This document shows positions 1 through 64,000 of a stretch of 64,000 bases of DNA, piece after piece. The notes below the pieces were generated by a model that saw only the letters and a list, made by a program, of their open reading frames with translations, was not told where the DNA came from and searched no databases. Within the stretch, counting starts at the first letter, position 1. The number at the start of each line of letters is the position of its first letter. This stretch comes from Escherichia coli. GTDB lineage: Bacteria > Pseudomonadota > Gammaproteobacteria > Enterobacterales > Enterobacteriaceae. Made by a program: the position numbers and the translations under genes. Where the stretch lies: assembly GCF_024298765.1 (NCBI RefSeq), contig NZ_CP101210.1; one strand, written 5' to 3'.

Positions 1-1713
1 GAGAAAGCGGTAGTGCGTTATGCCCGTGAACATAATCTCGGCAAGATTATTCTCGGTCGCCCGGCTTCGCGCCGCTGGTGGCGTCGGGAAACATTTGCTG
101 ACCGGCTGGCACGCATCGCCCCCGATCTCGATCAGGTGCTGGTCGCGCTTGATGAACCACCCGCCCGCACGATTAACAACGCGCCGGATAGCCGCTCTTT
201 TAAAGACAAGTGGCGGGTACAGATTCAGGGATGCGTGGTTGCCGCCGCGTTATGCGCCGTTATCACCTTAATTGCCATGCAGTGGCTGATGGCGTTTGAT
301 GCCGCCAACCTGGTGATGCTGTATCTACTTGGCGTGGTGGTGGTGGCGCTATTTTATGGACGCTGGCCTTCGGTGGTTGCTACCGTCATTAATGTGGTGA
401 GTTTCGATCTCTTTTTTATCGCCCCACGCGGCACGCTCGCCGTCTCTGATGTGCAATATCTGCTGACCTTCGCGGTGATGTTAACCGTCGGGCTGGTGAT
501 CGGGAACCTTACTGCTGGCGTGCGTTATCAGGCGCGGGTAGCCCGTTACCGCGAACAACGCACACGGCACTTATATGAAATGTCCAAAGCTCTGGCTGTG
601 GGCCGTAGTTCGCAGGATATCGCCGCCACCAGCGAACAGTTTATTGCCTCCACGTTTCATGCCCGTAGCCAGGTGTTGCTGCCTGATGACAACGGTAAAT
701 TGCAGCCGTTAACACATCCGCAAGGAATGACGCCGTGGGACGATGCCATCGCGCAGTGGAGTTTTGATAAAGGTCTGCCTGCGGGCGCGGGCACCGACAC
801 GTTACCCGGTGTACCGTACCAGATTTTGCCGCTAAAAAGCGGCGAGAAAACCTACGGACTGGTGGTGGTGGAACCGGGGAATCTGCGCCAGTTGATGATC
901 CCGGAACAGCAGCGCCTGCTGGAGACGTTTACGCTGTTAGTCGCCAATGCGCTTGAGCGGCTGACGCTGACCGCCAGCGAAGAACAGGCGCGGATGGCAA
1001 GCGAACGTGAACAGATCCGCAACGCTCTGCTGGCGGCGCTTTCGCATGATTTACGCACGCCGCTCACGGTGCTGTTCGGTCAGGCAGAAATCTTAACGCT
1101 CGATCTGGCAAGCGAAGGATCGCCCCACGCCCGCCAGGCCAGCGAGATTCGTCAGCATGTGCTGAACACGACCCGACTGGTGAATAATCTGCTCGATATG
1201 GCGCGAATTCAGTCCGGCGGCTTTAATTTGAAGAAAGAGTGGTTAACGCTGGAAGAAGTGGTCGGCAGCGCGCTGCAAATGCTGGAACCGGGTTTATCGT
1301 CGCCTATCAATCTTTCTCTGCCAGAACCGCTGACCTTAATCCACGTTGACGGGCCGCTCTTTGAACGGGTGCTGATTAATCTGCTGGAGAACGCGGTGAA
1401 ATACGCGGGTGCGCAGGCCGAAATTGGTATCGATGCCCACGTTGAGGGCGAGAAGCTACAACTGGATGTCTGGGATAACGGCCCCGGTCTTCCGCCAGGC
1501 CAGGAGCAGACGATATTTGATAAGTTTGCTCGCGGGAATAAAGAGTCGGCGGTACCGGGTGTAGGGCTTGGGCTGGCAATTTGTCGGGCGATTGTGGATG
1601 TACACGGCGGCACCATTACCGCGTTCAACCGACCGGAAGGTGGTGCCTGTTTTCGTGTTACACTTCCCCAGCAAACCGCTCCTGAACTTGAAGAATTTCA
1701 TGAGGATATGTGA
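1..1713 (+). CDS. kdpD: Sensor histidine kinase KdpD, C-terminal ~566 aa; 5' end lies upstream of the window
   Basis: Frame 1 is open from base 1; His-kinase H-box (SHDLRTPL) and ATPase motifs (DNGPG, GLGL) present; overlaps kdpE start by 4 bp. Confidence 0.95.
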   Translation, partial: EKAVVRYAREHNLGKIILGRPASRRWWRRETFADRLARIAPDLDQVLVALDEPPARTINNAPDSRSFKDKWRVQIQGCVVAAALCAVITLIAMQWLMAFDAANLVMLYLLGVVVVALFYGRWPSVVATVINVVSFDLFFIAPRGTLAVSDVQYLLTFAVMLTVGLVIGNLTAGVRYQARVARYREQRTRHLYEMSKALAVGRSSQDIAATSEQFIASTFHARSQVLLPDDNGKLQPLTHPQGMTPWDDAIAQWSFDKGLPAGAGTDTLPGVPYQILPLKSGEKTYGLVVVEPGNLRQLMIPEQQRLLETFTLLVANALERLTLTASEEQARMASEREQIRNALLAALSHDLRTPLTVLFGQAEILTLDLASEGSPHARQASEIRQHVLNTTRLVNNLLDMARIQSGGFNLKKEWLTLEEVVGSALQMLEPGLSSPINLSLPEPLTLIHVDGPLFERVLINLLENAVKYAGAQAEIGIDAHVEGEKLQLDVWDNGPGLPPGQEQTIFDKFARGNKESAVPGVGLGLAICRAIVDVHGGTITAFNRPEGGACFRVTLPQQTAPELEEFHEDM

Positions 1714-2387
1714 CAAACGTTCTGATTGTTGAAGATGAACAGGCTATTCGTCGCTTTCTGCGCACGGCGCTGGAAGGCGACGGTATGCGCGTCTTTGAGG
1801 CCGAAACGCTGCAACGCGGCTTGCTGGAAGCGGCTACCCGTAAGCCAGATTTGATTATTCTCGATCTCGGCCTGCCCGATGGTGATGGGATTGAGTTTAT
1901 CCGCGACCTGCGCCAGTGGAGCGCGGTGCCGGTGATTGTGCTTTCCGCACGTAGCGAAGAGAGCGACAAAATCGCCGCGCTGGATGCCGGAGCGGATGAT
2001 TATCTGAGTAAGCCGTTTGGCATTGGCGAATTGCAGGCCCGTCTGCGCGTCGCTTTACGTCGCCACTCCGCCACCGCCGCGCCCGATCCGCTGGTGAAAT
2101 TTTCCGATGTTACCGTCGATTTAGCAGCTCGTGTGATCCATCGGGGCGAGGAAGAGGTGCATCTCACCCCGATTGAGTTCCGCCTGCTGGCAGTGTTGCT
2201 TAATAATGCGGGAAAAGTGCTCACCCAGCGCCAGCTCCTTAACCAGGTGTGGGGGCCAAACGCGGTCGAACACAGTCATTATTTGCGTATTTATATGGGG
2301 CATCTGCGACAAAAACTGGAACAGGACCCGGCCCGGCCTCGCCATTTTATTACTGAAACCGGTATTGGGTATCGGTTTATGCTTTGA
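1710..2387 (+). CDS. kdpE: Response regulator KdpE (GTG start)
   Basis: 225-aa OmpR-family regulator with receiver domain (LIVEDE...DLGLPDGDG) and winged-helix C-terminus; translationally coupled to kdpD. Confidence 0.95.
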   Translation: MTNVLIVEDEQAIRRFLRTALEGDGMRVFEAETLQRGLLEAATRKPDLIILDLGLPDGDGIEFIRDLRQWSAVPVIVLSARSEESDKIAALDAGADDYLSKPFGIGELQARLRVALRRHSATAAPDPLVKFSDVTVDLAARVIHRGEEEVHLTPIEFRLLAVLLNNAGKVLTQRQLLNQVWGPNAVEHSHYLRIYMGHLRQKLEQDPARPRHFITETGIGYRFML

Positions 2388-2424
2388 ATATTAATTTTAA
2401 TACATCCTGCCTTTTATTAATTAA

Positions 2425-2451
2425 AGCCGTAATAATAAATACGGCTTTTTA
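2425..2451 (+). terminator. Rho-independent terminator after kdpE
   Basis: Hairpin agccgt...acggct followed by a T-run. Confidence 0.6.
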
Positions 2452-2620
2452 TCTTAAACAACACACAAAAATAACAATTCAATATTTTATATTACTGAGT
2501 AAAAAGCTCATCATTAAATAAATTAAGATTGATCATTTTTTATTGATCACCTTCACAGTTCAACCGTATTTCCTGGATAGAATACCTTCACCTTCATTCA
2601 CATCAGGAAAGGTAAATTAA

Positions 2621-2725
2621 ATGGAAAATAACAGCCGCACTATGCCCCATATAAGGCGGACAACTCATATTATGAAGTTTGCTCATCGCAATAGCTTCGA
2701 CTTTCACTTCTTCAATGCCCGTTAG
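2621..2725 (+). CDS. speFL: speF leader arrest peptide SpeFL (34 codons)
   Basis: Short ORF MENNSRTMPHIRRTTHIMKFAHRNSFDFHFFNAR about 260 bp upstream of the speF ATG; matches the ornithine-sensing leader peptide as I recall it; not in the ORF track because it is too short. Confidence 0.7.
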   Translation: MENNSRTMPHIRRTTHIMKFAHRNSFDFHFFNAR

Positions 2726-2982
2726 TCTACCGACTAAGGGCACTTCAGCGTACAGGTCTTCCTGACTCTCTGTATTACAGGCATATGCCTGTATTCCGCA
2801 GTGCTCATTCTCTGTTAACCCTTGTATTATCAGCCACCGGACTGATAAGGGTTTCTGCATTCTGAAAAAAGCAAACTTCTGATTAATTTATCAGCGGGGT
2901 AACTTTGCTTTTTTTCCGGCACGATCGATTTCTCATTCGAGAAATTGAGGACCTGCTATTACCCAAAATAAAGAGATGGAAA

Positions 2983-5181
2983 ATGTCAAAATTAAAAATT
3001 GCGGTTAGTGATTCTTGCCCGGACTGTTTTACCACGCAGCGAGAATGTATCTATATTAATGAAAACAGTAATATCGATGTGGCGGCAATAGTTTTATCGC
3101 TCAACGATGTTACACGCGGAAAACTCGATGAAATCGATGCCACGGGTTATGGCATCCCGGTATTTATTGCTACTGAAAATCAAGAACGTGTACCCGCAGA
3201 GTATTTGCCCCGTATTTCGGGTGTCTTTGAGAATTGCGAATCGCGACGAGAATTTTATGGTCGTCAGTTAGAAACCGCAGCCAGCCATTATGAAACGCAA
3301 CTGCGCCCGCCCTTCTTCCGCGCACTGGTCGATTATGTCAATCAGGGTAACAGCGCGTTTGATTGCCCCGGTCATCAGGGCGGCGAATTTTTCCGTCGCC
3401 ATCCCGCGGGGAATCAGTTTGTGGAATACTTTGGTGAGGCGCTGTTCCGTGCTGACTTGTGCAACGCCGACGTAGCGATGGGCGATCTGCTGATTCACGA
3501 AGGCGCGCCATGCATTGCACAGCAACATGCGGCAAAAGTGTTTAATGCCGATAAAACATACTTCGTTTTAAATGGCACTTCATCTTCTAACAAAGTGGTT
3601 TTAAACGCCCTGCTGACACCGGGTGATCTGGTGCTGTTTGACCGCAATAACCACAAATCTAACCACCACGGAGCGTTGCTACAGGCTGGCGCGACACCGG
3701 TTTATCTGGAAACCGCACGTAACCCGTATGGTTTTATCGGTGGTATTGACGCTCACTGTTTTGAAGAAAGTTACCTGCGTGAACTGATCGCGGAATTCGC
3801 ACCGCAGCGGGCAAAAGAGGCTCGTCCTTTCCGCCTCGCCGTTATTCAGCTAGGCACTTACGACGGTACGATTTATAACGCCCGTCAGGTGGTGGATAAA
3901 ATTGGTCATCTGTGTGACTACATCCTCTTTGACTCCGCATGGGTCGGCTATGAGCAGTTTATCCCGATGATGGCGGACTGTTCACCACTGTTGCTGGATC
4001 TTAATGAGAACGATCCGGGTATTCTGGTTACGCAATCTGTGCATAAACAGCAGGCTGGTTTTTCTCAGACTTCACAAATCCATAAAAAAGACAGCCATAT
4101 CAAAGGGCAACAGCGTTATGTACCGCACAAACGCATGAACAACGCCTTTATGATGCATGCCTCCACCAGCCCGTTCTATCCGCTGTTTGCCGCACTGGAT
4201 ATCAACGCCAAAATGCATGAAGGTGTCAGCGGTCGTAATATGTGGATGGATTGTGTGGTAAATGGCATTAATGCCCGCAAACTGATCCTCGATAACTGTC
4301 AGCATATTCGTCCATTCGTACCTGAACTGGTGGATGGTAAACCCTGGCAGTCGTATGAAACGGCGCAAATTGCGGTTGATCTGCGCTTCTTCCAGTTTGT
4401 ACCAGGTGAGCACTGGCATTCTTTTGAAGGCTATGCAGAGAATCAATACTTTGTCGATCCGTGCAAACTGTTGCTGACAACCCCAGGTATTGATGCACGT
4501 AACGGCGAATATGAAGCGTTCGGTGTACCCGCGACGATTCTTGCTAACTTCCTGCGCGAAAATGGCGTAGTGCCGGAAAAATGCGATCTTAACTCCATCC
4601 TCTTTCTGCTGACTCCGGCAGAAGATATGGCCAAACTTCAGCAACTTGTTGCTCTGCTGGTACGCTTCGAAAAACTGCTTGAGTCCGACGCGCCATTATC
4701 AGAAGTACTGCCTTCCATCTACAAACAGCATGAAGAGCGCTACACCGGTTATACCCTGCGTCAGTTGTGTCAGGAAATGCATGATTTGTATGCCCGTCAC
4801 AACGTGAAACAACTGCAAAAAGAGATGTTCCGTAAGGAACACTTCCCACGCGTAAGCATGAATCCACAAGAAGCCAACTACGCCTATTTACGCGGTGAAG
4901 TGGAGCTGGTTCGTCTGCCGGATGCAGAAGGCCGTATCGCTGCCGAAGGTGCGCTTCCTTATCCTCCGGGTGTGCTGTGTGTTGTTCCGGGTGAAATCTG
5001 GGGTGGTGCTGTTCTGCGTTACTTCAGCGCTCTGGAAGAAGGGATCAACCTGCTGCCAGGTTTTGCACCAGAGCTGCAGGGTGTCTATATCGAAGAACAT
5101 GATGGTCGTAAGCAAGTTTGGTGCTATGTCATCAAGCCTCGTGATGCGCAAAGCACCCTGTTGAAAGGGGAAAAATTATGA
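2983..5181 (+). CDS. speF: Inducible ornithine decarboxylase SpeF (732 aa)
   Basis: Large fold-type I PLP decarboxylase; start taken at MSKLKIAV with RBS aagaga upstream, not the extended ORF-track start at 2905. Confidence 0.95.
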   Translation: MSKLKIAVSDSCPDCFTTQRECIYINENSNIDVAAIVLSLNDVTRGKLDEIDATGYGIPVFIATENQERVPAEYLPRISGVFENCESRREFYGRQLETAASHYETQLRPPFFRALVDYVNQGNSAFDCPGHQGGEFFRRHPAGNQFVEYFGEALFRADLCNADVAMGDLLIHEGAPCIAQQHAAKVFNADKTYFVLNGTSSSNKVVLNALLTPGDLVLFDRNNHKSNHHGALLQAGATPVYLETARNPYGFIGGIDAHCFEESYLRELIAEFAPQRAKEARPFRLAVIQLGTYDGTIYNARQVVDKIGHLCDYILFDSAWVGYEQFIPMMADCSPLLLDLNENDPGILVTQSVHKQQAGFSQTSQIHKKDSHIKGQQRYVPHKRMNNAFMMHASTSPFYPLFAALDINAKMHEGVSGRNMWMDCVVNGINARKLILDNCQHIRPFVPELVDGKPWQSYETAQIAVDLRFFQFVPGEHWHSFEGYAENQYFVDPCKLLLTTPGIDARNGEYEAFGVPATILANFLRENGVVPEKCDLNSILFLLTPAEDMAKLQQLVALLVRFEKLLESDAPLSEVLPSIYKQHEERYTGYTLRQLCQEMHDLYARHNVKQLQKEMFRKEHFPRVSMNPQEANYAYLRGEVELVRLPDAEGRIAAEGALPYPPGVLCVVPGEIWGGAVLRYFSALEEGINLLPGFAPELQGVYIEEHDGRKQVWCYVIKPRDAQSTLLKGEKL

Positions 5182-6497
5182 GTCAGGCTAAATCGAATAA
5201 GATGGGCGTCGTTCAGTTAACCATACTGACGATGGTCAACATGATGGGCTCCGGTATCATCATGCTGCCGACAAAGCTTGCCGAAGTTGGGACAATCTCA
5301 ATTATCTCCTGGCTGGTGACAGCCGTAGGCTCAATGGCACTGGCATGGGCATTCGCAAAATGCGGTATGTTCAGCCGTAAATCAGGCGGTATGGGCGGTT
5401 ATGCGGAGTATGCTTTCGGTAAATCCGGGAACTTTATGGCGAACTACACCTACGGTGTCTCGCTGCTGATTGCTAACGTCGCGATTGCTATTTCGGCGGT
5501 TGGTTACGGCACCGAACTGCTCGGCGCGAGTTTGTCGCCAGTGCAGATTGGTCTTGCGACCATCGGAGTGCTGTGGATTTGTACCGTGGCTAACTTTGGT
5601 GGTGCGCGCATTACCGGGCAAATCAGTAGCATTACTGTGTGGGGGGTCATTATTCCGGTCGTCGGTCTGTGCATTATCGGCTGGTTCTGGTTTAGCCCGA
5701 CGCTATACGCTAACTCATGGAACCCGCACCATGTGCCGTTCTTTAGCGCTGTAGGTTCTTCCATCGCCATGACGTTGTGGGCTTTCCTCGGTCTGGAGTC
5801 AGCCTGTGCCAACGCCGAAGTAGTTGAAAACCCGGAACGTAACGTGCCGATTGCAGTTCTTGGCGGTACTTTAGGTGCGGCGGTGATTTATATCGTCTCC
5901 ACCAACGTGATTGCAGGGATAGTGCCTAATATGGAGCTGGCAAATTCAACGGCACCATTTGGCCTGACTTTCGCACAGATGTTCACGCCAGAAGTGGGTA
6001 AAGTCATTATGGCGCTGATGGTGATGTCCTGCTGCGGTTCACTGCTTGGCTGGCAGTTCACCATTGCCCAGGTGTTTAAATCTTCATCTGATGAAGGCTA
6101 CTTCCCTAAAATTTTCTCCCGTGTAACCAAAGTGGATGCACCGGTTCAGGGAATGTTGACCATTGTGATTATTCAGAGTGGATTGGCACTGATGACCATT
6201 AGCCCGTCACTGAACAGCCAGTTCAACGTGCTGGTTAACCTGGCCGTGGTGACCAATATCATTCCGTATATTCTGTCGATGGCAGCATTAGTCATTATTC
6301 AGCAGGTCGCTAATGTGCCACCATCAAAAGCGAAAGTAGCAAACTTTGTTGCCTTTGTTGGTGCGATGTACAGTTTCTATGCGCTGTACTCATCCGGGGA
6401 AGAAGCCATGCTGTACGGTTCCATCGTGACCTTCCTTGGTTGGACACTGTATGGTCTGGTCTCACCACGCTTTGAACTGAAAAATAAACACGGTTAA
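5178..6497 (+). CDS. potE: Putrescine-ornithine antiporter PotE
   Basis: 439-aa polytopic APC-family transporter; 4-bp overlap with the speF stop. Confidence 0.95.
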   Translation: MSQAKSNKMGVVQLTILTMVNMMGSGIIMLPTKLAEVGTISIISWLVTAVGSMALAWAFAKCGMFSRKSGGMGGYAEYAFGKSGNFMANYTYGVSLLIANVAIAISAVGYGTELLGASLSPVQIGLATIGVLWICTVANFGGARITGQISSITVWGVIIPVVGLCIIGWFWFSPTLYANSWNPHHVPFFSAVGSSIAMTLWAFLGLESACANAEVVENPERNVPIAVLGGTLGAAVIYIVSTNVIAGIVPNMELANSTAPFGLTFAQMFTPEVGKVIMALMVMSCCGSLLGWQFTIAQVFKSSSDEGYFPKIFSRVTKVDAPVQGMLTIVIIQSGLALMTISPSLNSQFNVLVNLAVVTNIIPYILSMAALVIIQQVANVPPSKAKVANFVAFVGAMYSFYALYSSGEEAMLYGSIVTFLGWTLYGLVSPRFELKNKHG

Positions 6498-6512
6498 TAA
6501 AGCAAAGTAAAA

Positions 6513-6545
6513 AAGGGCGATTGAATGGTCGCCCTTTCTGTTTGT
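6513..6545 (+). terminator. Rho-independent terminator after potE
   Basis: Hairpin gggcga...tcgccc followed by a T-run. Confidence 0.6.
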
Positions 6546-6577
6546 TGACAAAGAGTTCTTTATTTATGCCGCATCCG

Positions 6578-6722
6578 GCAGGTGTAGGATCCAAACGCGG
6601 TCGGACACAGCAACTATTTGCGTAATTATATGAGGCATTTGCGACAAAAACTGGAACAGGATCTCGCCCGCCCCGCCATTTCATTACTGAAACCAGTATT
6701 GGGTATCGGTTTATGCTTTGAA
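6578..6722 (+). repeat. Degenerate direct copy of the kdpE 3' end (about 90% identity to 2243..2389)
   Basis: Aligned by eye: caggtgt..ccaaacgcggtcg..ttgcgacaaaaactggaacagga..attactgaaacc.gtattgggtatcggtttatgctttgaa; kdpE reading frame is lost after an indel. Confidence 0.85.
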
Positions 6723-6844
6723 AAAAGTGGCATTGTATGGATAAAGTCATTTTTTATTCACATATAAGGAACTTAATATTTAAAAAATGTCCCATACAAT
6801 GCCTCATCATAAATGACACCGTAGCATACAAGGAGCAAGTAGCG

Positions 6845-7240
6845 ATGCGTGATTGGACACAACGCCCTGAATTCGCAAGCGTGCGGGCTTTACCCATCGC
6901 CGATGATGTCGCAGGGGGAATTTTCTTAATGGTGGCGATCTTGGGGAAGATACTGGCTGCGTTTATTATTTTGCGCCAGATACGCTGATTTGGGAAAGTC
7001 TGGAGGTTGGATATTCTGAGTTTCTTCAGTGGGCATTATCCGGTGATTTAGATACCTTCAATGAAAATGTACGCTGGCCGCAATGGCAAGAAGACGTAAT
7101 AAAATTATCGGCAACGGAAGCCTTCACTTTCTACCCTTTCTTATGGGTACAAAGTGAAGAAGCAAGAACAAGAAAAGTTATTTCGCTTACTGAACTCTGG
7201 GAAATGCAGTATCAAATGAAAGAAACATTCACGCAATAAG
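6845..7240 (+). pseudogene. Frameshifted ORF remnant (ybfG-like); N-terminal 47 codons in one frame, about 100 further codons in another frame with no start
   Basis: ORF MRDWTQRPEFASVRALPIADD... ends at 6988; the adjacent frame reads ...FAPDTLIWESLEVGYSEFLQWALSGDLDTFNENVRWPQWQEDVIKLS...KETFTQ* without an ATG. Confidence 0.3.
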
Positions 7241-7279
7241 ACATGTTCAGGTCCGGGTTTCATTCCTGGACTCGCTATT

Positions 7280-7774
7280 TTAATGTGTATTTATCGCTTT
7301 CAATTCTTGCTGGCAATTTTCTGACTGGCAGCGTCGCAACTCAATAATCCCGACATGCATCATCGAGCCAATAAAGCCGCTTTCGCTGACATAATCCTCA
7401 TTAACTATCGGTCGAGTGCCGGGCTTGCCCTGGCAAACCTGCATAAAAAATGAGGTGTAGCATTGCCAACCAGGATTTAAACCGGCCTTTTCTTGTGCTG
7501 ACATATCGTGAAGATAAGTAAGTTCTTTTTCGTTCCCGCCTGACAACTGCCAGCGGCGGGTATTATCAGGTAAGTTATCGCCACGGCAATTTGTCTTACA
7601 CCGGGAAAGCGCAATATTTACCGCAATGCTCCCCGTTAATCCTCTGGTTTTATCTTTAGGGGTCAGTAACCAGTCACCAGCTAATGATGATTGTTCAGGT
7701 TGGGCGCATGCTGTCAGCAGTAGTGTGGCGGTAATTAATGTCACTCTGACGACCAGACTCCTTTTGGTCTTCAT
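7280..7774 (-). CDS. ybfP: Lipoprotein YbfP (164 aa)
   Basis: Signal peptide plus lipobox (LLLTAC); start taken at MKTKRSLVV rather than the extended ORF-track start. Confidence 0.8.
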   Translation of the reverse strand: MKTKRSLVVRVTLITATLLLTACAQPEQSSLAGDWLLTPKDKTRGLTGSIAVNIALSRCKTNCRGDNLPDNTRRWQLSGGNEKELTYLHDMSAQEKAGLNPGWQCYTSFFMQVCQGKPGTRPIVNEDYVSESGFIGSMMHVGIIELRRCQSENCQQELKAINTH

Positions 7775-7825
7775 TTTGAATTCCCTTGAGCTATTCAGTT
7801 TGTTGGCAAAGTGCTCGTTGTTCAT

Positions 7826-7930
7826 GCCGGATGCGGCGTGAACGCCTTATCCGGCCTACAAAATCGCGTAAATTCAATATATTGCACCATCTTCCCAGGC
7901 CTGATAAGCGTAGCGCATCAGGCAGTCATA
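7826..7930. repeat. REP/BIME palindromic elements
   Basis: Two inverted REP units (gccggatgcggcgtgaacgccttatccggcctaca ... aggcctgataagcgtagcgcatcaggca). Confidence 0.6.
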
Positions 7931-7934
7931 AGTA

Positions 7935-8640
7935 ATAAATATCCTCCGGCATAGCCGGAGGTTTTTCAAATGCGCCTATAAGGCTCTCTTACCAGCCGCG
8001 CCCTAACAGGCGCACACGATCTGACATTTGCATCCAACTTCGTTACTTACGGCCCGTAAACGGGCTGCCCGGATAGGGAATCGATAACTGCTCTCCCATT
8101 TTATCCTCTTCAAGCTGGTGCTTTATGTAATCCTGTATCTTCGCCGTGTTCTTACCCACCGTATCGACGTAGTACCCTCTGCACCAGAACTCTCTGTTCC
8201 TGTATTTGAATTTCAAATCACCAAACTGCTCGTAAAGCATCAGACTGCTTTTCCCTTTCAGATATCCCATAAAGCCGGATACACTCATTTTGGGCGGGAT
8301 CTCCACAAGCATATGGATATGATCTGCACAGCATTCAGCTTCAAGAATCCGTACGCTTTTCCACTCACACAGCTTTCTCAAAATACTGCCTATTGCTCTA
8401 CGCTTCTCTCTGTAGAACACTTGTCTTCGGTATTTTGGCGCAAAAACTATGTGATATTTACAGTTCCATCGGGTGTGCGCTAAGCTCTTTTCGTTCCCCA
8501 TTGGGACCCCCTTTTGATTTCTTGTTTGACACTTGCAGTTGCCAGACCGCAAGGTGTTTTAACAAATCAAAAGGGGTTTTAATAACTGGCTCAAAGCTGA
8601 AAGCTTTCCGGAACCCCCAGCCTAGCTGGGGGTTTTCTGT
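7935..8640 (-). mobile_element. IS200-family insertion sequence (boundaries approximate)
   Basis: Contains a Y1 HUH transposase gene plus subterminal hairpins (cccccagc-cta-gctggggg at 8614..8632; cctccggcatagccggagg at 7943..7961); about 0.7 kb, as expected for IS200. Confidence 0.55.
8043..8501 (-). CDS. tnpA: IS200 transposase TnpA (152 aa)
   Basis: Near-identical to Salmonella IS200 TnpA as I recall it (MGNEKSLAHTRWNCKYHIVFAPKYRR...HIHML...CRGYYVDTVG); HUH motif and catalytic Tyr present. Confidence 0.85.
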   Translation of the reverse strand: MGNEKSLAHTRWNCKYHIVFAPKYRRQVFYREKRRAIGSILRKLCEWKSVRILEAECCADHIHMLVEIPPKMSVSGFMGYLKGKSSLMLYEQFGDLKFKYRNREFWCRGYYVDTVGKNTAKIQDYIKHQLEEDKMGEQLSIPYPGSPFTGRK

Positions 8641-8647
8641 GCACAAA

Positions 8648-8676
8648 AAAGGGCGATCTTCCGACCGCCCTTTTTC
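8648..8676 (-). terminator. Terminator downstream of pgm
   Basis: Hairpin gggcg...cgccc flanked by A/T runs immediately 3' of the pgm stop. Confidence 0.5.
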
Positions 8677-8689
8677 TTATTAAATGTGT

Positions 8690-10330
8690 TTACGCGTTTT
8701 TCAGAACTTCGCTAACAATCTCAACCGCTTCTTTCTCAATTTGCTTGCGATGTTCTTCCCCGAGGAAGCTTTCGCAATAAATCTTGTACGCGTCTTCCGT
8801 GCCTGACGGACGCGCGGCGAACCAGCCGTTGTCAGTCATCACTTTCAGACCGCCAATAGAAGCACCGTTGCCCGGAGCAGCAGTCAGGCGTGCGGTGATC
8901 GGGTCACCTGCCAGGGTGCTGGCGCTCACCATTTCCGGAGACAGTTTAGACAGCGCCGCTTTTTGTGCGGAAGTCGCGGCTGCCTGCAAACGGTTGTAGC
9001 TCGGCGCACCAAAGCGTTTTGCCAGTTCGTTGTAGTGTTCCTGCGGATTCTTACCGGTAACAGCGGTGATTTCCGCCGCCAGCAGACACATAATGATGCC
9101 GTCTTTATCGGTGGACCACGGCGTGCCGTCGAAACGCAGGAAGGAAGCCCCTGCGCTCTCTTCGCCGCCAAAGCCGAAGCTGCCGTCGAACAGACCATCA
9201 ACAAACCATTTGAAACCTACCGGGACTTCTACCAGCTTACGGCCCAAGTCATTGACCACACGGTCGATCATCGCAGATGAAACCAGCGTTTTACCGACAG
9301 CAACATCTTTGCCCCACTGCGGACGGTGCTGGAACAGGTAGTTGATCGCCACCGCCAGGTAGTGGTTCGGATTCATCAAACCTGCCGGAGTGACGATACC
9401 GTGACGGTCATAATCCGGGTCGTTAGCAAACGCCAGATCGAACTTATCACGCAGTGCCAGCAGGCCCGCCATCGCACACTCGGAGGAGCAGTCCATACGG
9501 ATCGCACCGTCTTTATCTAGGTGCATAAAGCGGAAGGTTTGATCGACCTGATCGTTAACGATGGTCAGGTTGAGGTTGTAATACTCGCCAATACGCTTCC
9601 AGTATTCGATACCAGAACCGCCCAGCGGATCGACACCCAGCGTCAGGCCCGCTTTCTGAATCGCTGCCATATCAACGATATCGGCCAGCCCTTCCACGAA
9701 CGGCTGCACCAGATCCTGCTCTTTCACATGACCGGATGCCATCGCTTCGTCGAGGGAGATACGCTTCACGCCTTTCAGGCCATCAGCCATCAGTGCGTTG
9801 GCCCTGTCTTCCACCACTTTAGTGACGTTGGTATCAGCCGGGCCACCATTTGGCGGATTGTACTTGATACCACCATCTTCCGGCGGGTTATGAGACGGTG
9901 TAATCACGATACCGTCTGCCAGCGGGCCACCTTTTTTATTGTGAACCAGAATGGCATTGGAAATGGCAGGTGTCGGAGTGAAGCCATTGTTTTCCTGCAC
10001 AATGATATCAACACCGTTCGCTGCCAGCACTTCCAGTACGGAAATGAACGCAGGCTCGGACAGGGCGTGAGTATCTTTACCCACATAGCAAGGGCCAGTG
10101 ATGCCGTTTTTCGCACGTTCTTCAGCAATTGCCTGAGCGATCGCCAGAATGTGCGGCTCGTTAAAGCTGTGGCGCGCTGCACTGCCACGGTGACCGGAAG
10201 TACCGAATTTCACCGCGTGCTCCGCATTCCCTGCTTCTGGTTTCAGTACATAATATTGCGCCGTCAGTTGGGCGACGTTAATCAAATCACTCTGTTGTGC
10301 AGGTTGGCCTGCACGATTGTGGATTGCCAT
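8690..10330 (-). CDS. pgm: Phosphoglucomutase (546 aa)
   Basis: Alpha-D-phosphohexomutase signature (TPSHNP); start at MAIHNRAG. Confidence 0.95.
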
Positions 10331-10355
10331 TGCTTTGTCCTTTGTCTGCAACGTT

Positions 10356-10901
10356 TTAGATAGTTCCGCAAACCTTCTCAATCAATTCCGCCGGGAATTG
10401 CATCGACTGCATGATGTGTTCGATCATGCTGCATTTACGGCCGGTGTTGGTGTTGGTGATCACCCAATACGGCGTGCCAGGCACATGTTTCGGCTTGGTC
10501 TGATTACCATTTTTCAGCAGCGTTTGTTCATCTGCCGCAAAGTAAACGCGTGTACGACCGTGCAACGATTCCGTTGCCTCGGCAAACGCCTGGGCGTCAA
10601 GAGAATATAGTGTAGACAACAGCAGCATAAAGCGATTGACCGCTCGCTTTTGCTCTGCGTATTCATCCGAAAGCAGAAGTTCACGCATTGCGCGAACCTT
10701 GTCTTTAATCGTTTTGACCGGCTTCGCTTCGACGATAGCAGGTGACGCAACGCGAACCTCTTTCGTCACCGGAGCAGCAGGCTGTGATGCGGCGGAAAAT
10801 TTCAACATACGCCGTAAAATGTCGGATGCGCTCTCGCCGATATGCTTAGTGTGGCTGGCAATATAGCTGTAGAGTTCATCATCAACTTCAATCGTTTTCA
10901 T
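10356..10901 (-). CDS. seqA: Replication initiation negative regulator SeqA (181 aa)
   Basis: Matches SeqA ([35 protein letters not shown]...); ORF-track start is an upstream extension. Confidence 0.95.
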
Positions 10902-11085
10902 CTTAATCCAGTGCAGTGTCTTAGCTGAATACAAGTCGCCAGGAGTATATGAATAAATCCCGGCAGCGGATAGCGTCAAGCCTAGCTTGCAGAAAAACTC
11001 GGAATAAACCTTATTTGTTGCAGCCCTGTGGCACAATGGTCAACATAATACCCTAACCCGACAACGCGAAAAAAAGAACTTTGCC

Positions 11086-11850
11086 ATGAAATTGAATATC
11101 CGCGCGCAAACTGCACAAAACCAGCACAATAATTCTCCCATCGTTCTTGTCCACGGTCTGTTTGGCAGCCTCGACAACCTTGGCGTACTGGCTCGCGATC
11201 TGGTAAACGATCACAATATCATCCAGGTTGATATGCGTAACCACGGTCTTTCACCGAGAGATCCGGTAATGAATTACCCGGCGATGGCCCAGGATCTTGT
11301 TGATACCCTGGATGCACTGCAGATCGACAAAGCAACATTTATCGGTCACTCCATGGGCGGTAAAGCGGTAATGGCACTTACTGCACTGGCCCCCGATCGG
11401 ATTGACAAGCTGGTGGCAATTGATATTGCGCCGGTCGATTATCACGTTCGCCGGCATGATGAGATTTTCGCGGCCATCAACGCAGTCAGTGAATCGGACG
11501 CACAAACTCGCCAGCAAGCAGCAGCAATAATGCGCCAGCATCTTAATGAAGAAGGGGTGATTCAGTTTCTGCTGAAATCTTTTGTTGACGGGGAGTGGCG
11601 CTTTAACGTGCCGGTATTGTGGGATCAGTATCCGCATATTGTGGGTTGGGAGAAAATCCCGGCATGGGATCACCCTGCCCTGTTTATCCCTGGCGGCAAT
11701 TCTCCGTATGTTAGCGAGCAGTACCGTGATGATTTACTGGCGCAATTTCCACAGGCGCGGGCGCATGTGATTGCTGGCGCGGGTCACTGGGTCCATGCTG
11801 AAAAACCGGATGCGGTATTACGCGCTATCCGTCGCTATCTCAATGATTAA
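11086..11850 (+). CDS. ybfF: Alpha/beta-hydrolase esterase YbfF
   Basis: 254 aa with GHSMGG nucleophile elbow. Confidence 0.9.
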   Translation: MKLNIRAQTAQNQHNNSPIVLVHGLFGSLDNLGVLARDLVNDHNIIQVDMRNHGLSPRDPVMNYPAMAQDLVDTLDALQIDKATFIGHSMGGKAVMALTALAPDRIDKLVAIDIAPVDYHVRRHDEIFAAINAVSESDAQTRQQAAAIMRQHLNEEGVIQFLLKSFVDGEWRFNVPVLWDQYPHIVGWEKIPAWDHPALFIPGGNSPYVSEQYRDDLLAQFPQARAHVIAGAGHWVHAEKPDAVLRAIRRYLND

Positions 11851-11989
11851 CGCAACTGATTAAAAACCCAGCGTCCGCGTCGCTTTCCGCGCGTGGGCGT
11901 TGGCGTGACTCATCGCGCTGATGTATTATGGCGCGCTATCCATCCGGGCAGAGGCCTGGCTGATTGTTTCCCCCGAAGTCACCAAGATC

Positions 11990-12283
11990 ATGGCCAAAGA
12001 ACAAACGGACCGTACGACATTAGATCTGTTCGCGCACGAGCGTCGACCGGGACGACCGAAAACTAATCCGCTTTCGCGCGATGAACAGCTGCGTATTAAT
12101 AAACGCAACCAGCTAAAACGCGACAAAGTACGTGGCCTTAAGCGTGTCGAACTGAAGCTGAACGCGGAAGCTGTCGAGGCGCTGAACGAGCTGGCGGAAT
12201 CGCGCAATATGAGCCGTAGCGAACTGATCGAAGAGATGTTAATGCAGCAACTGGCGGCGCTGCGTAGTCAGGGCATCGTTTAA
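11990..12283 (+). CDS. ybfE: LexA-regulated small protein YbfE (97 aa)
   Basis: Start taken at [14 protein letters not shown]...; basic ribbon-helix-helix-like protein. Confidence 0.8.
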
Positions 12284-12422
12284 ATTTCCACTTTCATGTA
12301 GCACAGTGTGCAGTCCTGCTCGTTTGCTGATTCCGCAAGACTGCCTGTTCTGCTATGATTGCCTTTATCCGTGGGCAATTTTCCACCCCCATTTCAATAA
12401 GTTTCAAGAGGTTATTTCACTC

Positions 12423-12953
12423 ATGGCTATCACTGGCATCTTTTTCGGCAGCGACACCGGTAATACCGAAAATATCGCAAAAATGATTCAAAAACAGCTT
12501 GGTAAAGACGTTGCCGATGTCCATGACATTGCAAAAAGCAGCAAAGAAGATCTGGAAGCTTATGACATTCTGCTGCTGGGCATCCCAACCTGGTATTACG
12601 GCGAAGCGCAGTGTGACTGGGATGACTTCTTCCCGACTCTCGAAGAGATTGATTTCAATGGCAAACTGGTTGCGCTGTTTGGTTGTGGTGACCAGGAAGA
12701 TTACGCCGAATATTTCTGCGACGCATTGGGCACCATCCGCGACATTATTGAACCGCGCGGTGCAACCATCGTTGGTCACTGGCCAACTGCGGGCTACCAT
12801 TTCGAAGCGTCAAAAGGTCTGGCAGATGACGACCACTTTGTCGGTCTGGCTATCGACGAAGACCGTCAGCCGGAACTGACCGCTGAACGTGTAGAAAAAT
12901 GGGTTAAACAGATTTCTGAAGAGTTGCATCTCGACGAAATTCTCAATGCCTGA
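12423..12953 (+). CDS. fldA: Flavodoxin 1 (176 aa)
   Basis: Flavodoxin signature [16 protein letters not shown]; start chosen at the internal ATG. Confidence 0.95.
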
Positions 12954-13158
12954 TGTGATGCGGCGTAGACTCATGTCTACGCCGTATTAATAGATAATGC
13001 CAATCAAAATAATTGCTACAAATTTGTAACTTTTGCTGTTGTACCTGTACAATGTCCCGGTGTTCAAGTGGCCTTGCCGTTGTAAATGTAAGCTGTGCCA
13101 CGTTTTTATTAACAATATTTGCCAGGGACTTGTGGTTTTCATTTAGGCGTGGCAATTC

Positions 13159-13177
13159 TATAATGATACGCATTATC
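13159..13177. promoter_or_regulatory. Fur box in the fur/uof promoter
   Basis: tataatgatacgcattatc, close to the gataatgataatcattatc consensus; overlaps the uof start codon. Confidence 0.55.
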
Positions 13178-13249
13178 TCAAGAGCAAATTCTGTCACTTC
13201 TCCTAATGAAGTGAACCGCTTAGTAACAGGACAGATTCCGCATGACTGA
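13163..13249 (+). CDS. uof: fur leader ORF uof (28 codons)
   Basis: MIRIISRANSVTSPNEVNRLVTGQIPHD; stop overlaps the fur start codon region, consistent with translational coupling. Confidence 0.65.
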   Translation: MIRIISRANSVTSPNEVNRLVTGQIPHD

Positions 13250-13688
13250 TAACAATACCGCCCTAAAGAAAGCTGGCCTGAAAGTAACGCTTCCTCGTTT
13301 AAAAATCCTGGAAGTTCTTCAGGAGCCGGACAACCATCACGTCAGTGCGGAAGATTTATACAAACGTCTGATCGATATGGGTGAAGAAATTGGTCTGGCT
13401 ACGGTATATCGCGTACTGAACCAGTTTGACGATGCTGGTATCGTCACCCGCCACAATTTTGAAGGCGGTAAATCCGTATTTGAACTGACACAGCAACATC
13501 ACCACGATCACCTGATCTGCCTCGACTGCGGCAAGGTTATCGAATTTAGTGATGATTCCATCGAAGCGCGTCAGCGTGAAATCGCCGCAAAACATGGCAT
13601 TCGCCTGACTAACCACAGTCTCTATCTTTACGGTCACTGCGCCGAAGGCGATTGCCGCGAAGATGAGCACGCGCACGAAGGCAAATAA
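13242..13688 (+). CDS. fur: Ferric uptake regulator Fur
   Basis: 148-aa protein matching E. coli Fur (MTDNNTALKKAGLKVTLPRLKILEVL...). Confidence 0.95.
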   Translation: MTDNNTALKKAGLKVTLPRLKILEVLQEPDNHHVSAEDLYKRLIDMGEEIGLATVYRVLNQFDDAGIVTRHNFEGGKSVFELTQQHHHDHLICLDCGKVIEFSDDSIEARQREIAAKHGIRLTNHSLYLYGHCAEGDCREDEHAHEGK

Positions 13689-13703
13689 GCCAGCCTGAAC
13701 GAG

Positions 13704-13732
13704 AAAAGCCAACCTGCAGGTTGGCTTTTTTA
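13704..13732. terminator. Bidirectional terminator between fur and chiQ
   Basis: Hairpin aagccaacc-tgcag-ggttggctt with flanking A and T runs. Confidence 0.6.
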
Positions 13733-13771
13733 TACAAGGAAAATAAGAAAAGCGAGAGTTACAGCTCTCAC

Positions 13772-14098
13772 TTATTTGTTATTACTGCGAATTTCCTGCC
13801 AGACCTTATCACAATCGGCTTTCACCGCCTGATCATTTCCGGTTTGCGTTGCCTGAATACACTGCTGATAATCCAGTACGCGGACACTTTCCTGCTCGGC
13901 AAACTGCTGATGTTGTTTCTCTTTCTTCAGCACGTTTAACACGCTCTGGCAGGCTTCAATTTTTTCCGGCGAACCTTGCGCGGTGTTGATACAGGCGCTG
14001 TAAGCCTCTTTCAGACGACTGTCTTCCTGCGGTGCGGTTGATTGCGCACAAGCTACCAGCCCCGATGCCATCATGGCGATGAGAATCAGTTTTTTCAT
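13772..14098 (-). CDS. chiQ: Lipoprotein ChiQ (YbfN)
   Basis: 108 aa; signal peptide plus lipobox (LVAC); lies downstream of chiP. Confidence 0.85.
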   Translation of the reverse strand: MKKLILIAMMASGLVACAQSTAPQEDSRLKEAYSACINTAQGSPEKIEACQSVLNVLKKEKQHQQFAEQESVRVLDYQQCIQATQTGNDQAVKADCDKVWQEIRSNNK

Positions 14099-14147
14099 AG
14101 CAAATTCCTCAAACGTGCGGCAGGCACAAAACCTGCCGCGTCGGGCA

Positions 14148-15554
14148 TCAGAAGATGGTGAATGGTGCGATTACCATGAATTTCACGTCGCGCTCATCCT
14201 GGAAAATGTTGCCGTAACCACCGCCCCAGCTTGGGATGTCGGAGTGGTTGTCATATTCGGTGAAATGCAGTTTGAACATCGTGCCCTTGGCACGACCGTC
14301 CTGAATGGTGTAAACCGCATCCAGGCTGTAGGCAGACTCTTCAATAGTCCGGTTCTTGTCGTAGTACGCATCCGGATTGCTCTGCCAGGTCGCAGGTTTA
14401 GCATCCCATGCGTAAACGTAGGAAGCGCCGATGGCGAAGCCTGGAAGATTCCAGTTTTTCAGGTCATACATCGCACCGAAGAAGACCGCTTTTTCGCCGT
14501 TGGCGTTGAAGTCGGAACGGTTATCCCACCAGATATCCAGGCGACCGTTCGAGGAAGCGTAGGTTGGAGTCATACGTTGCAGGAAGTATCCTTGCTGACC
14601 GTCAGCCTTAACCCAGGTACCTTCGAGGCGCAAATCCACTACGTCAGCCGCCCGGTAACCAAAGGTCAACGCCTGCAGCCAGGCGGTGCCGTCATAAAGA
14701 TCGTTGATGCTGCGATCGTCAACTTTATCGCGCGTACCATAGAACTGGTAGCTGGTGGTTAACGGGCTACCGGCGATATCAAATTTGTAGCTGGCTTTGG
14801 CAAAATATTGATCGATATACCCTTCGGCCTGACCAAACGCCGCTTCCAGTACGAAGTTATTTTTGAAGTCGTACTTCGCCCCAAGGGAGTGTAGATAATC
14901 AACTTTGGTGGTTTTATCGTTCTGATAAAACTCATCCATTTCCAGATGCCACGGTGCTTTGTATTCGTTGGTCCACATGTAGGAGAAACTCAACGCACCA
15001 GCATCGCCGTAATCAAAATTCGCCCCGGCCTCCGCCCCCTGATAAGTACCCGGCATAAAGCTCCAGTGTGGCGCTAACAGCGTCTGACCGGTTGGCTGAA
15101 TATAACCTGCCCTCGCCCAAACCGGACCGTATTTAAATTTGGCCGCTGCTTTATACAGGCTTATACCGCTTTTATCGCCGGACCAGTCTTCGTCATAGGC
15201 TTTATTACTTTTTGAAAACGCGATTTCGTTCGGGTGAGAGCTGTCGCCGTTTTCCGCCATTTCAATCGCCGTAAACACGGCAATATCAAGGCCGAACATA
15301 TCAGCAGCATAACCAGACTGAAAATCGAGGTTGGCGTTCCAGGTGGAGTGAGAAAGGTTGGTTTTGTATTTATCGCCGTCGGTAACATCTTTACGGTCGC
15401 GTTCACGCTGCCAGTAATAGATACCGCCGGTTAAGGTTGAATCGTCGATGAATCCTTCGGCGCGAGCCTCCGGAATTGCCATAAAGCCCGACATAGCTGT
15501 AACACCGGCGATAGCCAGCGCCAGCGTACTACGTTTGCCACTAAACGTACGCAT
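14148..15554 (-). CDS. chiP: Chitoporin ChiP (YbfM), OprD-family outer-membrane porin
   Basis: 468 aa; signal peptide; C-terminal aromatic residue (...FTIF) typical of beta-barrel outer-membrane proteins. Confidence 0.9.
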
Positions 15555-16001
15555 GGGTTAATCCTCTTTGACGTATAAATTGCTGCACCAAAGGTGAACA
15601 GCGAAAAAAATAAAAATTAAAAAAATAGCGTTGAGAAAAGTCTCGCTGACTACAGGAACAGACTATTTTTCGCGACGCGAATTATCAATCTCTTTCTGTA
15701 ACCAGAATGTAAGAACATGAGCAACCGCACATATTTTGATGATTTTTGTTACAAGGCTTAAGTTTGCGGTTGAAAGGCTTGCAGAAGAATAAAAGCGTGA
15801 AATTCCAGCAAGATGAAAGCGGTTACATTTTATTTAATTATGTTTTGTGATTTTAAATTTATTTTATGGATAAATTGCGAAGCGGAATTAATTCGCGAAG
15901 AAAAGCAGAAAAAACGCCGCAGAGCGCGGCGTTTGGGATTGTTTGCATGTTTCTTGCCGGATGCGGCGTAAATGCCTCACCCGGCCTGGTAGAACTTAAA
16001 A

Positions 16002-17666
16002 TTACTCGCCTACTTTCGCCCAGGTATCACGCAGCCCAACGGTGCGGTTAAATACCGGTTTTTCCGCCGTAGAATGGCGGCTGTCGAGGCAGAAGTAACC
16101 TTCACGCTCAAACTGGAATGCTTTACCCGCTACCGCGTCTTTCAGCGACGGTTCAGCGAAACCCTGTTTGATCACCAGCGATTCCGGGTTAATCACCGAC
16201 AGGAAATCATCCGCAGCACCTGGGTTAGGCACGCTGAACAGACGGTCATACAAACGGATTTCAACCGGCAGCGCATGTGCCGCGCTCACCCAGTGAATAA
16301 CACCTTTCACTTTACGACCATCTGCCGGATCTTTGCTTAAGGTGTCGGCGTCATAAGTACAGAAGATGGTGGTGATATTGCCTTCGGCATCTTTCTCCAC
16401 GCGTTCAGCCTTAATGACGTAAGCATTACGCAGACGCACTTCTTTACCCAGCACCAGACGTTTGTACTGCTTGTTAGCTTCTTCGCGGAAATCGGCGCGA
16501 TCGATCCAAATCTCACCGCTAAACGGCACCTGACGGCTCCCCATTTCCGGTTTGTTCGGATGGTTCGGCATGGTGACCATTTCGCCTTCGCCCTGATAGT
16601 TTTCGATAACCAGTTTCACCGGATCGATAACCGCCATTGCGCGCGGAGCGTTTTCGTTGAGATCTTCACGGATGCAGGATTCCAGCGACGCCATTTCAAT
16701 GGTGTTGTCCTGCTTGGTCACGCCGATGCGTTTGCAGAACTCACGAATAGAAGCCGCAGTGTAACCACGACGACGCAGACCGGAAATGGTCGGCATACGC
16801 GGGTCATCCCAGCCTTCAACGTGCTTGTCGGTCACCAGCAGGTTCAGCTTACGCTTGGACATCACAGTGTATTCCAGATTCAGGCGCGAGAATTCGTACT
16901 GGCGCGGGTGAACAGGAATGGTGATGTTGTCCAGCACCCAGTCGTACAGGCGACGGTTGTCCTGGAACTCAAGCGTACACAGAGAGTGCGTAATACCTTC
17001 CAGCGCATCGCTGATGCAATGGGTGAAGTCGTACATCGGGTAGATGCACCACTTGTTGCCAGTCTGGTGGTGTTCAGCAAATTTAATGCGGTACAGCACC
17101 GGATCGCGCATTACGATAAATGGCGACGCCATGTCGATTTTCGCACGCAGGCAGGCTTTACCTTCTTCAAAACTACCGGTACGCATTTTTTCGAACAGCG
17201 CCAGGTTCTCTTCAACGCTGCGGTCGCGGTACGGGCTGTTTTTACCCGGCTGCGTCAGGGTGCCGCGGTATTCGCGGATCTGTTCCGGTGTCAGTTCATC
17301 AACGTACGCCAGGCCTTTATTGATCAGTTCGATCGCATAGGCGTGGAGCTGATCAAAATAATCGGAGGAGTAACGGACGTTACCAGACCAGTGAAAACCT
17401 AACCACTCAACGTCGTTTTTGATCGACTCAACATACTCGATATCTTCTTTTACCGGGTTAGTGTCGTCGAAACGCAGGTTGCACTGGCCTTTATAGTCCT
17501 GGGCGATCCCGAAGTTCAGGCAGATAGATTTCGCATGGCCAATATGCAGATAGCCATTCGGCTCCGGCGGGAAACGGGTGTGTACTGTGGTGTGCTTACC
17601 ACTGGCCAGATCTTCATCGATGATCTGACGAATAAAGTTAGTCGGGCGGGCTTCTGCCTCACTCAT
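16002..17666 (-). CDS. glnS: Glutaminyl-tRNA synthetase
   Basis: 554 aa; class I HIGH (HIGH at residues 41-44) and VMSKR motifs. Confidence 0.95.
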
Positions 17667-17868
17667 CGTGGATTCCTCAAAGCGTAAACAACGTATAACG
17701 GCGTATGATCTTATAAGCGGGACAGGCTGACAACTGTTAGTTAGTGAAAATCGAAAATCTCACTGAGATTATGGGGATGATTGATGAAAAAAAAAGCGGC
17801 AGAGAAGATCTCCACCGCTTGTCATTGTTGGATGCGACGCTCAAGCGTCGCATCAGGCATAAAGCAGA

Positions 17869-19815
17869 TTACTTTTTGATTTCATACAGCGGTGTTTGAC
17901 CCGCCACAACATGGCCCTGAGCTTTAATGATCAGGCCGCTGAAATCGTCGATATTGCTGCAAACCACCGGGCTAATCATCGAGCGGGCGTTAGCGTTCAG
18001 GTAATCCAGATCCATTTCCAGAATCGGTTGTCCTGCGCTTACCTGCGCGCCCTCTTCCACCAGACGTTTAAAGCCTTTACCTTCCAGCGCTACGGTGTCG
18101 ATACCCATATGGACGACGATCTCCGCGCCTTTTTCGGTTTCCAGACAGAACGCGTGGTTGGTGTTGAAGATTTTCACGATTGTCCCTGCGGCTGGTGATA
18201 CGACGATTTTATCTGTCGGTTTCACCGCCACACCGTCACCCACCGCTTTGCTGGCGAATGCTTCGTCAGGAACCTGATCCAGTGCCACAACATCACCGGT
18301 AATCGGCGATACCAGCTCCGCGATAGACACCGCGTTTGGTACAGCCTGCGGTTTTGCTACAGGCGCGGCAGTTGCAGGCGCAGTTTCAGCTGACGCAGCG
18401 GCTACCGGACCACGGGCAACGACTTTCTTCATCGCATCGCCGATGGATTCTGCTTTCGCGCCCACAATCACCTGAATAGTCTGTTTGTTCAGTTTTACTA
18501 CCCCAGAAGCCCCCAGACGTTTACACATCACATCGTTGACGCGAGCTGAGTCAACCACGGTAAGGCGCAGACGAGTAATACAGGCGTCAATGGCTTTCAG
18601 GTTGTCAGTACCGCCAACCGCAGCAATATAGTTGGTTGCCAGTTGATTGAGACCTTCTTCCGTGTTGCTGTTGGCTTCTTCAGTAACGATCTCGTCTTCT
18701 TTATCTTCACGGCCCGGCGTTTTCAGGTTGAACATGCGGATAACCAAACTGAACACCACGAAGTAGATAGCGAAGAAGACAACACCCATCACCAGCAGCA
18801 TCCAGACGTTCTGGCTGGCGGCCGGCAGGTTATACATCAACGCGTAGTCGATAGCCCCCGCAGAGAAGGAGAAGCCCGCGTGGATACCCAGCAGCGTTGC
18901 CACAAACAGGCTGATACCGGTCAGCAGTGCGTGCAGGAGGTACAGCAGCGGCGCAAGGAACATGAACAGGAATTCCAGCGGCTCAGTCACACCGGTCAGG
19001 AACGCAGTAACAGCAACAGAAAGCAGCATACCGCCAACCATCGGACGACGCTCTTTCGGTGCTGCAAAGTACATCGCCAGCGCCGCACCCGGCAGACCGA
19101 ACATCATGATCGGGAAGAAGCCGGACATGAACATCCCCGCGGTGCCGTCACCGGCATAGAAGCGGTTAATGTCGCCGTGGAAAACCGTACCCGCCGCGTT
19201 GGTGAATTCACCAATCTGGAACCAGGCGATGGTGTTCAGTACCTGATGCAGACCGGTTGGGATCAGCAGACGGTTGATGAAACCAAAGATACCGGAACCC
19301 AGCGCGCCCGCAGAAACGATCCACTCGCCGCCTGCATGGATAGCGTGCTGTACCGGCGGCCAGACGTAACCAAAAATGGCCGCCAGCACCAGGCAGAAGA
19401 AGCCGGTGGCAATCGGCACAAAGCGTTTGCCGCCGAAGAAGCTCAGGAAGTCCGGCAGTTTAATATCGGACCAACGGTTATAGGCTGCACCACCGACCAG
19501 ACCGGTAATGATACCCGCCAGTACACCCATGTTAATTTCCGGGTTGATGGTCACCATCGCTTTGGTTAACACAAAGTAACCTACCGCACCCGCCAGTGCC
19601 GCCGCACCTGCGCTGTCTTTCGACCAGCTGGATGCCACGCCGATGGCGAAGATTAATGCGAGGTTATCAAAAATCGCACCGCCCGCCTGGGCAATAAACG
19701 CAACGTTAAGTAAATCTGGCTGACCGAATCGCAGCAACAGCGCCGCCACCGGCAGCACCGCGATAGGGAGCTGTAACGCCCTACCGAGTCGCTGGAAAAA
19801 ACCTAAAATATTCAT
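17869..19815 (-). CDS. nagE: PTS N-acetylglucosamine-specific EIICBA
   Basis: 648 aa; N-terminal polytopic EIIC domain followed by EIIB and EIIA domains. Confidence 0.95.
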   Translation of the reverse strand: MNILGFFQRLGRALQLPIAVLPVAALLLRFGQPDLLNVAFIAQAGGAIFDNLALIFAIGVASSWSKDSAGAAALAGAVGYFVLTKAMVTINPEINMGVLAGIITGLVGGAAYNRWSDIKLPDFLSFFGGKRFVPIATGFFCLVLAAIFGYVWPPVQHAIHAGGEWIVSAGALGSGIFGFINRLLIPTGLHQVLNTIAWFQIGEFTNAAGTVFHGDINRFYAGDGTAGMFMSGFFPIMMFGLPGAALAMYFAAPKERRPMVGGMLLSVAVTAFLTGVTEPLEFLFMFLAPLLYLLHALLTGISLFVATLLGIHAGFSFSAGAIDYALMYNLPAASQNVWMLLVMGVVFFAIYFVVFSLVIRMFNLKTPGREDKEDEIVTEEANSNTEEGLNQLATNYIAAVGGTDNLKAIDACITRLRLTVVDSARVNDVMCKRLGASGVVKLNKQTIQVIVGAKAESIGDAMKKVVARGPVAAASAETAPATAAPVAKPQAVPNAVSIAELVSPITGDVVALDQVPDEAFASKAVGDGVAVKPTDKIVVSPAAGTIVKIFNTNHAFCLETEKGAEIVVHMGIDTVALEGKGFKRLVEEGAQVSAGQPILEMDLDYLNANARSMISPVVCSNIDDFSGLIIKAQGHVVAGQTPLYEIKK

Positions 19816-19937
19816 CTTATTCCCCCTACGAGAACCCTATTTGGCTCGTTTAAAGCCGTATTTTTATTTTGCTGCAAATTGTACTGCCGATGTTCTGTAA
19901 TCAGATTGTTAGATCATCTGCTACAGAGTGTGTGAAA

Positions 19938-19960
19938 ATTTAATTCGTATCGCAAATTAA
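19938..19960. promoter_or_regulatory. Candidate NagC operator (nagE-proximal)
   Basis: Palindromic ttaattcgtatcgcaaattaa in the nagE-nagB divergent region. Confidence 0.4.
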
Positions 19961-19970
19961 ACGCGTGTCT

Positions 19971-19990
19971 TTTGTGAGTTTTGTCACCAA
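19971..19990. promoter_or_regulatory. Candidate CRP site in the nagE-nagB intergenic region
   Basis: tttgTGAgttttgTCAcc, resembling TGTGA-N6-TCACA. Confidence 0.45.
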
Positions 19991-20032
19991 ATATCGTTAT
20001 CATCACTCCCTTTTACTGGCTAAACCAGAAAA

Positions 20033-20057
20033 CTTATTTTATCATTCAAAAAATCAG
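20033..20057. promoter_or_regulatory. Candidate NagC operator (nagB-proximal)
   Basis: AT-rich dyad cttattttatcattcaaaaaatcag. Confidence 0.35.
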
Positions 20058-20147
20058 GTCGGATTGACGCCTGTCTGCGCAAATCCAGGTTACGCTTAAA
20101 GATGCCTAATCCGCCAACGGCTTACATTTTACTTATTGAGGTGAATA

Positions 20148-22156
<2,009 letters not shown>

Positions 22157-22164
22157 GAGAAAGT

Positions 22165-23385
22165 ATGACACCAGGCGGACAAGCTCAGATAGGTAATGTT
22201 GATCTCGTAAAACAGCTTAACAGCGCGGCGGTTTATCGCCTGATTGACCAGTACGGGCCAATCTCGCGGATTCAGATTGCCGAGCAAAGCCAGCTTGCCC
22301 CCGCCAGCGTAACCAAAATTACGCGTCAGCTTATCGAACGCGGGTTGATCAAAGAAGTTGATCAGCAGGCCTCCACCGGGGGCCGCCGCGCTATCTCTAT
22401 TGTCACCGAAACCCGCAATTTCCACGCAATCGGCGTACGGCTTGGTCGTCACGACGCCACCATCACTTTGTTTGATCTCAGTAGCAAAGTGCTGGCAGAA
22501 GAACATTACCCGCTGCCGGAACGTACCCAGCAGACGCTGGAACATGCCCTGCTGAATGCCATTGCTCAGTTTATTGATAGCTACCAGCGCAAGCTGCGCG
22601 AGCTGATCGCCATTTCCGTGATCCTGCCAGGGCTTGTTGACCCGGACAGCGGCAAAATTCATTACATGCCGCATATTCAGGTAGAAAACTGGGGGCTGGT
22701 AGAAGCACTGGAAGAACGTTTTAAAGTGACCTGTTTCGTCGGTCACGATATCCGTAGTCTGGCGCTAGCGGAGCACTACTTCGGTGCAAGTCAGGATTGC
22801 GAAGACTCCATTCTGGTGCGTGTACATCGCGGAACCGGGGCCGGGATTATCTCTAACGGGCGCATTTTTATTGGCCGCAACGGTAACGTCGGTGAAATTG
22901 GCCATATTCAGGTCGAACCGCTGGGTGAACGCTGCCACTGTGGCAACTTTGGCTGCCTGGAAACTATCGCTGCCAACGCTGCCATTGAACAACGGGTGTT
23001 GAATCTGTTAAAGCAGGGCTACCAGAGCCGCGTGCCGCTGGACGACTGCACCATAAAAACTATCTGCAAAGCTGCGAACAAAGGCGATAGCCTGGCGTCG
23101 GAAGTGATTGAGTATGTCGGTCGTCATCTGGGCAAAACCATCGCCATTGCCATCAACCTGTTTAACCCGCAAAAAATTGTTATTGCCGGAGAAATCACCG
23201 AAGCCGATAAAGTGCTGCTCCCTGCTATTGAAAGCTGCATTAATACCCAGGCGCTGAAGGCGTTTCGCACTAATCTGCCGGTGGTACGTTCTGAGCTGGA
23301 TCACCGCTCGGCAATCGGCGCTTTTGCGCTGGTAAAACGCGCCATGCTCAACGGTATTTTGCTCCAGCATTTGCTGGAAAATTAA
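22165..23385 (+). CDS. nagC: ROK-family transcriptional repressor NagC
   Basis: 406 aa; N-terminal HTH followed by ROK sugar-kinase-like domain. Confidence 0.95.
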   Translation: MTPGGQAQIGNVDLVKQLNSAAVYRLIDQYGPISRIQIAEQSQLAPASVTKITRQLIERGLIKEVDQQASTGGRRAISIVTETRNFHAIGVRLGRHDATITLFDLSSKVLAEEHYPLPERTQQTLEHALLNAIAQFIDSYQRKLRELIAISVILPGLVDPDSGKIHYMPHIQVENWGLVEALEERFKVTCFVGHDIRSLALAEHYFGASQDCEDSILVRVHRGTGAGIISNGRIFIGRNGNVGEIGHIQVEPLGERCHCGNFGCLETIAANAAIEQRVLNLLKQGYQSRVPLDDCTIKTICKAANKGDSLASEVIEYVGRHLGKTIAIAINLFNPQKIVIAGEITEADKVLLPAIESCINTQALKAFRTNLPVVRSELDHRSAIGAFALVKRAMLNGILLQHLLEN

Positions 23386-23432
23386 TGTGCTTTTATAGTG
23401 GCGCTTATTGTTGTCAATATTCTGGGTAGTCC

Positions 23433-24185
23433 ATGACCATTAAAAATGTAATTTGCGATATCGACGGCGTGCTGATGCACGATAACGTCGCCGTACCGGG
23501 TGCAGCGGAATTTTTGCACGGGATTATGGATAAAGGCCTGCCGCTGGTGTTGCTGACCAACTATCCTTCGCAGACCGGGCAAGATCTGGCGAATCGCTTT
23601 GCCACTGCCGGTGTCGATGTACCGGATAGCGTGTTTTATACCTCCGCGATGGCGACCGCCGATTTCCTGCGTCGCCAGGAAGGCAAGAAAGCATATGTGG
23701 TGGGCGAAGGCGCACTGATTCATGAACTGTACAAAGCCGGTTTCACTATTACCGATGTGAACCCTGATTTTGTGATTGTTGGCGAAACGCGTTCCTACAA
23801 CTGGGACATGATGCATAAAGCAGCCTATTTCGTCGCTAACGGTGCACGCTTTATCGCCACCAACCCGGACACCCACGGGCGCGGTTTTTATCCGGCCTGT
23901 GGCGCGTTGTGTGCAGGGATCGAGAAAATCTCCGGGCGCAAACCGTTCTATGTTGGAAAGCCGAGTCCGTGGATCATCCGCGCGGCATTAAACAAAATGC
24001 AGGCGCATTCGGAAGAAACGGTGATTGTCGGCGATAACTTGCGTACCGATATTCTGGCGGGCTTCCAGGCCGGTCTGGAGACGATTCTGGTGCTTTCTGG
24101 TGTTTCGTCACTCGACGATATCGACAGTATGCCGTTCCGCCCAAGCTGGATTTACCCGTCGGTCGCTGAAATCGACGTTATCTGA
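23433..24185 (+). CDS. umpH: HAD-family UMP phosphatase NagD (UmpH)
   Basis: 250 aa; HAD motif I DIDGV. Confidence 0.9.
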   Translation: MTIKNVICDIDGVLMHDNVAVPGAAEFLHGIMDKGLPLVLLTNYPSQTGQDLANRFATAGVDVPDSVFYTSAMATADFLRRQEGKKAYVVGEGALIHELYKAGFTITDVNPDFVIVGETRSYNWDMMHKAAYFVANGARFIATNPDTHGRGFYPACGALCAGIEKISGRKPFYVGKPSPWIIRAALNKMQAHSEETVIVGDNLRTDILAGFQAGLETILVLSGVSSLDDIDSMPFRPSWIYPSVAEIDVI

Positions 24186-24224
24186 ATAGCAACCACGTCT
24201 GCGGACGTGGTTGGCTCTGATGAC

Positions 24225-24335
24225 AAGCGCCAAACTGCCTGATGCGCTACGCTTATCAGGCCTACGCAGCTCCTGCAATATATCGAATTTTCATGCTTTT
24301 GTAGGCCGGATAAGGCGTTCACGCCGCATCCGGCA
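24225..24335. repeat. REP/BIME cluster
   Basis: gcctgatgcgctacgcttatcaggcctac ... ggccggataaggcgttcacgccgcatccggca. Confidence 0.6.
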
Positions 24336-24581
24336 TGAACAAATCGCACTTTGTCAGCAATTTGGCTCCCGTAAAATACAACCATTCAATAAAACCCGCT
24401 AAAAATTATCGATTCATCAATAATTACATCCTCACACCAGACCTTTTTTCATCAATCGACAATCACCATTACGTTTTTTATTTTTTCACCGCCAAATCGC
24501 TTGCGCACAGTGCTGCTTTGCGGCATTTTTTTAAACAAGCAAACACAACAAGCAACAAATACCAGGTTAACGGAGAAGGTT

Positions 24582-26246
24582 ATGTGTTCAATTTTTGGCG
24601 TATTCGATATCAAAACAGACGCAGTTGAGCTGCGCAAGAAAGCACTCGAGCTGTCACGCCTGATGCGTCATCGTGGCCCGGACTGGTCCGGTATTTATGC
24701 CAGCGATAACGCCATTCTCGCCCACGAACGTCTGTCCATTGTTGACGTTAACGCGGGGGCGCAACCTCTCTACAACCAACAAAAAACCCACGTGCTGGCA
24801 GTAAACGGTGAAATCTACAACCACCAGGCATTGCGCGCTGAATATGGCGATCGTTACCAGTTCCAGACCGGGTCTGACTGTGAAGTGATCCTCGCGCTGT
24901 ATCAGGAAAAAGGGCCGGAATTTCTCGACGACTTGCAGGGCATGTTTGCCTTTGCCCTGTACGACAGCGAAAAAGATGCCTACCTGATTGGTCGCGACCA
25001 TCTGGGGATCATCCCACTGTATATGGGCTATGACGAACATGGTCAGCTGTATGTGGCCTCAGAAATGAAAGCCCTGGTGCCGGTATGCCGCACGATTAAA
25101 GAGTTCCCGGCGGGGAGCTATTTGTGGAGTCAGGACGGCGAGATCCGTTCTTATTATCACCGCGACTGGTTCGACTACGATGCGGTGAAAGATAACGTGA
25201 CCGACAAAAACGAGCTGCGTCAGGCACTGGAAGAATCCGTTAAAAGCCATCTGATGTCTGATGTGCCTTACGGTGTGCTGCTATCTGGTGGCCTGGATTC
25301 CTCAATTATTTCCGCTATCACCAAGAAATACGCAGCCCGTCGCGTGGAAGATCAGGAACGCTCTGAAGCCTGGTGGCCGCAGCTGCACTCCTTTGCTGTA
25401 GGTCTGCCGGGTTCACCGGATCTGAAGGCAGCCCAGGAAGTGGCAAACCATCTGGGCACTGTGCATCATGAAATTCACTTCACTGTACAGGAAGGTCTGG
25501 ACGCCATCCGCGACGTGATTTACCACATCGAAACCTATGACGTGACGACAATCCGCGCTTCAACACCGATGTATTTAATGTCGCGTAAGATCAAGGCGAT
25601 GGGCATTAAAATGGTGCTGTCCGGTGAAGGATCTGATGAAGTGTTTGGCGGTTATCTATACTTCCACAAAGCGCCGAATGCCAAAGAACTGCATGAAGAG
25701 ACGGTGCGTAAACTGCTGGCCCTGCATATGTATGACTGCGCGCGTGCCAACAAAGCGATGTCAGCCTGGGGCGTGGAAGCACGCGTTCCGTTCCTCGACA
25801 AAAAATTCCTCGACGTGGCGATGCGCATTAACCCACAGGATAAAATGTGCGGTAACGGCAAAATGGAAAAACACATCCTGCGTGAATGTTTTGAAGCGTA
25901 TCTGCCCGCAAGCGTGGCCTGGCGGCAGAAAGAGCAGTTCTCCGATGGCGTCGGTTACAGTTGGATCGACACCCTGAAAGAAGTGGCGGCGCAGCAGGTT
26001 TCTGATCAACAGCTGGAAACTGCCCGCTTCCGCTTCCCGTACAACACGCCGACGTCCAAAGAAGCGTATCTGTACCGCGAGATCTTTGAAGAACTGTTCC
26101 CGCTTCCGAGCGCCGCTGAGTGCGTGCCGGGCGGTCCTTCCGTCGCGTGTTCTTCCGCTAAAGCGATCGAATGGGATGAAGCGTTCAAAAAAATGGACGA
26201 TCCATCTGGTCGTGCGGTTGGTGTTCACCAGTCGGCGTATAAGTAA
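24582..26246 (+). CDS. asnB: Asparagine synthetase B (554 aa)
   Basis: N-terminal MCSIFG with catalytic Cys2; start chosen at the internal ATG rather than the extended ORF. Confidence 0.95.
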   Translation: MCSIFGVFDIKTDAVELRKKALELSRLMRHRGPDWSGIYASDNAILAHERLSIVDVNAGAQPLYNQQKTHVLAVNGEIYNHQALRAEYGDRYQFQTGSDCEVILALYQEKGPEFLDDLQGMFAFALYDSEKDAYLIGRDHLGIIPLYMGYDEHGQLYVASEMKALVPVCRTIKEFPAGSYLWSQDGEIRSYYHRDWFDYDAVKDNVTDKNELRQALEESVKSHLMSDVPYGVLLSGGLDSSIISAITKKYAARRVEDQERSEAWWPQLHSFAVGLPGSPDLKAAQEVANHLGTVHHEIHFTVQEGLDAIRDVIYHIETYDVTTIRASTPMYLMSRKIKAMGIKMVLSGEGSDEVFGGYLYFHKAPNAKELHEETVRKLLALHMYDCARANKAMSAWGVEARVPFLDKKFLDVAMRINPQDKMCGNGKMEKHILRECFEAYLPASVAWRQKEQFSDGVGYSWIDTLKEVAAQQVSDQQLETARFRFPYNTPTSKEAYLYREIFEELFPLPSAAECVPGGPSVACSSAKAIEWDEAFKKMDDPSGRAVGVHQSAYK

Positions 26247-26254
26247 GAAATGCG

Positions 26255-26287
26255 AAACAGCCCCGGTAAAATCCGGGGCTGTTTCAG
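26255..26287. terminator. Bidirectional terminator between asnB and the convergent 145-aa ORF
   Basis: Hairpin cagccccgg-taaaat-ccggggctg flanked by A and T runs. Confidence 0.65.
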
Positions 26288-26725
26288 TTATTGAGGTGCT
26301 TGTTGATTCTGATATGCAGTAAGGAAATGTTCCGGGTTTGCCACATCACTGTTTGACAACTCATCACTGTAGGCCACCGACCAGGTCGCCTGCTCATTCG
26401 GAATATGCAGGCTGCCATTCCCCTCTTTCAGGCGTAATAACTCAAAAGATTTGCCCTTAATTACGGCGGTATAGGATTTTTCACCTTCCTGTAATGCTTT
26501 CACTTTACAGCGAAAAATCTGGCCATCGATGTCATTATCAACATGCGATACCTGAATGAGGGCTTCATTAGAGGCTTTCGGCCCTATCCGCATCATCCAC
26601 ACCACAGCGCCTTCCTGCCCACGATAGCCAAAAACATATTTACCGATTTCCGGTTTGACCGTATCGGCAAACGCAGATTGCATAAGTAATAACGCACCCA
26701 TCAGCGCCGTCATAAAACGCAGCAT
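26288..26725 (-). CDS. Hypothetical secreted protein (145 aa) with N-terminal signal peptide
   Basis: Clean ORF with its own intergenic space and a signal peptide ending ...MQSAFA; function not recognised. Confidence 0.6.
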   Translation of the reverse strand: MLRFMTALMGALLLMQSAFADTVKPEIGKYVFGYRGQEGAVVWMMRIGPKASNEALIQVSHVDNDIDGQIFRCKVKALQEGEKSYTAVIKGKSFELLRLKEGNGSLHIPNEQATWSVAYSDELSNSDVANPEHFLTAYQNQQAPQ

Positions 26726-26988
26726 AGTATTCCCTCAATAAATCGCCTGAAGTGGTAGCAGAGATGCAGGCGTAGCGATCCCTGCCCTGTCCTGTTGCAA
26801 CGGGCCAGTATTTCATAGATTAATTTCCCACCACTATTGTAGAATTCCGAATTTCATCCTGTATGACAAAAGAATGGCTGTAGGGTGGGGAAAAAACACA
26901 AAGTAAACAATAATTGACGAATATAGCGCCATGCTGTTCGCAACCTAACCAAACAGTCACTTTCGAGCAATTTTCCTTGAAAAAGAGG

Positions 26989-27017
26989 TTGACGCTGCAA
27001 GGCTCTATACGCATAAT
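26989..27017 (+). promoter_or_regulatory. Sigma70 promoter of the tRNA operon
   Basis: -35 ttgacg, 17-bp spacer, -10 cataat, then GC-rich discriminator gcgcccc typical of stable-RNA promoters. Confidence 0.55.
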
Positions 27018-27056
27018 GCGCCCCGCAACGCCGATAAGGTATCGCGAAAAAAAGAT

Positions 27057-27133
27057 GGCTACGTAGCTCAGTTGGTTAGAGCACATCACTCATAATGATG
27101 GGGTCACAGGTTCGAATCCCGTCGTAGCCACCA
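27057..27133 (+). tRNA. metT: tRNA-Met (elongator, anticodon CAT)
   Basis: 77-nt cloverleaf ggctacgtagctcagttggttagagc...cat..ggttcgaatcc...cca. Confidence 0.95.
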
Positions 27134-27142
27134 TCTTTTTTT

Positions 27143-27227
27143 GCGGGAGTGGCGAAATTGGTAGACGCACCAGATTTAGGTTCTGGCGCCGCAAGGTGTG
27201 CGAGTTCAAGTCTCGCCTCCCGCACCA
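27143..27227 (+). tRNA. leuW: tRNA-Leu (anticodon TAG, long variable arm)
   Basis: 85-nt type II tRNA gcgggagtggcgaaattggtagacgc...tttaggt... Confidence 0.9.
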
Positions 27228-27250
27228 TTCACCAGAAAGCGTTGTACGGA

Positions 27251-27325
27251 TGGGGTATCGCCAAGCGGTAAGGCACCGGTTTTTGATACCGGCATTCCCT
27301 GGTTCAAATCCAGGTACCCCAGCCA
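27251..27325 (+). tRNA. glnU: tRNA-Gln (anticodon TTG)
   Basis: 75 nt; anticodon loop ttttgat; T-loop ttcaaat differs by one base from the next copy. Confidence 0.9.
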
Positions 27326-27359
27326 TCTTCTTCGAGTAAGCGGTTCACCGCCCGGTTAT

Positions 27360-27434
27360 TGGGGTATCGCCAAGCGGTAAGGCACCGGTTTTTGATACCG
27401 GCATTCCCTGGTTCGAATCCAGGTACCCCAGCCA
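27360..27434 (+). tRNA. glnW: tRNA-Gln (anticodon TTG)
   Basis: 75 nt; near-identical to the previous copy, with T-loop ttcgaat. Confidence 0.9.
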
Positions 27435-27449
27435 TCGAAGAAACAATCT

Positions 27450-27526
27450 GGCTACGTAGCTCAGTTGGTTAGAGCACATCACTCATAATGATGGGGTCAC
27501 AGGTTCGAATCCCGTCGTAGCCACCA
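27450..27526 (+). tRNA. metU: tRNA-Met (elongator, anticodon CAT)
   Basis: 77 nt; identical to the first tRNA-Met. Confidence 0.95.
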
Positions 27527-27574
27527 AATTCTGAATGTGTCGAATATGTTCGGCAAATTCAAAAACCAATTTGT

Positions 27575-27649
27575 TGGGGTATCGCCAAGCGGTAAGGCAC
27601 CGGATTCTGATTCCGGCATTCCGAGGTTCGAATCCTCGTACCCCAGCCA
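27575..27649 (+). tRNA. glnV: tRNA-Gln (anticodon CTG)
   Basis: 75 nt; anticodon loop attctga. Confidence 0.9.
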
Positions 27650-27686
27650 CTTTATTCAAGACGCTTACATCGTAAGTGCACCCAGT

Positions 27687-27761
27687 TGGGGTATCGCCAA
27701 GCGGTAAGGCACCGGATTCTGATTCCGGCATTCCGAGGTTCGAATCCTCGTACCCCAGCCA
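27687..27761 (+). tRNA. glnX: tRNA-Gln (anticodon CTG)
   Basis: 75 nt; identical to the previous CTG copy. Confidence 0.9.
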
Positions 27762-27765
27762 CATT

Positions 27766-27796
27766 AAAAAAGCTCGCTTCGGCGAGCTTTTTGCTT
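27766..27796 (+). terminator. Rho-independent terminator of the tRNA operon
   Basis: Hairpin aagctcgc-ttcg-gcgagctt followed by a T-run. Confidence 0.7.
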
Positions 27797-27804
27797 TTCT
27801 GCGT

Positions 27805-27905
27805 ATATTCAATGCCGAATGTGATGCTGACACGTCTTATCCTTCAAAGTCGGATGCGACGCTGGCGCGTCTTATCCGACCTACGGTTGGCATGCTTCCG
27901 GCAAT
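27805..27905. repeat. REP elements
   Basis: gtcggatgcgacgctggcgcgtcttatccgacctac and related units. Confidence 0.55.
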
Positions 27906-27914
27906 GTTGTAAGG

Positions 27915-29090
27915 CTACAACCCTAACGCATACTTCAGCGCCTGACGTTTCAACACGCCAGCACGCTCCGCCGCCATCAAACCAAGATTACGCACAAAAC
28001 GCAGCGGCGGCAGATTATTACTGAATCCGGCATAAAACAGATCCATACCACTTTGCATAATGAAGTTATCCGCCATGCGCCGCATCTGGTAACGCTTGAG
28101 GATCGGATAACTGGCCCACGCTTCGCCGTAGCTGCGGGCGTTGACCAGAACATCAATTAGGGCATCGACATCACGATAACCAAGATTCACCCCCTGCCCC
28201 GCCAGCGGATGGATGGTATGCGCGGCATCGCCCACCAGCGCAAGCCCCGGCTGCACATACTGCAACGCATGTCGGCGCGTCAGCGGAAACGCACCAGCGG
28301 CAAGCGGTGTCACGTAACCCAGACACGACGGGAAATGCTTCGCGATTTCCGTCTGGAGCTGCGTCATATTCATATTCTGCAACTGGCGAATACGCGCCGG
28401 AGAGTCATACCACACCAGCGATGCCCAGTTATCAAACAACGGCAGAAACGCACGCGGTCCGTCCGGAGTAAATTGCTGCCAGGTGCTATCGCCGGGATCG
28501 TTCTCGCACTGGACGCTAATCAACATGCACGACTGCGCATACTGCCAGGCATGAACGCCAATTCCCGCTATCTGCCGCACCTGCGAATTTGCGCCATCGG
28601 CACCAATCACCAGCTTCGCGCGGATCGTTTCACCGCCCTTCAGTTCCAGCTCCTGAAGATCATTATGGCGATGCAGCGCAATCAGCGAGCCTGGCACACG
28701 TAACGTTACTTTCGGATGCGCTTCCAGCGCCTGCCACAGCGCCTGTTGCAGGACAGTGTTTTCCACCATGTAGCCAAGCAACGGTAGCTTAAGTTCAGCG
28801 GCGTCAAACACCACATGCGCCGTTTCCCACTCCCACGTTTCCAGTCTGCGGTAAGGATGGCAACGCATAGCCTGTACTGCATCCCAGACCCCTAACCCTT
28901 TAAGCAATGATACCGAAGCCGCACTAATCGCCGAGATCCGCACGTCCGGCTGGCTGTCAGCGACAAACGGTGCAGGTTGGGCATGTTCGATAACCATTAC
29001 CGAAAATCCGTGCTGAGCCAGTCCCAGCGCCAGTGCGCCGCCGACCATTCCTCCGCCGACAATGGCAATTTCCGTTGGTTGATTTGTCAT
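27915..29090 (-). CDS. ubiF: FAD-dependent ubiquinone biosynthesis hydroxylase UbiF (391 aa)
   Basis: Rossmann GGGMVGG motif near the N-terminus. Confidence 0.9.
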   Translation of the reverse strand: MTNQPTEIAIVGGGMVGGALALGLAQHGFSVMVIEHAQPAPFVADSQPDVRISAISAASVSLLKGLGVWDAVQAMRCHPYRRLETWEWETAHVVFDAAELKLPLLGYMVENTVLQQALWQALEAHPKVTLRVPGSLIALHRHNDLQELELKGGETIRAKLVIGADGANSQVRQIAGIGVHAWQYAQSCMLISVQCENDPGDSTWQQFTPDGPRAFLPLFDNWASLVWYDSPARIRQLQNMNMTQLQTEIAKHFPSCLGYVTPLAAGAFPLTRRHALQYVQPGLALVGDAAHTIHPLAGQGVNLGYRDVDALIDVLVNARSYGEAWASYPILKRYQMRRMADNFIMQSGMDLFYAGFSNNLPPLRFVRNLGLMAAERAGVLKRQALKYALGL

Positions 29091-29235
29091 GGTCAATCAT
29101 CCTGTTAGCAATATGCTTTAAGTTTACAGGATTTTTACCCCCAAGGGCTGATAACGCTCATACTGGTCACAACGGCAGCAAAGCATTACACTATGCGCCC
29201 TGCATTCCTGGCTACTATTTCGCAAGAGCAAGTCG

Positions 29236-30660
29236 ATGACCAAAAAACTCCATATTAAAACCTGGGGCTGTCAGATGAACGAGTACGATTCATCGAAGAT
29301 GGCCGATCTGCTGGATGCCACCCACGGCTATCAACTGACCGATGTGGCGGAAGAAGCGGATGTGCTGCTGCTGAACACCTGCTCAATCCGCGAGAAGGCT
29401 CAGGAAAAAGTCTTCCATCAGTTGGGTCGCTGGAAACTGTTAAAAGAGAAGAATCCAGACCTGATTATCGGCGTCGGCGGCTGCGTGGCATCGCAAGAAG
29501 GCGAGCACATTCGCCAGCGCGCCCACTATGTCGATATTATTTTTGGGCCGCAAACGCTGCACCGTCTGCCGGAGATGATCAACTCCGTGCGCGGCGACCG
29601 CAGCCCGGTTGTAGATATCAGCTTCCCGGAAATCGAGAAGTTTGACCGTCTGCCGGAACCGCGCGCCGAAGGGCCGACCGCGTTTGTCTCCATCATGGAA
29701 GGCTGCAATAAATATTGCACCTACTGCGTAGTGCCTTACACCCGTGGTGAAGAGGTAAGCCGTCCGTCCGACGATATTCTGTTTGAAATTGCCCAGCTTG
29801 CGGCTCAGGGCGTGCGTGAAGTCAACCTGCTCGGTCAGAACGTGAACGCCTGGCGTGGTGAGAACTACGACGGCACCACCGGATCGTTTGCCGACCTGCT
29901 GCGTCTGGTTGCGGCGATCGACGGGATCGATCGTATTCGCTTTACCACCAGCCATCCGATCGAATTCACCGACGATATCATCGAAGTGTACCGCGACACG
30001 CCGGAGCTGGTGAGTTTCCTGCATCTGCCGGTACAGAGCGGTTCCGATCGCATTCTGAACCTGATGGGACGTACCCATACAGCGCTGGAGTACAAAGCGA
30101 TCATCCGTAAACTGCGTGCGGCGCGTCCGGATATTCAGATCAGTTCTGACTTCATCGTTGGCTTCCCTGGCGAAACCACCGAAGACTTCGAGAAAACGAT
30201 GAAGCTGATTGCCGACGTCAATTTCGACATGAGCTACAGCTTTATCTTCTCCGCTCGTCCAGGTACACCAGCCGCCGATATGGTTGATGATGTTCCGGAA
30301 GAAGAGAAGAAGCAGCGCCTGTATATTCTACAAGAACGTATCAATCAGCAAGCAATGGCATGGAGCCGCCGGATGCTCGGTACCACCCAGCGTATTCTGG
30401 TAGAAGGTACATCGCGTAAGAGCATCATGGAGCTTTCCGGCCGTACTGAAAATAACCGCGTCGTCAACTTCGAAGGTACGCCGGATATGATCGGTAAATT
30501 CGTCGATGTAGAAATTACCGACGTCTACCCGAACTCTCTGCGCGGTAAAGTGGTGCGAACTGAAGATGAAATGGGTCTGCGCGTGGCAGAAACACCGGAA
30601 TCGGTGATTGCCCGTACCCGCAAAGAAAACGACCTTGGCGTGGGTTATTATCAGCCGTAA
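29236..30660 (+). CDS. miaB: tRNA-i6A37 methylthiotransferase MiaB
   Basis: 474 aa; radical-SAM CxxxCxxC (CNKYCTYC) plus N-terminal MTTase and TRAM domains. Confidence 0.95.
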
Positions 30661-30663
30661 TAC

Positions 30664-30697
30664 TCAGGCCCGCCGTTCCGGTGGGCCTTGTTTTTTC
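30664..30697 (+). terminator. Terminator after miaB
   Basis: Hairpin ggcccgccgttccggtgggcc followed by a T-run. Confidence 0.55.
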
Positions 30698-30812
30698 TCT
30701 CTTTATCCCCATCTTTATCGCAATGCTTGCGCCTTTTTCCTGTGGCGTGAATAATTTCCTTATAGGCCGGTGAATGTTCAGCTTCCGGCGGCATACAGAT
30801 AAGAGGAACGGT

Positions 30813-31853
30813 TTGAACATAGACACTCGCGAAATCACCCTGGAGCCAGCAGACAACGCGCGTCTGTTGAGCCTGTGCGGCCCGTTTGATGACAACATCA
30901 AACAACTCGAACGCCGTCTCGGCATCGAGATCAATCGCCGCGATAACCACTTTAAACTGACCGGCCGTCCGATTTGCGTCACCGCTGCGGCAGACATTCT
31001 GCGTAGCCTGTATGTCGATACCGCCCCGATGCGCGGTCAGATTCAGGATATCGAACCGGAACAGATCCACCTTGCGATTAAAGAAGCGCGGGTACTGGAG
31101 CAAAGCGCGGAGAGCGTGCCGGAGTACGGCAAAGCGGTCAATATCAAAACCAAACGCGGCGTAATTAAGCCGCGCACGCCAAACCAGGCGCAGTACATCG
31201 CCAATATTCTCGACCATGACATTACCTTCGGCGTTGGCCCGGCGGGTACGGGTAAAACCTACCTGGCAGTGGCTGCGGCAGTTGATGCCCTGGAGCGTCA
31301 GGAAATTCGCCGTATTCTGCTGACTCGTCCGGCAGTAGAAGCCGGTGAGAAACTGGGCTTCCTGCCTGGCGATTTAAGCCAGAAAGTAGACCCGTATCTG
31401 CGCCCGCTGTACGACGCGCTGTTTGAAATGCTGGGCTTTGAGAAAGTCGAGAAACTGATTGAGCGCAACGTTATTGAAGTCGCACCGCTGGCCTATATGC
31501 GTGGTCGTACGCTGAACGACGCGTTTATCATTCTTGATGAGAGCCAGAACACCACCATCGAACAGATGAAGATGTTCCTGACCCGTATCGGTTTTAACTC
31601 AAAAGCGGTTATCACCGGCGACGTCACACAGATCGACCTGCCGCGTAATACCAAGTCTGGTTTGCGTCATGCCATCGAAGTACTGGCTGATGTCGAAGAG
31701 ATCAGCTTTAACTTCTTCCACAGCGAAGACGTGGTTCGTCACCCGGTGGTGGCGCGTATCGTTAACGCCTATGAAGCCTGGGAAGAAGCCGAACAAAAAC
31801 GTAAAGCGGCGCTGGCAGCAGAACGCAAGCGCGAAGAACAGGAACAAAAATGA
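30813..31853 (+). CDS. ybeZ: PhoH-like ATPase YbeZ (TTG start, 346 aa)
   Basis: Walker A GPAGTGKT; start placed at TTG preceded by RBS aagagga (protein begins [10 protein letters not shown]). Confidence 0.85.
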
Positions 31854-32317
31854 GTCAGGTGATCCTCGATTTACAACTGGCATGTGAAGATAATTCCGGG
31901 TTACCGGAAGAGAGCCAGTTTCAGACATGGCTGAATGCGGTGATCCCGCAGTTTCAGGAAGAATCGGAAGTGACTATTCGCGTGGTCGATACCGCCGAAA
32001 GCCACAGTCTGAATCTGACCTATCGCGGTAAGGATAAGCCGACCAACGTGCTCTCCTTCCCGTTTGAAGTACCGCCTGGCATGGAAATGTCGCTACTGGG
32101 CGATCTGGTTATCTGCCGTCAGGTGGTTGAGAAGGAAGCTCAGGAGCAAGGCAAACCACTGGAGGCGCACTGGGCGCATATGGTGGTGCACGGCAGTCTG
32201 CATTTGTTAGGTTACGATCACATCGAAGATGACGAAGCAGAAGAAATGGAAGCCATCGAAACAGAGATTATGCTTGCTCTGGGCTATGAGGATCCGTACA
32301 TTGCCGAGAAAGAATAA
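31850..32317 (+). CDS. ybeY: rRNA maturation endoribonuclease YbeY
   Basis: 155 aa; metal-binding H-x-x-x-H-x-x-x-x-x-H motif ([11 protein letters not shown]); 4-bp overlap with ybeZ. Confidence 0.95.
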
Positions 32318-32406
32318 TTTGCCAGGCATTTGACTGGCAGACGTCCCCGCCGTTGGTGATTAACGACGGCGTTTTGATTAACTAACATGAGAACCCATAC
32401 GACGCC

Positions 32407-33285
32407 ATGAGCGACGACAATTCACACAGTAGTGACACGATAAGCAACAAGAAGGGATTTTTCTCCCTGTTACTCAGCCAACTTTTCCACGGTGAACCGA
32501 AAAACCGTGACGAACTGCTGGCGCTGATCCGTGATTCCGGGCAGAACGACCTTATCGACGAAGATACGCGCGATATGCTCGAAGGGGTGATGGACATCGC
32601 AGACCAACGCGTTCGCGACATCATGATCCCCCGCTCCCAGATGATTACCCTGAAACGCAACCAGACGCTGGACGAATGCCTTGATGTCATCATCGAGTCC
32701 GCCCACTCACGTTTCCCGGTGATTAGCGAAGACAAAGATCACATTGAAGGGATTCTGATGGCGAAAGACTTGCTGCCGTTTATGCGCAGCGATGCTGAAG
32801 CCTTCAGCATGGACAAAGTGTTACGTCAGGCGGTTGTCGTTCCTGAAAGTAAGCGCGTAGACCGGATGCTGAAAGAGTTTCGCTCTCAGCGTTACCACAT
32901 GGCGATCGTCATTGACGAATTCGGTGGGGTTTCCGGTCTGGTGACCATTGAAGACATCCTGGAACTGATTGTTGGTGAGATTGAAGACGAGTATGACGAA
33001 GAAGATGATATCGACTTCCGTCAGCTGAGTCGTCATACCTGGACCGTGCGCGCACTGGCTTCTATTGAAGACTTCAACGAAGCGTTCGGCACCCACTTTA
33101 GCGATGAAGAGGTTGACACTATCGGTGGTCTGGTGATGCAGGCATTTGGGCATCTTCCGGCGCGTGGCGAAACCATCGACATCGACGGTTACCAGTTCAA
33201 AGTGGCGATGGCCGACAGTCGGCGTATTATTCAGGTTCATGTCAAAATCCCGGATGACTCACCCCAGCCGAAGCTGGATGAATAA
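32407..33285 (+). CDS. corC: Mg/Co efflux-associated protein CorC (YbeX), CBS-pair plus CorC_HlyC domains
   Basis: 292 aa matching YbeX. Confidence 0.9.
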
Positions 33286-33309
33286 AACCGAAACTGGATA
33301 GATAACTAC

Positions 33310-34848
33310 ATGGCTTTTGCCTCATTAATTGAACGCCAGCGCATTCGCCTGCTGCTGGCGTTATTATTCGGTGCCTGCGGAACGCTGGCCTTCTCTCCTT
33401 ACGACGTCTGGCCTGCGGCGATTATTTCGCTGATGGGGCTTCAGGCGTTGACCTTTAACCGCCGTCCACTCCAGTCTGCCGCTATTGGCTTTTGCTGGGG
33501 ATTTGGCCTCTTTGGCAGCGGTATTAACTGGGTCTATGTCAGCATCGCGACCTTTGGCGGAATGCCTGGCCCGGTTAACATCTTCCTGGTGGTACTGCTG
33601 GCGGCGTATTTGTCGCTGTATACCGGACTGTTTGCTGGCGTGCTGTCGCGTCTGTGGCCGAAAACCACCTGGCTGCGCGTGGCGATTGCCGCCCCTGCTC
33701 TCTGGCAAGTGACCGAGTTTCTGCGCGGTTGGGTACTAACAGGCTTCCCGTGGTTACAGTTCGGCTATAGCCAGATTGATGGCCCGTTAAAAGGGCTGGC
33801 ACCGATAATGGGCGTGGAAGCCATTAACTTCCTGCTGATGATGGTTAGCGGCCTGCTGGCACTGGCGTTGGTCAAACGCAACTGGCGTCCGCTGGTGGTG
33901 GCCGTCGTGCTGTTTGCCCTTCCCTTCCCGCTGCGTTACATCCAGTGGTTTACCCCGCAACCGGAAAAAACTATTCAGGTTTCGATGGTTCAGGGCGATA
34001 TTCCGCAATCGCTGAAATGGGACGGAGACCAGCTACTTAATACGCTGAAGATATACTACAACGCAACGGCACCGCTGATGGGCAAATCATCGTTGATTAT
34101 CTGGCCGGAGTCGGCGATAACCGATCTGGAAATTAATCAGCAACCGTTCCTCAAAGCTCTGGACGGTGAGTTGCGCGATAAAGGGAGCTCGCTGGTCACC
34201 GGGATTGTCGACGCGCGTCTCAATAAACAGAACCGCTACGATACCTACAACACCATCATCACACTGGGTAAAGGCGCACCGTACAGCTATGAATCAGCCG
34301 ATCGCTATAACAAAAACCATCTGGTGCCGTTTGGCGAGTTTGTCCCACTGGAGTCGATACTGCGTCCGTTAGCACCGTTCTTTGATTTGCCGATGTCTTC
34401 ATTCAGCCGCGGACCATATATTCAGCCACCGCTGTCGTTGAATGGCATTCAACTTACTGCGGCCATTTGCTACGAAATCATTCTCGGCGAGCAAGTGCGC
34501 GATAACTTCCGCCCGGATACCGACTATCTGCTGACTATCTCCAACGATGCGTGGTTTGGTAAGTCTATTGGTCCATGGCAGCACTTCCAGATGGCGCGAA
34601 TGCGTGCGCTGGAGCTGGCGCGCCCACTGTTGCGCAGCACCAACAACGGCATTACGGCGGTGATTGGCCCGCAGGGTGAGATTCAGGCGATGATCCCGCA
34701 GTTCACCCGCGAGGTGTTAACCACTAACGTGACGCCGACTACCGGACTCACACCGTACGCACGTACCGGCAACTGGCCGCTGTGGGTGCTGACGGCACTG
34801 TTTGGTTTTGCAGCTGTGCTGATGAGTCTGCGAGCACGTAAACATTAA
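33310..34848 (+). CDS. lnt: Apolipoprotein N-acyltransferase
   Basis: 512 aa; polytopic N-terminal region plus C-terminal nitrilase-like domain. Confidence 0.95.
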
Positions 34849-34897
34849 TGTGCCTGATGTATCCGGCATGAACAAAACATACTTTCTCATTGAGTTG

Positions 34898-34925
34898 TGG
34901 GGCATGATTATCATGCCCTTTTTTC
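34898..34925 (+). terminator. Terminator after lnt
   Basis: Hairpin gggcatga-tta-tcatgccc followed by a T-run; abuts the stop of the convergent rhomboid gene. Confidence 0.6.
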
Positions 34926-36803
34926 TTACGGTTCAGGGATACAAGCCACATCGCCATATTGGGGATGCCGAATAATTGCCTGCGGATCAAGCGAGCGCGT
35001 CCTGTCCATTTGGATTAACCTGTTCTTCGCCATAACAAATATCTTTCTACCATCCGCTGAAAAACGAAGGTGATTAACGTAGCTGGCAGGATAAACGCCA
35101 ATAATCTGCCCGGCATTAATATTGAGCAGGATGACATAACCTTGCAGGCCATATGACACCAACGCTAAATATTGACCGTCCGGGCTAATACCCTCAACGG
35201 AATAAACGCTCCTGCTACACCATTGCGTCATAATGCTGGCTTGTTGATCCCCTACGCTTATACGTGAAATCCCCTGGCTATCGGCAAAAATAATCTCGCC
35301 ATTTTTTGGTCGGAATCCCATCGCAGAAACGATACCACGCGCATCACCTGTGGGAAAGTCTTCTTTCTGATGCGTGATGGTATTGATGCGTACAATGTCG
35401 CCTCTGACCATACCGGGTATCAACAATGTTTTTTCATCCGGGGAAAGTGCCATAACCCAGGCGCCTGGTTTACCGCTCGTCCCCGTCCCGTCGTATTTCT
35501 CCAGCGGGATATCCGTCACATGCTGATAAGTCACCAGATCAATGGCTGACACACTATTACTGGTGCGATTCATCACCCAGGCTTTTGTGCCATCACGCGA
35601 GAGGATAAGGCTGTCAGGATGGGCGCCGGTGGTAATCGACTGAATAATCTCCCCCGTCGCCACGTTAATGACCGATACTGCATTCGCTTCAAATGAAGTC
35701 GCATAAATCAACTTTTCATCCAGGCTTAATGCCAGCGATCTGACGCCCTGATCTTTACAGCCACCACAATGTTTGACTGACTTTTCTTTCGCTATGGGCG
35801 CTGTAAAGGTATGCAGGATTTTCTTTTGTCCGAGGTCGAAAACAACAATGCTGTTGGTGTTTTCAATTGCGGCATACAACGTATTACCATCCCGACTGAT
35901 CGCCATATCATGGATATCGGCAATCTCAGCGAGTAAATCACCACTGGCCTGCTCACGACTTACCGGAGCGGATAATGTTTCCCTGAGGGCGTTGCGCTCC
36001 TCCACTAACTGCTGCTTTTTTTGTCGTCGCTCTTGTTCAATCTCCTGCGGATAAAACGCTTCACGCAGGCTTTGCCTGACCTGTAAAACTGATTCATCAA
36101 TCTGCTGCTGCACAAACCAGATAGTCCCGGTCAGAAGAAGAGTGACCGCAACAATAATCCCGCCTTCCGTAACGAGCCGATTTTGCCCAACTAAACGCGC
36201 ACTCAGCCAACCCAACGCGCCCCCCGCAATCAGGCCGCCAATGTGGCAAGCGTTATCTATTCCTGCTTGCCGGGCACCATACAACAGTGTCAGCGCCACC
36301 ATACCCAACAGAGAAAATACTCGCCGCTGGTTTTTATGGTGTGTACCCGCACCTGAAGAAAGCTGTGTTGCTATCGCAGCGCCCGCTATTCCCATAATTG
36401 CCCCGGATGCCCCAACGCTGATGACTATCTGCTCACTTTCGTGTAACGCATAACAGGCGCTGATCAGCCCACCAAAGATGCCGGAGAATAACCAGATAAT
36501 CAGGAGTCGCCATTTCCCCAGAATACGTTCCACCGCTCCCCCCACCACCAGGAGTGCAAACATATTCATCAGCAAATGAGAAACACTGCTGTGCAGAAAG
36601 ACACTGCTCAATAAGCGCCAGGATTCACCCGACAACGTGAGAGAAGCAACGTTAGCACCGAGATGGATAAGTGCGGATTGATCGACTTCTTCATAACTCA
36701 TCCATTGTGCGAGGTAACAAAATATCCCAACACAGAGCGCAAAAAGGATAAGGGTTATTGCGGGTAATTGAACATTTAACGGCTTAACCGAAGATGCAGA
36801 CAT
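34926..36803 (-). CDS. Rhomboid-family intramembrane serine protease fused to a C-terminal seven-repeat beta-propeller (625 aa)
   Basis: N-terminal ~230 aa has the rhomboid hallmarks: WR motif in loop L1 (SWRLL), TM2 HxxxN plus GGAVE, catalytic Ser in GASGA, catalytic His in NACHIGGLIAGGA, and an extra seventh TM. A charged linker follows, then seven S-x-D-G... repeats resembling YVTN beta-propeller blades. Confidence 0.75.
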   Translation of the reverse strand: MSASSVKPLNVQLPAITLILFALCVGIFCYLAQWMSYEEVDQSALIHLGANVASLTLSGESWRLLSSVFLHSSVSHLLMNMFALLVVGGAVERILGKWRLLIIWLFSGIFGGLISACYALHESEQIVISVGASGAIMGIAGAAIATQLSSGAGTHHKNQRRVFSLLGMVALTLLYGARQAGIDNACHIGGLIAGGALGWLSARLVGQNRLVTEGGIIVAVTLLLTGTIWFVQQQIDESVLQVRQSLREAFYPQEIEQERRQKKQQLVEERNALRETLSAPVSREQASGDLLAEIADIHDMAISRDGNTLYAAIENTNSIVVFDLGQKKILHTFTAPIAKEKSVKHCGGCKDQGVRSLALSLDEKLIYATSFEANAVSVINVATGEIIQSITTGAHPDSLILSRDGTKAWVMNRTSNSVSAIDLVTYQHVTDIPLEKYDGTGTSGKPGAWVMALSPDEKTLLIPGMVRGDIVRINTITHQKEDFPTGDARGIVSAMGFRPKNGEIIFADSQGISRISVGDQQASIMTQWCSRSVYSVEGISPDGQYLALVSYGLQGYVILLNINAGQIIGVYPASYVNHLRFSADGRKIFVMAKNRLIQMDRTRSLDPQAIIRHPQYGDVACIPEP

Positions 36804-37257
36804 AAGGTGATTCTTCCTTGAAAAGACAGGTAAAAAGCATTTTTCCCGTGTGCAGTTATCATCCCGGCAAACGTCCCATGCCGAAAAGATAACCCTGTCC
36901 GAAATATGACTATTTCAGCCTAACATTACAATCGTAATTAATTCACCTATAAGTATTTTTTGGCATGTAAGTTGCTTTATTTACTGTGTAAGCAATGAAA
37001 TCAGCCGCGACGCAACCGGGTTGCACCACCACAAATCAGCGGTAGCACCAAAAAGGTGCGATTTAAGAATTTTGCTTCGGAATGGTGCGGCGCATCTCGC
37101 AAAAACAAACAATAAAACAGCAATATCTTTACATTTAGCCAAACTAAATGTTACCTAACAAGCACAACACTGCACAATAAAGTTGCAGATGATAACAACA
37201 CAAACACTCACAACGGGTATCCATGCGTTCTTAACGCAGAAGATAAAGGAGTTGGAT

Positions 37258-38166
37258 ATGCAATTACGTAAACCTGCCACAGCAATCCTGGCCCTGGCGC
37301 TTTCCGCAGGACTGGCACAGGCAGATGACGCCGCCCCGGCAGCAGGCAGTACGCTGGACAAAATCGCCAAAAACGGCGTGATTGTCGTCGGTCACCGTGA
37401 ATCTTCAGTACCTTTCTCTTATTACGACAATCAGCAAAAAGTGGTGGGCTACTCGCAGGATTACTCCAACGCCATTGTTGAAGCAGTGAAAAAGAAACTC
37501 AACAAACCAGACTTACAGGTGAAATTGATTCCGATCACCTCACAAAACCGTATTCCACTGCTGCAAAACGGCACTTTCGATTTTGAATGCGGTTCTACCA
37601 CCAACAATGCCGAACGCCAAAAACAGGCGGCTTTCTCTGACACTATTTTCGTGGTCGGTACGCGCCTGCTGACCAAAAAGGGCGGCGATATCAAAGATTT
37701 TGCCGACCTGAAAGGCAAAGCCGTAGTCGTCACTTCCGGCACCACCTCTGAAGTTTTGCTCAACAAACTGAATGAAGAGCAAAAAATGAATATGCGCATC
37801 ATCAGCGCCAAAGATCACGGTGACTCTTTCCGTACCCTGGAAAGCGGTCGTGCCGTTGCCTTTATGATGGATGATGCTCTGCTGGCCGGTGAACGTGCGA
37901 AAGCGAAGAAACCAGACAACTGGGAAATCGTCGGCAAGCCGCAGTCTCAGGAAGCCTATGGTTGCATGTTGCGTAAAGACGATCCGCAGTTCAAAAAGCT
38001 GATGGATGATACCATCGCTCAGGTGCAGACCTCCGGTGAAGCGGAAAAATGGTTTGATAAGTGGTTCAAAAATCCAATTCCGCCGAAAAACCTGAACATG
38101 AATTTCGAACTGTCAGACGAAATGAAAGCACTGTTCAAAGAACCGAATGACAAGGCACTGAACTAA
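37258..38166 (+). CDS. gltI: Glutamate/aspartate ABC transporter periplasmic binding protein (302 aa)
   Basis: Signal peptide MQLRKPATAILALALSAGLAQA; start placed at the internal ATG. Confidence 0.95.
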   Translation: MQLRKPATAILALALSAGLAQADDAAPAAGSTLDKIAKNGVIVVGHRESSVPFSYYDNQQKVVGYSQDYSNAIVEAVKKKLNKPDLQVKLIPITSQNRIPLLQNGTFDFECGSTTNNAERQKQAAFSDTIFVVGTRLLTKKGGDIKDFADLKGKAVVVTSGTTSEVLLNKLNEEQKMNMRIISAKDHGDSFRTLESGRAVAFMMDDALLAGERAKAKKPDNWEIVGKPQSQEAYGCMLRKDDPQFKKLMDDTIAQVQTSGEAEKWFDKWFKNPIPPKNLNMNFELSDEMKALFKEPNDKALN

Positions 38167-38323
38167 TTACAAGAACCAGGGGCGGAAATTCCAGCCCTCT
38201 CGATTGTTACGTAGCACGGACAGACTATACGCCTGGTGGTCGTTCCCCATCGGGCCTGAAAACCGCAATACGCTGGGTAACAATCTTCGAGGGTAGCAGT
38301 TAACGCTGCTACCCTCTTTTTTC
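38165..38323 (+). ncRNA. sroC: Probable SroC sRNA (gltI 3' UTR-derived); 5' end approximate
   Basis: gltI-gltJ intergenic region ending in a strong terminator (gagggtagcag-ttaacg-ctgctaccctc followed by TTTTTT); location matches the known SroC locus. Confidence 0.45.
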
Positions 38324-38335
38324 TGGAGTAGATTT

Positions 38336-39076
38336 ATGTCTATAGACTGGAACTGGGGTATTTTTTTACAACAAGCCCCGTTCGGCAACACCACCTATCT
38401 TGGTTGGATCTGGAGTGGTTTTCAGGTGACGATCGCTTTGTCGATCTGCGCCTGGATTATCGCTTTCCTCGTCGGTTCATTTTTCGGCATTTTACGTACC
38501 GTTCCAAACCGTTTTCTCTCCGGTCTGGGTACGTTGTATGTCGAACTGTTCCGCAACGTGCCGTTGATTGTGCAATTCTTTACCTGGTACCTGGTGATCC
38601 CGGAGCTGCTGCCAGAGAAAATCGGCATGTGGTTTAAGGCAGAGCTGGATCCCAATATTCAGTTTTTCCTTTCATCCATGCTCTGCCTGGGGCTGTTTAC
38701 CGCCGCCCGTGTTTGCGAACAGGTACGCGCCGCTATTCAGTCGCTGCCGCGTGGGCAAAAAAATGCCGCGCTGGCGATGGGTCTGACGCTACCGCAGGCT
38801 TACCGCTACGTACTGCTGCCTAATGCTTATCGCGTTATCGTCCCGCCGATGACCTCAGAGATGATGAACCTGGTGAAAAACTCCGCCATCGCCTCGACTA
38901 TCGGTCTGGTGGATATGGCGGCGCAGGCGGGTAAATTGCTCGATTACTCGGCCCACGCCTGGGAGTCGTTTACCGCCATCACGCTGGCGTATGTATTGAT
39001 TAACGCTTTTATCATGCTGGTGATGACGCTGGTTGAACGTAAAGTTCGTCTGCCCGGCAACATGGGGGGCAAATAA
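38336..39076 (+). CDS. gltJ: Glutamate/aspartate ABC transporter permease
   Basis: 246-aa polytopic permease. Confidence 0.95.
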
Positions 39077-39750
39077 TGTACGAGTTTGACTGGAGTTCCA
39101 TTGTTCCTTCCCTGCCATATCTGCTCGACGGGCTGGTGATCACGCTGAAAATCACCGTCACGGCAGTGGTGATTGGTATTTTGTGGGGCACCATGCTGGC
39201 GGTGATGCGCTTGTCCAGCTTTGCGCCTGTTGCGTGGTTTGCCAAAGCCTATGTTAACGTATTCCGCTCGATTCCTTTAGTCATGGTTTTGCTGTGGTTT
39301 TACCTGATTGTGCCGGGATTTCTGCAAAACGTGCTGGGATTATCGCCAAAAAATGATATCCGTTTAATTTCGGCAATGGTGGCGTTTTCGATGTTTGAAG
39401 CGGCCTACTATTCAGAGATTATCCGTGCCGGTATTCAAAGTATTTCCCGTGGTCAGTCGAGCGCCGCGCTGGCGTTGGGGATGACTCACTGGCAGTCGAT
39501 GAAACTGATTATTCTGCCGCAGGCTTTCCGCGCGATGGTGCCGCTGCTACTCACTCAGGGCATCGTACTGTTCCAGGATACCTCGCTGGTGTATGTGTTA
39601 TCTCTGGCCGATTTCTTCCGTACCGCTTCAACCATTGGTGAGCGTGATGGTACGCAGGTTGAGATGATCCTGTTTGCCGGATTTGTTTATTTCGTTATTA
39701 GCCTTAGCGCGTCGTTGTTGGTCAGCTACTTGAAAAGAAGGACAGCATAA
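39076..39750 (+). CDS. gltK: Glutamate/aspartate ABC transporter permease
   Basis: 224-aa polytopic permease; start overlaps the gltJ stop. Confidence 0.95.
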
Positions 39751-40475
39751 TGATTACCCTGAAAAATGTTTCAAAATGGTATGGTCACTTTCAGGTGCTG
39801 ACCGACTGCTCAACCGAAGTGAAAAAAGGCGAAGTGGTGGTGGTTTGCGGCCCGTCTGGTTCCGGCAAATCAACGCTGATTAAAACCGTCAACGGCCTCG
39901 AACCGGTGCAGCAAGGTGAAATCACCGTCGATGGCATCGTGGTTAACGACAAGAAAACCGATCAGGCAAAGCTGCGTTCCCGCGTCGGGATGGTATTCCA
40001 GCATTTCGAGCTGTTCCCTCATCTGTCGATTATCGAAAACCTGACCCTGGCGCAGGTGAAAGTGCTTAAACGCGATAAAGCGCCGGCTCGTGAAAAAGCA
40101 TTGAAATTGCTGGAGCGCGTCGGGCTTTCCGCACATGCCAATAAGTTTCCGGCGCAGCTTTCCGGCGGTCAGCAGCAGCGTGTGGCGATCGCTCGCGCAT
40201 TGTGTATGGATCCTATTGCCATGCTGTTCGACGAACCGACATCGGCGCTGGATCCGGAGATGATCAACGAAGTGCTGGACGTGATGGTGGAACTGGCGAA
40301 CGAAGGAATGACCATGATGGTGGTGACCCACGAAATGGGCTTTGCCCGTAAAGTGGCGAATCGGGTGATCTTTATGGACGAGGGTAAAATTGTCGAAGAC
40401 TCGCCGAAAGACGCTTTCTTCGATGATCCGAAATCGGACCGCGCAAAAGACTTCCTCGCGAAAATCCTGCATTAA
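39750..40475 (+). CDS. gltL: Glutamate/aspartate ABC transporter ATPase
   Basis: Walker [12 protein letters not shown] signature LSGGQQQR, Walker B LLFDE. Confidence 0.95.
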
Positions 40476-40592
40476 TCACTCTGGCGCGCATACCCAAGTG
40501 CGCGCCATCTCACGCTTTATCGTTTCGCTCCTCGTATCTGTTACATCCTGGCGGTACCCTTGTCGCAAAGAAGCACACAACAAGGAGCAACA

Positions 40593-41528
40593 ATGGCACT
40601 GCCAATTCTGTTAGATTGCGACCCAGGTCATGACGACGCTATCGCAATAGTTCTTGCCCTCGCCTCACCAGAGCTTGATGTCAAAGCAATTACGTCTTCC
40701 GCCGGAAACCAGACACCAGAAAAAACCTTACGCAATGTTCTGCGTATGCTGACCTTGCTTAATCGCACCGATATTCCGGTAGCAGGCGGCGCGGTAAAAC
40801 CGTTAATGCGTAATTTGATTATTGCGGACAATGTGCACGGCGAAAGCGGTCTCGACGGCCCGGCATTACCGGAACCGACGTTCGCACCGCAAAACTGTAC
40901 GGCGGTGGAGCTGATGGCGAAAACGCTGTGTGAAAGTGAGGAACCTATCACCATTGTTTCAACCGGACCGCAAACTAACGTTGCCTTGCTGCTCAATAGC
41001 CACCCGGAACTGCATAGCAAAATTGCCCGTATCGTGATTATGGGCGGCGCAATGGGGCTTGGTAACTGGACGCCTGCGGCTGAATTTAATATTTACGTTG
41101 ACCCGGAAGCGGCAGAAATTGTCTTCCAGTCAGGAATTCCGGTGGTGATGGCCGGTCTGGATGTTACTCACAAAGCACAAATCCACGTTGAAGACACTGA
41201 GCGTTTCCGCGCGATTGGCAACCCTGTTTCAACCATTGTTGCCGAACTGCTGGATTTCTTCCTCGAATATCATAAAGACGAAAAATGGGGCTTTGTCGGC
41301 GCACCACTGCATGACCCATGCACCATCGCCTGGCTGTTGAAACCGGAGTTGTTTACCACTGTTGAGCGCTGGGTTGGCGTGGAAACACAAGGGAAATATA
41401 CCCAGGGTATGACGGTTGTTGATTATTATTATCTGACTGGCAATAAACCGAATGCCACCGTAATGGTCGATGTTGATCGTCAGGGCTTTGTTGATTTACT
41501 GGCTGATCGTCTGAAATTTTACGCTTAA
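40593..41528 (+). CDS. rihA: Pyrimidine-specific ribonucleoside hydrolase RihA (311 aa)
   Basis: N-terminal DxDxxxDD fingerprint ([12 protein letters not shown]). Confidence 0.9.
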
Positions 41529-41572
41529 TCACTCGCCGGATGACATCACGCCATCCGGCACCACTCATTTCA

Positions 41573-42055
41573 TTACGGCTCGAACGGACGTCTCTGGAAC
41601 TGATCATGACCACATTTCGGGCATAGCGTCAGCACTTCCGGTGTATAGATCGGGAGATGGAAGTGACATTTCTCGCAGACCAGATTTCCCAGCCCTACCA
41701 CTTCTCCGCTGTGATAAACCCCGTGATGATTGAGGTCCTGGAAAACTTCGCGCCATTCAAGCTGCGTTTTATCGGTGATGTCTGCCAGCTCCTGCCACAA
41801 GCTTTCTTTAATCACCCGCATAAAGACGCTGTCAGATTCTTCTTTCAGGCTCTCTTCATAGCTCATGGCGAACTCTTCCAGGTCACGTCTGACAGCTCGC
41901 GTCAGCTCATCGACCTCGGTTCGCGTTAACTCCCCTGTTTTTATTACGCGCTCGCGCGCCTGTTCCACCAGTGCGTCGATATCACGTTCGCCATTGCGCA
42001 GGCGTTCGCTCAGTGACGCGACCAGTTCACGGTAATATTGAGCAACCTTGTTCAT
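41573..42055 (-). CDS. ybeL: Zinc-ribbon-containing protein YbeL (160 aa)
   Basis: Matches YbeL; C-terminal CxxC...CxxC pair. Confidence 0.8.
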   Translation of the reverse strand: MNKVAQYYRELVASLSERLRNGERDIDALVEQARERVIKTGELTRTEVDELTRAVRRDLEEFAMSYEESLKEESDSVFMRVIKESLWQELADITDKTQLEWREVFQDLNHHGVYHSGEVVGLGNLVCEKCHFHLPIYTPEVLTLCPKCGHDQFQRRPFEP

Positions 42056-42289
42056 CGTTTCATCTCCCGGGTCGTTAACTGACTATAATAATAGACGTTC
42101 TTTGTTCCTTGCTTTGCTAATACGCCCACAAACTCTGTAAATTAATGTATGAATAATCCGGGCATCATTTCAACGTCGAGTGCGCGAAAGGCTGTTTTGA
42201 CGCGGACGTTTGGGCTATGCTATGCGGATCTGAAAAACCACCTCAACGCTACATTTGTAGCCGTATTGAAAACAGGACCACTGGCTGCC

Positions 42290-44872
42290 ATGCAAGAGCA
42301 ATACCGCCCGGAAGAGATAGAATCCAAAGTACAGCTTCATTGGGATGAGAAGCGCACATTTGAAGTAACCGAAGACGAGAGCAAAGAGAAGTATTACTGC
42401 CTGTCTATGCTTCCCTATCCTTCTGGTCGACTACACATGGGCCACGTACGTAACTACACCATCGGTGACGTGATCGCCCGCTACCAGCGTATGCTGGGCA
42501 AAAACGTCCTGCAGCCGATCGGCTGGGACGCGTTTGGTCTGCCTGCGGAAGGCGCGGCGGTGAAAAACAACACCGCACCGGCACCGTGGACGTACGACAA
42601 CATCGCGTACATGAAAAACCAGCTCAAAATGCTGGGCTTTGGTTATGACTGGAGCCGCGAGCTGGCAACCTGTACGCCGGAATACTACCGTTGGGAACAG
42701 AAATTCTTCACCGAGCTGTATAAAAAAGGCCTGGTATATAAGAAGACTTCTGCAGTCAACTGGTGCCCGAACGACCAGACCGTACTGGCGAACGAACAAG
42801 TTATCGACGGCTGCTGCTGGCGCTGCGATACCAAAGTTGAGCGTAAAGAGATCCCGCAATGGTTTATCAAAATCACCGCTTACGCTGACGAGCTGCTCAA
42901 CGATCTGGATAAACTGGATCACTGGCCAGACACCGTTAAAACCATGCAGCGTAACTGGATCGGTCGTTCCGAAGGCGTGGAAATCACCTTCAACGTTAAC
43001 GACTATGACAACACGCTGACCGTTTACACTACCCGCCCGGACACCTTTATGGGTTGTACCTACCTGGCGGTGGCTGCGGGTCATCCGCTGGCACAGAAAG
43101 CGGCGGAAAATAATCCTGAACTGGCCGCCTTTATTGACGAATGCCGTAACACCAAAGTTGCCGAAGCTGAAATGGCGACGATGGAGAAAAAAGGCGTCGA
43201 TACTGGCTTTAAAGCGGTTCACCCATTAACGGGCGAAGAAATTCCCGTTTGGGCAGCAAACTTCGTATTGATGGAATACGGCACGGGCGCAGTTATGGCG
43301 GTTCCGGGTCACGACCAGCGCGACTACGAGTTTGCCTCTAAATACGGCCTGAACATCAAACCGGTTATCCTGGCAGCTGACGGCTCTGAGCCAGATCTTT
43401 CTCAGCAAGCCCTGACTGAAAAAGGCGTGCTGTTCAACTCTGGCGAGTTCAACGGTCTTGACCATGAAGCGGCCTTCAACGCCATCGCCGATAAACTGAC
43501 TGCGATGGGCGTTGGCGAGCGTAAAGTGAACTACCGCCTGCGCGACTGGGGTGTTTCTCGTCAGCGTTACTGGGGCGCGCCGATTCCGATGGTGACGCTG
43601 GAAGACGGTACCGTAATGCCGACCCCGGACGACCAGCTGCCGGTGATCCTGCCGGAAGATGTGGTGATGGACGGCATTACCAGCCCGATTAAAGCAGATC
43701 CGGAGTGGGCAAAAACTACCGTTAACGGTATGCCAGCGCTGCGTGAAACCGACACTTTCGACACCTTTATGGAGTCCTCCTGGTACTATGCGCGCTACAC
43801 TTGCCCGGAGTACAAAGAAGGTATGCTGGATTCCAAAGCGGCTAACTACTGGCTGCCGGTGGATATCTACATTGGTGGTATCGAACACGCCATTATGCAC
43901 CTGCTCTACTTCCGCTTCTTCCACAAACTGATGCGTGATGCAGGCATGGTGAACTCTGACGAACCAGCAAAACAGTTGCTGTGTCAGGGTATGGTGCTGG
44001 CAGATGCCTTCTACTATGTTGGCGAAAACGGCGAACGTAACTGGGTTTCCCCGGTTGATGCTATCGTTGAACGTGACGAGAAAGGCCGTATCGTGAAAGC
44101 GAAAGATGCGGCAGGCCATGAACTGGTTTATACCGGCATGAGCAAAATGTCCAAGTCGAAGAACAACGGTATCGACCCGCAGGTGATGGTTGAACGTTAC
44201 GGCGCGGACACCGTTCGTCTGTTTATGATGTTTGCTTCTCCGGCTGATATGACTCTCGAATGGCAGGAATCCGGCGTGGAAGGGGCTAACCGCTTCCTGA
44301 AACGTGTCTGGAAACTGGTTTACGAGCACACAGCGAAAGGTGATGTTGCGGCACTGAACGTTGATGCGCTGACTGAAGATCAGAAAGCGCTGCGTCGCGA
44401 TGTGCATAAAACGATCGCTAAAGTGACCGATGATATCGGCCGTCGTCAGACCTTCAACACCGCAATTGCGGCGATTATGGAGCTGATGAACAAACTGGCG
44501 AAAGCACCGACCGATGGCGAGCAGGACCGCGCCCTGATGCAGGAAGCACTGCTGGCCGTTGTCCGTATGCTTAACCCGTTCACCCCGCACATCTGCTTCA
44601 CGCTGTGGCAGGAACTGAAAGGCGAAGGCGATATCGACAACGCGCCGTGGCCGGTTGCTGACGAAAAAGCGATGGTGGAAGACTCCACGCTGGTCGTGGT
44701 GCAGGTTAACGGTAAAGTCCGTGCAAAAATCACCGTTCCGGTGGACGCAACGGAAGAACAGGTTCGCGAACGTGCTGGCCAGGAACATCTGGTAGCAAAA
44801 TATCTTGATGGCGTTACCGTGCGTAAAGTGATTTACGTACCCGGTAAACTCCTCAATCTGGTCGTTGGCTAA
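42290..44872 (+). CDS. leuS: Leucyl-tRNA synthetase (860 aa)
   Basis: Class I HMGH and KMSKS motifs; start at [11 protein letters not shown], not the extended ORF start. Confidence 0.95.
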
Positions 44873-44886
44873 GCGCGGGAGGAAGC

Positions 44887-45468
44887 GTGCGATATCTGGC
44901 AACATTGTTGTTATCTCTGGCGGTGTTAATCACCGCCGGGTGTGGCTGGCATCTGCGTGATACCACGCAGGTTCCTTCCACTATGAAGGTCATGATCCTG
45001 GACTCAGGCGATCCGAACGGGCCATTAAGCCGTGCGGTGCGTAACCAGTTACGTCTAAATGGTGTCGAGTTGCTTGATAAAGAAACCACGCGTAAGGACG
45101 TTCCATCCCTGCGTTTGGGTAAAGTGAGCATCGCGAAAGATACCGCATCGGTATTCCGTAACGGTCAAACAGCAGAGTATCAGATGATCATGACGGTCAA
45201 TGCGACCGTGTTGATCCCCGGCCGTGACATCTACCCGATTAGCGCCAAAGTCTTCCGTTCGTTCTTCGATAACCCGCAAATGGCGTTAGCGAAAGATAAC
45301 GAACAAGACATGATCGTAAAAGAGATGTACGACCGTGCTGCCGAACAGCTGATTCGTAAGCTGCCAAGCATCCGTGCTGCGGATATTCGTTCCGACGAAG
45401 AACAGACGTCGACCACAACGGATACTCCGGCAACGCCTGCACGCGTCTCTACCACGCTGGGTAACTGA
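44887..45468 (+). CDS. lptE: LPS assembly lipoprotein LptE (GTG start)
   Basis: 193 aa; lipobox LITAGC. Confidence 0.9.
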
Positions 45469-46499
45469 TGATTCGGTTGTACCCGGAACAACTCCGCGCG
45501 CAGCTCAATGAAGGGCTGCGCGCGGCGTATCTTTTACTTGGTAACGATCCTCTGTTATTGCAGGAAAGCCAGGACGCTATTCGTCAGGTAGCTGCGGTAC
45601 AAGGATTCGAAGAACACCACACTTTTTCCATTGATCCCAACACTGACTGGAATGCGATCTTTTCGTTATGCCAGGCCATGAGTCTGTTTGCCAGTCGACA
45701 AACGCTATTGCTGTTGTTACCAGAAAACGGACCGAATGCGGCGATCAATGAACAACTTCTCACACTCACCGGACTTCTGCATGACGACCTGCTGTTGATC
45801 GTCCGCGGCAATAAATTAAGCAAAGCGCAAGAAAATGCCGCCTGGTTTACTGCTCTTGCGAATCGCAGCGTGCAGGTGACCTGTCAGACACCGGAGCAGG
45901 CTCAGCTTCCCCGCTGGGTTGCTGTGCGCGCAAAACAGCTCAACTTAGAGCTGGATGACGCGGCGAATCAGGTGCTCTGCTACTGTTATGAAGGTAACCT
46001 GCTGGCGCTGGCTCAGGCACTGGAGCGTTTATCGCTACTCTGGCCAGACGGCAAACTGACATTACCTCGCGTTGAACAGGCGGTGAATGATGCCGCGCAT
46101 TTCACCCCTTTTCATTGGGTTGATGCTTTGTTGATGGGAAAAAGTAAGCGCGCGTTGCATATTCTTCAGCAACTGCGTCTGGAAGGCAGCGAACCGGTTA
46201 TTTTGTTGCGCACATTACAACGTGAACTGTTGTTACTGGTTAACCTGAAACGCCAGTCTGCCCATATGCCACTGCGTGCGTTGTTTGATAAGCATCGGGT
46301 ATGGCAGAACCGCCGGGGCATGATGGGCGAGGCGTTAAATCGCTTAAGCCAGCCGCAGTTACGTCAGGCCGTGCAACTCCTGGCACGAACGGAACTCACC
46401 CTCAAACAAGATTACGGTCAGTCAGTGTGGGCAGAGCTGGAAGGGTTATCTCTTCTGTTGTGCCATAAACCCCTGGCGGACGTATTTATCGACGGTTGA
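45468..46499 (+). CDS. holA: DNA polymerase III delta subunit
   Basis: 343 aa matching HolA. Confidence 0.9.
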
Positions 46500-46500
46500 T

Positions 46501-47142
46501 ATGAAATCTTTACAGGCTCTGTTTGGTGGCACCTTTGATCCGGTGCACTATGGTCATCTTAAACCCGTGGAAACGCTGGCGAATTTGATTGGTCTGACAC
46601 GGGTCACAATCATCCCTAATAATGTTCCTCCGCATCGTCCCCAGCCGGAAGCGAACAGCGTACAGCGTAAACACATGCTTGAACTGGCGATTGCCGACAA
46701 GCCATTATTTACTCTTGATGAACGCGAGCTAAAGCGCAATGCCCCCTCTTACACTGCGCAAACACTGAAAGAGTGGCGGCAGGAACAAGGGCCGGACGTG
46801 CCGCTGGCGTTTATTATAGGTCAGGATTCATTGCTGACCTTTCCGACCTGGTACGAATACGAAACGATACTCGACAATGCACATTTGATCGTCTGTCGGC
46901 GTCCAGGTTACCCACTTGAAATGGCGCAACCGCAATACCAGCAATGGCTGGAAGATCATTTGACACATAACCCGGAAGATCTTCACCTTCAGCCTGCCGG
47001 TAAAATTTATCTGGCTGAAACGCCGTGGTTTAACATCTCGGCGACCATCATCCGCGAACGTTTGCAAAACGGTGAATCGTGTGAGGATTTATTGCCGGAA
47101 CCGGTACTGACTTACATTAACCAACAAGGCTTGTATCGCTGA
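46501..47142 (+). CDS. nadD: Nicotinate-mononucleotide adenylyltransferase
   Basis: 213 aa; [11 protein letters not shown] nucleotidyltransferase motif. Confidence 0.95.
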
Positions 47143-47165
47143 TACCTGTCGTTACGGAGGGCATG

Positions 47166-47777
47166 ATGCGACTGTGGTTAATTCGTCATGGCGAAACGCA
47201 AGCGAATGTCGATGGTCTGTACAGCGGTCATGCGCCCACTCCCCTGACCGCGCGCGGTATTGAGCAAGCGCAAAATCTGCATACGCTGCTACATGGTGTT
47301 TCCTTTGACCTGGTTTTATGCAGTGAACTGGAACGGGCACAGCATACCGCGCGACGGGTTCTCAGTGATCGCCAGCTCCCCGTGCAAATCATCCCTGAAC
47401 TCAACGAAATGTTTTTTGGCGACTGGGAGATGCGACATCATCGCGACCTCATGCAAGAAGATGCCGAAAACTATAGCGCGTGGTGCAATGACTGGCAGCA
47501 TGCTATCCCCACGAACGGTGAAGGATTTCAGGCATTTTCACAACGTGTGGAACGGTTTATCGCAAGGCTTAGTGAATTTCAGCACTATCAGAATATTTTA
47601 GTCGTCAGCCATCAGGGTGTACTGAGTCTGTTAATCGCTCGTTTAATTGGCATGCCTGCCGAGGCTATGTGGCATTTTCGCGTTGACCAGGGGTGTTGGA
47701 GCGCCATTGATATCAACCAAAAATTCGCGACGCTACGCGTCCTCAATAGCCGTGCCATCGGGGTCGAGAATGCATGA
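47166..47777 (+). CDS. cobC: Histidine-phosphatase-family alpha-ribazole phosphatase (CobC/PhpB)
   Basis: 203 aa; RHGE catalytic motif (LIRHGETQ). Confidence 0.85.
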   Translation: MRLWLIRHGETQANVDGLYSGHAPTPLTARGIEQAQNLHTLLHGVSFDLVLCSELERAQHTARRVLSDRQLPVQIIPELNEMFFGDWEMRHHRDLMQEDAENYSAWCNDWQHAIPTNGEGFQAFSQRVERFIARLSEFQHYQNILVVSHQGVLSLLIARLIGMPAEAMWHFRVDQGCWSAIDINQKFATLRVLNSRAIGVENA

Positions 47778-48018
47778 CTTTTCTGTTTTTTTACGGGTAA
47801 GCCGCAACGACCATTGACAGCCCCGGGCAGGCTGATATTCTCCGCAGCCAGACTTTTTTCGCCAGACACGACTTTGTAGAAATTGTTTTACAAAAATGGC
47901 GATGCAATCTGCGGCGCGGGGTGGGATGATAGCCCACTTTCGAAAGCCGATTCGGCGACAATTGTCCCGAAATCGCCTCTGGTTCAGGTATACTGACAGA
48001 CCATTTTTATCTATTTGA

Positions 48019-48354
<336 letters not shown>

Positions 48355-48357
48355 TGC

Positions 48358-48825
48358 GTGAAGCTGCAACTTGTCGCCGTGGGAACGAAAATGCCGGACT
48401 GGGTACAAACCGGTTTTACCGAGTACCTGCGTCGTTTTCCGAAAGATATGCCCTTCGAGCTGATTGAAATTCCGGCCGGAAAACGCGGCAAGAATGCGGA
48501 CATCAAGCGCATACTCGACAAAGAGGGTGAGCAGATGTTGGCGGCCGCAGGCAAAAACCGCATTGTCACCCTCGATATTCCAGGCAAGCCCTGGGATACG
48601 CCGCAGTTAGCCGCTGAGCTGGAACGCTGGAAGCTGGATGGTCGCGACGTCAGTCTACTGATTGGCGGGCCTGAAGGGTTGTCGCCTGCCTGTAAAGCGG
48701 CGGCGGAGCAGAGCTGGTCGCTGTCGGCGCTTACCCTCCCCCATCCGCTGGTTCGCGTGCTGGTCGCAGAGAGTCTGTACCGGGCGTGGAGCATCACCAC
48801 CAACCATCCTTATCACCGTGAGTGA
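48358..48825 (+). CDS. rlmH: 23S rRNA m3-pseudouridine1915 methyltransferase RlmH (GTG start)
   Basis: 155-aa SPOUT-family protein. Confidence 0.9.
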
Positions 48826-48855
48826 TAAGGGAGCTTTGAGTAGAAAACGCAGCGG

Positions 48856-50757
48856 ATGAAACTACAGAACTCTTTTCGCGACTATACGGCAGAGTCCGCG
48901 CTGTTTGTGCGCCGGGCGCTGGTCGCCTTTTTGGGGATTTTGCTGCTGACCGGCGTGCTTATCGCCAACCTGTATAATCTGCAAATTGTTCGCTTTACCG
49001 ATTACCAGACCCGCTCTAATGAAAACCGCATTAAGCTGGTGCCTATCGCGCCCAGCCGCGGCATTATCTACGACCGTAACGGTATCCCTCTGGCCCTCAA
49101 CCGCACTATCTACCAGATAGAAATGATGCCGGAGAAAGTCGATAACGTGCAGCAAACGCTGGACGCTTTGCGCAGCGTGGTTGATCTGACCGATGACGAT
49201 ATTGCTGCATTCCGAAAAGAGCGCGCACGTTCACACCGTTTCACCTCCATTCCGGTGAAAACTAACCTGACCGAAGTACAAGTAGCTCGCTTTGCCGTCA
49301 ATCAGTACCGTTTTCCGGGTGTTGAAGTTAAAGGCTATAAACGTCGTTACTATCCTTACGGTTCAGCGTTGACCCACGTCATCGGCTATGTGTCGAAAAT
49401 CAACGATAAAGACGTCGAACGCCTGAATAATGACGGCAAACTGGCCAACTATGCGGCAACGCATGATATCGGTAAGCTGGGCATTGAGCGTTACTATGAA
49501 GACGTGCTGCACGGTCAGACCGGTTATGAAGAGGTTGAAGTTAACAACCGTGGGCGTGTTATCCGCCAGTTAAAAGAAGTGCCACCGCAAGCCGGACACG
49601 ATATTTACCTGACGCTGGATCTCAAACTCCAGCAATATATCGAAACGCTGCTGGCGGGTAGCCGCGCAGCTGTGGTAGTCACCGATCCGCGTACAGGTGG
49701 GGTGCTGGCGCTGGTTTCCACGCCTAGTTATGACCCAAACCTGTTTGTTGACGGTATCTCCAGCAAAGATTATTCCGCCTTGCTGAACGACCCGAATACA
49801 CCGCTGGTGAACCGCGCCACACAGGGGGTTTATCCTCCCGCGTCTACAGTTAAACCCTATGTGGCGGTTTCGGCATTGAGCGCCGGAGTGATCACGCGCA
49901 ATACGACGCTGTTTGACCCTGGCTGGTGGCAACTGCCAGGGTCGGAAAAACGTTATCGTGACTGGAAAAAATGGGGCCACGGGCGTCTGAATGTCACAAG
50001 ATCGCTGGAAGAATCTGCGGATACCTTCTTCTATCAGGTGGCCTACGATATGGGAATCGATCGCCTCTCCGAATGGATGGGTAAATTCGGTTATGGTCAT
50101 TACACCGGTATCGACCTGGCGGAAGAACGTTCCGGCAACATGCCTACCCGCGAATGGAAACAGAAACGCTTTAAAAAACCGTGGTATCAGGGTGACACCA
50201 TTCCGGTTGGTATCGGTCAGGGTTACTGGACAGCGACCCCAATCCAGATGAGTAAGGCACTGATGATCCTGATTAATGACGGTATCGTGAAGGTTCCGCA
50301 TTTGCTGATGAGCACCGCCGAAGACGGCAAACAGGTGCCATGGGTACAACCGCATGAACCGCCCGTCGGCGATATTCATTCCGGTTACTGGGAGCTGGCA
50401 AAAGACGGTATGTACGGTGTTGCTAACCGCCCTAACGGTACTGCGCATAAATACTTTGCCAGCGCACCGTACAAAATTGCGGCGAAATCTGGTACAGCTC
50501 AGGTCTTCGGTCTGAAAGCGAACGAAACCTATAATGCGCACAAAATTGCCGAGCGTTTACGTGACCACAAACTGATGACCGCCTTTGCGCCATACAACAA
50601 TCCGCAAGTCGCTGTCGCCATGATTCTGGAGAACGGCGGTGCGGGTCCGGCGGTTGGTACGCTGATGCGCCAGATCCTCGACCACATTATGCTGGGTGAT
50701 AACAACACCGATCTGCCTGCGGAAAATCCAGCGGTTGCCGCAGCGGAGGACCATTAA
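48856..50757 (+). CDS. mrdA: Penicillin-binding protein 2 (elongasome transpeptidase)
   Basis: 633 aa; SxxK (STVK), SxN and KSGT motifs. Confidence 0.95.
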
Positions 50758-50759
50758 TC

Positions 50760-51872
50760 ATGACGGATAATCCGAATAAAAAAACATTCTGGGATAAAGT
50801 CCATCTCGATCCCACAATGCTGCTGATCTTACTGGCATTGCTGGTTTACAGCGCCCTGGTTATCTGGAGCGCCAGCGGTCAGGATATTGGCATGATGGAG
50901 CGTAAAATAGGCCAAATCGCGATGGGCCTGGTCATCATGGTGGTGATGGCGCAAATTCCTCCACGCGTTTATGAAGGCTGGGCCCCCTATCTCTATATCA
51001 TCTGTATTATTTTGCTGGTGGCGGTAGATGCTTTTGGTGCCATCTCTAAAGGCGCTCAACGCTGGCTGGACCTCGGTATTGTTCGTTTTCAGCCGTCGGA
51101 AATTGCCAAAATAGCCGTACCACTGATGGTTGCGCGCTTTATCAACCGCGACGTTTGCCCGCCATCGTTGAAGAACACTGGCATCGCGCTGGTGCTGATA
51201 TTTATGCCCACGCTGCTGGTGGCTGCACAGCCTGACCTGGGAACATCAATCCTCGTTGCGCTTTCCGGCCTGTTTGTACTGTTCCTCTCTGGCCTTAGCT
51301 GGCGTCTGATTGGCGTCGCAGTAGTGCTGGTAGCGGCGTTCATTCCGATTCTGTGGTTCTTCCTGATGCATGATTACCAGCGCCAGCGCGTAATGATGCT
51401 CCTGGACCCGGAATCAGACCCACTCGGCGCAGGCTATCACATTATTCAGTCTAAAATTGCTATTGGCTCCGGCGGATTACGCGGCAAAGGCTGGCTGCAC
51501 GGCACTCAGTCACAGCTTGAATTTCTCCCCGAACGCCATACCGACTTTATCTTCGCGGTACTGGCGGAAGAGCTGGGATTAGTGGGCATTTTGATTCTGC
51601 TCGCTCTCTACATTCTGCTGATCATGCGCGGGCTGTGGATAGCCGCCAGAGCGCAAACCACCTTTGGTCGCGTCATGGCTGGCGGCTTAATGCTGATATT
51701 ATTCGTTTATGTCTTCGTAAATATTGGTATGGTAAGCGGTATTCTGCCGGTTGTAGGGGTTCCGCTCCCACTGGTCAGTTATGGAGGATCGGCGCTAATT
51801 GTGCTGATGGCTGGGTTCGGGATTGTAATGTCAATCCACACCCACAGGAAAATGTTGTCGAAAAGCGTGTAA
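50760..51872 (+). CDS. mrdB: SEDS-family peptidoglycan polymerase RodA
   Basis: 370-aa polytopic protein. Confidence 0.95.
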
Positions 51873-51882
51873 GAGGTGCGCA

Positions 51883-52971
51883 ATGCGTAAGCAGTGGCTC
51901 GGGATCTGCATCGCGGCAGGAATGCTCGCGGCATGTACAAGCGATGATGGTCAGCAACAGACGGTAAGTGTACCGCAGCCTGCGGTATGTAACGGCCCCA
52001 TAGTTGAAATTAGCGGGGCGGACCCGCGTTTCGAACCACTGAATGCGACGGCAAATCAGGATTACCAGCGCGACGGTAAAAGCTACAAAATCGTGCAGGA
52101 TCCGTCTCGATTTAGCCAGGCGGGACTGGCGGCAATCTATGATGCCGAACCCGGCAGTAACCTGACGGCCTCTGGCGAAGCTTTCGATCCGACACAGTTG
52201 ACGGCGGCCCATCCAACGCTTCCGATCCCCAGCTACGCCAGAATCACTAACCTGGCTAACGGGCGAATGATCGTGGTGCGCATTAATGATCGCGGTCCTT
52301 ACGGCAACGACCGCGTTATTTCGCTTTCTCGCGCGGCAGCTGACCGTCTTAACACGTCAAACAACACCAAAGTTCGTATCGATCCGATTATTGTCGCCCA
52401 GGATGGTTCGCTTTCTGGTCCTGGTATGGCTTGTACCACAGTTGCCAAACAGACTTACGCCCTGCCTGCACCTCCCGATTTAAGCGGTGGCGCGGGAACA
52501 AGTTCAGTGTCTGGCCCGCAGGGTGACATTCTTCCGGTCAGTAATTCGACGCTAAAAAGCGAAGATCCGACCGGCGCGCCGGTAACCAGCAGCGGTTTCC
52601 TCGGCGCACCAACGACCTTAGCGCCTGGTGTACTGGAAGGCAGCGAACCGACGCCTGCGCCACAGCCCGTTGTTACAGCTCCGTCGACAACGCCTGCAAC
52701 CTCACCTGCAATGGTGACACCGCAAGCCGCCTCGCAAAGCGCCAGCGGCAACTTTATGGTGCAAGTCGGGGCCGTTAGCGATCAGGCTCGTGCGCAACAG
52801 TACCAACAGCAACTGGGACAGAAGTTCGGCGTCCCCGGTCGCGTAACTCAAAATGGCGCGGTCTGGCGGATCCAGCTTGGCCCATTCGCCAGCAAAGCCG
52901 AAGCCAGTACCTTGCAGCAACGTTTGCAAACCGAAGCCCAATTACAGTCATTTATTACCACCGCGCAGTAG
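51883..52971 (+). CDS. rlpA: Septal ring lytic transglycosylase RlpA (lipoprotein, SPOR domain)
   Basis: 362 aa; lipobox LAAC; Pro/Thr-rich linker; C-terminal SPOR domain. Confidence 0.9.
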   Translation: MRKQWLGICIAAGMLAACTSDDGQQQTVSVPQPAVCNGPIVEISGADPRFEPLNATANQDYQRDGKSYKIVQDPSRFSQAGLAAIYDAEPGSNLTASGEAFDPTQLTAAHPTLPIPSYARITNLANGRMIVVRINDRGPYGNDRVISLSRAAADRLNTSNNTKVRIDPIIVAQDGSLSGPGMACTTVAKQTYALPAPPDLSGGAGTSSVSGPQGDILPVSNSTLKSEDPTGAPVTSSGFLGAPTTLAPGVLEGSEPTPAPQPVVTAPSTTPATSPAMVTPQAASQSASGNFMVQVGAVSDQARAQQYQQQLGQKFGVPGRVTQNGAVWRIQLGPFASKAEASTLQQRLQTEAQLQSFITTAQ

Positions 52972-53110
52972 CGTAAAGCAGGCATCTGATGTGTCAATTT
53001 CTGTAAATGACGTTAACAAAGTCACGCGGAAAGTCAGATGCCTGCCGGTAGTGCATTTGCTATAGTAGGGCACTTTTTTTAATTCCATCACGGATGTCGT
53101 AGTTCAGACC

Positions 53111-54322
53111 ATGAATACCATTTTTTCCGCTCGTATCATGAAGCGCCTGGCGCTCACCACGGCTCTTTGCACAGCCTTTATCTCTGCTGCACATGCCGAT
53201 GACCTGAATATCAAAACTATGATCCCGGGTGTACCGCAGATCGATGCGGAGTCCTACATCCTGATTGACTATAACTCCGGCAAAGTGCTCGCCGAACAGA
53301 ACGCAGATGTCCGCCGCGATCCTGCCAGCCTGACCAAAATGATGACCAGTTACGTTATCGGCCAGGCAATGAAAGCCGGTAAATTTAAAGAAACTGATTT
53401 AGTCACCATCGGTAACGACGCATGGGCCACCGGTAACCCGGTATTTAAAGGTTCTTCGCTGATGTTCCTCAAACCGGGCATGCAGGTTCCGGTTTCTCAG
53501 CTGATCCGCGGTATTAACCTGCAATCGGGTAACGATGCTTGTGTCGCCATGGCCGATTTTGCCGCTGGTAGCCAGGACGCTTTTGTTGGCTTGATGAACA
53601 GCTACGTTAACGCACTGGGCCTGAAAAATACCCACTTCCAGACGGTACATGGTCTGGATGCTGATGGTCAGTACAGCTCCGCGCGAGATATGGCGCTGAT
53701 CGGCCAGGCGTTGATCCGTGACGTACCGAATGAATACTCGATCTATAAAGAAAAAGAATTTACGTTTAACGGTATTCGCCAGCTGAACCGTAACGGTCTG
53801 TTATGGGATAACAGCCTGAATGTCGACGGCATCAAAACCGGACACACTGACAAAGCAGGTTACAACCTTGTTGCTTCTGCGACTGAAGGCCAGATGCGCT
53901 TGATCTCTGCGGTGATGGGCGGACGTACTTTTAAAGGCCGTGAAGCCGAAAGTAAAAAACTGCTAACCTGGGGCTTCCGTTTCTTCGAAACCGTTAACCC
54001 ACTGAAAGTAGGTAAAGAGTTCGCCTCTGAACCGGTTTGGTTTGGTGATTCTGATCGCGCTTCGTTAGGGGTTGATAAAGACGTGTACCTGACCATTCCG
54101 CGTGGTCGCATGAAAGATCTGAAAGCCAGCTATGTGCTGAACAGCAGTGAATTGCATGCGCCGCTGCAAAAGAATCAGGTCGTCGGAACTATCAACTTCC
54201 AGCTTGATGGCAAAACGATCGAACAACGCCCGCTGGTTGTGCTGCAAGAAATACCGGAAGGTAACTTCTTCGGCAAAATCATTGATTACATTAAATTAAT
54301 GTTCCATCACTGGTTTGGTTAA
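53111..54322 (+). CDS. dacA: D-alanyl-D-alanine carboxypeptidase PBP5
   Basis: 403 aa; SxxK (SLTK), SGN and KTG motifs. Confidence 0.95.
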
Positions 54323-54431
54323 AAATTGAACACTTGAAAGTGTGATTTCCGTCCCCATATACTAAGCATCAGTAAAAAACTCCCGCCTTCTGGCGGGAGT
54401 TGCTATTTAATTACGTTACGCCGGAGCTGAC

Positions 54432-54695
54432 ATGAAAACCAAACTTAACGAACTGCTTGAATTCCCTACTCCTTTTACTTACAAAGTTATGGGGCAGGCG
54501 TTACCTGAGCTGGTTGATCAGGTGGTTGAAGTGGTACAGCGCCATGCGCCAGGTGACTACACCCCAACGGTAAAACCAAGCAGCAAAGGCAACTACCACT
54601 CGGTATCTATCACTATCAACGCTACTCATATCGAGCAGGTTGAAACACTGTATGAAGAACTGGGCAAAATCGATATTGTCCGCATGGTTCTGTAA
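54432..54695 (+). CDS. ybeD: UPF0250 protein YbeD
   Basis: 87 aa matching YbeD. Confidence 0.9.
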
Positions 54696-54795
54696 CTCGC
54701 TTCTCCGTTACCCGGCTCCTGGTCGGGTAACTCCCCTCTCCTCGCTGTGATATACTTTTCCCCCACTTTTACTCATTCTCCACGGAGATGCCGTT

Positions 54796-55437
54796 TTGTA
54801 TCAGGATAAAATTCTTGTCCGCCAGCTCGGTCTTCAGCCTTACGAGCCAATATCCCAGGCTATGCATGAATTCACCGATACCCGCGATGATAGTACCCTT
54901 GATGAAATCTGGCTGGTCGAGCACTATCCGGTATTCACCCAAGGGCAGGCAGGAAAAGCGGAGCACATTTTAATGCCGGGTGATATTCCGGTGATCCAGA
55001 GCGATCGCGGTGGGCAGGTGACTTATCACGGGCCGGGGCAACAGGTGATGTATGTGTTGCTTAACCTGAAACGCCGTAAACTCGGTGTGCGTGAACTGGT
55101 GACCTTGCTTGAGCAAACAGTGGTGAATACCCTGTCTGAACTGGGTATAGAAGCGCATCCTCGGGCTGACGCGCCTGGTGTCTATGTCGGGGAAAAGAAA
55201 ATTTGCTCACTGGGTTTACGTATTCGACGCGGTTGTTCATTCCACGGTCTGGCATTAAACGTCAATATGGATCTTTCACCATTTTTACGTATTAATCCTT
55301 GTGGGTATGCAGGAATGGAAATGGCTAAAATATCACAATGGAAACCCGAAGCGACGACTAATAATATTGCACCACGTTTACTGGAAAATATTTTAGCGCT
55401 ACTAAACAATCCTGACTTCGAATATATTACCGCTTAA
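54796..55437 (+). CDS. lipB: Octanoyltransferase LipB
   Basis: 213 aa matching LipB. Confidence 0.9.
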
Positions 55438-55696
55438 TTCCATACATCAATGGCCCAATTTACACTGGGTCATTACTCATAACACCTGCTAATGCTTTAC
55501 ATCTCCTTCGCGTTTGTATATTTTCTTTATCACTTGCAGAAATGCGATGCTACGCCTTGCTCCGTAGCCCACCTAATTGATTAACCCATTGAAATAATTG
55601 ACCATGGTGAGCAAAATCGTTCCGTCCCAATTAGACATAAGATTATTGTAATTTTTTTAAATATTATTTTTCCATGAATAAAATTGGAGTAAGTGC

Positions 55697-56650
55697 GTGG
55701 ATAGTAATAATCAAATTGAAACCTGTTTAAGCAGAAAGTCGTCAGAAGGTAAACCACAAATATTTACAACCTTACGAAATATTGATCTTAACCTTCTGAC
55801 TATTTTTGAAGCTGTATATGTACATAAAGGGATCGTTAATGCAGCGAAAGTGCTTAATCTGACACCCTCGGCAATCAGTCAGTCTATTCAGAAACTGCGC
55901 GTTATATTCCCTGACCCATTGTTTATTCGCAAAGGCCAGGGTGTCACTCCTACCGCATTTGCGATGCATCTACATGAGTATATCAGTCAGGGCCTTGAGT
56001 CCATTCTTGGCGCGCTGGATATCGAAGGAAGCTATGATAAGCAACGAACGATAACTATTGCGACCACCCCCTCAGTCGGAGCCCTGGTCCTTCCTGTCAT
56101 CTATCGGGCGATTAAAACTCACTATCCGCAGCTTTTACTGCGCAACCCGCCCATCAGCGACGCGGAAAACCAACTCAGTCAGTTTCAAACCGATCTCATC
56201 ATCGATAACATGTTTTGCACCAATCGTACGGTGCAACATCATGTTCTGTTCACCGACAATATGGTGTTAATTTGCCGTGAGGGAAATCCACTACTCTCTT
56301 TAGAAGATGACAGGGAGACTATCGACAACGCTGCGCATATACTCCTGTTACCGGAAGGGCAAAATTTCAGCGGTCTGCGGCAGAGAGTTCAAGAGATGTT
56401 TCCGGACCGGCAAATCAGTTTCACCAGCTACAACATTTTGACAATCGCTGCACTGGTTGCCAACAGTGACATGTTAGCGATTATTCCCAGCCGTTTTTAT
56501 AACCTGTTTAGCCGTTGTTGGCCGCTGGAAAAACTGCCTTTTCCGTCCTTAAATGAGGAGCAAATAGATTTCTCTATCCACTACAACAAATTCAGCCTGC
56601 GTGATCCCATCCTGCACGGGGTAATAGATGTTATCCGTAATGCATTTTGA
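55697..56650 (+). CDS. ybeF: LysR-family transcriptional regulator YbeF (GTG start)
   Basis: 317 aa; N-terminal HTH followed by LysR substrate-binding domain. Confidence 0.85.
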   Translation: MDSNNQIETCLSRKSSEGKPQIFTTLRNIDLNLLTIFEAVYVHKGIVNAAKVLNLTPSAISQSIQKLRVIFPDPLFIRKGQGVTPTAFAMHLHEYISQGLESILGALDIEGSYDKQRTITIATTPSVGALVLPVIYRAIKTHYPQLLLRNPPISDAENQLSQFQTDLIIDNMFCTNRTVQHHVLFTDNMVLICREGNPLLSLEDDRETIDNAAHILLLPEGQNFSGLRQRVQEMFPDRQISFTSYNILTIAALVANSDMLAIIPSRFYNLFSRCWPLEKLPFPSLNEEQIDFSIHYNKFSLRDPILHGVIDVIRNAF

Positions 56651-56858
56651 AAAAGTATTGTTACAGCCAGATCACAGCGAAGAGCGAAAAAATGGCACAA
56701 TCCAACAACAATTTTACATTTTCGCGACCGCTTTGGCTGCTTTCAGGTCCGTTTCAATGATATACTGCCAGTCGTTAATTCAAAAATAGTTGATAATTAC
56801 AACAATCTATTGAATTGAAACGCTTTCCTTCGTAATTCGCAACTGGAACACGCACGCT

Positions 56859-57824
56859 ATGAGTAAACCCATTGTGATGGAACGCGGTGTTAAATACCGC
56901 GATGCCGATAAGATGGCCCTTATCCCGGTTAAAAACGTGGCAACAGAGCGCGAAGCCCTGCTGCGCAAGCCGGAATGGATGAAAATCAAGCTTCCAGCGG
57001 ACTCTACACGTATCCAGGGCATCAAAGCCGCAATGCGCAAAAATGGCCTGCATTCTGTCTGCGAGGAAGCCTCCTGCCCTAACCTGGCGGAATGCTTCAA
57101 CCACGGCACAGCAACGTTTATGATCCTCGGCGCTATTTGTACCCGCCGTTGTCCGTTCTGTGACGTTGCCCACGGTCGCCCGGTAGCTCCGGATGCCAAT
57201 GAACCAGTGAAACTGGCGCAGACCATTGCCGATATGGCGCTGCGTTATGTGGTTATCACCTCCGTTGACCGTGATGACCTACGCGATGGCGGTGCCCAGC
57301 ACTTTGCGGATTGCATTACTGCCATTCGGGAAAAAAGCCCGCAAATCAAAATTGAAACTCTGGTGCCGGATTTCCGCGGTCGTATGGATCGTGCTCTGGA
57401 TATTCTGACCGCCACACCACCAGATGTGTTCAACCATAACCTGGAAAACGTACCGCGTATTTACCGTCAGGTACGGCCTGGTGCAGATTACAACTGGTCG
57501 CTGAAGCTGCTGGAACGCTTTAAAGAAGCGCATCCGGAAATCCCGACCAAGTCTGGTCTGATGGTGGGTCTGGGTGAAACCAATGAAGAAATTATTGAGG
57601 TAATGCGCGACCTGCGCCGTCATGGTGTGACGATGTTAACGCTGGGGCAATATTTGCAGCCAAGCCGCCATCACCTGCCGGTTCAACGTTACGTTAGCCC
57701 GGATGAGTTCGACGAAATGAAAGCCGAAGCGCTGGCGATGGGCTTTACCCATGCTGCATGCGGTCCGTTTGTCCGCTCGTCTTACCACGCCGATTTGCAG
57801 GCGAAAGGGATGGAAGTTAAGTAA
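56859..57824 (+). CDS. lipA: Lipoyl synthase
   Basis: 321 aa; CxxxCxxC radical-SAM cluster plus N-terminal auxiliary cysteines. Confidence 0.95.
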
Positions 57825-57855
57825 TCCTGTAATAATTACTTACATCTGTCTGATA

Positions 57856-57887
57856 AAAAACCCGCTTTTTGAAGCGGGTTTTTTGTA
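57856..57887. terminator. Bidirectional terminator between lipA and tatE
   Basis: Hairpin aacccgctt-tttga-agcgggtt flanked by A and T runs. Confidence 0.7.
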
Positions 57888-57924
57888 TCGAACAAGATAT
57901 TGAGGGAGCGTCCTGCTCGCCACG

Positions 57925-58128
57925 TCACTCTTTATGAGAGAGCTTTTCAGCCTGAAGATCAACGTCTGCGCCTTTTTTCGCCGCAGCATCGTCATCATTC
58001 ATCGCCTTCTTGAACCCTTTAATGGCCGCTCCAAGGTCTCCGCCCAGCGTACGTAACTTCTTAGTCCCAAACAGCAGAACGACCAGCGCCGCAACTACCA
58101 GCAGTTTGGTAATACTAATCTCACCCAT
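57925..58128 (-). CDS. tatE: Twin-arginine translocase subunit TatE
   Basis: 67 aa; single TM with F-G hinge, TatA/E family. Confidence 0.9.
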
Positions 58129-58256
58129 AGATACCTTCTTGACATATAACCGGCAACAGAACGCGCCTTAAAAACCAGAGAATATTAACGGTCATTCGAC
58201 GCGCGCACACAATAGCAATCTGTAACAAGGTGAATCAAGCGCCGAGTAAAAAAACA

Positions 58257-59051
58257 TCATAATAATTGCGGCGGCGCAAAGCGACGGTTGTTTAAAACGG
58301 GAAGTTGCGCGCGCACCTGACGCACACGTTCGGGCGTCACTTCCGCCATAATGAGTGCAGGCATTTCTGACGCTGCCGCAATGGTGACGCCAAAGGGATC
58401 TATAATTCGGCTTTGCCCGATATTTTTGTTCCCGCACTCCCCCGCCGCCACCATATAACAGGTGGTATCCAGCGCACGAGCGGCAAGCAACGTTGACCAG
58501 TGATGCTCTTTGAGCGGCCCACGAACCCAGGCGGCAGGAAGTACCAGGATTTCAGCTCCCTGTAATGCCTGTGCCAGCGCCAGCTCTGGAAAGCGTAAGT
58601 CATAACAGGTCATCAGACCGACCTTCATCCCTTCCACCTCCAGTAACGGAGCTATTTCATTACCAGCATCAACATGGCGTGATTCCTGAATGGCAAATGC
58701 ATCATAGAGATGCAGTTTGGCATAACGGGCGACGATGTTTCCTGCCTGTAGCGCCACCAGCATATTCCATGCGCGCCCCGGCGTTGAAGGAACATGAATC
58801 GTCAGAATTGTCGTCATCATGTTACGTTTACTTTCTCGCCGTAAACGTCCGAGGAATTCGCCTTCCAGCAGCTGTGCTGATTTAACCGATAGATCTGCAT
58901 CATGATCATCGCGCGCCAACAATGCTTCCGGCAGGACAAACAGCGAAACGTCGTTTTCCGCCGCCTGCGCCATCAACGAGGCACAAATCTCAGCGTTCTT
59001 TTCCCACACAGATGTAACAGCAAACTGTCCTGCGGCAACCAGCATTGCCAC
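58257..59051 (-). CDS. ybeM: C-N hydrolase (nitrilase-superfamily) amidase, YbeM-like, intact
   Basis: 264-aa uninterrupted ORF; catalytic Cys in the GLMTCYD context. Confidence 0.8.
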
Positions 59052-59140
59052 CTCCTCCTGTCAGAGTCGTAAAATTCGCCAACGGCGATTATTCGGCGTT
59101 ACACTTATCACTCATACAAATCAAATAGCAGGATTTTGCA

Positions 59141-59524
59141 GTGTTACAACTTCTTTTAGCAGTTTTTATTGGCGGTGGTACGGGAAGCGTGGCGAGATGG
59201 CTGTTAAGTATGCGATTTAACCCGCTGCATCAAGCGATTCCGTTGGGGACGCTGGCTGCAAACCTGATTGGGGCATTCATCATAGGAATGGGATTCGCCT
59301 GGTTTAGCAGGATGACGAACATTGATCCAGTGTGGAAAGTATTAATCACCACCGGATTTTGTGGCGGTCTAACAACCTTCTCAACATTTTCGGCAGAAGT
59401 GGTGTTTTTGTTACAAGAGGGCCGCTTTGGCTGGGCGTTACTGAACGTTTTCGTCAACCTTTTGGGGTCTTTTGCCATGACCGCACTGGCTTTCTGGCTG
59501 TTTTCCGCCTCAACCGCACACTAA
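59141..59524 (+). CDS. crcB: Fluoride channel CrcB (Fluc)
   Basis: 127 aa, four TM segments. Confidence 0.9.
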
Positions 59525-59528
59525 AGAC

Positions 59529-59559
59529 CAAAAAAAACCCGCTGATTAAGCGGGTTTTG
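59529..59559. terminator. Bidirectional terminator between crcB and cspE
   Basis: Hairpin aacccgct-gatta-agcgggtt flanked by A and T runs. Confidence 0.7.
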
Positions 59560-59577
59560 AATTCTTGCTGACGTATC

Positions 59578-59787
59578 TTACAGAGCGATTACGTTTGCAG
59601 CAGAAGGGCCTTTGGCACCGTTAGTGATTTCGAACTCTACGCGCTGACCTTCAGCAAGAGTTTTAAAACCATTAGTCTGGATTGCAGAGAAGTGTACGAA
59701 CACGTCTTTGCTGCCGTCTTCCGGAGTAATGAAACCGAATCCTTTGGACTCATTAAACCACTTAACGTTACCTTTAATCTTAGACAT
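59578..59787 (-). CDS. cspE: Cold-shock-domain protein CspE (69 aa)
   Basis: [20 protein letters not shown]... with RNP motifs; ORF-track start is extended. Confidence 0.95.
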
Positions 59788-59961
59788 CAAAATTACCTTT
59801 ACATGAAAAATAGACACAAATGCTGTGTCGGTTACCAGTACACCAATTGTGGTACGCTTTGTCCAGTGCAACTTTACTAAAAAGTGATAAAAGTCGCGTT
59901 ATTTTTGATGTTAATTATTTTACTCATTGATTTTAAAGAGTTTACTAAAATTTCATTTGTC

Positions 59962-60522
59962 TCAAAACTGAAAGCGCATCCAGGCAAAGTACACATTGCC
60001 ATTGTTATAGGTACCCGGAATGTAGGTCATCTGAAAAGTCACTGGACCATAACCCACAGAGGCCAATGGCAGTAGAACCGGGAGAGGGATGTAATTCCAG
60101 TTATCGCGTGCCGTTACGCCAGCGGTGAATCCCAGTCCTAAATGAAAATTTTCATCTGCCAGCGGTCGCCAGGTACTTTCCCATCCGTATCCGGCAATCG
60201 GTTCCCATTTGTTCCACGAGTCCTTAAATGCCATGGCATACAGGCCATGCCAGTTTCCTTTTTCATCCCAACGCGACTGACCAAAACCGCCACCCCACGG
60301 TCGCTCGTTATAGCGATCGGTTTTTTCTTTGTCGTAAGCGAAACGTGCATGCCAGGTGATGGCAGGAATATATAAATCATAATGTTCAGGCTGTTGCCAG
60401 GTTTGTGCAATATTTTCTCTAAACGTTGTCATCCACTCATCTGCGTTAGCAAAAACTTTACCAACGCTGATTAACTGAACAAAAACAAAGGAAAAGATAG
60501 CGACATATTTACTCACGTTCAT
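59962..60522 (-). CDS. pagP: Lipid A palmitoyltransferase PagP (186 aa)
   Basis: Signal peptide plus outer-membrane beta-barrel ending ...WMRFQF. Confidence 0.9.
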
Positions 60523-61007
60523 TTGTGACCATAAAACATTTATCAAAAATCTACTACTAGCATAGCAAAGCTACAATTAACATAACCTTAATAGCCCCAA
60601 CATAAAGAATAATCTGAATAGCTGCTCTATTTATTTCCGCTTGTTTAAGTTAAATATTTCCGCGCATCGATTAAAGATGATGCGTCGTTTTCTGCGATGG
60701 GAATAGTCAAAAAAGAAAAATCAAGTCTTTTTTGATGACAAAATGCAATCAAGGAAAAATTATTTTATTTTTTAACGAGATACAACAATCATCTTAACGA
60801 AGTATATAATATATATCGTCAACCTATGCTCATATTAGATTATTTTTTGAGCGCACAGCCGCAGCTAACACCATTGCAATTAACAAATTTGCATCAATCC
60901 ACCATCAATTTACACACATTATTATGTGATAATTGCCAACCGCTAAATATGCGTTTTGTTATCTATGTATAAAAACAGCAACTTCAATGTCTTAATGGCA
61001 GTTTTTC

Positions 61008-61021
61008 TTGATTTTAATCAG
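61008..61021. promoter_or_regulatory. Candidate FNR site upstream of dcuC
   Basis: TTGATtttaATCAg, 9 of 10 matches to TTGAT-N4-ATCAA, about 90 bp upstream of the dcuC ATG. Confidence 0.45.
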
Positions 61022-61110
61022 CATTTATCGCCAATTTATTGGGCATATTTTTTCCTTAAGCTTTAGGAATTTTTTATTATTTACTTTGGGGCCTGGAGAC
61101 AGGAAAAATT

Positions 61111-62496
61111 ATGCTGACATTCATTGAACTCCTTATTGGGGTTGTGGTTATTGTGGGTGTAGCTCGCTACATCATTAAAGGGTATTCCGCCACTGGCGTG
61201 TTATTTGTCGGTGGCCTGTTATTGCTGATTATCAGTGCCATTATGGGGCACAAAGTGTTACCGTCCAGCCAGGCTTCAACAGGCTACAGCGCCACGGATA
61301 TCGTTGAATACGTTAAAATATTGCTAATGAGCCGCGGCGGCGACCTCGGCATGATGATTATGATGCTGTGTGGCTTTGCCGCTTACATGACCCATATCGG
61401 CGCGAATGATATGGTGGTCAAGCTGGCGTCAAAACCATTGCAGTATATTAACTCCCCTTACCTGCTGATGATTGCCGCCTATTTTGTCGCCTGTCTGATG
61501 TCTCTGGCCGTCTCTTCCGCGACCGGTCTGGGTGTTTTGCTGATGGCAACCCTGTTTCCGGTGATGGTAAACGTTGGTATCAGCCGTGGTGCAGCTGCTG
61601 CTATTTGTGCCTCCCCGGCGGCGATTATTCTCGCACCGACTTCAGGGGATGTGGTGCTGGCGGCGCAGGCTTCCGAAATGTCGCTGATTGACTTCGCCTT
61701 CAAAACGACGCTGCCTATCTCAATTGCTGCAATTATCGGCATGGCGATCGCCCACTTCTTCTGGCAACGTTATCTGGATAAAAAAGAGCACATCTCTCAT
61801 GAAATGTTAGATGTCAGTGAAATCACCACCACTGCTCCTGCGTTTTATGCCATTTTGCCGTTCACGCCGATCATCGGAGTGCTGATTTTTGACGGCAAAT
61901 GGGGTCCGCAATTACACATCATCACTATTCTGGTGATTTGTATGCTGATTGCCTCCATTCTGGAGTTCATCCGCAGCTTTAATACCCAGAAAGTTTTCTC
62001 TGGTCTGGAAGTGGCTTATCGCGGGATGGCCGATGCGTTTGCTAACGTGGTGATGCTGCTGGTTGCCGCTGGGGTATTCGCTCAGGGGCTTAGCACCATC
62101 GGCTTTATTCAAAGTCTGATTTCTATCGCCACCTCGTTTGGTTCGGCGAGTATCATCCTGATGCTGGTATTAGTGATCCTGACAATGCTGGCGGCAGTCA
62201 CGACCGGTTCAGGCAATGCGCCGTTTTATGCGTTTGTTGAGATGATCCCGAAACTGGCGCACTCTTCCGGCATTAACCCGGCGTATTTGACTATCCCAAT
62301 GCTGCAGGCGTCAAACCTCGGCCGTACCCTGTCACCCGTTTCTGGCGTAGTCGTTGCGGTTGCCGGGATGGCGAAGATCTCACCATTTGAAGTCGTAAAA
62401 CGCACCTCGGTGCCGGTGCTTGTTGGGCTGGTGATTGTTATCGTTGCTACAGAGCTGATGGTGCCAGGAACGGCAGCCGCGGTCACAGGCAAGTAA
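61111..62496 (+). CDS. dcuC: Anaerobic C4-dicarboxylate transporter DcuC
   Basis: 461-aa polytopic transporter. Confidence 0.9.
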   Translation: MLTFIELLIGVVVIVGVARYIIKGYSATGVLFVGGLLLLIISAIMGHKVLPSSQASTGYSATDIVEYVKILLMSRGGDLGMMIMMLCGFAAYMTHIGANDMVVKLASKPLQYINSPYLLMIAAYFVACLMSLAVSSATGLGVLLMATLFPVMVNVGISRGAAAAICASPAAIILAPTSGDVVLAAQASEMSLIDFAFKTTLPISIAAIIGMAIAHFFWQRYLDKKEHISHEMLDVSEITTTAPAFYAILPFTPIIGVLIFDGKWGPQLHIITILVICMLIASILEFIRSFNTQKVFSGLEVAYRGMADAFANVVMLLVAAGVFAQGLSTIGFIQSLISIATSFGSASIILMLVLVILTMLAAVTTGSGNAPFYAFVEMIPKLAHSSGINPAYLTIPMLQASNLGRTLSPVSGVVVAVAGMAKISPFEVVKRTSVPVLVGLVIVIVATELMVPGTAAAVTGK

Positions 62497-62536
62497 ATAG
62501 TCATGCCGGAGGCAAGTTTCCTCCGGCTTTATCATG

Positions 62537-63217
62537 TCACCCACTGTGGTATATGCGTTGCGGTCTGCCAACTTTGCCGTGAACAATTTCAGCAATAATC
62601 AGATGGCGGCTGGCGCAATATTCAAGATAACGTCTGGCAGTGGTGCGGCTGATAGTCAGTGCCTGCGCCACCGTTTCTGCCGTATGTTGCACACCAGGCT
62701 CTTTAAACAGTTTTCGCACTGCGTTTAGCGTCAAGGGATCAATGCCGGTCGGCAGTTCGTCTTTAGGTTCACCGCGAGCATAGGCATTAAACATCTCATC
62801 AATTTGCTTCTGGCTGGCGCTATCAATACTTTCCAGCATATGTTTACGCTGGCGGAAACGGGTTAGCGTTTGCCCCAGCCGTTCATAGGCAATGGGCTTA
62901 ATGAGATAATCAAATACACCACAACGTACGGCTTCAGACACCGTTTCCATATCGCTGGCTGCAGTGGTAAACACCACGTCGCCGGGATAATGCGCCTGCA
63001 CCAGTTCATGCAATAAATTAATCCCTCTGCCGTCAGGAAGATAGTTATCGAGCAAGATTAGCCCCGGCTTAAAACGCTCGATCATCATTCGGGCCTGCGC
63101 CAGGTTTCCCGCCAGTAATATCTGACTGAATCCGGGAATGTGACGAATATATTCCGCATGCATCTCTGCCAGCGGCGTTTCGTCCTCAACGATCAATAGG
63201 GTTAATGGAGCTGTCAT
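62537..63217 (-). CDS. dpiA: Response regulator DpiA (CitB)
   Basis: 226 aa; receiver domain (LLIVEDE...LLDNYLPDG) plus C-terminal HTH. Confidence 0.9.
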   Translation of the reverse strand: MTAPLTLLIVEDETPLAEMHAEYIRHIPGFSQILLAGNLAQARMMIERFKPGLILLDNYLPDGRGINLLHELVQAHYPGDVVFTTAASDMETVSEAVRCGVFDYLIKPIAYERLGQTLTRFRQRKHMLESIDSASQKQIDEMFNAYARGEPKDELPTGIDPLTLNAVRKLFKEPGVQHTAETVAQALTISRTTARRYLEYCASRHLIIAEIVHGKVGRPQRIYHSG

Positions 63218-64000
63218 TAGGTTTCACTTTCGGAATATAGATTGAAAACAAGGTACCGCAGGGATCATTATCTTCGAGAGTGATAACACCACCGCAGCGC
63301 GTTACGTAGCTGGCAATCAAGTACAACCCAATGCCATGTTCACCGGGCTCGTCAGCACGCGTACTGACCCCCTGCTCAAATATTTTGTCTCGTAGAGACT
63401 CTGGAACGCCGCAGCCCTGATCGGCGACTTCAATCACCACATCATCGCCTTCATCGCTGAGGAATAATTCAACGATCTTGTTTCCTTCATCGCTACGCAG
63501 GCTGGCTTCGAAGGCGTTATCAAGTAAATTGCCCACAATGGCTGCAAACTCGGTGCTATCCAGTCCTGGCGGCAGTTGCGAAAGCTGGCTACCGGGGACA
63601 ATGATCATTTTTAGCCCCAGTTCCCGGGCGCGCTGCACTTTACCAAAAAGCAGCCCCGCCACCTGGCGATCGGCAAACGCCTCACGCAGGCTGTCAATAA
63701 GCTGTTGCTGGGCCTGAGACTCCCCCTGCACCATCGCCAGCACGCGATCATACTCTTTCATCTGCAACAGACCATTGAGCGTCGACATCCAATTGAGATG
63801 CTCGTGTCGCAATGTGCGCAGGCTCTCGACGTATTGTTTAATTTGCGTCAGTTGCGCATTGAGGGTGGATATTTCGTCTTTACTACGAAAGCTGATAATG
63901 GCCCCCAGCAAATCATCACCAGAACGAATAGCTTCCCGGTTGGCAATAACGCTCAGACCGTTAAAGTTCGCCACCACATCCTGACGTTTTTCATCAATCT
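63186..64000 (-). CDS. dpiB: Sensor histidine kinase DpiB (CitA), C-terminal part; 5' end lies beyond the window
   Basis: His-kinase H-box region and ATPase motifs (DQGCG, GIGL); overlaps the dpiA start. Confidence 0.85.
   Translation of the reverse strand, partial: IDEKRQDVVANFNGLSVIANREAIRSGDDLLGAIISFRSKDEISTLNAQLTQIKQYVESLRTLRHEHLNWMSTLNGLLQMKEYDRVLAMVQGESQAQQQLIDSLREAFADRQVAGLLFGKVQRARELGLKMIIVPGSQLSQLPPGLDSTEFAAIVGNLLDNAFEASLRSDEGNKIVELFLSDEGDDVVIEVADQGCGVPESLRDKIFEQGVSTRADEPGEHGIGLYLIASYVTRCGGVITLEDNDPCGTLFSIYIPKVKPNDSSINPIDR

Follow-up and report, generated by a model that had tools for sequence, protein, structure and literature searches.

The ybfI pseudogene of Escherichia coli as a relic kdpE tail, probably left where two alternative cargoes of the kdpE/pgm site were joined in tandem

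In the window, the 64-kb stretch of Escherichia coli DNA analyzed here, the speFL-speF-potE module is flanked exactly by two copies of the kdpE 3' end, as the initial annotation had pointed out. The second of these copies has already been annotated in E. coli K-12, as pseudogene ybfI (b4636). We propose that ybfI is probably the surviving 3' end of a kdpE gene formerly located directly upstream of ybfG-ybfP on an Escherichia chromosome lacking speF-potE, and that it reached its present position when two alternative cargoes were joined in tandem near a REP/BIME element. Being left at the joint of two alternative cargoes, ybfI would thus not be a mark of the original arrival of speF-potE. The interval between kdpE and pgm is a variable slot, which in E. 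coli holds speFL-speF-potE with its terminator T1 (cargo A), ybfP with a segment R and a BIME, or both. The features of the slot in the window are as follows.

1710..2387, plus strand: kdpE, intact response regulator gene (ORF; RefSeq annotation of strain 104, whose locus is identical; Pfam Response_reg and Trans_reg_C)
2244..2388, plus strand: L, the functional copy of the repeat, with kdpE codons 179-225, the stop codon and 1 nt (repeat search, MAFFT, blastn)
2423..2448, plus strand: terminator-like hairpin 3' of kdpE, where cargo A begins (terminator scan)
2621..2725, plus strand: speFL leader peptide ORF (ORF; annotation)
2983..5181, plus strand: speF, inducible ornithine decarboxylase (annotation; Pfam OKR_DC_1 domains)
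5178..6497, plus strand: potE, putrescine-ornithine antiporter (annotation; Pfam AA_permease_2)
6512..6537, plus strand: T1, potE terminator hairpin (terminator scan; comparison with T2 and E. albertii)
6536..6579, plus strand: R1, decayed copy of the ybfP-upstream segment R (repeat comparison)
6579..6722, plus strand: L', relic kdpE tail, ybfI (b4636) (repeat search, MAFFT, blastn; RefSeq)
6723..6845, plus strand: spacer, native 3' neighbor of the relic stop codon, upstream of ybfG
6846..7239, plus strand: ybfG' (DUF2625) remnant, with an internal deletion of ~255 nt in the source strain (the gene is intact in E200086, IAI39 and others)
7280..7774, minus strand: ybfP lipoprotein gene
7794..7837, plus strand: R2, native ybfP-upstream segment, continuing into the first REP of the BIME
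7825..7926, plus strand: BIME, two inverted REP units, also present at the empty kdpE/pgm site in E. whittamii and L006
7936..8644, minus strand: IS200C insertion (tnpA 8043-8501), particular to the lineage of the source strain
8645..8678, plus strand: T2, bidirectional terminator on the pgm side
8690..10330, minus strand: pgm, conserved right border of the variable site

The kdpE tail repeat and its decayed copy

A repeat search, MAFFT and blastn aligned L (2244-2388) with L' (6579-6722) colinearly over 145 positions at 88.3% identity, with 16 mismatches and one 1-nt gap (E=4e-50). This is close to the ~145 bp and ~90% first reported and far above the 70% below which the initial annotation would have given up the repeat. 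L comprises the last 47 kdpE codons (179-225), the stop codon and one further nucleotide, the homology starting at kdpE nt 535 (codon 179) and ending one base past the stop (TGA-A). A chance origin is excluded because the next-best match of the 146-nt segment in the window reaches only E=0.085 over 19 nt. The claim of a frame-breaking indel was borne out by a 1-nt deletion in a run of C at ~6669/6670; together with an in-frame stop (TGG to TAG) at 6585-6587 and the RefSeq designation as pseudogene ybfI, it also sustains the view of the downstream copy as a relic, a decayed kdpE 3' fragment. The 13 substitutions preceding the indel are spread over codon positions 1, 2 and 3 as 3/5/5, which agrees with neutral decay. 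The copy had also been placed immediately against the potE terminator; this has to be corrected, as a 44-nt segment (6536-6579), itself one copy of a second direct repeat, separates T1 (6512-6537) from L'.

L' shares with K-12 ybfI both its position between potE and ybfG and its sequence family. The K-12 feature, annotated as a pseudogene at NC_000913.3 716721-716870, spans the C-terminal 47-49 codons of kdpE, and the window relic is 91% identical to it over 146 nt (blastn). The window carries the minor (beta) allele, in which the 1-nt deletion is extra relative to the K-12 allele. The RefSeq annotation of the source strain gives L' as a partial, frameshifted winged-HTH pseudogene, and PGAP likewise labels the relic of other strains a partial winged-HTH pseudogene. 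When the K-12-type allele was scanned, its translation matched positions 41-77 of the 77 of Trans_reg_C (PF00486; E=6e-8), and the 44-aa out-of-frame translation of the K-12 relic had no Pfam match. In terms of affinity, the relic is closest to Escherichia: its identity to kdpE tails is 86-93% there and does not exceed 84% in any other genus, and it has the E. coli TGA-A stop context. EcoGene reportedly described ybfI as a 'KdpE homolog' fragment. The annotation of ybfI is silent on its origin, and a search of the accessible literature for E. coli ybfI, ybfG and ybfP returned just B. subtilis namesakes or incidental mentions, none on E. coli ybfI.

A second, interleaved repeat ending in a REP

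The segment between T1 and the relic, R1 (6536-6579), recurs in direct orientation as R2 (7794-7837), with 80% identity over 44 nt and a match in 0 of 100 shuffles. The two repeat pairs are interleaved as L-A-R1|L'-B-R2 (L, kdpE tail; A, speF-potE; B, ybfG-ybfP), and the full order in the window is kdpE(L)-A-T1-R1 | L'-ybfG-ybfP-R2-BIME-T2-pgm. Both flanks are thus duplicated in the pattern L..R|L'..R around one novel joint (R|L', at 6579), as in a tandem joint. R1 itself is bounded by two novel joints, T1|R on the left and REP|kdpE' on the right. Its 3' end consists of 13 nt of REP (GCCGCATCCGGCA) lying directly against kdpE', which places the novel joint in or at a REP, as in REP-associated join points. 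At this end ATGCCG|CATCCGGCA joins a REP head to an inverted-REP tail, and looks like a collapsed BIME. The microhomology is only 2-3 nt (CA/CAG at REP|kdpE', TTC at T1|R), in sequence that is ~10-25% decayed, and is weak evidence.

R is native to ybfP, as can be seen in 247 E. coli genomes with the order kdpE-10 nt-BIME-ybfP-R-BIME-T2-pgm. T1 and T2 are 74% identical over 34 nt, T1 also resembling the single potE/pgm terminator of E. albertii, and the BIME-T2 right flank of the long form, which has both cargoes, is matched in E. whittamii and L006 at their empty site, kdpE-BIME-T2-pgm. REP clusters of E. coli are known hotspots for duplication joints (22 of 90 junctions; PMC3161906), and in strain 2018-05-2CC (L105) we found an independent tandem duplication of kdpE tail plus BIME with a period of 186-190 nt.

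Distribution of the contents of the site

Among 5426 complete E. coli genomes, 3197 have speF-potE between kdpE and pgm without a second kdpE tail, in the order potE-T-pgm. The same is true of ~30 other species from more than 10 genera, speF-potE occurring with one kdpE tail in the same slot in E. albertii, Citrobacter, Enterobacter, Kluyvera, Lelliottia, Leclercia, Atlantibacter, Cedecea and others. The relic is present in only ~1900 E. coli genomes (~35%, with ~65% lacking it) and is absent from the 80 other species in which it was sought, many of which have speF-potE at the corresponding position; Salmonella, E. fergusonii, E. marmotae, E. ruysiae and clade I fall outside these 80 loci. In every relic-bearing locus read, the relic adjoins ybfG-ybfP and is paired with the interleaved right-flank repeat.

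Some 5-7% of the complete E. coli genomes, EAEC 042 among them, have no speF-potE at the kdpE/pgm site. The order kdpE-ybfP, without speF-potE, ybfG and the relic, is found in 247 genomes (such as 042, 23CRST011 and EC1515), and A-less E. coli chromosomes with ybfP beside kdpE therefore exist. Sites without speF-potE do carry one kdpE end, which is what the initial annotation had proposed to look for at empty sites; they include those of E. whittamii L005, L006, Citrobacter, Pantoea, Serratia and others. At this site ybfG-ybfP is accessory and E. coli-specific: DUF2625 occurs within 10 kb of kdpE in 0 of 80 other species, and since its closest homologues outside E. coli are just 50-57% identical, the ybfG-ybfP islet is ultimately foreign. 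The search for a ybfG donor recovered no homologues of 57%-86% identity, except three 1-kb Logan contigs (L088-L090). These were uninformative, being too short, transition-rich and devoid of a close complete-genome match, and their transitions possibly stem from damaged or erroneous reads. Between kdpE-speF-potE alleles the nucleotide difference reaches 7-9%, about two-thirds of the distance to E. albertii.

Deletion products and mosaicism

Recombination across each repeat pair removes one cargo, and both of the products predicted from a tandem joint are found in nature. The L x L' product, kdpE-ybfG-ybfP-pgm, is present in CUWW10 and GF4-3; as their ybfG-ybfP is just 0.4-1.1% from K-12, nested within the K-12-type long form, these are derived. 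The R1 x R2 product, potE-T1-R-BIME-T2-pgm, is present in R32 and N96. Because they share their kdpE, speF, potE, BIME and T2 alleles with the EC42405/E200086 long form, we read them as probable R1 x R2 deletions, and the order potE-T1-R-BIME-T2-pgm was accordingly set aside as an empty site predating ybfI-ybfG-ybfP. The joint in R32 and N96 shows four odd substitutions in 10 nt (AGATTATTAA). A search with a chimeric query for an ancestral kdpE-ybfG-ybfP haplotype yielded three genomes, all derived, two nested in the K-12-type long form and one an IS1 deletion. Of the single-cargo forms, A-only is thus seen in 3197 genomes and A-less kdpE-ybfP in 247, with the exact parents, kdpE-ybfG-ybfP and potE-T1-R-BIME, seen just as apparently derived deletions. 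The relic is in addition disrupted by IS3 in TUM9812 and removed by IS1 in KL53 and ET846.

A table of variable sites in eight relic/kdpE pairs revealed that the relic is a mosaic. The marks of decay in the first 58 nt are common to all relics, whereas the last 88 nt of the K-12-type relic are those of a live kdpE allele, from which they differ at 0-1 sites, against 7 within the first 58 nt (Fisher p=0.001-0.007). Such a decayed tract beside a tract identical to the live gene, varying by clade, is typical of non-allelic gene conversion, and the pattern of sites indicates patchy conversion of the relic from kdpE. Which live kdpE allele the conserved half matches varies from clade to clade, as is expected from gene conversion and not from selection on the relic.

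Origin of the second tail

Whereas the anatomy, distribution, deletion products and mosaicism of the site are shown directly, how the joint formed, in what order the events took place and which cargo came in are inferred. Between the two cargoes, a piece of right flank (R1, ending in REP sequence) is fused to a piece of left flank (L'), which is the signature of two alternative haplotypes placed in tandem through an illegitimate joint beside a REP/BIME. The route may have been an unequal crossover, or a circularized fragment that integrated by one homologous crossover. On this account, the relic and R1 then decayed neutrally, gene conversion with kdpE as the donor replaced the 3' part of the relic on at least one occasion, and speF-potE or ybfI-ybfG-ybfP is occasionally lost through L x L' or R1 x R2 recombination, respectively. 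Against this scenario stands the lack of a non-derived kdpE-ybfG-ybfP parent, the three genomes with kdpE next to ybfG being recent deletions (one via IS1), and the existing A-less haplotype is without ybfG. Moreover, as two novel joints (T1|R and REP|kdpE') have to be explained, a strictly one-step origin needs an unsampled potE-T1-R-BIME parent, and the two genomes of this form look derived. Entry of A into a B chromosome and of B into an A chromosome both fit, the kdpE-tail alleles being too shuffled by recombination for the direction to be read from them. A local duplication of kdpE tail plus BIME, as in 2018-05-2CC, followed by insertion of ybfG and speF-potE was rejected, as it leaves the homology of R1 to the ybfP-upstream segment unexplained.

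The initial annotation had viewed the repeat as a scar of the acquisition of the module, with duplication of the insertion target, or as a recombination footprint. The interleaved repeats uphold the footprint; the single tail of other genera and of 3197 E. coli genomes tells against a scar of the original acquisition or a duplicated target. That the kdpE end was duplicated on the original acquisition of speFL-speF-potE, as a target duplication or as a surrogate gene end of the kind left by integrative elements, would account for the exact bracketing of the module and for the single kdpE end of sites lacking it. However, the module sits in the same slot with a single tail in more than 10 genera, and a neutral relic of an acquisition common to genera of Enterobacteriaceae could not remain 88-93% identical to kdpE. 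Further, this reading leaves R1/R2 and the constant adjacency of the relic to ybfG-ybfP in the loci read unexplained. The DNA between the copies encodes just speFL, speF and potE, with no recombinase, integrase, transposase or terminal inverted repeats, and the repeat does not accompany speF-potE as an att-type scar should in the ~30 other species and 3197 E. coli genomes. Nor is it like the target-site duplication of a transposon, being 145 nt long and diverged, with no inverted repeats at the borders of the module. The distribution thus largely refutes the original-acquisition reading, which we regard as highly improbable.

A related possibility, to which we give appreciably more weight while still considering it rather unlikely, is that speF-potE was re-acquired within E. 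coli by a kdpE-ybfG-ybfP-R-BIME chromosome, a donor circle (window 2244-6579) integrating in Campbell fashion through a single RecA crossover within the 145 nt of shared kdpE sequence. The repeat would then be a scar of speF-potE entry after all, albeit a secondary one within E. coli. Such an event yields the order L-A-R1|L'-B-R2 in a single step and relies on 145 nt, which recombine better than 44 nt; chromosomes without A are known from E. coli and other Escherichia, and linear DNA surviving in E. coli mainly circularizes and integrates by a single crossover (PMC3240628). The donor fragment would begin at kdpE nt 535 and extend to the REP downstream of potE. The difficulty is that R is native to ybfP, yet the donor must already have had it beside T1 (potE-T1-R-REP), an order seen solely in R32 and N96, which look derived from the long form, and that the recipient kdpE-ybfG-ybfP is known just as a derived deletion. 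Import of the kdpE fragment together with ybfG-ybfP from the kdpE neighborhood of another species draws on the accessory, E. coli-specific nature of these genes and on their DUF2625 homologues of 50-57% elsewhere. It is nevertheless very improbable, given the closeness of the relic to Escherichia kdpE, its E. coli stop context and the lack of DUF2625 near kdpE in the 80 other species; from a donor as distant as the ybfG homologues, the kdpE tail would be far more divergent. Least credible of all is retention of the copy for a function, for instance if it encoded a small ORF or RNA or contained a site regulating ybfG or potE. Its 3' half is strikingly better conserved than its 5' half, and a weak promoter-like match (6718-6747) overlaps the relic end, but the conserved half tracks the live kdpE alleles by clade, and the reading frame of the copy is broken by a stop codon and a frameshift, with substitutions at codon positions 1, 2 and 3; the copy is absent from ~65% of E. 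coli genomes and has been interrupted or deleted by insertion sequences. An Rfam scan of the relic and R1 found no family, promoter-like matches overall are at chance level (11 found versus 9.8 expected), and the promoter and terminator scans added nothing beyond T1 and the kdpE terminator.

Thus, a tandem joint of two haplotypes remains our preferred explanation. A more speculative extension, which we think unlikely, is that the kdpE/pgm slot, for which four cargo states are found, is a long-lived, possibly balanced polymorphism, in which L/L' and R1/R2 (and T1/T2) would form a built-in switch shedding either the acid-inducible speF-potE module or ybfG-ybfP via RecA, with gene conversion keeping the kdpE-tail repeat competent for recombination. 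As the relic was already known as a pseudogene and the underlying process is ordinary illegitimate and homologous recombination at a variable site, nothing fundamental is changed. The locus is of value as a worked example in which a short gene-end relic, a second interleaved repeat and population data lead to the tandem fusion of two alternative hotspot cargoes, and its repeats still cause rare natural loss of speF-potE or ybfG-ybfP. It also teaches that relatives should be checked before bracketing repeats are read as acquisition scars.

Comparison with known systems

Site-specific integration is known to duplicate gene ends, as with e14, whose integration in icd leaves icdC, and with tRNA-targeting islands. 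As in these, direct repeats of a 3' end bracket accessory DNA here and one copy is a pseudogene remnant; in contrast to them, there is no integrase or att core, and the repeat is absent where speF-potE occurs in other taxa. In the C-terminal displacement of rhs genes and the T6SS effector-immunity arrays of V. cholerae, displaced downstream genes are pushed along with the old 3' remnant, giving strings of orphaned 3' regions (PMC5361080). These share with the kdpE/pgm site an upstream homology anchor and an illegitimate joint on the other side, but in the latter a response regulator gene takes the place of the polymorphic toxin as the conserved gene, displacement took a single step, and the right flank is also duplicated (R1/R2), which points to a tandem joint and not to a simple one-sided displacement. 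Homology-facilitated illegitimate recombination and circularization with single-crossover integration are experimentally demonstrated routes for the entry of linear chromosomal fragments that leave duplicated homology around an insert and are thereby candidate routes here, the former being very rare in E. coli (3e-10 per recipient; PMC3240628). Finally, the duplications with join points at REP/BIME elements (PMC3161906) resemble this locus in having the joint at a REP and a direct duplication that can be lost by homologous recombination; the microhomology, a few bases at most, is not decisive after the decay seen here. Those duplications are transient laboratory events with identical copies, whereas the one at the kdpE/pgm site is fixed in about one-third of the species, old (~10% decay) and made up of different cargo.

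Interleaved direct repeats between kdpE and pgm

The initial annotation described a second copy of the kdpE 3' end downstream of potE, and this repeat is real: a repeat search, MAFFT and blastn agree in matching 2244-2388 with 6579-6722 over 145 aligned positions (88.3% identity, 16 mismatches, one gap, E=4e-50), and blastn recovered no further meaningful match to the kdpE-tail segment elsewhere in the 64 kb. The downstream copy is indeed a kdpE 3' fragment with a frame-breaking indel, a 1-nt deletion, to which an in-frame TAG is to be added. This relic is an already annotated feature, its K-12 counterpart being the pseudogene ybfI (b4636); PGAP labels it as a partial, frameshifted winged-HTH pseudogene, and the K-12 allele still matches positions 41-77 of the 77 of Pfam Trans_reg_C. 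Its substitutions are distributed 3/5/5 over codon positions 1/2/3, as expected under neutral decay. The region 6480-6800 is 100% identical to that of E. coli strain 104 (NZ_CP029164).

The gene order is kdpD, kdpE, speFL, speF, potE, terminator T1, ybfI', ybfG', ybfP (minus), a BIME (paired inverted REP units), IS200C, terminator T2, pgm (minus) and seqA, with ybfG', a DUF2625 gene, being damaged in this strain. A second direct repeat, missed in the initial annotation, spans 44 nt at 80% identity, and its match is absent from all shuffles of the window.

Repeat copies in the window
L, 2244-2388: first copy; kdpE codons 179-225, the stop codon and one more base
R1, 6536-6579: between T1 and the relic
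L', 6579-6722: second copy; carries TGG->TAG (6585-6587) and lacks 1 nt of a C-run near 6669/6670
R2, 7794-7837: upstream of ybfP, continuing into the first REP of the BIME

The two repeats interleave, giving the layout L-A-R1|L'-B-R2, where A is speFL-speF-potE with T1 and B is spacer-ybfG-ybfP; we term the arrangement with both cargoes the long form. T1 and T2 are 74% similar over 34 nt, with 13 nt identical.

Compared with the intact ybfG of E200086 and IAI39, the copy at 6846-7239 has lost ~255 nt internally; the K-12 gene has a defect of another kind and many strains retain an intact copy, so that its decay is independent between lineages. IS200 copies lie directly upstream of terminator hairpins, namely T2 in the window (7936-8644, minus) and in comparison locus L003 (7036-7740; order potE-IS200-T2-pgm), and T1 in L004 (6292-7000). 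A genome with two such copies could lose ybfI-ybfG-ybfP by an IS-mediated event. An Rfam STnc490 match (8511-8634, minus) is located inside the IS200, adjoining the 5' end of tnpA.

The kdpE/pgm slot in other species

We compared 80 loci, one KdpE-bearing genome per species, by tblastn and blastn, a sample outside which fall several close outgroups, including E. fergusonii, E. marmotae and Salmonella. kdpE directly faces pgm in convergent orientation in Pantoea, Serratia, Dickeya, Yersinia and many Enterobacteriaceae, and the space between the two genes is occupied by speF-potE in E. albertii, several Citrobacter, Enterobacter, Kluyvera, Lelliottia, Leclercia, Atlantibacter, Cedecea, Trabulsiella and others, with a potE-pgm gap of usually only 60-170 nt. 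The comparison, suggested in the initial annotation for sites lacking speF-potE, yielded exactly one kdpE tail in 80 of 80 loci, with or without the module, and neither ybfG nor ybfP was detected in any of them. This distribution contradicts the proposal that the repeat is a scar of enterobacterial speF-potE acquisition or a target-site duplication. The relic is closest to Escherichia kdpE (86-93% identity, as against at most 84% for other genera). The order kdpE-10 nt-BIME-T2-pgm occurs in E. whittamii and in another Escherichia that is not E. coli (L006), indicating that the window's right flank, BIME-T2, is that of the empty site. Other genera hold unrelated cargo in the kdpE-pgm or potE-pgm gap, such as a recurrent 142-aa membrane protein, an ABC-transporter-like cluster and regulators (loci L043, L056, L031, L079, L063, L027, L022, L045); thus, the slot is a variable site, and it acts like a hotspot of integration or replacement.

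E. albertii has one terminator between potE and pgm (L007:14860-14924), with a loop of the T1 type (cgaatg); that of the E. coli short form is of the T2 type (cttccg; L098-L100), and the long form carries both (window 6509-6542 and 8645-8678). The pair may be a flank duplication from speF-potE entry into a BIME-T2-bearing Escherichia chromosome.

Haplotypes and deletion products within E. coli

Among 5426 complete E. coli genomes, with counts that depend on megablast thresholds, the relic region is present in 1915, potE-T2-pgm without intervening DNA in 3197 and ybfP in 2112. The excess of ybfP over the relic pointed us to a fourth haplotype, also common, with the order kdpE-10 nt-BIME-ybfP-R-BIME-T2-pgm; it is present in 247 genomes, among them L103, L104 (EAEC 042) and L106, and is devoid of speF-potE, ybfG and the relic. 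It establishes that R is native to the region upstream of ybfP, making R1 beside T1 the displaced copy, and that E. coli chromosomes with ybfP beside kdpE and without cargo A exist. Not all E. coli carry the inducible ornithine decarboxylase/antiporter module, since ~300 of the 5426 genomes gave no speF megablast match.

A chimeric kdpE+ybfG query retrieved three genomes with kdpE directly beside ybfG. CUWW10 and GF4-3 combine a live allele of the kdpE tail with a downstream spacer that corresponds to the K-12 relic flank, and their ybfG-ybfP diverges from K-12 by only 0.4-1.1%, versus 4% between the two long-form clades; by their alleles, these two are evidently recent L x L' deletions of speF-potE. 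The module was lost via IS1 in KL53 and ET846. A synthetic query found potE-T1-R-BIME-T2-pgm in two genomes, R32 and N96, whose alleles match the EC42405/E200086 long form (speF divergence 0.1-0.7%) and which are, on this evidence, apparent R1 x R2 deletions of ybfI-ybfG-ybfP. E57, a short form, has nearly the speF of the long-form IAI39 (0.2% divergence) and the same T2 variant, from which we infer that some short forms may be T1 x T2 deletions.

The R1xR2 joint in R32_14_1F (L091:6130-6160) and N96 (L092) reads AGATTATTAA, both parental repeats being (A/T)GTTTGTTG(A/G), i.e. four clustered changes in 10 nt with otherwise identical flanks.

Age of the joint and gene conversion

Eight relic/kdpE pairs resolve into two relic clades, alpha (K-12 type, ~1646 genomes) and beta (the window, IAI39, SMS-3-5 and others, ~268), as counted by identity bands of the relic search. 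The first 58 nt contain decay marks common to all relics (the TAG stop, GGG->GGT, CAT->AAC, ATT->AAT). Over its last 88 nt the alpha relic matches a live kdpE allele, that of the window's own kdpE, with 0-1 differences as against 7 over the first 58 nt (Fisher p=0.001-0.007); the 3' part of the beta relic is similar to another live allele and additionally has the 1-nt deletion. The simplest reading of these alignments would be one or more gene conversion events with kdpE as donor and the relic as recipient. Shared decay amounts to ~9%, more than separates the two clades, and R1 and R2 are ~20% apart, which makes the joint old and places it near the base of E. coli.

The kdpE-speF-potE locus is unusually diverse within E. 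coli, with nucleotide divergence reaching 8.8% for speF, 7.4% for kdpE and 6.7% for potE, as against 2-3.5% for neighbouring pgm and 11-13.5% for speF/potE to E. albertii. Across 1710-6497, comparison with 12 other E. coli loci distinguishes at least two deep allele classes, including two speFL proteins and two intergenic layouts, shuffled among cargo states. Logan contigs L088-L090 (~1 kb) hold kdpE-tail-spacer-ybfG-ybfP versions 86-90% identical to E. coli, with no close match among complete E. coli genomes; the changes in L088 appear on reading to be mostly C->T, and the contigs could stem from damaged reads or an unsampled Escherichia lineage.

Origin of the long form

The relic stop codon is immediately followed by the spacer and ybfG, and at the centre of the long form a piece of the right flank is joined to one from the left flank. 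Taken with R being native to ybfP, these features indicate a tandem juxtaposition of two haplotypes, apparently one bearing A and one lacking A and bearing ybfG-ybfP. The 3' end of R1 reads ATGCCG|CATCCGGCA, directly abutting kdpE nt 535, which is seemingly a REP head joined to an inverted-REP tail across a GCCG microhomology, i.e. a collapsed BIME; the T1|R1 joint reads ccctttc|tgtttg, where the native sequence is ctattc|agtttg. The joint microhomologies are short. REP clusters are documented hotspots of duplication joints in E. coli, with 22 of the 90 junctions sequenced in one study falling in them (PMC3161906). In strain 2018-05-2CC (L105:3659-4017) and two relatives (H191, H192), the final ~81 nt of kdpE and the adjoining BIME have been duplicated in tandem independently (period 186-190 nt, 96% identity), yielding a second, distinct kdpE-tail relic; hence, REP/BIME-associated duplication of the kdpE tail has occurred at least twice at this locus.

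The observed order could have arisen by an unequal (illegitimate) crossover, by a tandem duplication joined at REP in which one copy was later replaced, or by circularisation of a fragment that was then integrated by a single crossover, a process experimentally shown in E. coli (PMC3240628). A non-derived kdpE-ybfG-ybfP parent was not found with the chimeric query, and the data are compatible with either cargo being the incomer. Had speF-potE come into a kdpE-ybfG-ybfP chromosome via the 145-nt homology, the term acquisition scar would hold in a narrow, secondary sense; the interpretation in the initial annotation is partly right. The mechanism is of a known kind, and orphaned 3' fragments left behind when cassettes are displaced at rhs and T6SS loci are the closest analogues described (PMC5361080).

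Follow-up and report, generated by a model that had tools for sequence, protein, structure and literature searches.

SpeFL and Comparable Leader Systems

The closest described systems for the locus reported here are the leader peptide SpeFL of Escherichia coli K-12 (b4803) and orf34 of Salmonella, and their mechanism was established experimentally both for the E. coli peptide (bioRxiv 10.1101/604074) and for orf34 (PMC6386406). Ornithine-dependent, puromycin-resistant stalling at codons 33/34 was shown for the former, a cryo-EM structure contained the bound ornithine, and speF-lacZ expression in E. coli was made constitutive by bicyclomycin (bioRxiv 10.1101/604074). In S. Typhimurium, the orthologous 34-codon uORF has its start codon at +32 of the mRNA and is accompanied by a hairpin at the stop codon, downstream of which Rho-dependent termination occurs, and the 3′ part of the ORF pairs with the speF ribosome-binding site (PMC6386406). 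A further comparison is offered by TnaC of the tnaCAB operon, which likewise binds a free amino acid within the exit tunnel, prevents a release factor from acting at the stop codon, and hides a Rho site to permit downstream transcription. TnaC senses tryptophan, however, and is unrelated in sequence; its ligand and binding site differ, and it acts on RF2 at UGA, whereas SpeFL acts on RF1 at UAG. It is a mechanistic analogue only and not a member of the family.

Identification of the speFL Gene

The window (the whole 64-kb stretch of E. coli DNA that was analysed) carries a 34-codon ORF between kdpE and speF, in the following arrangement:

1710..2387, plus strand: kdpE, the upstream neighbour (Pfam Response_reg and Trans_reg_C; annotated as kdpE in an identical strain).
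2423..2453, plus strand: terminator-like hairpin and T-run after kdpE, found by scanning (9-pair stem, T-rich tail), which separates the kdp operon from the speFL unit.
2621..2725, plus strand: speFL leader ORF, 34 sense codons with ATG start and TAG stop, coding for the ribosome arrest peptide that senses ornithine.
2983..5181, plus strand: speF, inducible ornithine decarboxylase and the regulated gene (Pfam OKR_DC_1_N, OKR_DC_1, and OKR_DC_1_C; annotation).
5178..6497, plus strand: potE, putrescine-ornithine antiporter and second gene of the operon (Pfam AA_permease_2; annotation).

The ORF is translated as MENNSRTMPHIRRTTHIMKFAHRNSFDFHFFNAR. A preliminary description had taken it for SpeFL and proposed comparison with the published peptide; this comparison gave 34/34 identical residues (E = 7.6e-20) against the chain named SpeFL in the ornithine-stalled ribosome structures (PDB 6TBV/6TC3). 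The RefSeq entry WP_211180488.1, "leader peptide SpeFL", is likewise the same peptide, and this accession is common to the K-12 speFL gene. E. coli genomes matching the window at up to 100% identity carry the speFL annotation for this ORF. The spacer between speFL and speF, both on the plus strand, is 257 nt, a distance also given in the discovery paper (Herrero del Valle et al., bioRxiv 10.1101/604074), and it agrees with the assignment as the RefSeq entry does. An exhaustive search of protein representatives with the peptide retrieved 13 cluster representatives, all of which were SpeFL-like. The Pfam family PF10940 (SpeFL) aligned to residues 8–33 of the 34-aa query with 23.8 bits (E = 4e-5) against a gathering cut-off of 25, and the NCBIfam models gave no match to the peptide; the exact match to the PDB chain outweighs the score 1.2 bits below the Pfam cut-off. 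The first 9 kb of the window holds 116 ORFs of at least 25 aa, so the length of speFL is not significant by itself. Its identity to SpeFL, as judged from the peptide comparison, is far beyond chance.

We are close to certain that 2621..2725 is speFL, the leader of a speFL-speF-potE operon, and that the 85-aa ORF on the opposite strand, the former ybfK, is not a gene. None of the data contradict the speFL assignment. The gene is already known and well studied, and the finding is correct but ordinary: nothing in it is biologically new, as the SpeFL mechanism has been solved at 2.7 Å and the K-12 annotation has already been corrected.

Compared with K-12, the window has the identical 34-aa peptide, ORF nucleotides that are identical by eye in the alignment, the UAG stop codon, the AGG-CGG codons, the 257-nt spacer, and the flanking kdpE and potE genes. 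The differences are at strain level only and lie beyond the ORF, the 597-nt intergenic regions being 98.2% identical. In contrast, the published Salmonella leader is longer, with the speF AUG at +516 (PMC6386406) versus approximately +394 here, and two non-enterica Salmonella loci have spacers of 378–379 nt versus 257 nt. The stop codon reported for S. Typhimurium is UGA (PMC6386406), whereas that of the window is UAG.

Functional Residues, Codons, and Selection

Two domains of the peptide were assigned as follows:

2645..2668, plus strand: codons 9–16, Pro9 and HIRRTTH, the sensor-domain loop that recognises ornithine (from the sequence, with motif and mutational data of bioRxiv 10.1101/604074).
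2660..2722, plus strand: codons 14–34, the effector domain (from the sequence, with residue roles from the literature).

The stretch P9-H10-I11-R12-R13-T14-T15-H16 fits Pro9 followed by the HIRRXXH motif at residues 10–16. The effector-domain residues Phe20, Phe26, Phe28, Phe30, Phe31, and Asn32, the last of which adjoins the peptidyl transferase centre, are all present. Two consecutive rare Arg codons, AGG (2654–2656) and CGG (2657–2659), occupy positions 12–13, and the same pair is found at codons 12–13 of Salmonella orf34 (Ben-Zvi et al. 2019, PMC6386406).

A comparative set of 72 Enterobacteriaceae loci was compiled, 71 of which had a complete ORF and 66 enough downstream DNA. The length of speFL was 34 codons in 71/71 complete loci, and speF followed on its 3′ side in 66/66 loci at a distance of 197–381 nt (mode 253–259). 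F26, F28, and F31 were unchanged in 72/72 loci, while F30 was replaced by Leu in the Enterobacter group and F20 by Val in Cedecea. The SpeFL peptide is under strong purifying selection: variable sites were counted at 28 of the 34 third codon positions, as compared with 8 first and 6 second positions, and pN/pS was 0.058 for the 72 loci. The latter was recomputed against ascertainment bias by leaving out the ten codons that the search pattern had fixed, which gave 0.072 and left the outcome unchanged.

Transcription and Translation Signals

The following signals were located around speFL:

2574..2584, plus strand: TGGATAGAATA block with a −10-like TAGAAT (2578–2583), putative speFL-speF promoter, assigned by inference.
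2605..2612, plus strand: speFL Shine-Dalgarno sequence AGGAAAGG, 8 nt 5′ of the ATG, read from the sequence.
2739..2750, plus strand: match to the pause consensus G−11 G−10 ... C−1 G+1, from comparison with the published element.

A consensus promoter scan flagged nothing upstream of speFL. The TGGATAGAATA block is invariant in six Escherichia sequences despite the strong divergence of two leader haplotypes around it. Since Salmonella orf34 begins at +32 of its mRNA (PMC6386406), speFL transcription would start near 2590. An alignment of 55 species contains an A/G-rich AAGG/GGAG block at the position of the speFL Shine-Dalgarno sequence and conserves G2739 and G2740 of the pause element at 90% or more. 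The Rho-terminated short transcript is predicted to end at approximately 2749, which corresponds to approximately 160 nt if the start is 2590; the short transcript of Salmonella is 157 nt (PMC6386406).

Structure of the Leader RNA

The minimum free energy (MFE) fold of the leader contains the following elements:

2716..2742, plus strand: hairpin whose 5′ arm contains the speFL stop codon, the published RNA polymerase pause hairpin.
2770..2801, plus strand: leader element with the palindrome 2776–2793 as its core.
2817..2853, plus strand: leader helix H3, two stacked stems.
2864..2915, plus strand: leader helix H4, an A-tract/GCAAA stem with UUUGC/U-tract that encloses a small CUGAU/AUCAG stem.
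2925..2948, plus strand: leader helix H5, a 10-bp hairpin.
2699..2712, plus strand: speFL codons 27–31, predicted anti-RBS segment that pairs with 2971–2987 when speFL is untranslated.
2971..2987, plus strand: speF Shine-Dalgarno region and AUG (2983–2985), the 3′ partner of this long-range helix.

The leader fold has a z-score of −3.65. Among the 55 species, the whole named structure was 82.7% paired versus 38–46% in slid controls, although the percentage is biased upward relative to the controls because the structure was taken from the window's own MFE fold. The compensatory counts are free of this bias, and pairs with double changes numbered 45 versus 23–31 in the slid positions; the observed structure values were reached by 0/500 shuffles. 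For the individual elements in the same 55 species, the stop-codon hairpin, which has been described for E. coli (bioRxiv 10.1101/604074) and Salmonella (PMC6386406), was paired in 77–88% of cells with compensatory changes at 3 pairs. The core helix of 2770..2801 was 88.8% paired with compensatory changes in 4/7 pairs, and a functional role of this element was demonstrated in Salmonella (PMC6386406). Compensatory changes were found at 12/12 pairs of H3, where one of the differences between the window and K-12, an A-to-G change, keeps the pairing. H4 was 84% paired, its outer pairs being compensatory in 9/12 cases, and H5 was 93.5% paired with 7/10 compensatory pairs. The leader helices downstream of speFL are hence supported by covariation. 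The long-range helix between speFL and the speF RBS was paired in 88% of cells, but only 1 pair was compensatory, since each strand is under further constraints of its own; the equivalent helix of Salmonella was confirmed by compensatory mutations (Ben-Zvi et al., PMC6386406). A scan of 2200–3200 against Rfam with E-values up to 1 returned no family.

Model for the Control of speF-potE

In the following model, which was established experimentally for the identical peptide in K-12 and for Salmonella orf34, the peptide identity, motif residues, rare codons, spacing, synteny, purifying selection, and covariation-backed helices were computed here, and ornithine-dependent stalling, Rho dependence, and the transcription start are taken from the literature. 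The transcript would begin approximately 30 nt 5′ of speFL, and RNA polymerase would pause at the stop-codon hairpin. When ornithine is low, the 34-codon ORF would be completed and the peptide released by RF1 at UAG, exposing a C-rich Rho-loading region that overlaps the 3′ part of speFL, whereupon Rho would end transcription just past the hairpin; the untranslated 3′ part of speFL could also pair with the speF ribosome-binding site. When ornithine is high, one L-ornithine molecule would be held between the 23S rRNA and the sensor domain of the nascent chain (Pro9 and HIRRXXH), upon which the Phe-rich effector domain would compact, Asn32 would displace U2585, and RF1 would be blocked. The stalled and queued ribosomes would then mask the Rho site and prevent the anti-RBS segment from pairing, leading to transcription and translation of speF and potE. 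The rare AGG-CGG codons would slow translation and tune the system; in Salmonella, they also link it to arginine supply and RNase G decay.

These tandem rare codons, conserved at positions 12–13 here and in Salmonella, raise the alternative that speFL is mainly a classical attenuator that gauges arginine by codon supply, and not an arrest peptide that binds ornithine. Such an attenuator draws on the arginine-dependent destabilisation of the Salmonella transcript via alternative structures and RNase G (Ben-Zvi et al., PMC6386406), and that model's DS hairpin and long-range helix are both predicted in the window and conserved. We nevertheless consider it unlikely. Selection is strong along the whole peptide, which a pure codon sensor would not require, and stalling is lost with a double-frameshifted template (bioRxiv 10.1101/604074) and lost or impaired by point mutations of H10, I11, R12, R13, H16, F26, F28, F30, and F31. 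Ornithine was, moreover, seen bound in the cryo-EM structure, and arginine/RNase G control has been demonstrated for Salmonella alone, where the spacer is longer. We regard the arginine effect as a layer added to ornithine sensing and not as a replacement for it.

A second alternative concerns H4, whose A-tract/U-tract helix (2864–2915) could be an intrinsic (Rho-independent) attenuator, forming a second checkpoint between speFL and speF. The terminator scan flagged its 3′ part (2893–2909 followed by TTTTTTT), and both the helix and its U-run show conservation, with compensatory changes at 9 pairs. However, the conserved fold pairs the U-run with the upstream A-run, which is atypical for a terminator, and the flagged stem has only 3 G-C pairs. 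No Rho-independent terminator was found in the Salmonella leader, and bicyclomycin alone restores its read-through (PMC6386406); the constitutive expression of E. coli speF-lacZ under bicyclomycin speaks against an intrinsic attenuator in the same way. This function of H4 is therefore improbable.

The Antisense ORF Formerly Called ybfK

Opposite speFL lies a longer reading frame:

2603..2860, minus strand: 85-aa antisense ORF with ATG start, the former K-12 call ybfK, judged to be a non-coding shadow frame over speFL and the structured leader.

Its codons are exactly in register with those of speFL (2621 − 2603 = 18), and it spans the whole of speFL together with 135 nt of leader further downstream. 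The preliminary description had suspected a historic mis-call, and this view holds, as does its reading of 2621..2725 as SpeFL. The ORF corresponds to K-12 ybfK by map position, as a 2017 paper draws "ybfK >" beside "< kdpE" and describes the spacer as downstream of both genes. It also corresponds by its Thr codons, since the published ybfK counts (PMC7521043) match the K-12 copy exactly for in-frame ACA (2), out-of-frame ACA (2), and ACG (1), as well as for ACC (0), ACU (0), and upstream ACA (0). The latter source was considered as protein evidence for YbfK and rejected, as its table is a purely computational control. The call has since been withdrawn: ybfK is absent from the current K-12 record NC_000913.3 and the re-annotated W3110 record NC_007779.1, which list speFL. 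A literature search for "b4590" gave unrelated papers only.

No sign of protein coding in the antisense frame emerged from the comparative tests. Its length is unremarkable, because the 64-kb window contains 141 ORFs of at least 85 aa; 50 of the 90 with lengths of 85–199 aa are nested in a longer ORF of another frame. The frame is open because it runs in register opposite speFL, which is without TTA, CTA, and TCA codons, and it happens to run on for 45 more codons through the leader. This arrangement resembles other shadow ORFs in its exact register with the true gene and its inverted selection, with the difference that 135 of its 258 nt lie over non-coding structured leader RNA.

Could ybfK be a real protein-coding gene, perhaps young and lineage-restricted, at a locus that codes on both strands? 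The window and K-12 both have an unbroken ORF, the two products differing at a single residue, at least 1000 contigs still carry it as an automatic gene prediction, and the chance that 135 nt beyond speFL contain no stop is only approximately 0.05 in shuffled leader composition. A transposon screen by Price et al., the sole published hint of a function, also listed YbfK as important for fitness at an expression below 1 ppm (ribosome-profiling-based estimates). Against this, the 30 nt upstream of the antisense ATG (TAAATTAATCAGAAGTTTGCTTTTTTCAGA) contain no Shine-Dalgarno-like motif, the scan of 2300–3100 found no minus-strand promoter-like site, Pfam and NCBIfam gave no family match, and the sequence cluster of the ORF carries only "hypothetical protein" names. 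Its pN/pS in the 72 loci was approximately 2.2 (2.3, or 2.1 on the unbiased codon subset) versus 0.06–0.07 for the sense frame. An in-register antisense stop occurs at speFL codon 7 in 29/72 loci, and the longest antisense ORF opposite speFL measures anywhere between 22 and 127 aa, its ends not being conserved; in E. albertii it starts elsewhere and has 70 aa, and it has 45 aa in the O157/Nissle-type leader, which is present in 3318/5426 E. coli genomes. The part beyond speFL overlies the plus-strand RNA helices with compensatory changes, and the fitness effect could equally stem from disruption of the speFL leader. Taken with the withdrawal by the K-12 curators, these observations make a ybfK gene highly improbable.

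The locus is a textbook annotation case, in which a functional 34-codon leader was masked by a longer spurious ORF on the opposite strand, and the old ybfK call distorted later analyses. In the 2017 paper, an RpoS-holoenzyme peak beside "ybfK" was assigned to a class that the authors excluded when estimating promoters, since its apparent position was downstream of the genes on either side. Price et al. included "YbfK" among unexplained fitness genes of low abundance. Their fitness call does not show that YbfK protein is made, and the sequence offers no explanation for this listing. Very weak translation of the antisense frame, confined to the K-12-type haplotype and yielding a young protein restricted to that lineage, would account for the transposon fitness signal if true, but we regard it as very doubtful.

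Two Leader Haplotypes in E. coli

E. coli carries two deeply diverged alleles of a leader block of approximately 1 kb. Different induction thresholds of speF-potE conferred by the two alleles would be a likelier outcome than low-level translation of ybfK. The count of loci of the window type is low because this second, diverged haplotype exists; absence of the locus from two thirds of E. coli was considered as another explanation and rejected, as speF was found in 5040–5125 of the 5426 genomes. Among the E. coli genomes with speF, the K-12-type leader accounts for 34% and the O157/Nissle type for 66%.

Identity of the speFL Reading Frame

The short ORF between kdpE and speF had been described from its sequence as encoding the arrest peptide SpeFL, and comparison with the published sequence bore this out, the SpeFL chain of PDB entries 6TBV and 6TC3 being identical to the window peptide at 34/34 residues (E = 7.6e-20). 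The surrounding genes were assigned by their Pfam domains, and the region is arranged as follows.

Reading frames and signals of the speF leader region
1710..2387, kdpE, upstream of speFL
2603..2860, minus strand, antisense ORF, ATG start, 85 aa
Ending 8 nt before the speFL ATG, plus strand, Shine-Dalgarno sequence AGGAAAGG, read from the sequence
2621..2725, plus strand, speFL, ATG start, 34 sense codons and TAG stop, translation MENNSRTMPHIRRTTHIMKFAHRNSFDFHFFNAR
2723-2725, plus strand, speFL stop UAG, read by RF1 according to Herrero del Valle et al.
2983..5181, speF, downstream of speFL
5178..6497, potE, downstream of speFL

The speFL–speF spacer is 257 nt, the same figure as in the discovery paper of Herrero del Valle et al. 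(bioRxiv 10.1101/604074). The 597-nt kdpE–speF intergenic region found matches in 1706 complete E. coli genomes with identity up to 100%, and in matching genomes the ORF is annotated as "leader peptide SpeFL". K-12 derivatives share the protein accession WP_211180488.1 with the identical strain, and in NC_000913.3 the locus tag is b4803. The earlier observation on both ORFs was confirmed and its interpretation supported; speFL is an already known feature, for which curated annotation has already been corrected. NCBIfam and Rfam gave no match for the speFL ORF or its region, and the Pfam SpeFL model PF10940 (formerly DUF2618) scored the window peptide at 23.8 bits against a gathering cut-off of 25, so that the reference E. 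coli SpeFL would be missed by Pfam-based annotation.

The sensor domain reported for SpeFL, Pro9 followed by HIRRXXH at residues 10–16, reads P9-HIRRTTH in the window. All effector-domain residues are likewise present, namely the core Phe20, Phe26, Phe28, Phe30 and Phe31, and Asn32, which displaces U2585 (Herrero del Valle et al.). The rare Arg codons 12–13 are AGG-CGG (2654-2659), the same pair as in orf34, the Salmonella leader ORF.

Conservation of speFL across Species

When 1.84 billion representative proteins were searched exhaustively with the SpeFL peptide, without a profile, only 13 cluster representatives were returned, of which 13/13 were SpeFL-like. A degenerate DNA pattern for PHIRRTTHIM, applied to one-genome-per-species bacterial assemblies, gave 72 loci, nearly all labelled Enterobacteriaceae with three exceptions (Mixta, Collinsella and Chryseobacterium). 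speFL was exactly 34 codons long in 71/71 complete loci, ending in TAG or TAA. In each of the 66 loci whose sequence extended far enough downstream, speF came next in the same orientation, at a gap of 197–381 nt (commonest 253–259). Among 68 distinct nucleotide sequences, 28 of the 34 third codon positions were variable, compared with 8 first and 6 second positions. The pooled pN/pS was 0.058, and 0.072 when recomputed without codons 9–18, which the search pattern had fixed. Two of the exceptional loci probably reflect contaminated or mislabelled public assemblies: a 2.2-kb "Collinsella sp." MAG contig (L040, JAIJJM010000551.1) carries E. coli kdpE-speFL-speF at 97–99% identity, and a 647-kb contig labelled "Chryseobacterium sp. 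18061" (L057, CACSKA010000002.1) carries an enterobacterial kdpE-speFL-speF locus.

Leader RNA Structure and Mechanism

The minimum free energy (MFE) fold of 2590-3010 had −114.4 kcal/mol (z = −3.65) and contained the following elements.

Predicted elements of the MFE fold
2699-2712 with 2971-2987, long-range helix between speFL codons 27–31 and the speF Shine-Dalgarno/AUG region
2716-2742, hairpin containing the speFL stop codon
2770-2801, downstream hairpin
2817-2853, 2864-2915 and 2925-2948, three further leader helices

This predicted fold mirrors the Salmonella leader architecture, for which Ben-Zvi et al. (2019, PMC6386406) verified the corresponding long-range helix with compensatory mutations and showed that the downstream hairpin matters. 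Its pairs were counted on a 55-species alignment, with slid partners and 500 shuffles as controls. Standard pairs occupied 82.7% of cells versus 38–46% with slid partners, a contrast inflated by taking the structure from the window's own fold, and both-side changes occurred at 45 pairs versus 23–31, compensatory counts being free of that inflation; the observed pairing values were reached by 0/500 shuffles. The long-range helix was 88% paired with only 1 compensatory pair over the 55 species. In helix 2864-2915, which is conserved and has 9 compensatory pairs, an A-run pairs with a U-run (AAAAAAGCAAA...UUUGCUUUUUUU). Towards the 3′ side of this helix, 2893-2909 followed by TTTTTTT was flagged as terminator-like; an intrinsic terminator was reported to be absent from the Salmonella leader (PMC6386406).

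The published ornithine-arrest mechanism is the best-supported explanation for the window speFL, for which stalling, Rho dependence and the transcription start rest on experiments with the identical peptide. At low ornithine the ribosome would terminate at the UAG, after which Rho would load on a stretch of RNA that overlaps the speFL end, halting transcription shortly past the hairpin. At high ornithine, one ornithine molecule would be trapped by the nascent peptide and 23S rRNA and RF1 would be blocked, whereupon the stalled and queued ribosomes would mask the Rho site and allow expression of speF-potE. Between ~2630 and 2770 C exceeds G (ratio 1.3–1.8), and the pause consensus quoted by the discovery paper is matched at GG 2739-2740 and C/G 2749/2750; as sequence features these fit, but do not prove, the published Rho model. 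The Salmonella study added two elements: the RBS is released from sequestration, and an arginine/RNase G layer operates via the tandem Arg codons (PMC6386406). An arginine layer is possible in E. coli, as an extra to ornithine arrest and no rival to it.

The Antisense ORF

The preliminary description had also taken the 85-aa antisense ORF for a probable historic mis-call, and this held: the ORF is the former K-12 gene ybfK, which is absent from the current MG1655 and W3110 records, where speFL is listed. The identification agrees in position with Shimada et al. 2017, who placed "ybfK >" beside "< kdpE" and defined the spacer as downstream of both transcription units. Furthermore, the K-12 copy has exactly the Thr-codon counts published in 2020 for the EcoCyc sequence of "uncharacterized protein YbfK" (ACA 2 in-frame, 2 out-of-frame and 0 upstream; ACG 1, ACC 0, ACU 0; PMC7521043).

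Signals of coding were absent. There is no Shine-Dalgarno sequence before the antisense ATG, no minus-strand promoter-like site was found in a scan, and no protein family was assigned in Pfam or NCBIfam. The antisense-frame pN/pS was 2.3 (2.1 on the unbiased codon subset), and an in-register stop (TTA, CTA or TCA) lies at speFL codon 7 in 29/72 loci. The longest antisense ORF over speFL ranges from 22 to 127 aa across loci with ends that are not conserved, as in E. albertii, where it has 70 aa and a different start. The ORF is in exact codon register with speFL (2621 − 2603 = 18) and spans all of it plus 135 nt more of the speFL–speF region, this second part overlapping the covarying plus-strand helices. 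The frame is open over speFL because speFL contains no Leu codon and no TCA, and the chance of the next 135 nt staying open, ~0.05, is unremarkable because such ORFs are numerous. ORFs of 25 aa or more number 116 in the first 9 kb, and those of 85 aa or more number 141 in the whole window. Of the 90 ORFs of 85–199 aa, 50 have at least 80% of their length within a longer ORF of another frame; ORF length by itself carries no meaning in the window.

Two published observations are attached to ybfK. In a transposon screen, YbfK was one of six proteins listed as "important for fitness" although they were expressed below 1 ppm (Price et al. 2016); insertions in the ybfK interval would also disrupt speFL and the leader, which may explain this puzzle. 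Shimada et al. 2017 also mapped a SELEX peak of the RpoS holoenzyme to K-12 coordinate 720060, within the "ybfK > < kdpE" spacer, and assigned it to type C, which is for sites downstream of both genes and does not enter their promoter estimate. With speFL in place of ybfK, the peak (window ~2600) would lie just upstream of speFL. This conversion of coordinates uses an offset that we take to be 777 bp.

Two Leader Haplotypes and Loss of the Operon

The window's leader was found at full length in only 1699 E. coli genomes, while speF is present in 5040–5125 of 5426; a second leader allele (O157:H7, Nissle 1917 and others) occurs in 3318. The K-12-type SpeFL begins MENNSRTM and has the 257-nt spacer; the O157-type begins MENNNRLM (WP_001312672.1) and has a spacer of 310 nt with a ~51-nt insertion, and its antisense ORF has only 45 aa. 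Divergence is limited to window ~2300-3300 (1295-2300 of L077, an O157-type locus), with 38–88% identity versus mostly 90–100% in the flanks, and thus defines a ~1-kb block from the kdpE end to about speF codon 105. The window leader (2590-2982) is 83–84% identical to Citrobacter and 74% to the other E. coli allele (leaders compared: L023, L028, L032, L052, L060, L004 and L019), and for the O157-type leader the highest identity is with E. albertii (87%). Such identities suggest that recombination brought in the K-12-type block from a source outside Escherichia; the sampled genomes do not include the donor.

In O157-type loci, RefSeq lists a 44-aa "hypothetical protein" (L077 1456-1590 and L078 1457-1591, both plus strand); its frame differs from that of speFL, overlaps both the start and the promoter region of the latter, and is probably another spurious short call. 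Within the O157-type insertion, ~39 nt (L077 ~1792-1830) have ~95% matches to other chromosomal sites in some genomes, which hints at a small dispersed repeat, presumably resembling the end of ERIC/IRU elements. Past potE, window 6500-7100 diverges completely from O157:H7, and the identical strain carries there frameshifted winged-helix and DUF2625 pseudogenes (K-12 ybfI and ybfG). Few E. coli genomes have lost the operon, among them that of strain KL53 (L076, NZ_CP030919.1, 6001-6830), where IS1 lies 80 bp past kdpE and speFL-speF-potE is missing.

Follow-up and report, generated by a model that had tools for sequence, protein, structure and literature searches.

The 64,000-nucleotide stretch of the Escherichia coli chromosome analysed here (the window) almost certainly holds a complete and intact 711-bp copy of IS200C, an element of the IS200 group within the IS200/IS605 family, which lies on the minus strand at 7934-8644 and begins directly behind the Rho-independent terminator of pgm. 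As a piece of DNA the element is ordinary, already catalogued and common in E. coli. Its position next to a terminator is a general habit of the IS200 group and not an accident of this locus, because all eight E. coli sites and 101 of the 118 junctions listed for the group follow a hairpin and a T-run.

The name IS200C is that of the PGAP annotation and not of an ISfinder reference. In genomes that match the region at 100% identity, the gene bears the PGAP product name 'IS200/IS605-like element IS200C family transposase' (WP_000526135.1), and the element is 100% identical over 706 bp to copies with a PGAP-named IS200C TnpA at many loci. With a size of ~0.7 kb, it contains tnpA as the only open reading frame matched to a protein family and has no tnpB; the remaining open reading frames inside it run on the opposite strand over tnpA or across the left end. 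TnpA, with the N-terminus MGNEKSLAHTRWNCKYHIVFAPKYRRQ, matched Pfam Y1_Tnp (3.8e-38) and NCBIfam transpos_IS200 (147.7 bits, cut-off 55), and carries the HUH motif as H61-I-H63 and a catalytic Tyr125 in YIKHQ. Its relatives in the PDB are 2ec2 (4e-23), the IS608 TnpA 2a6m (4e-19) and 2xm3 (2e-16), and both the HUH motif and the tyrosine align with those of solved IS200/IS605 transposases. Compared with the TnpA of Salmonella enterica IS200, which we reconstructed from P0001/P0058, seven of the 152 residues differ (95.4% identity), while the elements themselves measure 707 bp in Salmonella (PMC4513863) and 711 bp in IS200C.

We place the ends at 7934 and 8644 (Table 1), and the length at 711 bp, because the empty sites, about 50 other copies and the alignment to IS1541 agree on them. 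The frames 7935-8645 and 7936-8646 are equivalent to this one, since T residues flank both cut points and leave an ambiguity of 2 nt. The termini read GTGCACAG...TATTTATT, and eight distinct E. coli sites show the same left end (LE), GTGCACAGAAAACCCCC..., and the same right end (RE), ...CCGGAGGATATTTATT, followed by unrelated DNA. The earlier note on this DNA, made from the letters alone, had proposed an IS200-family element just downstream of the pgm terminator, and the Pfam and NCBIfam matches, the ends and the PGAP name all agree with it. Its description of a 152-aa Y1/HUH transposase near-identical to that of Salmonella IS200 was a fair one, the subterminal hairpins that it took to be of IS200 type are present at both ends, and its placement of the element between the pgm terminator and a REP cluster was correct. 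Flanks that failed to match IS200 ends would have spoken against it; both ends match those of IS200 and IS1541. Its coordinates, 7935-8640, located the element but missed the ends, the right one by 1 nt and the left one by 4 nt.

Table 1. Positions, in window coordinates, of the IS200C copy, its parts and its immediate flanks.
Feature	Position	Strand	Remarks
IS200C element	7934..8644	-	LE at 8644, RE at 7934
LE tip GTGCACAGAA	8635..8644	-	between cleavage point and hairpin; conserved in 8/8 E. coli sites
LE subterminal hairpin AACCCCCAGC-TAG-GCTGGGGGTT	8612..8634	-	perfect 10-bp inverted repeat, ten nt inside the tip
5'UTR stem-loop	8508..8576	-	16-nt inverted repeat, 94% complementary; between LE hairpin and ATG
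Antisense sRNA art200 (STnc490), predicted	8493..8582	+	approximate; coordinates transferred by homology from the ATG at 8501
tnpA, 152-aa Y1 HUH transposase	8043..8501	-	including stop codon; from open reading frame list and profile matches
RE subterminal hairpin CCTCCGGC-TAT-GCCGGAGG	7943..7961	-	8-bp stem, nine nt inside the tip
RE tip ATATTTATT	7934..7942	-	invariant in ~45 IS1541 copies and 8 E. coli sites; unrelated sequence beyond
pgm Rho-independent terminator (target site)	8645..8675	-	A5, GGGCGGTC-GGAA-GATCGCCC, then T6
REP/BIME cluster	about 7820..7924		on the RE side, outside the IS; unchanged in K-12

An inverted-repeat search of the element found no terminal inverted repeats joining the two termini. 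The hairpins at its two ends repeat one another in direct orientation, with 78% identity over 23 nt, and each has an A-run before it on the top strand. The LE hairpin, which is presumably bound by TnpA, folds as DNA at -11.7 kcal/mol, and none of 200 shuffled sequences was equally stable. A compensatory variant of the RE hairpin, CCACCGG/CCGGTGG, occurs in one Vibrio copy, and in all copies the element terminates in TTATT at the RE, which fits the target motif TTNTT. The LE tip varies in other taxa, where all variants finish in GAAA/AGAAA; by analogy with IS608, the A-run just 5' of the foot of the LE hairpin may act as a guide to the T-rich point of cleavage, and the family would predict such a guide-like role for the A-runs at both ends, which stand 5' of their hairpins and opposite T-rich cut sites. 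Together with the pgm-side flank, the LE tip of the present copy forms the near-palindrome TTTTTTGTGCACAGAAAA.

The left end has the same architecture as that of Salmonella IS200, including the LE terminator hairpin (~nt 12-34), the 5'UTR stem-loop and STnc490/art200, and when nt 1 is set at 8644 the regulatory features of the Salmonella element land at their expected positions in IS200C. In Salmonella, the counterpart of the LE hairpin is a bidirectional terminator at nt 12-34 that blocks incoming transcription, a stem-loop at nt 69-138 sequesters the Shine-Dalgarno sequence, and a 90-nt antisense RNA, art200, formerly called STnc490, is encoded (Ellis et al. 2015, PMC4513863). In the window, the 5'UTR stem-loop folds as RNA at -40.4 kcal/mol (z = -3.8), and the full Rfam model of STnc490 (RF01405) matched at 8511-8634 with 146 bits against a gathering score of 56. 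This match runs in the sense of tnpA, and the 5' end of the model falls on the terminator hairpin. Because Ellis et al. 2015 (PMC4513863) place art200 antisense to the 5'UTR of tnpA and the Rfam match is in sense, the match marks the region but may give the wrong strand for the sRNA; by homology, art200 would lie on the opposite strand, as listed in Table 1.

At the pgm locus, the IS begins right after the sixth T of the terminator, whose hairpin and T-tract are undamaged, and in the fold of 8600-8690 (-25.5 kcal/mol, z = -6.2) the LE hairpin stands next to that of the terminator. The stop codon of pgm is at 8690-8692. A simple terminator scan left the pgm terminator unflagged, though the fold shows its hairpin clearly, probably because the A5/T5 pairs were counted into the stem and too few T remained. 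At the other end, a 9-nt stretch of original spacer (7925-7933) separates the IS from the REP cluster, where the REP-derived Rfam family naRNA4 gave partial matches under its gathering score. K-12 ER3413 has the empty site at this locus, and to our knowledge IS200 is absent from K-12 genome-wide. Read in pgm orientation, the empty site in K-12 is ...GATCGCCCTTTTTT|ACGTATGAC..., and the occupied site in the window is ...GATCGCCCTTTTTT|GTGCACAG...[IS]...GGATATTTATT|ACTTATGAC.... When 7934-8644 was removed in silico, the resulting 120-nt junction was found over its full length and at 100% identity in 12 E. coli genomes; against this exact empty site the insertion is precise, with no target duplication or deletion. 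At window position 7924/7925, where the spacer joins the REP cluster to the pgm terminator, K-12 ER3413 is longer by 11 nt (ATTCTGTGTTT in window orientation). A deletion caused by the IS was considered as the source of this difference and rejected: 12 genomes without the IS carry the short version too, so that the difference is a polymorphism among lineages and was not left behind by the insertion.

In genomic terms, the window corresponds to the speF-potE ... pgm-seqA part of the E. coli chromosome. At ~6590-7240 (+), in the interval from potE to the lipoprotein gene, it has a winged-helix fragment and a frameshifted DUF2625 pseudogene, as annotated by PGAP in an identical genome, and in K-12 the winged-helix fragment and the DUF2625 gene are both pseudogenes too. 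Further along lie a seven-gene tRNA cluster, Met-Leu-Gln-Gln-Met-Gln-Gln, at 27057-27761 (+), the sRNA sroC at 38162-38324 (+) and a match to the cspA-type 5'UTR thermoregulator at 59530-59888 (-), all of which are ordinary for this chromosomal region.

Across the E. coli copies, the LE lies 31-52 bp past the stop codon of a co-oriented gene in seven of eight sites (htpX, mukB, fabF, gltX, pgm, fdnI and icd), whereas at the eighth, near ykgR, the 300 nt upstream hold no annotated gene. In all eight, the LE comes immediately after a GC hairpin with a T-run. We also scanned species-representative genomes with the 22-mer of the LE hairpin and obtained at least 120 loci; those listed include Yersinia, Vibrio, Brenneria, Dickeya, Edwardsiella, Pluralibacter and Budvicia, and also MAGs labelled Oxalobacter, Mailhella/Desulfovibrio, Bacillota, Peptococcaceae, Saccharibacteria and Elusimicrobiaceae. 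Under a strict definition (a stem of 5 bp or more that ends no farther than 12 nt from the junction, with 4 or more T among the last 8 nt), a hairpin plus T-run was found at 101 of the 118 distinct IS200-group junctions (86%) among the matches listed, compared with 2.1% of random positions and 23% of the ends of T5 runs taken as controls. The target motif at the 118 sites listed is TTNTT, in which T occupies positions -5 (96% of them), -4 (83%), -2 (98%) and -1 (89%), and -3 is free; the LE abuts this motif, which resembles the RE cleavage-site sequence TTATT.

The association with terminators is already known and not new. Odaert and colleagues, in the Journal of Bacteriology in 1998 (J Bacteriol 180:178), reportedly saw terminator-like stem-loops in 8 of the 14 IS1541 sites that they studied and termed these hot spots. 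[quoted passage not shown] 2015 (PMC4513863) gave no insertion-site data. With respect to replication, 77 of 90 loci had a positive flanking GC skew when read along the IS top strand (p = 3e-12), a bias that is confounded with gene orientation. In K-12, pgm is on the plus strand at 0.71 Mb, and the IS copy is co-oriented with it; by the standard K-12 replication map, which puts the locus in the right replichore, we take the top strand of this copy to lie on the lagging-strand template. A preference for the lagging-strand template has been reported for the IS200/IS605 family (PMC5027513), and this placement would agree with it, as would the skew within the limits of its confounding.

Yersinia pestis NCTC5923 contains head-to-tail tandems of IS1541 (L076, L077, L079, L093 and L123). 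In these, the second LE follows the first RE tip either directly (...ATATTTATT|GTGCCC) or after a single additional T, which suggests that the RE itself serves as a target.

Among the MAGs (L011-L014, L017-L038, L044, L048-L051 and L064-L072), the exact 22-nt LE hairpin is usually found ~90-110 nt from a contig end, which suggests assemblies broken by repeats. These loci point to a very wide horizontal spread of the IS200 group, with binning errors as a possible contribution. At a locus in Dickeya undicola (L074, match 697-718), the LE tip and hairpin run directly into the LE tip in reverse complement and an A-run. The resulting TTTTTTGTCTATAGAAA-hairpin-TTCTATAGACAAAAAAA is a long perfect palindrome with no tnpA, perhaps a miniature element or a derivative reduced to a solo LE. 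Six further loci (L039-L042, L104 and L130), where the LE hairpin and tip are present with no recognisable RE ~711 bp downstream, are truncated, interrupted or solo left ends.

Going by its family membership, IS200C would move through the single-strand 'peel and paste' pathway. TnpA would bind both subterminal hairpins on the top strand and cut 5' of the LE tip and 3' of the RE tip, and the excised single-stranded circle would be pasted 3' of a short target motif without duplication of the target. At pgm, this target would have been the TTTTT closing the T-tract of the terminator, on a top strand that, judging from the K-12 map position, would be part of the lagging-strand template. Once inserted, the element would be kept nearly silent by the three features known from Salmonella IS200: the LE hairpin would terminate read-through from pgm, the 5'UTR stem-loop would hide the ribosome-binding site, and art200 would be the third. 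IS200 has been described as almost dormant (PMC4513863).

Insertions of the group follow a GC hairpin and TTNTT, a structure like the element's own RE (hairpin plus ATATTTATT). We tentatively propose that target choice depends on structure as well as sequence, and that a terminator in single-stranded form (A-run, GC hairpin, TTNTT) might be mistaken by the transposase for the element's own RE (AAAAA, hairpin, ATATTTATT) and cleaved equivalently. If true, this would explain why at least 86% of the listed junctions, from Enterobacteria to MAGs of Bacillota, Desulfovibrionaceae and Saccharibacteria, are exactly at the end of a terminator T-tract, and it would also explain the head-to-tail tandems. 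We know of no demonstration of such a mechanism.

It is equally conceivable, if short of probable, that the association with terminators comes solely from the preference for TTNTT combined with purifying selection, the hairpin going unrecognised by the transposase and insertions just past terminators persisting because they are harmless. The conserved part of the target does consist of T-runs, a 4-nt target read by base pairing suffices in the IS608 paradigm, and ~14% of the listed junctions lack a hairpin by the strict definition. However, most of these show imperfect or large-loop hairpins by eye, and a hairpin accompanies 86% of the listed junctions, compared with 23% of the non-coding and 12% of the coding TTNTT sites within those loci. 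The IS1541 tandems, moreover, start exactly after the RE hairpin and TTATT of the other copy. Genomic sites alone fit either targeting or selection after insertion, and the apparent role of the hairpin could be the product of selection.

Full-length IS200C (at least 80% of the query) was found in 2063 of 5426 complete E. coli genomes, and some match in 3096, at 1 to 35 places per genome. Plasmids gave 1230 records with a match, mostly fragments, with 172 near full length, and published pangenome work lists IS200C among the multi-copy IS of E. coli. The insertion at pgm is present in 72 of the 5426 complete genomes (1.3%). Over 1306 bp, at least 60 of these 72 carriers show 100% identity, and at least 12 of the carriers match the first 25 kb of the window at 100%. 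Avian isolates, from chicken, turkey and other birds, dominate the carriers, with some from human, pig, dog and water. Strain names among them, such as those of the APEC O78:H4 strains, hint that the carriers may belong to ST117/phylogroup G. The earlier note had regarded the presence of IS200 as a landmark for strain typing. Carriage as such is too frequent to serve as a rare mark, but the insertion at pgm is a reasonable landmark, and its junction can be used as a lineage marker.

The identical flanks in at least 60 genomes are consistent with one old, clonally inherited event, and the copy could then be regarded as a fixed relic, structurally intact but effectively immobile in this lineage and of use only as a passive marker. 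We consider this unlikely. The open reading frame, ends and regulatory region are intact and identical to those of copies elsewhere in the same genomes (nine places in strain 104, for example), 100% identical empty junctions exist and make the insertion polymorphic among E. coli, and the copy number ranges from 1 to 35. A domesticated REP-associated tyrosine transposase (RAYT/TnpA-REP) belonging to the REP cluster, in place of a mobile IS, was rejected with near certainty: REP sequences do lie 9 nt from the right end and NCBIfam REP_Tyr_transpos did match weakly, but at 32 bits against a cut-off of 80 (transpos_IS200, 147.7), the REPs are on one side only and unchanged in the precise empty site, and the identical 711 bp occur at many unrelated loci, in up to 35 places per genome, whereas transposases of that kind are single-locus (PMC3333891).

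Among known relatives, IS1541A/B of Y. pestis aligns with nt 1-711 of IS200C at 87.6-87.7% DNA identity. The 22-mer of the LE hairpin, the RE hairpin and the RE tip are identical in the two, and IS1541 occupies the same hairpin-plus-T-run insertion sites; its LE tip differs, GTGCCCAG against GTGCACAG, and its copy number in Y. pestis is much higher, with more than 50 junctions from one genome. IS608 of Helicobacter pylori and ISDra2 resemble IS200C in their homologous Y1 HUH TnpA, in their subterminal hairpins, in having neither terminal inverted repeats nor target duplications, and in inserting 3' of a short motif, and they show a lagging-strand-template bias. Both also carry tnpB and have TTAC and TTGAT as targets, whereas IS200C has no tnpB and a T-rich target, TTNTT, nearly always preceded by a hairpin. 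RAYTs have a distantly related Y1 HUH fold and, like IS200C, are tied to hairpin-forming repeats; in contrast to IS200C, they form a separate clade, stay at a single locus between flanking REP/BIME sequences and are not mobile as a unit. Group IIC introns, which are unrelated mobile elements, are also found just downstream of terminator motifs, given in PMC1702495 as an inverted repeat and then T's. These introns are RNA-based retroelements, and their likeness to IS200C is in target choice only.

At pgm, the insertion took up a harmless intergenic position that left the terminator, the downstream REP cluster and the lipoprotein gene intact. The pgm::IS200C junction is a clean presence/absence marker, while IS200 carriage by itself is unremarkable in E. 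coli. For the IS200 group, strict placement behind terminators allows a minimal transposon to reach dozens of copies without gene breakage, and the same placement shields its transposase from outside transcription.

Follow-up and report, generated by a model that had tools for sequence, protein, structure and literature searches.

Introduction

The metT tRNA operon of Escherichia coli, of which Nakajima, Ozeki and Shimura reportedly gave a description in 1981, has figured in textbooks ever since, and both its processing pathway and its essentiality have already been worked out. For K-12, Mohanty and Kushner reported that its seven tRNAs are carried in a single transcript, from which the rho-independent terminator is removed first, mainly by RNase E; RNase P next separates the tRNAs, and RNases T, PH and D complete 3' maturation (PMC2241853). 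In a systematic deletion study the metT transcription unit proved undeletable and was reported as essential, because the CAU (elongator Met), UAG, UUG and CUG anticodons are encoded nowhere else (PMC11480407). The elbow of the tRNA follows a conservation rule that comprises G18, G19, T54, T55, C56, a purine at position 57, A58 and the G53-C61 pair. Position 57 is a conserved purine that is stacked in the elbow, and in Bacteria it is more commonly G than A (PMC7912444).

Here we describe this operon in a window, by which we mean the whole 64-kb stretch of E. coli DNA that was analysed. The locus is the already known E. coli metT tRNA operon (metT-leuW-glnUW-metU-glnVX), and all of the features of that operon that can be checked in sequence are present. 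One of its two tRNA-Gln(UUG) genes, glnU, carries A rather than G at position 57. We consider this G57A substitution to be effectively neutral, with a probability of roughly 0.9, and the evidence for this reading is weighed below against three other explanations. It should be noted that nothing in the operon or in the allele would surprise a specialist and that both matter little; the allele is a minor natural polymorphism which may serve as a lineage marker.

Organization of the operon

ARAGORN found seven tRNA genes on the + strand between positions 27057 and 27761 and none elsewhere in the 64-kb window (Table 1). The Rfam model RF00005, for which the gathering score is 29, independently matches all seven, with scores of 57.6-71.1 bits and E-values from 1e-14 to 6e-11. 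Both programs give the order Met(CAT)-Leu(TAG)-Gln(TTG)x2-Met(CAT)-Gln(CTG)x2 on one strand, with which the annotation of K-12 agrees, and the seven genes, their order and their coordinates are exactly those that the preliminary description had listed. In a base-by-base comparison, metT is identical to metU (77/77) and glnV to glnX (75/75). The seven differences between glnV and glnW consist of the wobble base 34 and three fully compensated stem pairs, the Gln(UUG) and Gln(CUG) genes being identical at 68 of 75 positions.

Table 1. Features of the metT operon in the window, with positions counted from its first nucleotide.
Feature	Position	Strand	Description	Basis
Predicted sigma-70 promoter	26989..27017	+	-35 TTGACG, 17-nt spacer, -10 CATAAT	Consensus scan, 10/12 matches
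Discriminator	27018..27024	+	GC-rich, GCGCCCC, directly 3' of the -10 hexamer	Sequence reading
metT	27057..27133	+	Elongator tRNA-Met(CAU), CCA encoded; same as K-12 metT	ARAGORN; Rfam 71.1 bits
leuW	27143..27227	+	tRNA-Leu(UAG), long variable arm, T-loop TTCAAGT; same as K-12 leuW	ARAGORN; Rfam 57.6 bits
glnU	27251..27325	+	tRNA-Gln(UUG), A57 allele; 1 difference from K-12 glnU	ARAGORN; Rfam 62.1 bits
glnW	27360..27434	+	tRNA-Gln(UUG), standard G57 allele	ARAGORN; Rfam
metU	27450..27526	+	Elongator tRNA-Met(CAU), identical to metT	ARAGORN; Rfam
glnV	27575..27649	+	tRNA-Gln(CUG)	ARAGORN; Rfam
glnX	27687..27761	+	tRNA-Gln(CUG), identical to glnV	ARAGORN; Rfam
Rho-independent terminator	27767..27801	+	11-bp stem AAAAAGCTCGC/GCGAGCTTTTT, loop TTCG, then T-rich tail	Terminator scan

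Of 5,426 complete E. coli genomes, 5,281 contain 80% or more of the 1,051-nt region used in our searches, and dozens of these match it at 100%. Between positions 1 and 50000, the window departs at only 4 sites from E. coli strain 104, which was isolated from a chicken in China, so that the annotation of strain 104 can be read directly onto the window. The operon is flanked by asnB and ubiF-miaB according to the annotations of both strain 104 and K-12. Aligned with the operon of K-12, that of the window is ~99% identical, and it shares with it the gene order, the anticodons, the flanking genes asnB, ubiF and miaB, the promoter hexamers and the terminator. The mature tRNAs are also the same in six cases out of seven, the sole difference in a mature tRNA being G57A in glnU. 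Outside the mature tRNAs, the two strains are distinguished by a handful of SNPs and indels in the leader, the spacers and the downstream REP-like DNA, and by an interval between asnB and the promoter that is 431 bp longer here than in K-12.

Some small inverted repeats accompany the genes. A small hairpin is present in each Gln-Gln spacer: GCGG-TTCA-CCGC in that of glnU-glnW (27326-27359), and CTTAC-ATC-GTAAG in that of glnV-glnX (27650-27686). The stem of the latter is kept in K-12, and the two bases that differ between the strains belong to its loop (ATC in the window, CTT in K-12). The metT gene is bracketed by a perfect 12-nt inverted repeat (27047-27058 and 27131-27142; AAAAAAAGATGG / CCATCTTTTTTT), owing to which the A-run in the precursor leader could pair with the T-run in the metT-leuW spacer and extend the acceptor stem. 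The K-12 leader has an additional A.

Transcription and processing

Only one promoter-like site was found in the interval 26500-28200. Shuffled sequences contained an average of 1.8 such sites, so that the number of sites is insignificant by itself; the position and sequence of the site are the same in K-12. GC-rich discriminators, known from rRNA and tRNA promoters, typify stringently controlled stable-RNA promoters, and the predicted promoter is followed by a discriminator of this kind (Table 1). The terminator sequence is also the same in K-12.

Because the promoter, the terminator and six of the seven tRNAs are those of K-12, we infer that the scheme of transcription and processing worked out in K-12 applies to this strain as well. 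Transcription would then start from the single sigma-70 promoter and yield a seven-tRNA precursor that ends at the terminator. The terminator would be taken off mainly by RNase E, after which RNase P would separate the tRNAs and 3' exonucleases would trim them to the encoded CCA.

The A57 allele of glnU

The genes glnU and glnW differ at a single base, A versus G at linear position 56, which is position 27306 (+) of the window. This base corresponds to canonical position 57, since tRNA-Gln has no residue 17 and ARAGORN places its anticodon at 33 and not at 34. The T-loop sequence of glnU is TTCAAAT, and TTCGAAT is shared by both Met genes and the remaining three Gln genes. By the structure line of the Rfam alignment, position 57 is the fourth base of the 7-nt T-loop. 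A purine-to-purine change at position 57, within the T-loop, had been proposed in the preliminary description, and both the base comparison and Rfam bear this out. The same description had named formal folding as the result that could overturn it, should the substitution fall in a stem or disrupt the cloverleaf. The outcome was negative on both counts, the changed base being a loop base and the cloverleaf being unchanged: the minimum-free-energy fold calculated with ViennaRNA is the same cloverleaf for A57 and G57, at -28.1 kcal/mol in both cases, and both alleles obtain the same Rfam score of 62.1.

The match of the A57 gene to RF00005 is full-length and includes the 7-bp acceptor stem, the anticodon stem-loop, the 5-bp T stem and the 7-nt T-loop of the cloverleaf. 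The nucleotides of the elbow are also kept, namely GG in the D-loop, CCTGG-TTCAAAT-CCAGG in the T arm and a purine at position 57.

The allele is comparable to isodecoder polymorphism in multi-copy tRNA genes, in that genes with the same anticodon differ at one position of the tRNA body that tolerates either purine. Unlike fixed, species-wide isodecoder pairs, however, glnU G57A is a strain polymorphism within one species, present in ~1% of its genomes. For this reason, the suggestion that the variant tells the two paralogues apart holds for this strain but not for E. coli in general, as glnU is identical to glnW in K-12 and in ~99% of genomes.

Frequency and origin of the allele

A comparison of glnU and glnW alleles across strains, which the preliminary description had proposed as a check, gave the following distribution. 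Of 5,423 complete E. coli genomes, 62 (~1.1%) carry the exact 75-nt A57 gene, and 5,408 contain an exact match to the standard G57 gene, i.e., the glnW sequence. An exact match to the 3' part of glnU together with its unique downstream spacer was likewise obtained in 62 genomes, although these two sets of 62 differ by at least one genome, because strain FT130 is counted for the gene and yet carries the allele in glnW. At least 30 of the A57 carriers match the whole 1,051-nt region at 100%.

These counts also bear on the question of whether the variant is an error of sequencing or assembly in the window. Near-identical tRNA repeats are prone to assembly problems, and in some assemblies labelled "complete" the repeated genes of this operon have probably caused a collapse. 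Thirteen such E. coli assemblies contain no match to tRNA-Gln(UUG) better than the Gln(CUG) genes (queries 27251-27325 and 27360-27434). In the one assembly inspected, that of MC1061 (NZ_CP195014.1, 632039-635113), the operon is reduced to Met-Gln(CUG): it lacks leuW, both Gln(UUG) genes (glnU and glnW), one of the Met genes and one of the Gln(CUG) genes. As the transcription unit is reported to be essential, this shortening is probably a repeat collapse in the assembly. For the glnU allele, by contrast, 62 complete genomes that were assembled independently of one another have the same base, at least 30 of them with the 1,051-nt region at 100%. An error as the source of the allele was rejected on this ground, and we regard its chance as practically nil.

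The carriers are mostly isolates from chicken, turkey and other birds, together with some from humans, pigs, dogs and water. One of them, 14EC020, has been published as ST117, O24:H4 (PMC6206212). We considered assigning the carriers to a lineage by serotype, since several are labelled O78:H4. Members of ST23 (phylogroup C) and members of ST117 (phylogroup G) alike may have this serotype (PMC12351747), which therefore cannot fix the lineage by itself, and the carrier set as a whole is left unassigned. As a practical matter, glnU G57A is a simple single-base marker for ~60 complete genomes, mostly derived from poultry, among them the documented ST117 isolate.

Two results indicate the direction of the change. 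A search with the 1,051-nt region in which A57 had been changed back to G gave a match at 100% in strain 2014C-3338; the same, ancestral haplotype thus exists with G57, so that A57 is derived. In addition, an exact-pattern scan of 100,044 genomes, each representing a single bacterial or archaeal species, detected the 33-nt A57 3' half of the gene only in Neiella marina, N. holothuriorum, N. litorisoli and Enterovibrio nigricans. As none of the matches among these species representatives lies in the Enterobacteriaceae, A57 was rejected as the ancestral enterobacterial state and is derived in E. coli. The substitution would have arisen on the local haplotype of a poultry-associated lineage, for which one carrier is documented as ST117.

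Apparent tolerance of substitution at position 57

Native use of A57 is observed both within the operon and in other gammaproteobacteria. The leuW gene of the same operon has A57 natively, and all 9 of the 9 tRNA-Gln(UUG) genes recovered from the three Neiella species and Enterovibrio nigricans have A57. These tRNAs are identical to that of glnU at 71 of 75 positions, the differences being two compensated anticodon-stem pairs. From the native A57 tRNA-Gln of Neiella and Enterovibrio, we infer that the A57 tRNA of glnU would be functional, and hence expressed, modified and aminoacylated by GlnRS.

The same substitution was also encountered in three other genes of the operon, each time in a single genome with the seven-gene operon intact, the strains being unrelated: in glnW of FT130, on a K-12-like haplotype (686-760 of the extracted locus), in glnV of TW10690 (801-875 of the extracted locus) and in metT of GDSC2239PM (801-877 of the extracted locus). 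These single-genome cases could be sequencing errors. Transfer of the glnU allele into glnW by gene conversion was considered for FT130 and rejected; this strain has G57 in glnU and a K-12-like haplotype, which makes its A57 an independent event. Among the carriers of the glnU allele, A57 was not found in the glnW context, for which FT130 was the sole match. As controls, the transitions C56T and G53A in tRNA-Gln(UUG), two substitutions only and both at conserved neighbouring sites, were found in 0 of the 5,423 genomes. The recurrence of G57A and the absence of the control substitutions fit a site that tolerates either purine, and position 57 would seem to be among the few substitution-tolerant places in these otherwise invariant tRNA genes, as G57A has appeared in four of them.

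In the interpretation that we prefer, position 57 would require only a purine, and this purine is stacked between the G18-U55 and G19-C56 pairs of the elbow. Two further circumstances would make the substitution neutral: an unchanged copy, glnW, lies 35 bp downstream in the same transcript, and other gammaproteobacteria natively use A57 on the same tRNA-Gln backbone. The change had been called "probably neutral" in the preliminary description, and this judgement is now backed by the equal Rfam score and folding energy, by A57 in leuW and in Neiella and Enterovibrio, by the recurrence of the change and by the absent controls.

A mildly deleterious effect would be the foremost alternative, although an unlikely one. 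In this case A57 would weaken the contact between the D-loop and the T-loop at the elbow or slow the processing of glnU, the cost would be buffered by glnW, and the allele would have spread by hitch-hiking with a clone. Such an effect would agree with the presence of G57 in ~99% of E. coli genomes, with the higher frequency of G than of A at this position in Bacteria (PMC7912444), and with the observation that the variant hits only one of the two redundant copies in all of the inspected cases. It would also agree with the scan of species representatives, as mild purifying selection would likewise leave the A57 3' half in no other species of the Enterobacteriaceae. However, every copy recovered from Neiella and Enterovibrio has A57 on a nearly identical backbone, leuW has it natively, and the predicted structure and energy are unchanged. 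Furthermore, the allele has been kept in ~60 genomes from several countries and hosts, and neither reversion nor gene conversion by glnW is seen in those carriers whose entire 1,051-nt region is an exact match.

The recurrence might suggest instead that G57A is a recurrent elbow change favoured by selection and not a passive polymorphism. In favour of this reading, the change has appeared independently in glnU, glnW, glnV and metT, and in glnU it is fixed in a lineage, ST117 included, that is associated with poultry and with extraintestinal disease and has been successful worldwide. If the reading were true, the altered purine could affect something that depends on the elbow, for example a toxin directed at tRNAs, a factor from a phage, the kinetics of RNase P or a tRNA-derived fragment. 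We consider this very improbable. The narrower proposal that the allele is adaptive in the poultry-associated lineage, by way of an altered tRNA-derived fragment, of elbow recognition by a nuclease, toxin or phage factor, or of the supply of tRNA-Gln(UUG), is very improbable as well. What favours it is circumstantial, namely the fixation of the allele in a successful clone and the recurrence of the same substitution in three other genes of the operon. Against this, the recurrences are single genomes, a single clonal origin accounts for the frequency without selection, and no other change in the operon accompanied G57A. Moreover, G:C to A:T transitions are the most frequent of spontaneous changes, and no E. 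coli factor is known to read the identity of purine 57.

Origin of the array

An internal duplication had been proposed for the array, and this proposal was sustained in part. The order Met-Gln-Gln is repeated, as had been claimed, and the paralogues are identical or near-identical. However, the spacers do not add to this picture: in semi-global alignments of every corresponding pair, evaluated with 5,000 shuffles, no significant similarity between the spacers of the two units was found (p = 0.09 to 0.99). The lowest value, 0.09, came from the 15 nt that precede the Met genes; the Gln-Gln spacers gave 0.83, and the remaining pairs gave 0.41-0.99. A repeat matching at 10 of 16 positions just upstream of metT and metU was considered as a trace of the duplication and rejected (p ~0.09).

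The pattern Met-(Leu)-Gln-Gln / Met-Gln-Gln is most likely the product of a tandem duplication, as judged from gene order only, and this duplication would be an ancient one, because the spacers retain no significant similarity. The gene copies would have been kept identical by purifying selection and possibly by gene conversion, while the spacers would have diverged beyond recognition.

The arrays of the outgroups provide a point of comparison. The cluster in Neiella, Met(CAT)-Leu(TAG)-Gln(TTG)-Gln(TTG), has the order of the first unit in E. coli, and that in Enterovibrio nigricans is Met-Leu-Gln-Met-Leu-Leu. The stretches recovered from these two genera contain neither Gln(CTG) genes nor a second Met-Gln-Gln unit. 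Judging from these arrays, Leu was probably part of the ancestral module and may have been lost from the second unit in E. coli.

Surroundings of the operon

Several further features of the window may be mentioned. A segment of 431 bp between asnB and the metT promoter, at about 26372-26802, is absent from K-12 MG1655. Mostly within this segment lies an open reading frame for 145 aa (26288-26725, -), of which K-12 keeps only a 3' remnant. It corresponds to the hypothetical protein WP_000943489.1 in strain 104, its N-terminus resembles a signal peptide (MLRFMTALMGALLLMQSAFA), and a search of its translation matched no Pfam family at E-values up to 1. On the other side of the operon, between its terminator and ubiF, two tandem 35-nt direct repeats that are 80% identical occupy positions 27808-27877; they are REP-like, end in CGTCTTATCC, and contain a cluster of several of the SNPs that separate the window from K-12.

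Genes related to tRNA are located on both sides. The glutaminyl-tRNA synthetase gene glnS (16002-17666, -) lies ~10 kb upstream of the operon and the leucyl-tRNA synthetase gene leuS (42290-44872, +) ~15 kb downstream of it, and the tRNA-modification gene miaB adjoins ubiF. That these genes lie so near to tRNA genes for Gln and Leu is probably due to chance in the layout of the E. coli chromosome.

Farther from the operon, an IS200C transposase gene (8043-8634, -) is located beside pgm, with an Rfam match to STnc490 (146 bits) immediately upstream, and a frameshifted DUF2625 gene together with a fragment of a winged-helix gene lies nearby at 6591-7239. Between lnt and gltI, the window contains a gene for a rhomboid-family intramembrane serine protease of 625 aa (34926-36803, -), in place of which K-12 presumably has a copy of IS5 at the lnt-gltI junction. 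Finally, Rfam matches to sroC in the gltI-gltJ spacer (172.6 bits; 38162-38324, +) and to the cspA thermoregulator 5' UTR (123 bits; 59530-59888, -) are both of the kind that is expected in E. coli.

Follow-up and report, generated by a model that had tools for sequence, protein, structure and literature searches.

The window, which is the whole 64,000-nucleotide stretch of Escherichia coli DNA that was analysed (contig NZ_CP101210.1), contains a single gene between lnt and gltI whose product appears to join a membrane protease to a large extracytoplasmic domain. The locus raises the questions of what this protein is, whether it is new, and what the appended domain contributes. The gene, referred to as rhom7, is an ATG-initiated ORF on the minus strand; the preliminary description had placed a 625-residue ORF here, and all the motifs quoted in it are found in the order given. 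The same protein is deposited in an identical record as RefSeq WP_001276779.1, which PGAP names 'rhomboid family intramembrane serine protease'.

34926..36803, minus strand: rhom7 coding sequence, 625 amino acids plus stop codon
34899..34919, plus strand: GC-rich hairpin with a T-run behind it, located between the stop codons of the convergent genes lnt and rhom7, terminator-like, 9 pairs

The gene stands alone at its site, as had been noticed from the sequence: it converges with lnt (33310-34848, plus strand) and diverges from gltI, which is annotated from an ATG at window position 37258. Judged by its pattern only, the hairpin is likely the lnt terminator. A sigma-70 promoter scan of the minus strand upstream of rhom7 returned no consensus site, which fits the low native expression reported for the Shigella protein described below but is no evidence by itself. 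The sole Rfam match at the locus is the known sroC sRNA, downstream of gltI. Inspection of Rfam matches and ORFs revealed nothing hidden within or next to rhom7, and two plus-strand ORFs inside it (93 and 103 amino acids) were dismissed as shadow ORFs.

The N-terminal part of the product displays the hallmarks of a rhomboid protease. The Pfam Rhomboid profile PF01694 covers residues 59-201 (model positions 2-140 of 143, E=6.4e-29), which bears out the proposed rhomboid assignment with its Ser/His dyad. GlpG chains match the product in sequence with E-values from 2.5e-11 to 1e-6, the GlpG structure 2nr9 at E=2.5e-11. The AlphaFold (AF2) model places the helices of the core at residues 15-34, 74-95, 97-122, 132-149, 152-178 and 184-203.

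36195..36761, minus strand: six-TM rhomboid catalytic core, residues 15-203 (PF01694, GlpG structure match, AF2 helices)
36405..36407, minus strand: codon of catalytic Ser133, within GASG on TM4 (motif position; S133A is inactive in the Shigella sonnei ortholog)
36243..36245, minus strand: codon of catalytic His187 on TM6, followed by G190xxxG194 (motif position; H187A is inactive in the S. sonnei ortholog)

Within this core, GGAVERILG begins at residue 88, GASGAIMG at 131, with Ser133 in model helix 132-149, and NACHIGGLIAGGA at 184, with His187 in model helix 184-203. The accessory motifs comprise W62-R63 in loop L1, H76xxxN80 in TM2 (HLLMN, residues 76-80) and G190xxxG194 in TM6. Residues W62, R63, H76, N80, G131, S133, H187, G190 and G194 do not vary among the 19 homologs compared, down to approximately 24% identity. 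On the combined evidence of profile, dyad and accessory motifs, the rhom7 product is a member of the rhomboid family (MEROPS S54 / PF01694).

The core is followed by a further hydrophobic helix and a charged linker that lead to the C-terminal domain.

36108..36179, minus strand: seventh TM helix, residues 209-232 (hydropathy peak 210-233; AF2 helix 209-232)
35940..36107, minus strand: charged, mostly helical linker, residues 233-288 (AF2 helices 237-250 and 253-276, pLDDT 64-76)

The preliminary description had suggested that an extra TM segment would put the C-terminal domain in the periplasm, and the model helix, the hydropathy peak and the loop charges all agree with it. The loops predicted to lie inside contain 9 K/R and 0 D/E, and those predicted outside 2 K/R and 6 D/E, a bias compatible with an N-in, C-out topology. 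Because of the topology of GlpG, the positive-inside rule and the conserved cysteine pairs described below, the N-terminus is presumably cytoplasmic and the linker and propeller periplasmic, with TM7 crossing from the cytoplasm to the periplasm. TM7 varies most among orthologs, with 21-28% identity versus 53-59% for the core. The linker, in which the charged motif EIEQERRQKKQQLVEERNALRE begins at residue 254 and about 40 residues form a helical stretch, is 47-58% identical among enterobacterial orthologs and has a dN/dS of 0.05-0.15 within E. coli.

The C-terminal domain is predicted to fold as a beta-propeller.

34989..35939, minus strand: seven-bladed YVTN-type beta-propeller, residues 289-605 (TIGR02276, 1l0q, AF2 model, AFDB50 matches)
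35757..35768, minus strand: cysteine pair C346-G-G-C349, in the loop between blades 1 and 2 (homolog comparison)
34929..34988, minus strand: C-terminal tail, residues 606-625, with conserved Cys621 (homolog comparison)

The seven repeat motifs have their first residues at 303, 360, 402, 454, 498, 540 and 582, and at 52.8 bits the product clears the cutoff of 27.85 set for TIGR02276, the NCBIfam model of the YVTN repeat. The top PDB match to the propeller is the Methanosarcina S-layer protein 1l0q (sequence E=5e-23, Foldseek E=8e-18), and in AFDB50 it matches propellers of the YncE family and of the YVTN type. The AlphaFold model as a whole (mean pLDDT 80.5) consists of seven TM helices, a linker helix and a seven-blade propeller, in which about 27 strands group as seven blades of four with pLDDT mostly 80-96. 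The YVTN/YncE-like propeller read from the repeats is thus upheld by profile, model and structural match. A search of the propeller for ligand-binding signatures found none; its YVTN, YncE and lactonase repeat matches are generic and far below equivalog cutoffs. Four propeller cysteines are kept in homologs down to approximately 20% identity: C346 and C349 are each present in 17/19 homologs, spaced as CxxC in the enterobacterial ones and as CxxxxC in the distant ones, C529 in 17/19 and C621 in 18/19. C529 and C621 probably form a disulfide. The model has low pLDDT at residues 342-345, beside C346-C349.

The preliminary description did not recognise this fusion and treated it as potentially novel, a claim that does not stand. 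By sequence and position, rhom7 of E. coli is orthologous to the gene of Shigella sonnei Rhom7 (SSON_0610, Q3Z4D6) and is not a new gene, because both proteins have 625 residues, Ser133 and His187, share 91-93% identity, and are encoded between the same lnt and gltI neighbours. The window protein is 91% identical to the Rhom7 sequence machine-read from Figure EV1 of the published work, a value that includes losses in character recognition, and 92.9% identical to the NCBI protein of S. sonnei P0022; between the latter and the machine-read sequence, identity is 98%. In S. sonnei, too, the gene is flanked by gltI and lnt, and its orientation is that seen in the window. The two are the same gene in sister lineages, sharing the seven predicted TMs and the C-terminal domain as well; the window allele differs at approximately 7% of residues, spread across both domains. 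The motif, profile and locus findings for the window gene are far beyond chance.

The S. sonnei protein has been characterised biochemically. Rhom7 is an active protease that cleaves a TatA-TMD reporter (Liu et al. 2020, EMBO J 39:e102922; PMC7232013), and the S133A and H187A mutations each abolish its activity. When over-expressed from a plasmid, it cleaves HybA and FdnH only if these are orphaned from their respiratory complexes; the parts cleaved are proline-containing C-terminal membrane anchors, the cleavage obeys the proline rule common to GlpG substrates, and it licenses further degradation of both proteins (PMC7232013). At native levels of Rhom7 in S. sonnei, cleavage of HybA and FdnH is undetectable, and a glpG rhom7 double mutant has no growth or stress phenotype (PMC7232013); for these reasons, the two proteins stay candidate physiological substrates. 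Variants lacking TM7 or the C-terminal domain still cleave the artificial TatA substrate (PMC7232013). The word 'propeller' occurs 0 times in that article, where the C-terminal domain is never identified as a beta-propeller, and a literature search for rhomboids together with beta-propeller or YVTN returned nothing relevant. No experiments on an E. coli allele were found in the searched literature; intramembrane proteolysis by the window allele is predicted from the 93%-identical active ortholog. The discovery value of the locus is consequently small, since thousands of genomes annotate rhom7 and the S. sonnei ortholog has been characterised at the bench.

A comparison with known systems places the protein apart from each of its relatives. 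E. coli GlpG (PDB 2ic8 and others) shares the six-TM core, the WR and HxxxN motifs, the GxSG serine, the TM6 histidine and GxxxG. By contrast, GlpG comprises a cytoplasmic N-terminal domain and six TMs but lacks a periplasmic domain, whereas the rhom7 product adds TM7 and the propeller; its TM1 starts at residue 15, and it therefore has no GlpG-like N-terminal domain. Membership of the GlpG family was rejected (TIGR04239, 48.4 bits versus 250; NF008155, 43.1 versus 335), as was that of the rhombosortases (TIGR03902, 42.9 bits versus a cutoff of 84). Bacillus subtilis YqgP/GluP-type rhomboids and Providencia AarA have a similar 6+1 TM layout with an extracytoplasmic C-terminal domain. After the propeller fusions, the next-best database matches are rhomboid-TPR proteins, named 'rhomboid protease GluP' by JGI, with 35-43% identity in the core. 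The extracytoplasmic domain is a TPR in YqgP/GluP and a YVTN propeller in the rhom7 product; assignment to the YqgP/GluP type was rejected in that neither Pfam nor NCBIfam gave a TPR match and only the 6+1 TM layout is common. YqgP reportedly also carries an N-terminal cytosolic domain, which the rhom7 product lacks. AarA, which is 30% identical to Rhom7 (PMC7232013), has no large C-terminal domain in the alignment. The propeller itself shares the 40-residue YVTN repeat and seven-bladed fold with 1l0q and with E. coli YncE (3vgz); these proteins are soluble or lie at the surface, carry no protease and are 18-22% identical to the propeller. The rhomboid-propeller architecture also occurs elsewhere, in at least 40 clusters at 50% identity.

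Taken with the published work, these comparisons point to rhom7 as encoding a rhomboid intramembrane serine protease, the second one in the E. coli/Shigella lineage, with a periplasmic propeller whose role is most likely substrate-selecting or regulatory; we put the probability of this reading at roughly 0.85. The rhomboid core would cleave the membrane anchors of orphan HybA and FdnH by means of Ser133 and His187, and the propeller would face their folded ferredoxin-type ectodomains on the same side of the membrane. Because cleavage of the artificial substrate does not need the propeller, this domain would most likely select the substrate or regulate the protease, outside the catalytic machinery. 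The preliminary description had likewise proposed a substrate-docking or sensing module, which the propeller may be; the sole published test is the dispensability of the C-terminal domain for the artificial TatA substrate. A more specific version is put forward tentatively, namely that the propeller acts as an ectodomain receptor for ferredoxin-type domains, folded and exported by Tat, that belong to orphan respiratory subunits, or for a periplasmic signal, and presents the anchors to the active site or passes the cleaved ectodomain to periplasmic proteases, with the conserved cysteine pair (CxxC or CxxxxC) forming part of the site. If so, Rhom7 would be the first case of a bacterial rhomboid in which an extracytoplasmic domain for substrate recognition is defined. 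The role of a conserved seven-bladed periplasmic propeller on an intramembrane protease bears on how rhomboids choose their substrates.

A doubtful though serious alternative is that the active protease cleaves HybA and FdnH only as an artefact of over-expression, and that the propeller senses a periplasmic ligand or partner and gates the cleavage of other substrates, comparable to the control of B. subtilis YqgP by cytosolic divalent cations. The failure to detect HybA and FdnH cleavage at native levels of Rhom7 would be explained in this way, the C-terminal domain is unnecessary for catalysis, and the propeller is conserved as well as the core. In addition, the 6+1 TM scaffold of the nearest relatives lacking a propeller carries a TPR as its extracytoplasmic module, a sign that accessory domains may be exchangeable. 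Against this, the propeller has no recognisable ligand-binding signature, and cleavage of the orphan subunits follows the proline rule of GlpG substrates. The gene neighbours, scanned for a substrate or partner, give no hint either: enterobacterial orthologs share only the housekeeping lnt/gltI frame, and the three distant homologs compared have zero neighbour genes in common.

It is highly improbable that the propeller is the functional unit, as a YncE-like binding protein or enzyme, with the rhomboid serving mainly as a membrane anchor. Free-standing YVTN/YncE propellers are indeed common as periplasmic or surface proteins, and PGAP labels the fragment of an IS1-split rhom7 allele 'beta-propeller fold lactonase family protein'. 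Yet the catalytic Ser, His and Asn and the WR motif are invariant in 19/19 homologs, the S. sonnei ortholog is proteolytically active, and one TM helix would be enough for anchoring; the YncE equivalog model NF052280 was rejected at 35.8 bits versus a cutoff of 400, its match being limited to residues 365-411.

The preliminary description had suspected the gene of being strain-variable and missing from K-12. Both suspicions proved correct. rhom7 is present in 3232 of 5426 complete E. coli genomes (approximately 60%) and absent from 2194, and the gene is therefore dispensable; being so widespread, annotated by PGAP and studied in S. sonnei, it essentially corresponds to the widespread, already characterised gene that the preliminary description had named as the outcome contrary to its proposal. 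Carriers include NEBExpress (a B strain derivative), ATCC 8739, ATCC 25922 and O103 and O111 STEC. K-12, with IS5 between lnt and gltI, lacks it, as do the two O157:H7 records among those listed; some other negative strains have an empty lnt-gltI site with no IS5.

34843..37012, no strand assigned: presence/absence segment of 2170 bp, comprising the last lnt codons, rhom7 and 209 bp upstream of rhom7 (blastn against YJ3)

In a blastn comparison of the window with the empty-site strain YJ3, homology stops at 34842 and restarts at 37013, and about 154 bp of unrelated sequence replaces the segment in rhom7-negative strains. Orthologs occupy the same lnt/gltI position, in the same orientation, in Klebsiella aerogenes (48% identity) and another enterobacterium (52%), and this shared position across genera implies long vertical retention. 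A recent island or horizontal acquisition was rejected, since the position is kept across genera and the GC content of the CDS (0.494) is near that of the window (0.507). These observations argue for an old resident gene that has been lost repeatedly.

Between genera, propeller (50-58% identity) and core (53-59%) have diverged at equal rates. Within E. coli, four alleles, all intact ORFs of 625 codons, gave dN/dS values of 0.23-0.45 for the core and 0.20-0.25 for the propeller. This indicates purifying selection on both domains, with values of approximately 0.2-0.3 denoting moderate constraint only. That rhom7 is instead accessory, on its way to being lost and without an important role in the window strain, could draw on its absence from many genomes, the IS1-disrupted allele, the S. 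sonnei mutant with no phenotype, dN/dS of 0.2-0.45, relatively high for E. coli, and the missing promoter consensus, but is very unlikely given that all four alleles examined are intact, that the 90% identity cluster of the product holds 8814 sequences, most of those listed being full-length, that the position is kept in other genera, and that dN/dS is well under 1 in each domain.

K-12 does without a second rhomboid protease carried by most E. coli, so that a picture of rhomboid biology derived from K-12 does not cover the species completely. The rhom7 alleles of most genomes are only 94-97% identical to that of the window. Diversifying selection on the propeller was considered as a cause and rejected, as lnt of the same strain is similarly divergent (95-97% identity to most genomes) and dN/dS is 0.2-0.3.

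The rhom7 gene is an ATG-initiated open reading frame preceded by an AAGGA Shine-Dalgarno-like sequence, and is annotated by RefSeq in an identical record as WP_001276779.1, "rhomboid family intramembrane serine protease". It lies, as had been described, between lnt (convergent) and gltI (divergent). The features of the gene and its locus are as follows.

34926..36803, minus strand: rhom7 open reading frame, ATG start, 625 codons
33310-34848, plus strand: lnt, convergent with rhom7
34843-37012: segment present or absent with rhom7, from inside the last lnt codons to 209 bp upstream of rhom7
35757-35768, minus strand: Cys346/349, conserved pair in the propeller
35217-35219, minus strand: Cys529, conserved
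34941-34943, minus strand: Cys621, conserved

All motifs quoted in the preliminary description were found in the translated frame. These include the rhomboid signatures W62-R63, H76-L-L-M-N80 and GGAVERILG (from residue 88), the catalytic motifs G-A-S133-G and N-A-C-H187-I-G-G-L-I-A-G, a charged linker from residue 254, and seven repeats of the S/RxDG type that begin at residues 303, 360, 402, 454, 498, 540 and 582.

An HMM search assigned residues 59-201 to the Pfam Rhomboid family (PF01694; E=6.4e-29), and GlpG crystal-structure chains align to residues 13-204 (E=2.5e-11 to 1e-6). The C-terminal half matches the NCBIfam YVTN repeat model TIGR02276 with 52.8 bits (cutoff 27.85); searched by sequence against solved structures, it matches the archaeal YVTN propeller 1l0q best (E=5e-23). 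The AlphaFold2 model, built on a 19-sequence alignment with a mean pLDDT of 80.5, contains seven transmembrane helices (15-34, 74-95, 97-122, 132-149, 152-178, 184-203 and 209-232), a long helical linker (237-276), and about 27 strands in residues 289-600 that form seven four-stranded blades, mostly with pLDDT values of 80-96. A Foldseek search of the PDB ranked 1l0q first, while in AFDB50 the top matches were rhomboid-propeller fusions, followed by YncE-family and YVTN propellers. The earlier structural interpretation, namely a rhomboid fold in the N-terminal ~230 residues, an extra seventh helix (TM7) and a seven-bladed YVTN/YncE-like propeller, is correct. The model scores for GlpG, rhombosortase and YncE fall far under the curated cutoffs, and the product is therefore none of these three proteins.

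The fusion had been presented as unrecognised, but the gene is widespread and already known. Liu et al. (2020, EMBO J 39:e102922, PMC7232013) described Rhom7 (SSON_0610) as a "newly identified" second rhomboid of Shigella sonnei with seven predicted transmembrane domains and catalytic residues Ser133 and His187, numbered identically in the window protein; a 2025 review gives its entry as Q3Z4D6. The Rhom7 sequence in Fig EV1 of that paper has 625 residues and ends in ...YGNVACIPEP. The window protein shares 91% identity with a machine-read copy of this sequence, OCR losses notwithstanding, and the NCBI S. sonnei protein P0022 is 98% identical to this copy and 92.9% to the window protein. In S. 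sonnei, too, the gene is flanked by gltI and lnt and has the same orientation. The window gene is the same gene as S. sonnei rhom7.

The 90%-identity cluster of the product comprises 8814 sequences, contributed by E. coli, Shigella and E. fergusonii. Orthologs with 48-57% identity are likewise located between lnt and gltI in Klebsiella aerogenes and on a sequencing-run contig. This distribution implies that rhom7 has long occupied this position and was repeatedly lost. Beyond enterobacteria, the 150 top-ranked representative matches include at least 40 clusters (50% identity) with the rhomboid-TM7-propeller layout; Pseudoduganella, Cedecea, Paraburkholderia, Phytopseudomonas and Variovorax supply named examples. 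After these fusions, the closest relatives are rhomboids of the 6+1 TM type, which carry a C-terminal TPR domain instead.

GlpG-type rhomboids have a cytoplasmic N-terminus, so that seven helices would place the C-terminus of the product in the periplasm. The predicted inside loops contain nine K/R and no D/E residues, and the outside loops two K/R and six D/E, consistent with this topology. Cys346, Cys349, Cys529 and Cys621 are kept in 17-18 of the 19 homologs, even at ~20% identity, and fit periplasmic disulfides. The Cys346/349 pair, in a loop of low model confidence, is CxxC in enterobacteria and CxxxxC in distant homologs; the pair could staple this loop through a disulfide, or possibly form a metal site. 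The known Rhom7 substrates are Fe-S proteins.

Judged from its sequence, the window product displays a protease fold with a Ser/His dyad, and proteolytic activity has been demonstrated for the S. sonnei ortholog. Rhom7 cuts an MBP-TatA(TMD)-Trx reporter, on which the S133A and H187A mutants are inactive, and this cleavage is not abolished by deletion of the C-terminal domain (CTD) or of TM7 and CTD together. When expressed from a plasmid, Rhom7 cuts HybA, HybO and FdnH in their membrane anchors; full-length FdnH is cut only without its partner FdnI, and Pro259 is required. Cleavage is undetectable at native expression, which is too low, and a glpG rhom7 double mutant has no growth, respiration or oxidative-stress phenotype (all PMC7232013). 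The fold of the CTD was never identified in that paper, where the word "propeller" is absent, and a literature search combining rhomboid with beta-propeller or YVTN found no further relevant paper. The residual interest lies in the role of the propeller.

Comparison of four E. coli alleles gives an overall dN/dS of 0.19-0.30 (membrane part 0.23-0.45, linker 0.05-0.15, propeller 0.20-0.25). Between genera, the propeller is 50-58% identical, compared with 53-59% for the catalytic core and only 21-28% for TM7, which by this measure looks like a simple tether. The low dN/dS and the conservation equal to the core indicate that the propeller is a constrained, functional domain. Carried on a helical stalk, it would be located on the periplasmic side, as are the folded ectodomains of the C-terminally anchored known substrates, and would be dispensable for catalysis. 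Its role is most likely substrate selection or regulation. Alternatively, the propeller might be a sensor that gates the cleavage of other native substrates. The invariance of the catalytic residues, the intact alleles and dN/dS values well below 1 speak against a propeller of independent function for which the rhomboid is only an anchor, and equally against drift of rhom7 towards loss.

Of 5426 complete E. coli genomes, 3232 have at least 80% of the gene, always at the lnt/gltI locus. Among them are NEBExpress (a B strain derivative), ATCC 8739, ATCC 25922, and O103:H2 and O111:H8 strains. In K-12, rhom7 is missing and an IS5 copy lies between lnt and gltI, in agreement with the strain variability proposed earlier; in both O157:H7 records listed, among others, the site is empty and lacks IS5 as well. 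Identity of rhom7 DNA to most genomes is 94-97%, which is not special, because lnt of the window strain is similarly divergent (at least 99% identity in only 193 of 5424 genomes, 95-99% in the others). The whole lnt neighbourhood is of a minority sequence type, and over this 2.6-kb locus the window is 100% identical to a chicken isolate from China, strain 104.

In rhom7-negative strains, ~154 bp of unrelated sequence replaces the polymorphic segment; in K-12 and YJ3 (about 2650-2800 of the comparison loci) this filler holds a degenerate REP-like palindrome, CCGGATGCGGCATCAGTGCATTATCCGGATAAC. The K-12 IS5 lies outside the filler: it is inserted further right, in the gltI upstream region, ~120 bp ahead of the start codon, and rhom7-positive strains share this region too. 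The indel boundary falls in the last lnt codons (34837-34848), and Lnt ends in ...SLRARK(H/R) in 6/6 rhom7-positive and ...SLRQRRK in 2/2 rhom7-negative sequences examined; the C-terminal residues of this essential enzyme are therefore changed. Some B-type and chicken strains have an extra REP-like element, GCCTGATGCGCTACGCTTATCAGGCCTAC, in the lnt-rhom7 spacer, which probably explains ~50-bp length differences and two-piece matches of the locus. In one of these loci (NZ_CP178650.1, locus 576-3228), rhom7 is disrupted by IS1, and PGAP annotates the pieces as two pseudogenes, one for a "beta-propeller fold lactonase family protein" and one for a rhomboid. The 209-bp interval in front of rhom7 (36804-37012) is confined to rhom7-positive strains and has an AT-rich composition (GC about 0.40-0.43). 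A promoter scan of this interval found no consensus sigma-70 promoter on the minus strand, which fits the very low native expression in S. sonnei.

Rfam identified further features in the window; sroC is a known feature, and the other three are ordinary for this part of the chromosome.

38162-38324, plus strand: sroC sRNA, between gltI and gltJ (172.6 bits)
8511-8634, minus strand: STnc490, Hfq-binding sRNA
59530-59888, minus strand: cspA-type thermoregulator leader
27057-27758, plus strand: cluster of seven tRNA genes

Follow-up and report, generated by a model that had tools for sequence, protein, structure and literature searches.

An intact ybeM gene, annotated as a deaminated glutathione amidase, at a locus that is a pseudogene in Escherichia coli K-12

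Introduction

Does an uninterrupted reading frame at the ybeM locus set an Escherichia coli strain apart from the species, or is it the laboratory strain K-12 that departs from the rule? The question arose from a stretch of 64,000 nucleotides of E. coli DNA (contig NZ_CP101210.1 of the RefSeq assembly GCF_024298765.1), hereafter the window. An initial annotation of this DNA described an uninterrupted ORF of 264 aa at positions 58257-59051, called it a ybeM-like C-N hydrolase with a nitrilase-superfamily catalytic Cys context, and described the corresponding locus of K-12 MG1655 as disrupted. This K-12 locus was once split as ybeH/ybeM. The intact gene and the K-12 pseudogene are both already known and annotated, and the K-12 state is a documented lineage polymorphism. 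Neutral insertions have been placed in K-12 ybeM, regarded as a 'pseudo gene' (PMC7242477), and ybeM has been handled as an ordinary gene in the uropathogenic strains CFT073 and UTI89 (PMC5320621; PMC6206680). Here, we delimit the gene in the window, assign it to a family, locate the K-12 lesion, and estimate the frequency of the two alleles among complete genomes.

Results

Gene limits and start codon

The ORF listing of the window holds an uninterrupted frame at 58257..59051, with 264 aa from a GTG and no stop inside. The coordinates and length first given for it were exact, and the strand, which had been left unstated, is the minus strand. The frame opened by the GTG is the maximal ORF, and the likelier start, as read from the sequence, is the ATG at 59045, two codons further down. 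We took the gene as 58257..59045 because of the spacing between a Shine-Dalgarno-like run and this ATG, the overlap of the GTG with that run, and the RefSeq CDS of the gene of E. coli strain 104, with which the identity is 100% (789 nt, 262 aa, WP_001305561.1). The features are listed in Table 1.

Table 1. Features of the ybeM gene in the window (residue numbers follow the 262-aa protein)
Feature	Position	Strand	Remarks
ybeM coding sequence, deaminated glutathione amidase (Nit1-type nitrilase-superfamily amidase)	58257..59045	-	262 aa plus stop; from the ORF, Pfam, NCBIfam and an identical RefSeq CDS
In-frame GTG opening the 264-aa maximal ORF	59049..59051	-	Unlikely to be the true start: lies over the 3' end of the Shine-Dalgarno-like run; RefSeq uses the ATG
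Shine-Dalgarno-like run AGGAGGAGG	59051..59059	-	Read from the sequence; 5 nt between the run and the ATG at 59045; putative function
Glu40 codon GAA, catalytic general base, LPE motif	58926..58928	-	Aligns with Glu54 of 1EMS; codon read in the sequence
Lys110 codon AAA, catalytic lysine, KLHL(Y/F)D motif (KLHLYD here)	58716..58718	-	Aligns with Lys127 of 1EMS; codon read in the sequence
Glu121 codon GAA, second conserved active-site Glu (QES)	58683..58685	-	Counterparts: Glu143 in 1EMS ('mES'), 'kES' in yeast Nit2
Cys147 codon TGT, catalytic nucleophile, CYD(L/V/I)RFPE motif	58605..58607	-	Counterparts: Cys169 in 1EMS, the Cys in 4H5U (yeast Nit2)
K-12 lesion site: G at nt 200, codon 67 (CGT=Arg)	58846	-	Kept here, deleted in MG1655 and other carriers; alignment with NC_000913.3

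Family assignment and catalytic residues

The encoded protein matches the Pfam family CN_hydrolase (PF00795) with 141.4 bits against a cutoff of 23.2 (E=4e-41; residues 3-245 on positions 2-255 of the 256 of the profile) and the NCBIfam model NF033621 (de_GSH_amidase) with 451.5 bits against a cutoff of 355 (E=8e-136; residues 3-261 on positions 2-260 of 260). Since both matches are full-length, this is no chance ORF. The superfamily had been correctly recognised in the initial annotation, but its label was too general: the exact protein belongs to a public cluster of 3,131 members already named 'deaminated glutathione amidase'. The gene lies between crcB and tatE, the orthologous position of ybeM in E. 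coli, in the order lipA, tatE, ybeM, crcB, cspE, pagP that is also found in K-12 and in strain 104. Compared with the E. coli YbeM covered by NF033621 (WP_001305561.1), we found no difference, since the protein and the context crcB - ybeM - tatE - lipA are identical. With high confidence, the ORF is the intact ybeM gene of E. coli, and it encodes a Nit1-type nitrilase-superfamily protein annotated as deaminated glutathione (dGSH) amidase, with a predicted substrate and chemistry.

The two top PDB matches of YbeM both belong to the Nit1 branch, namely NitFhit of Caenorhabditis elegans (1EMS, E=1.7e-29) and Nit2 of yeast (4H5U, E=1.1e-26). The GLMTC147YDLRFPE motif aligns with the motif of the catalytic Cys169 in the former and with its counterpart in the latter, which bears out the catalytic Cys context that was first noticed. 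In the structure alignment, the position of Cys147 is occupied by Ser in a mutant chain of yeast Nit2 (4HGD). A check of the Glu-Lys-Cys triad against known structures had been proposed at the outset, and Glu40, Lys110, and Cys147 all aligned, together with Glu121. The roles given to these four residues are established knowledge for the nitrilase superfamily. YbeM, the Nit domain of C. elegans NitFhit (1EMS), and Saccharomyces cerevisiae Nit2 (4H5U/4HG3) have in common the fold family, the Glu-Lys-Cys(-Glu) residues, and conserved motifs nearby. The eukaryotic Nit1 branch is nonetheless distant (E about 1e-27 to 1e-30), and YbeM differs from it by the lack of a Fhit fusion; it is also shorter, at 262 aa, and does not have the insertions of yeast Nit2.

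The K-12 lesion

In K-12 MG1655, ybeM (b4581; NC_000913.3 658031..658818) is annotated as a pseudogene and measures 788 nt, one less than the 789 nt of the window gene. The global pairwise alignment of the two genes, which had been suggested as a check, has 13 substitutions and a single gap (98.4% nucleotide identity) and places the lesion at nt 200, in codon 67. The deletion of one G turns GGACGTTTAC into GGACTTTAC. The shifted frame ends at TGATGA and specifies a product of 75 aa that keeps Glu40 and loses Lys110 and Cys147, the rest of the gene lying in another frame. The initial description of this K-12 locus as disrupted was thus accurate: b4581 is flagged as a pseudogene, has a one-base deletion, and does not have the intact ORF of the window, its frame being broken at codon 67. 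When the G is put back, K-12 has an ORF of 262 aa, and V33A, V37A, and H124R are then the only differences from the window protein. Two of these changes, V33A and V37A (nt 98 and 110 of ybeM), are close to the catalytic Glu40.

Frequency of the two alleles in the species

Of the 5,426 complete genomes of E. coli, 5,424 have the ybeM locus. Using a probe centred on the lesion site, we found exact matches to the intact allele of 81 nt in 3,533 records and exact matches to the K-12 deletion allele of 80 nt in 859, i.e., about 16% of the complete genomes. The genomes outside these two sets have SNPs within the probe, and the sampled ones span 81 nt, which puts them in frame at the site. The gene is also intact in BL21. 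Most E. coli have this core gene in its intact form, which is no peculiarity of the window strain. Yet, because about 16% of the complete genomes do without it, the gene is dispensable under at least some lifestyles. A 'nitrilase-related' match in UTME-9 (94%) was considered as a variant allele and rejected, since its neighbouring genes are all frameshifted, as expected from a low-quality assembly.

The deletion is not restricted to laboratory derivatives of K-12. It is carried by the human blood isolate 219 (genome of 5.0 Mb) and by the bovine mastitis isolate 26561, in both of which the gene is annotated as 'deaminated glutathione amidase, frameshifted'. The two isolates have the identical deletion of K-12 and have neither V33A nor V37A. 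These three sequences fit one deletion in a common ancestor, after which the gene decayed further in the K-12 line, and the two extra missense changes of K-12 hint that this decay may have been ongoing after the frameshift.

Selection and expression

Relative to the repaired ybeM of K-12, the window gene has nine synonymous and three nonsynonymous codon differences; relative to that of BL21, there are ten synonymous differences and one nonsynonymous (H124R). This excess of synonymous changes between alleles is consistent with purifying selection. In the uropathogenic strain CFT073, an NsrR ChIP peak was found at ybeM and the expression of the gene is lower under NO stress (PMC5320621). A simple scan of the intergenic region between ybeM and crcB revealed no sigma-70-like promoter, and the same scan gave only two weak terminator-like hairpins, no more than expected by chance. 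The search of this divergent intergenic region with Rfam (E<=1) gave no RNA element, e.g., no fluoride riboswitch. The sole strong Rfam match in 57700-59700 is a 5'UTR of the cspA type over cspE. This element, at 59530-59700 on the minus strand, is of the cspA-thermoregulator type (RF01766), and its 75.8 bits fall slightly short of the gathering score (78); it covers cspE and its 5' region, and the match is clipped at the end of the searched stretch.

Other differences from K-12 in the window

The whole window is collinear with positions 653-723 kb of K-12 MG1655, in reverse orientation. Several segments differ between the two strains. A stretch of around 2.2 kb at 34843-37012, between lnt and gltI, is absent from K-12, which has IS5D in its place; the K-12 arrangement may stem from a deletion associated with IS5. 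Within this stretch, a minus-strand ORF of 625 aa (34926..36803) encodes an N-terminal Rhomboid intramembrane-protease domain (PF01694, 101 bits), with a C-terminal beta-propeller fused to it (weak YNCE-like, WD40, and lactonase matches). About 720 bp at ~7925-8644, between an ORF for a ybfP-like lipoprotein and pgm, are inserted relative to K-12 and contain an IS200-like Y1 transposase (PF01797, 130.8 bits; ORF 8043..8498 on the minus strand). Another stretch of about 430 bp without K-12 counterpart is found at 26376-26803, between asnB and a tRNA cluster; all seven tRNAs of the latter (metT-leuW-glnU-glnW-metU-glnV-glnX) are present at 27057-27761. Conversely, the K-12 segment of ~8 kb with ybeQ-ybeR-djlB-ybeT-ybeU-djlC-hscC (K-12 675.5-683.5 kb) is missing at the junction ~41535/41572, where rihA adjoins ybeL. 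Around 250 bp of the K-12 pseudogene ybfG (K-12 716337-716590) are missing at 6852/6853, and the ybfG/ybfI region differs between the strains.

Discussion

What would the intact protein do? By analogy with its superfamily, the thiolate of Cys147, with Glu40 as base, would attack the carbonyl of the gamma-amide that joins the 2-oxoglutaryl moiety of dGSH to Cys-Gly. Cys-Gly would then depart, leaving a thioester acyl-enzyme with Lys110 stabilising the oxyanion, and a water molecule placed by Glu121 and Glu40 would hydrolyse the thioester to release 2-oxoglutarate. In this scheme, dGSH is a useless side-product of transaminases acting on glutathione, and its destruction by YbeM would be a form of metabolite repair. 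We infer both the substrate and the chemistry from the family annotation, i.e., the name of the curated NCBI model, and from a study of 2017, in which Peracchi and colleagues reportedly described dGSH amidase activity for the E. coli homologue, an activity said to be common to eukaryotic proteins of the Nit1 branch. The Nit1 reaction itself, in which dGSH yields 2-oxoglutarate and Cys-Gly, has been summarised as a repair that removes a side-product of transaminases (PMC10452834, with reference to Peracchi et al. 2017). In another paper, YbeM is given as the equivalent of NIT1, under the name deaminated glutathione amidase, and YafV separately as that of NIT2 (PMC8788347).

YbeM might instead be an omega-amidase of the Nit2/YafV type, or another C-N hydrolase, whose physiological substrate is not dGSH. 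The Nit1 and Nit2 branches are akin; mouse Nit2 (2W1V, E=4e-22) and yeast Nit3 (1F89, E=6e-20) also match the protein, and there are weak matches to several other NCBIfam models of the nitrilase superfamily. These models nevertheless stay far under their cutoffs: the YafV/omega-amidase model NF007757 gives only a partial match with 61.5 bits against 249, the aguB model 63 against 410, and all others of the superfamily behave alike, whereas the match to the dGSH amidase model is above its cutoff and spans the full length. YbeM thus differs in subfamily from E. coli YafV, with which it has in common the superfamily and the catalytic chemistry. As the nearest solved structures are also of the Nit1 branch, we regard another substrate as improbable and favor dGSH. 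A somewhat smaller probability goes to the idea that the ORF is intact but silent or decaying in the window strain, either unexpressed or inactivated by missense changes. The simple scan found no consensus promoter upstream, and K-12, like hundreds of wild isolates, dispenses with the gene. Against this, at least 1,000 contigs carry the exact protein, its catalytic residues are intact, a single residue (H124R) separates it from BL21 for ten synonymous codon differences, and in CFT073 the level of the ybeM transcript changes under NO stress (PMC5320621).

Least probable of all, to the point of being barely credible, is that K-12 has not really lost the gene, the pseudogene being a sequencing artefact or being rescued by programmed frameshifting or re-initiation, so that the strains would be functionally equivalent. 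The TGATGA stop of K-12 does overlap an in-frame ATGATG (Met76-Met77), from which a C-terminal fragment of 187 aa could conceivably be re-initiated, but such a fragment would be devoid of Glu40 and of the N-terminal core strands. We rejected a sequencing error and a programmed frameshift, as the identical deletion is present in 859 independently assembled genomes and there is no homopolymer or slippery heptamer at the site (GGACGTTT to GGACTTT). The presence in K-12 of V33A and V37A, absent from the two wild carriers, is consistent with decay after inactivation. We thus retain the reading of an intact gene in the window strain and a true frameshift, with loss of the enzyme, in K-12 and a related natural lineage. 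A bolder reading, which we consider unlikely though less so than these alternatives, is that the frameshift is no accident of the laboratory and marks a natural lineage of E. coli in which dGSH repair is absent (~16% of the complete genomes, among them isolates from the bloodstream, mastitis, and poultry). If true, K-12 and its wild relatives would be a ready-made natural knockout, and the loss of the amidase might be neutral or advantageous in some niches.

The importance of the finding is small beyond housekeeping. Still, it is K-12, as a natural ybeM null, that stands apart, and the window strain, like most E. coli, keeps a predicted metabolite-repair amidase. This is worth bearing in mind where K-12 is the reference for studies of metabolism or of glutathione damage, and where ybeM is chosen as a 'neutral' integration site, as it is a live gene in non-K-12 strains.
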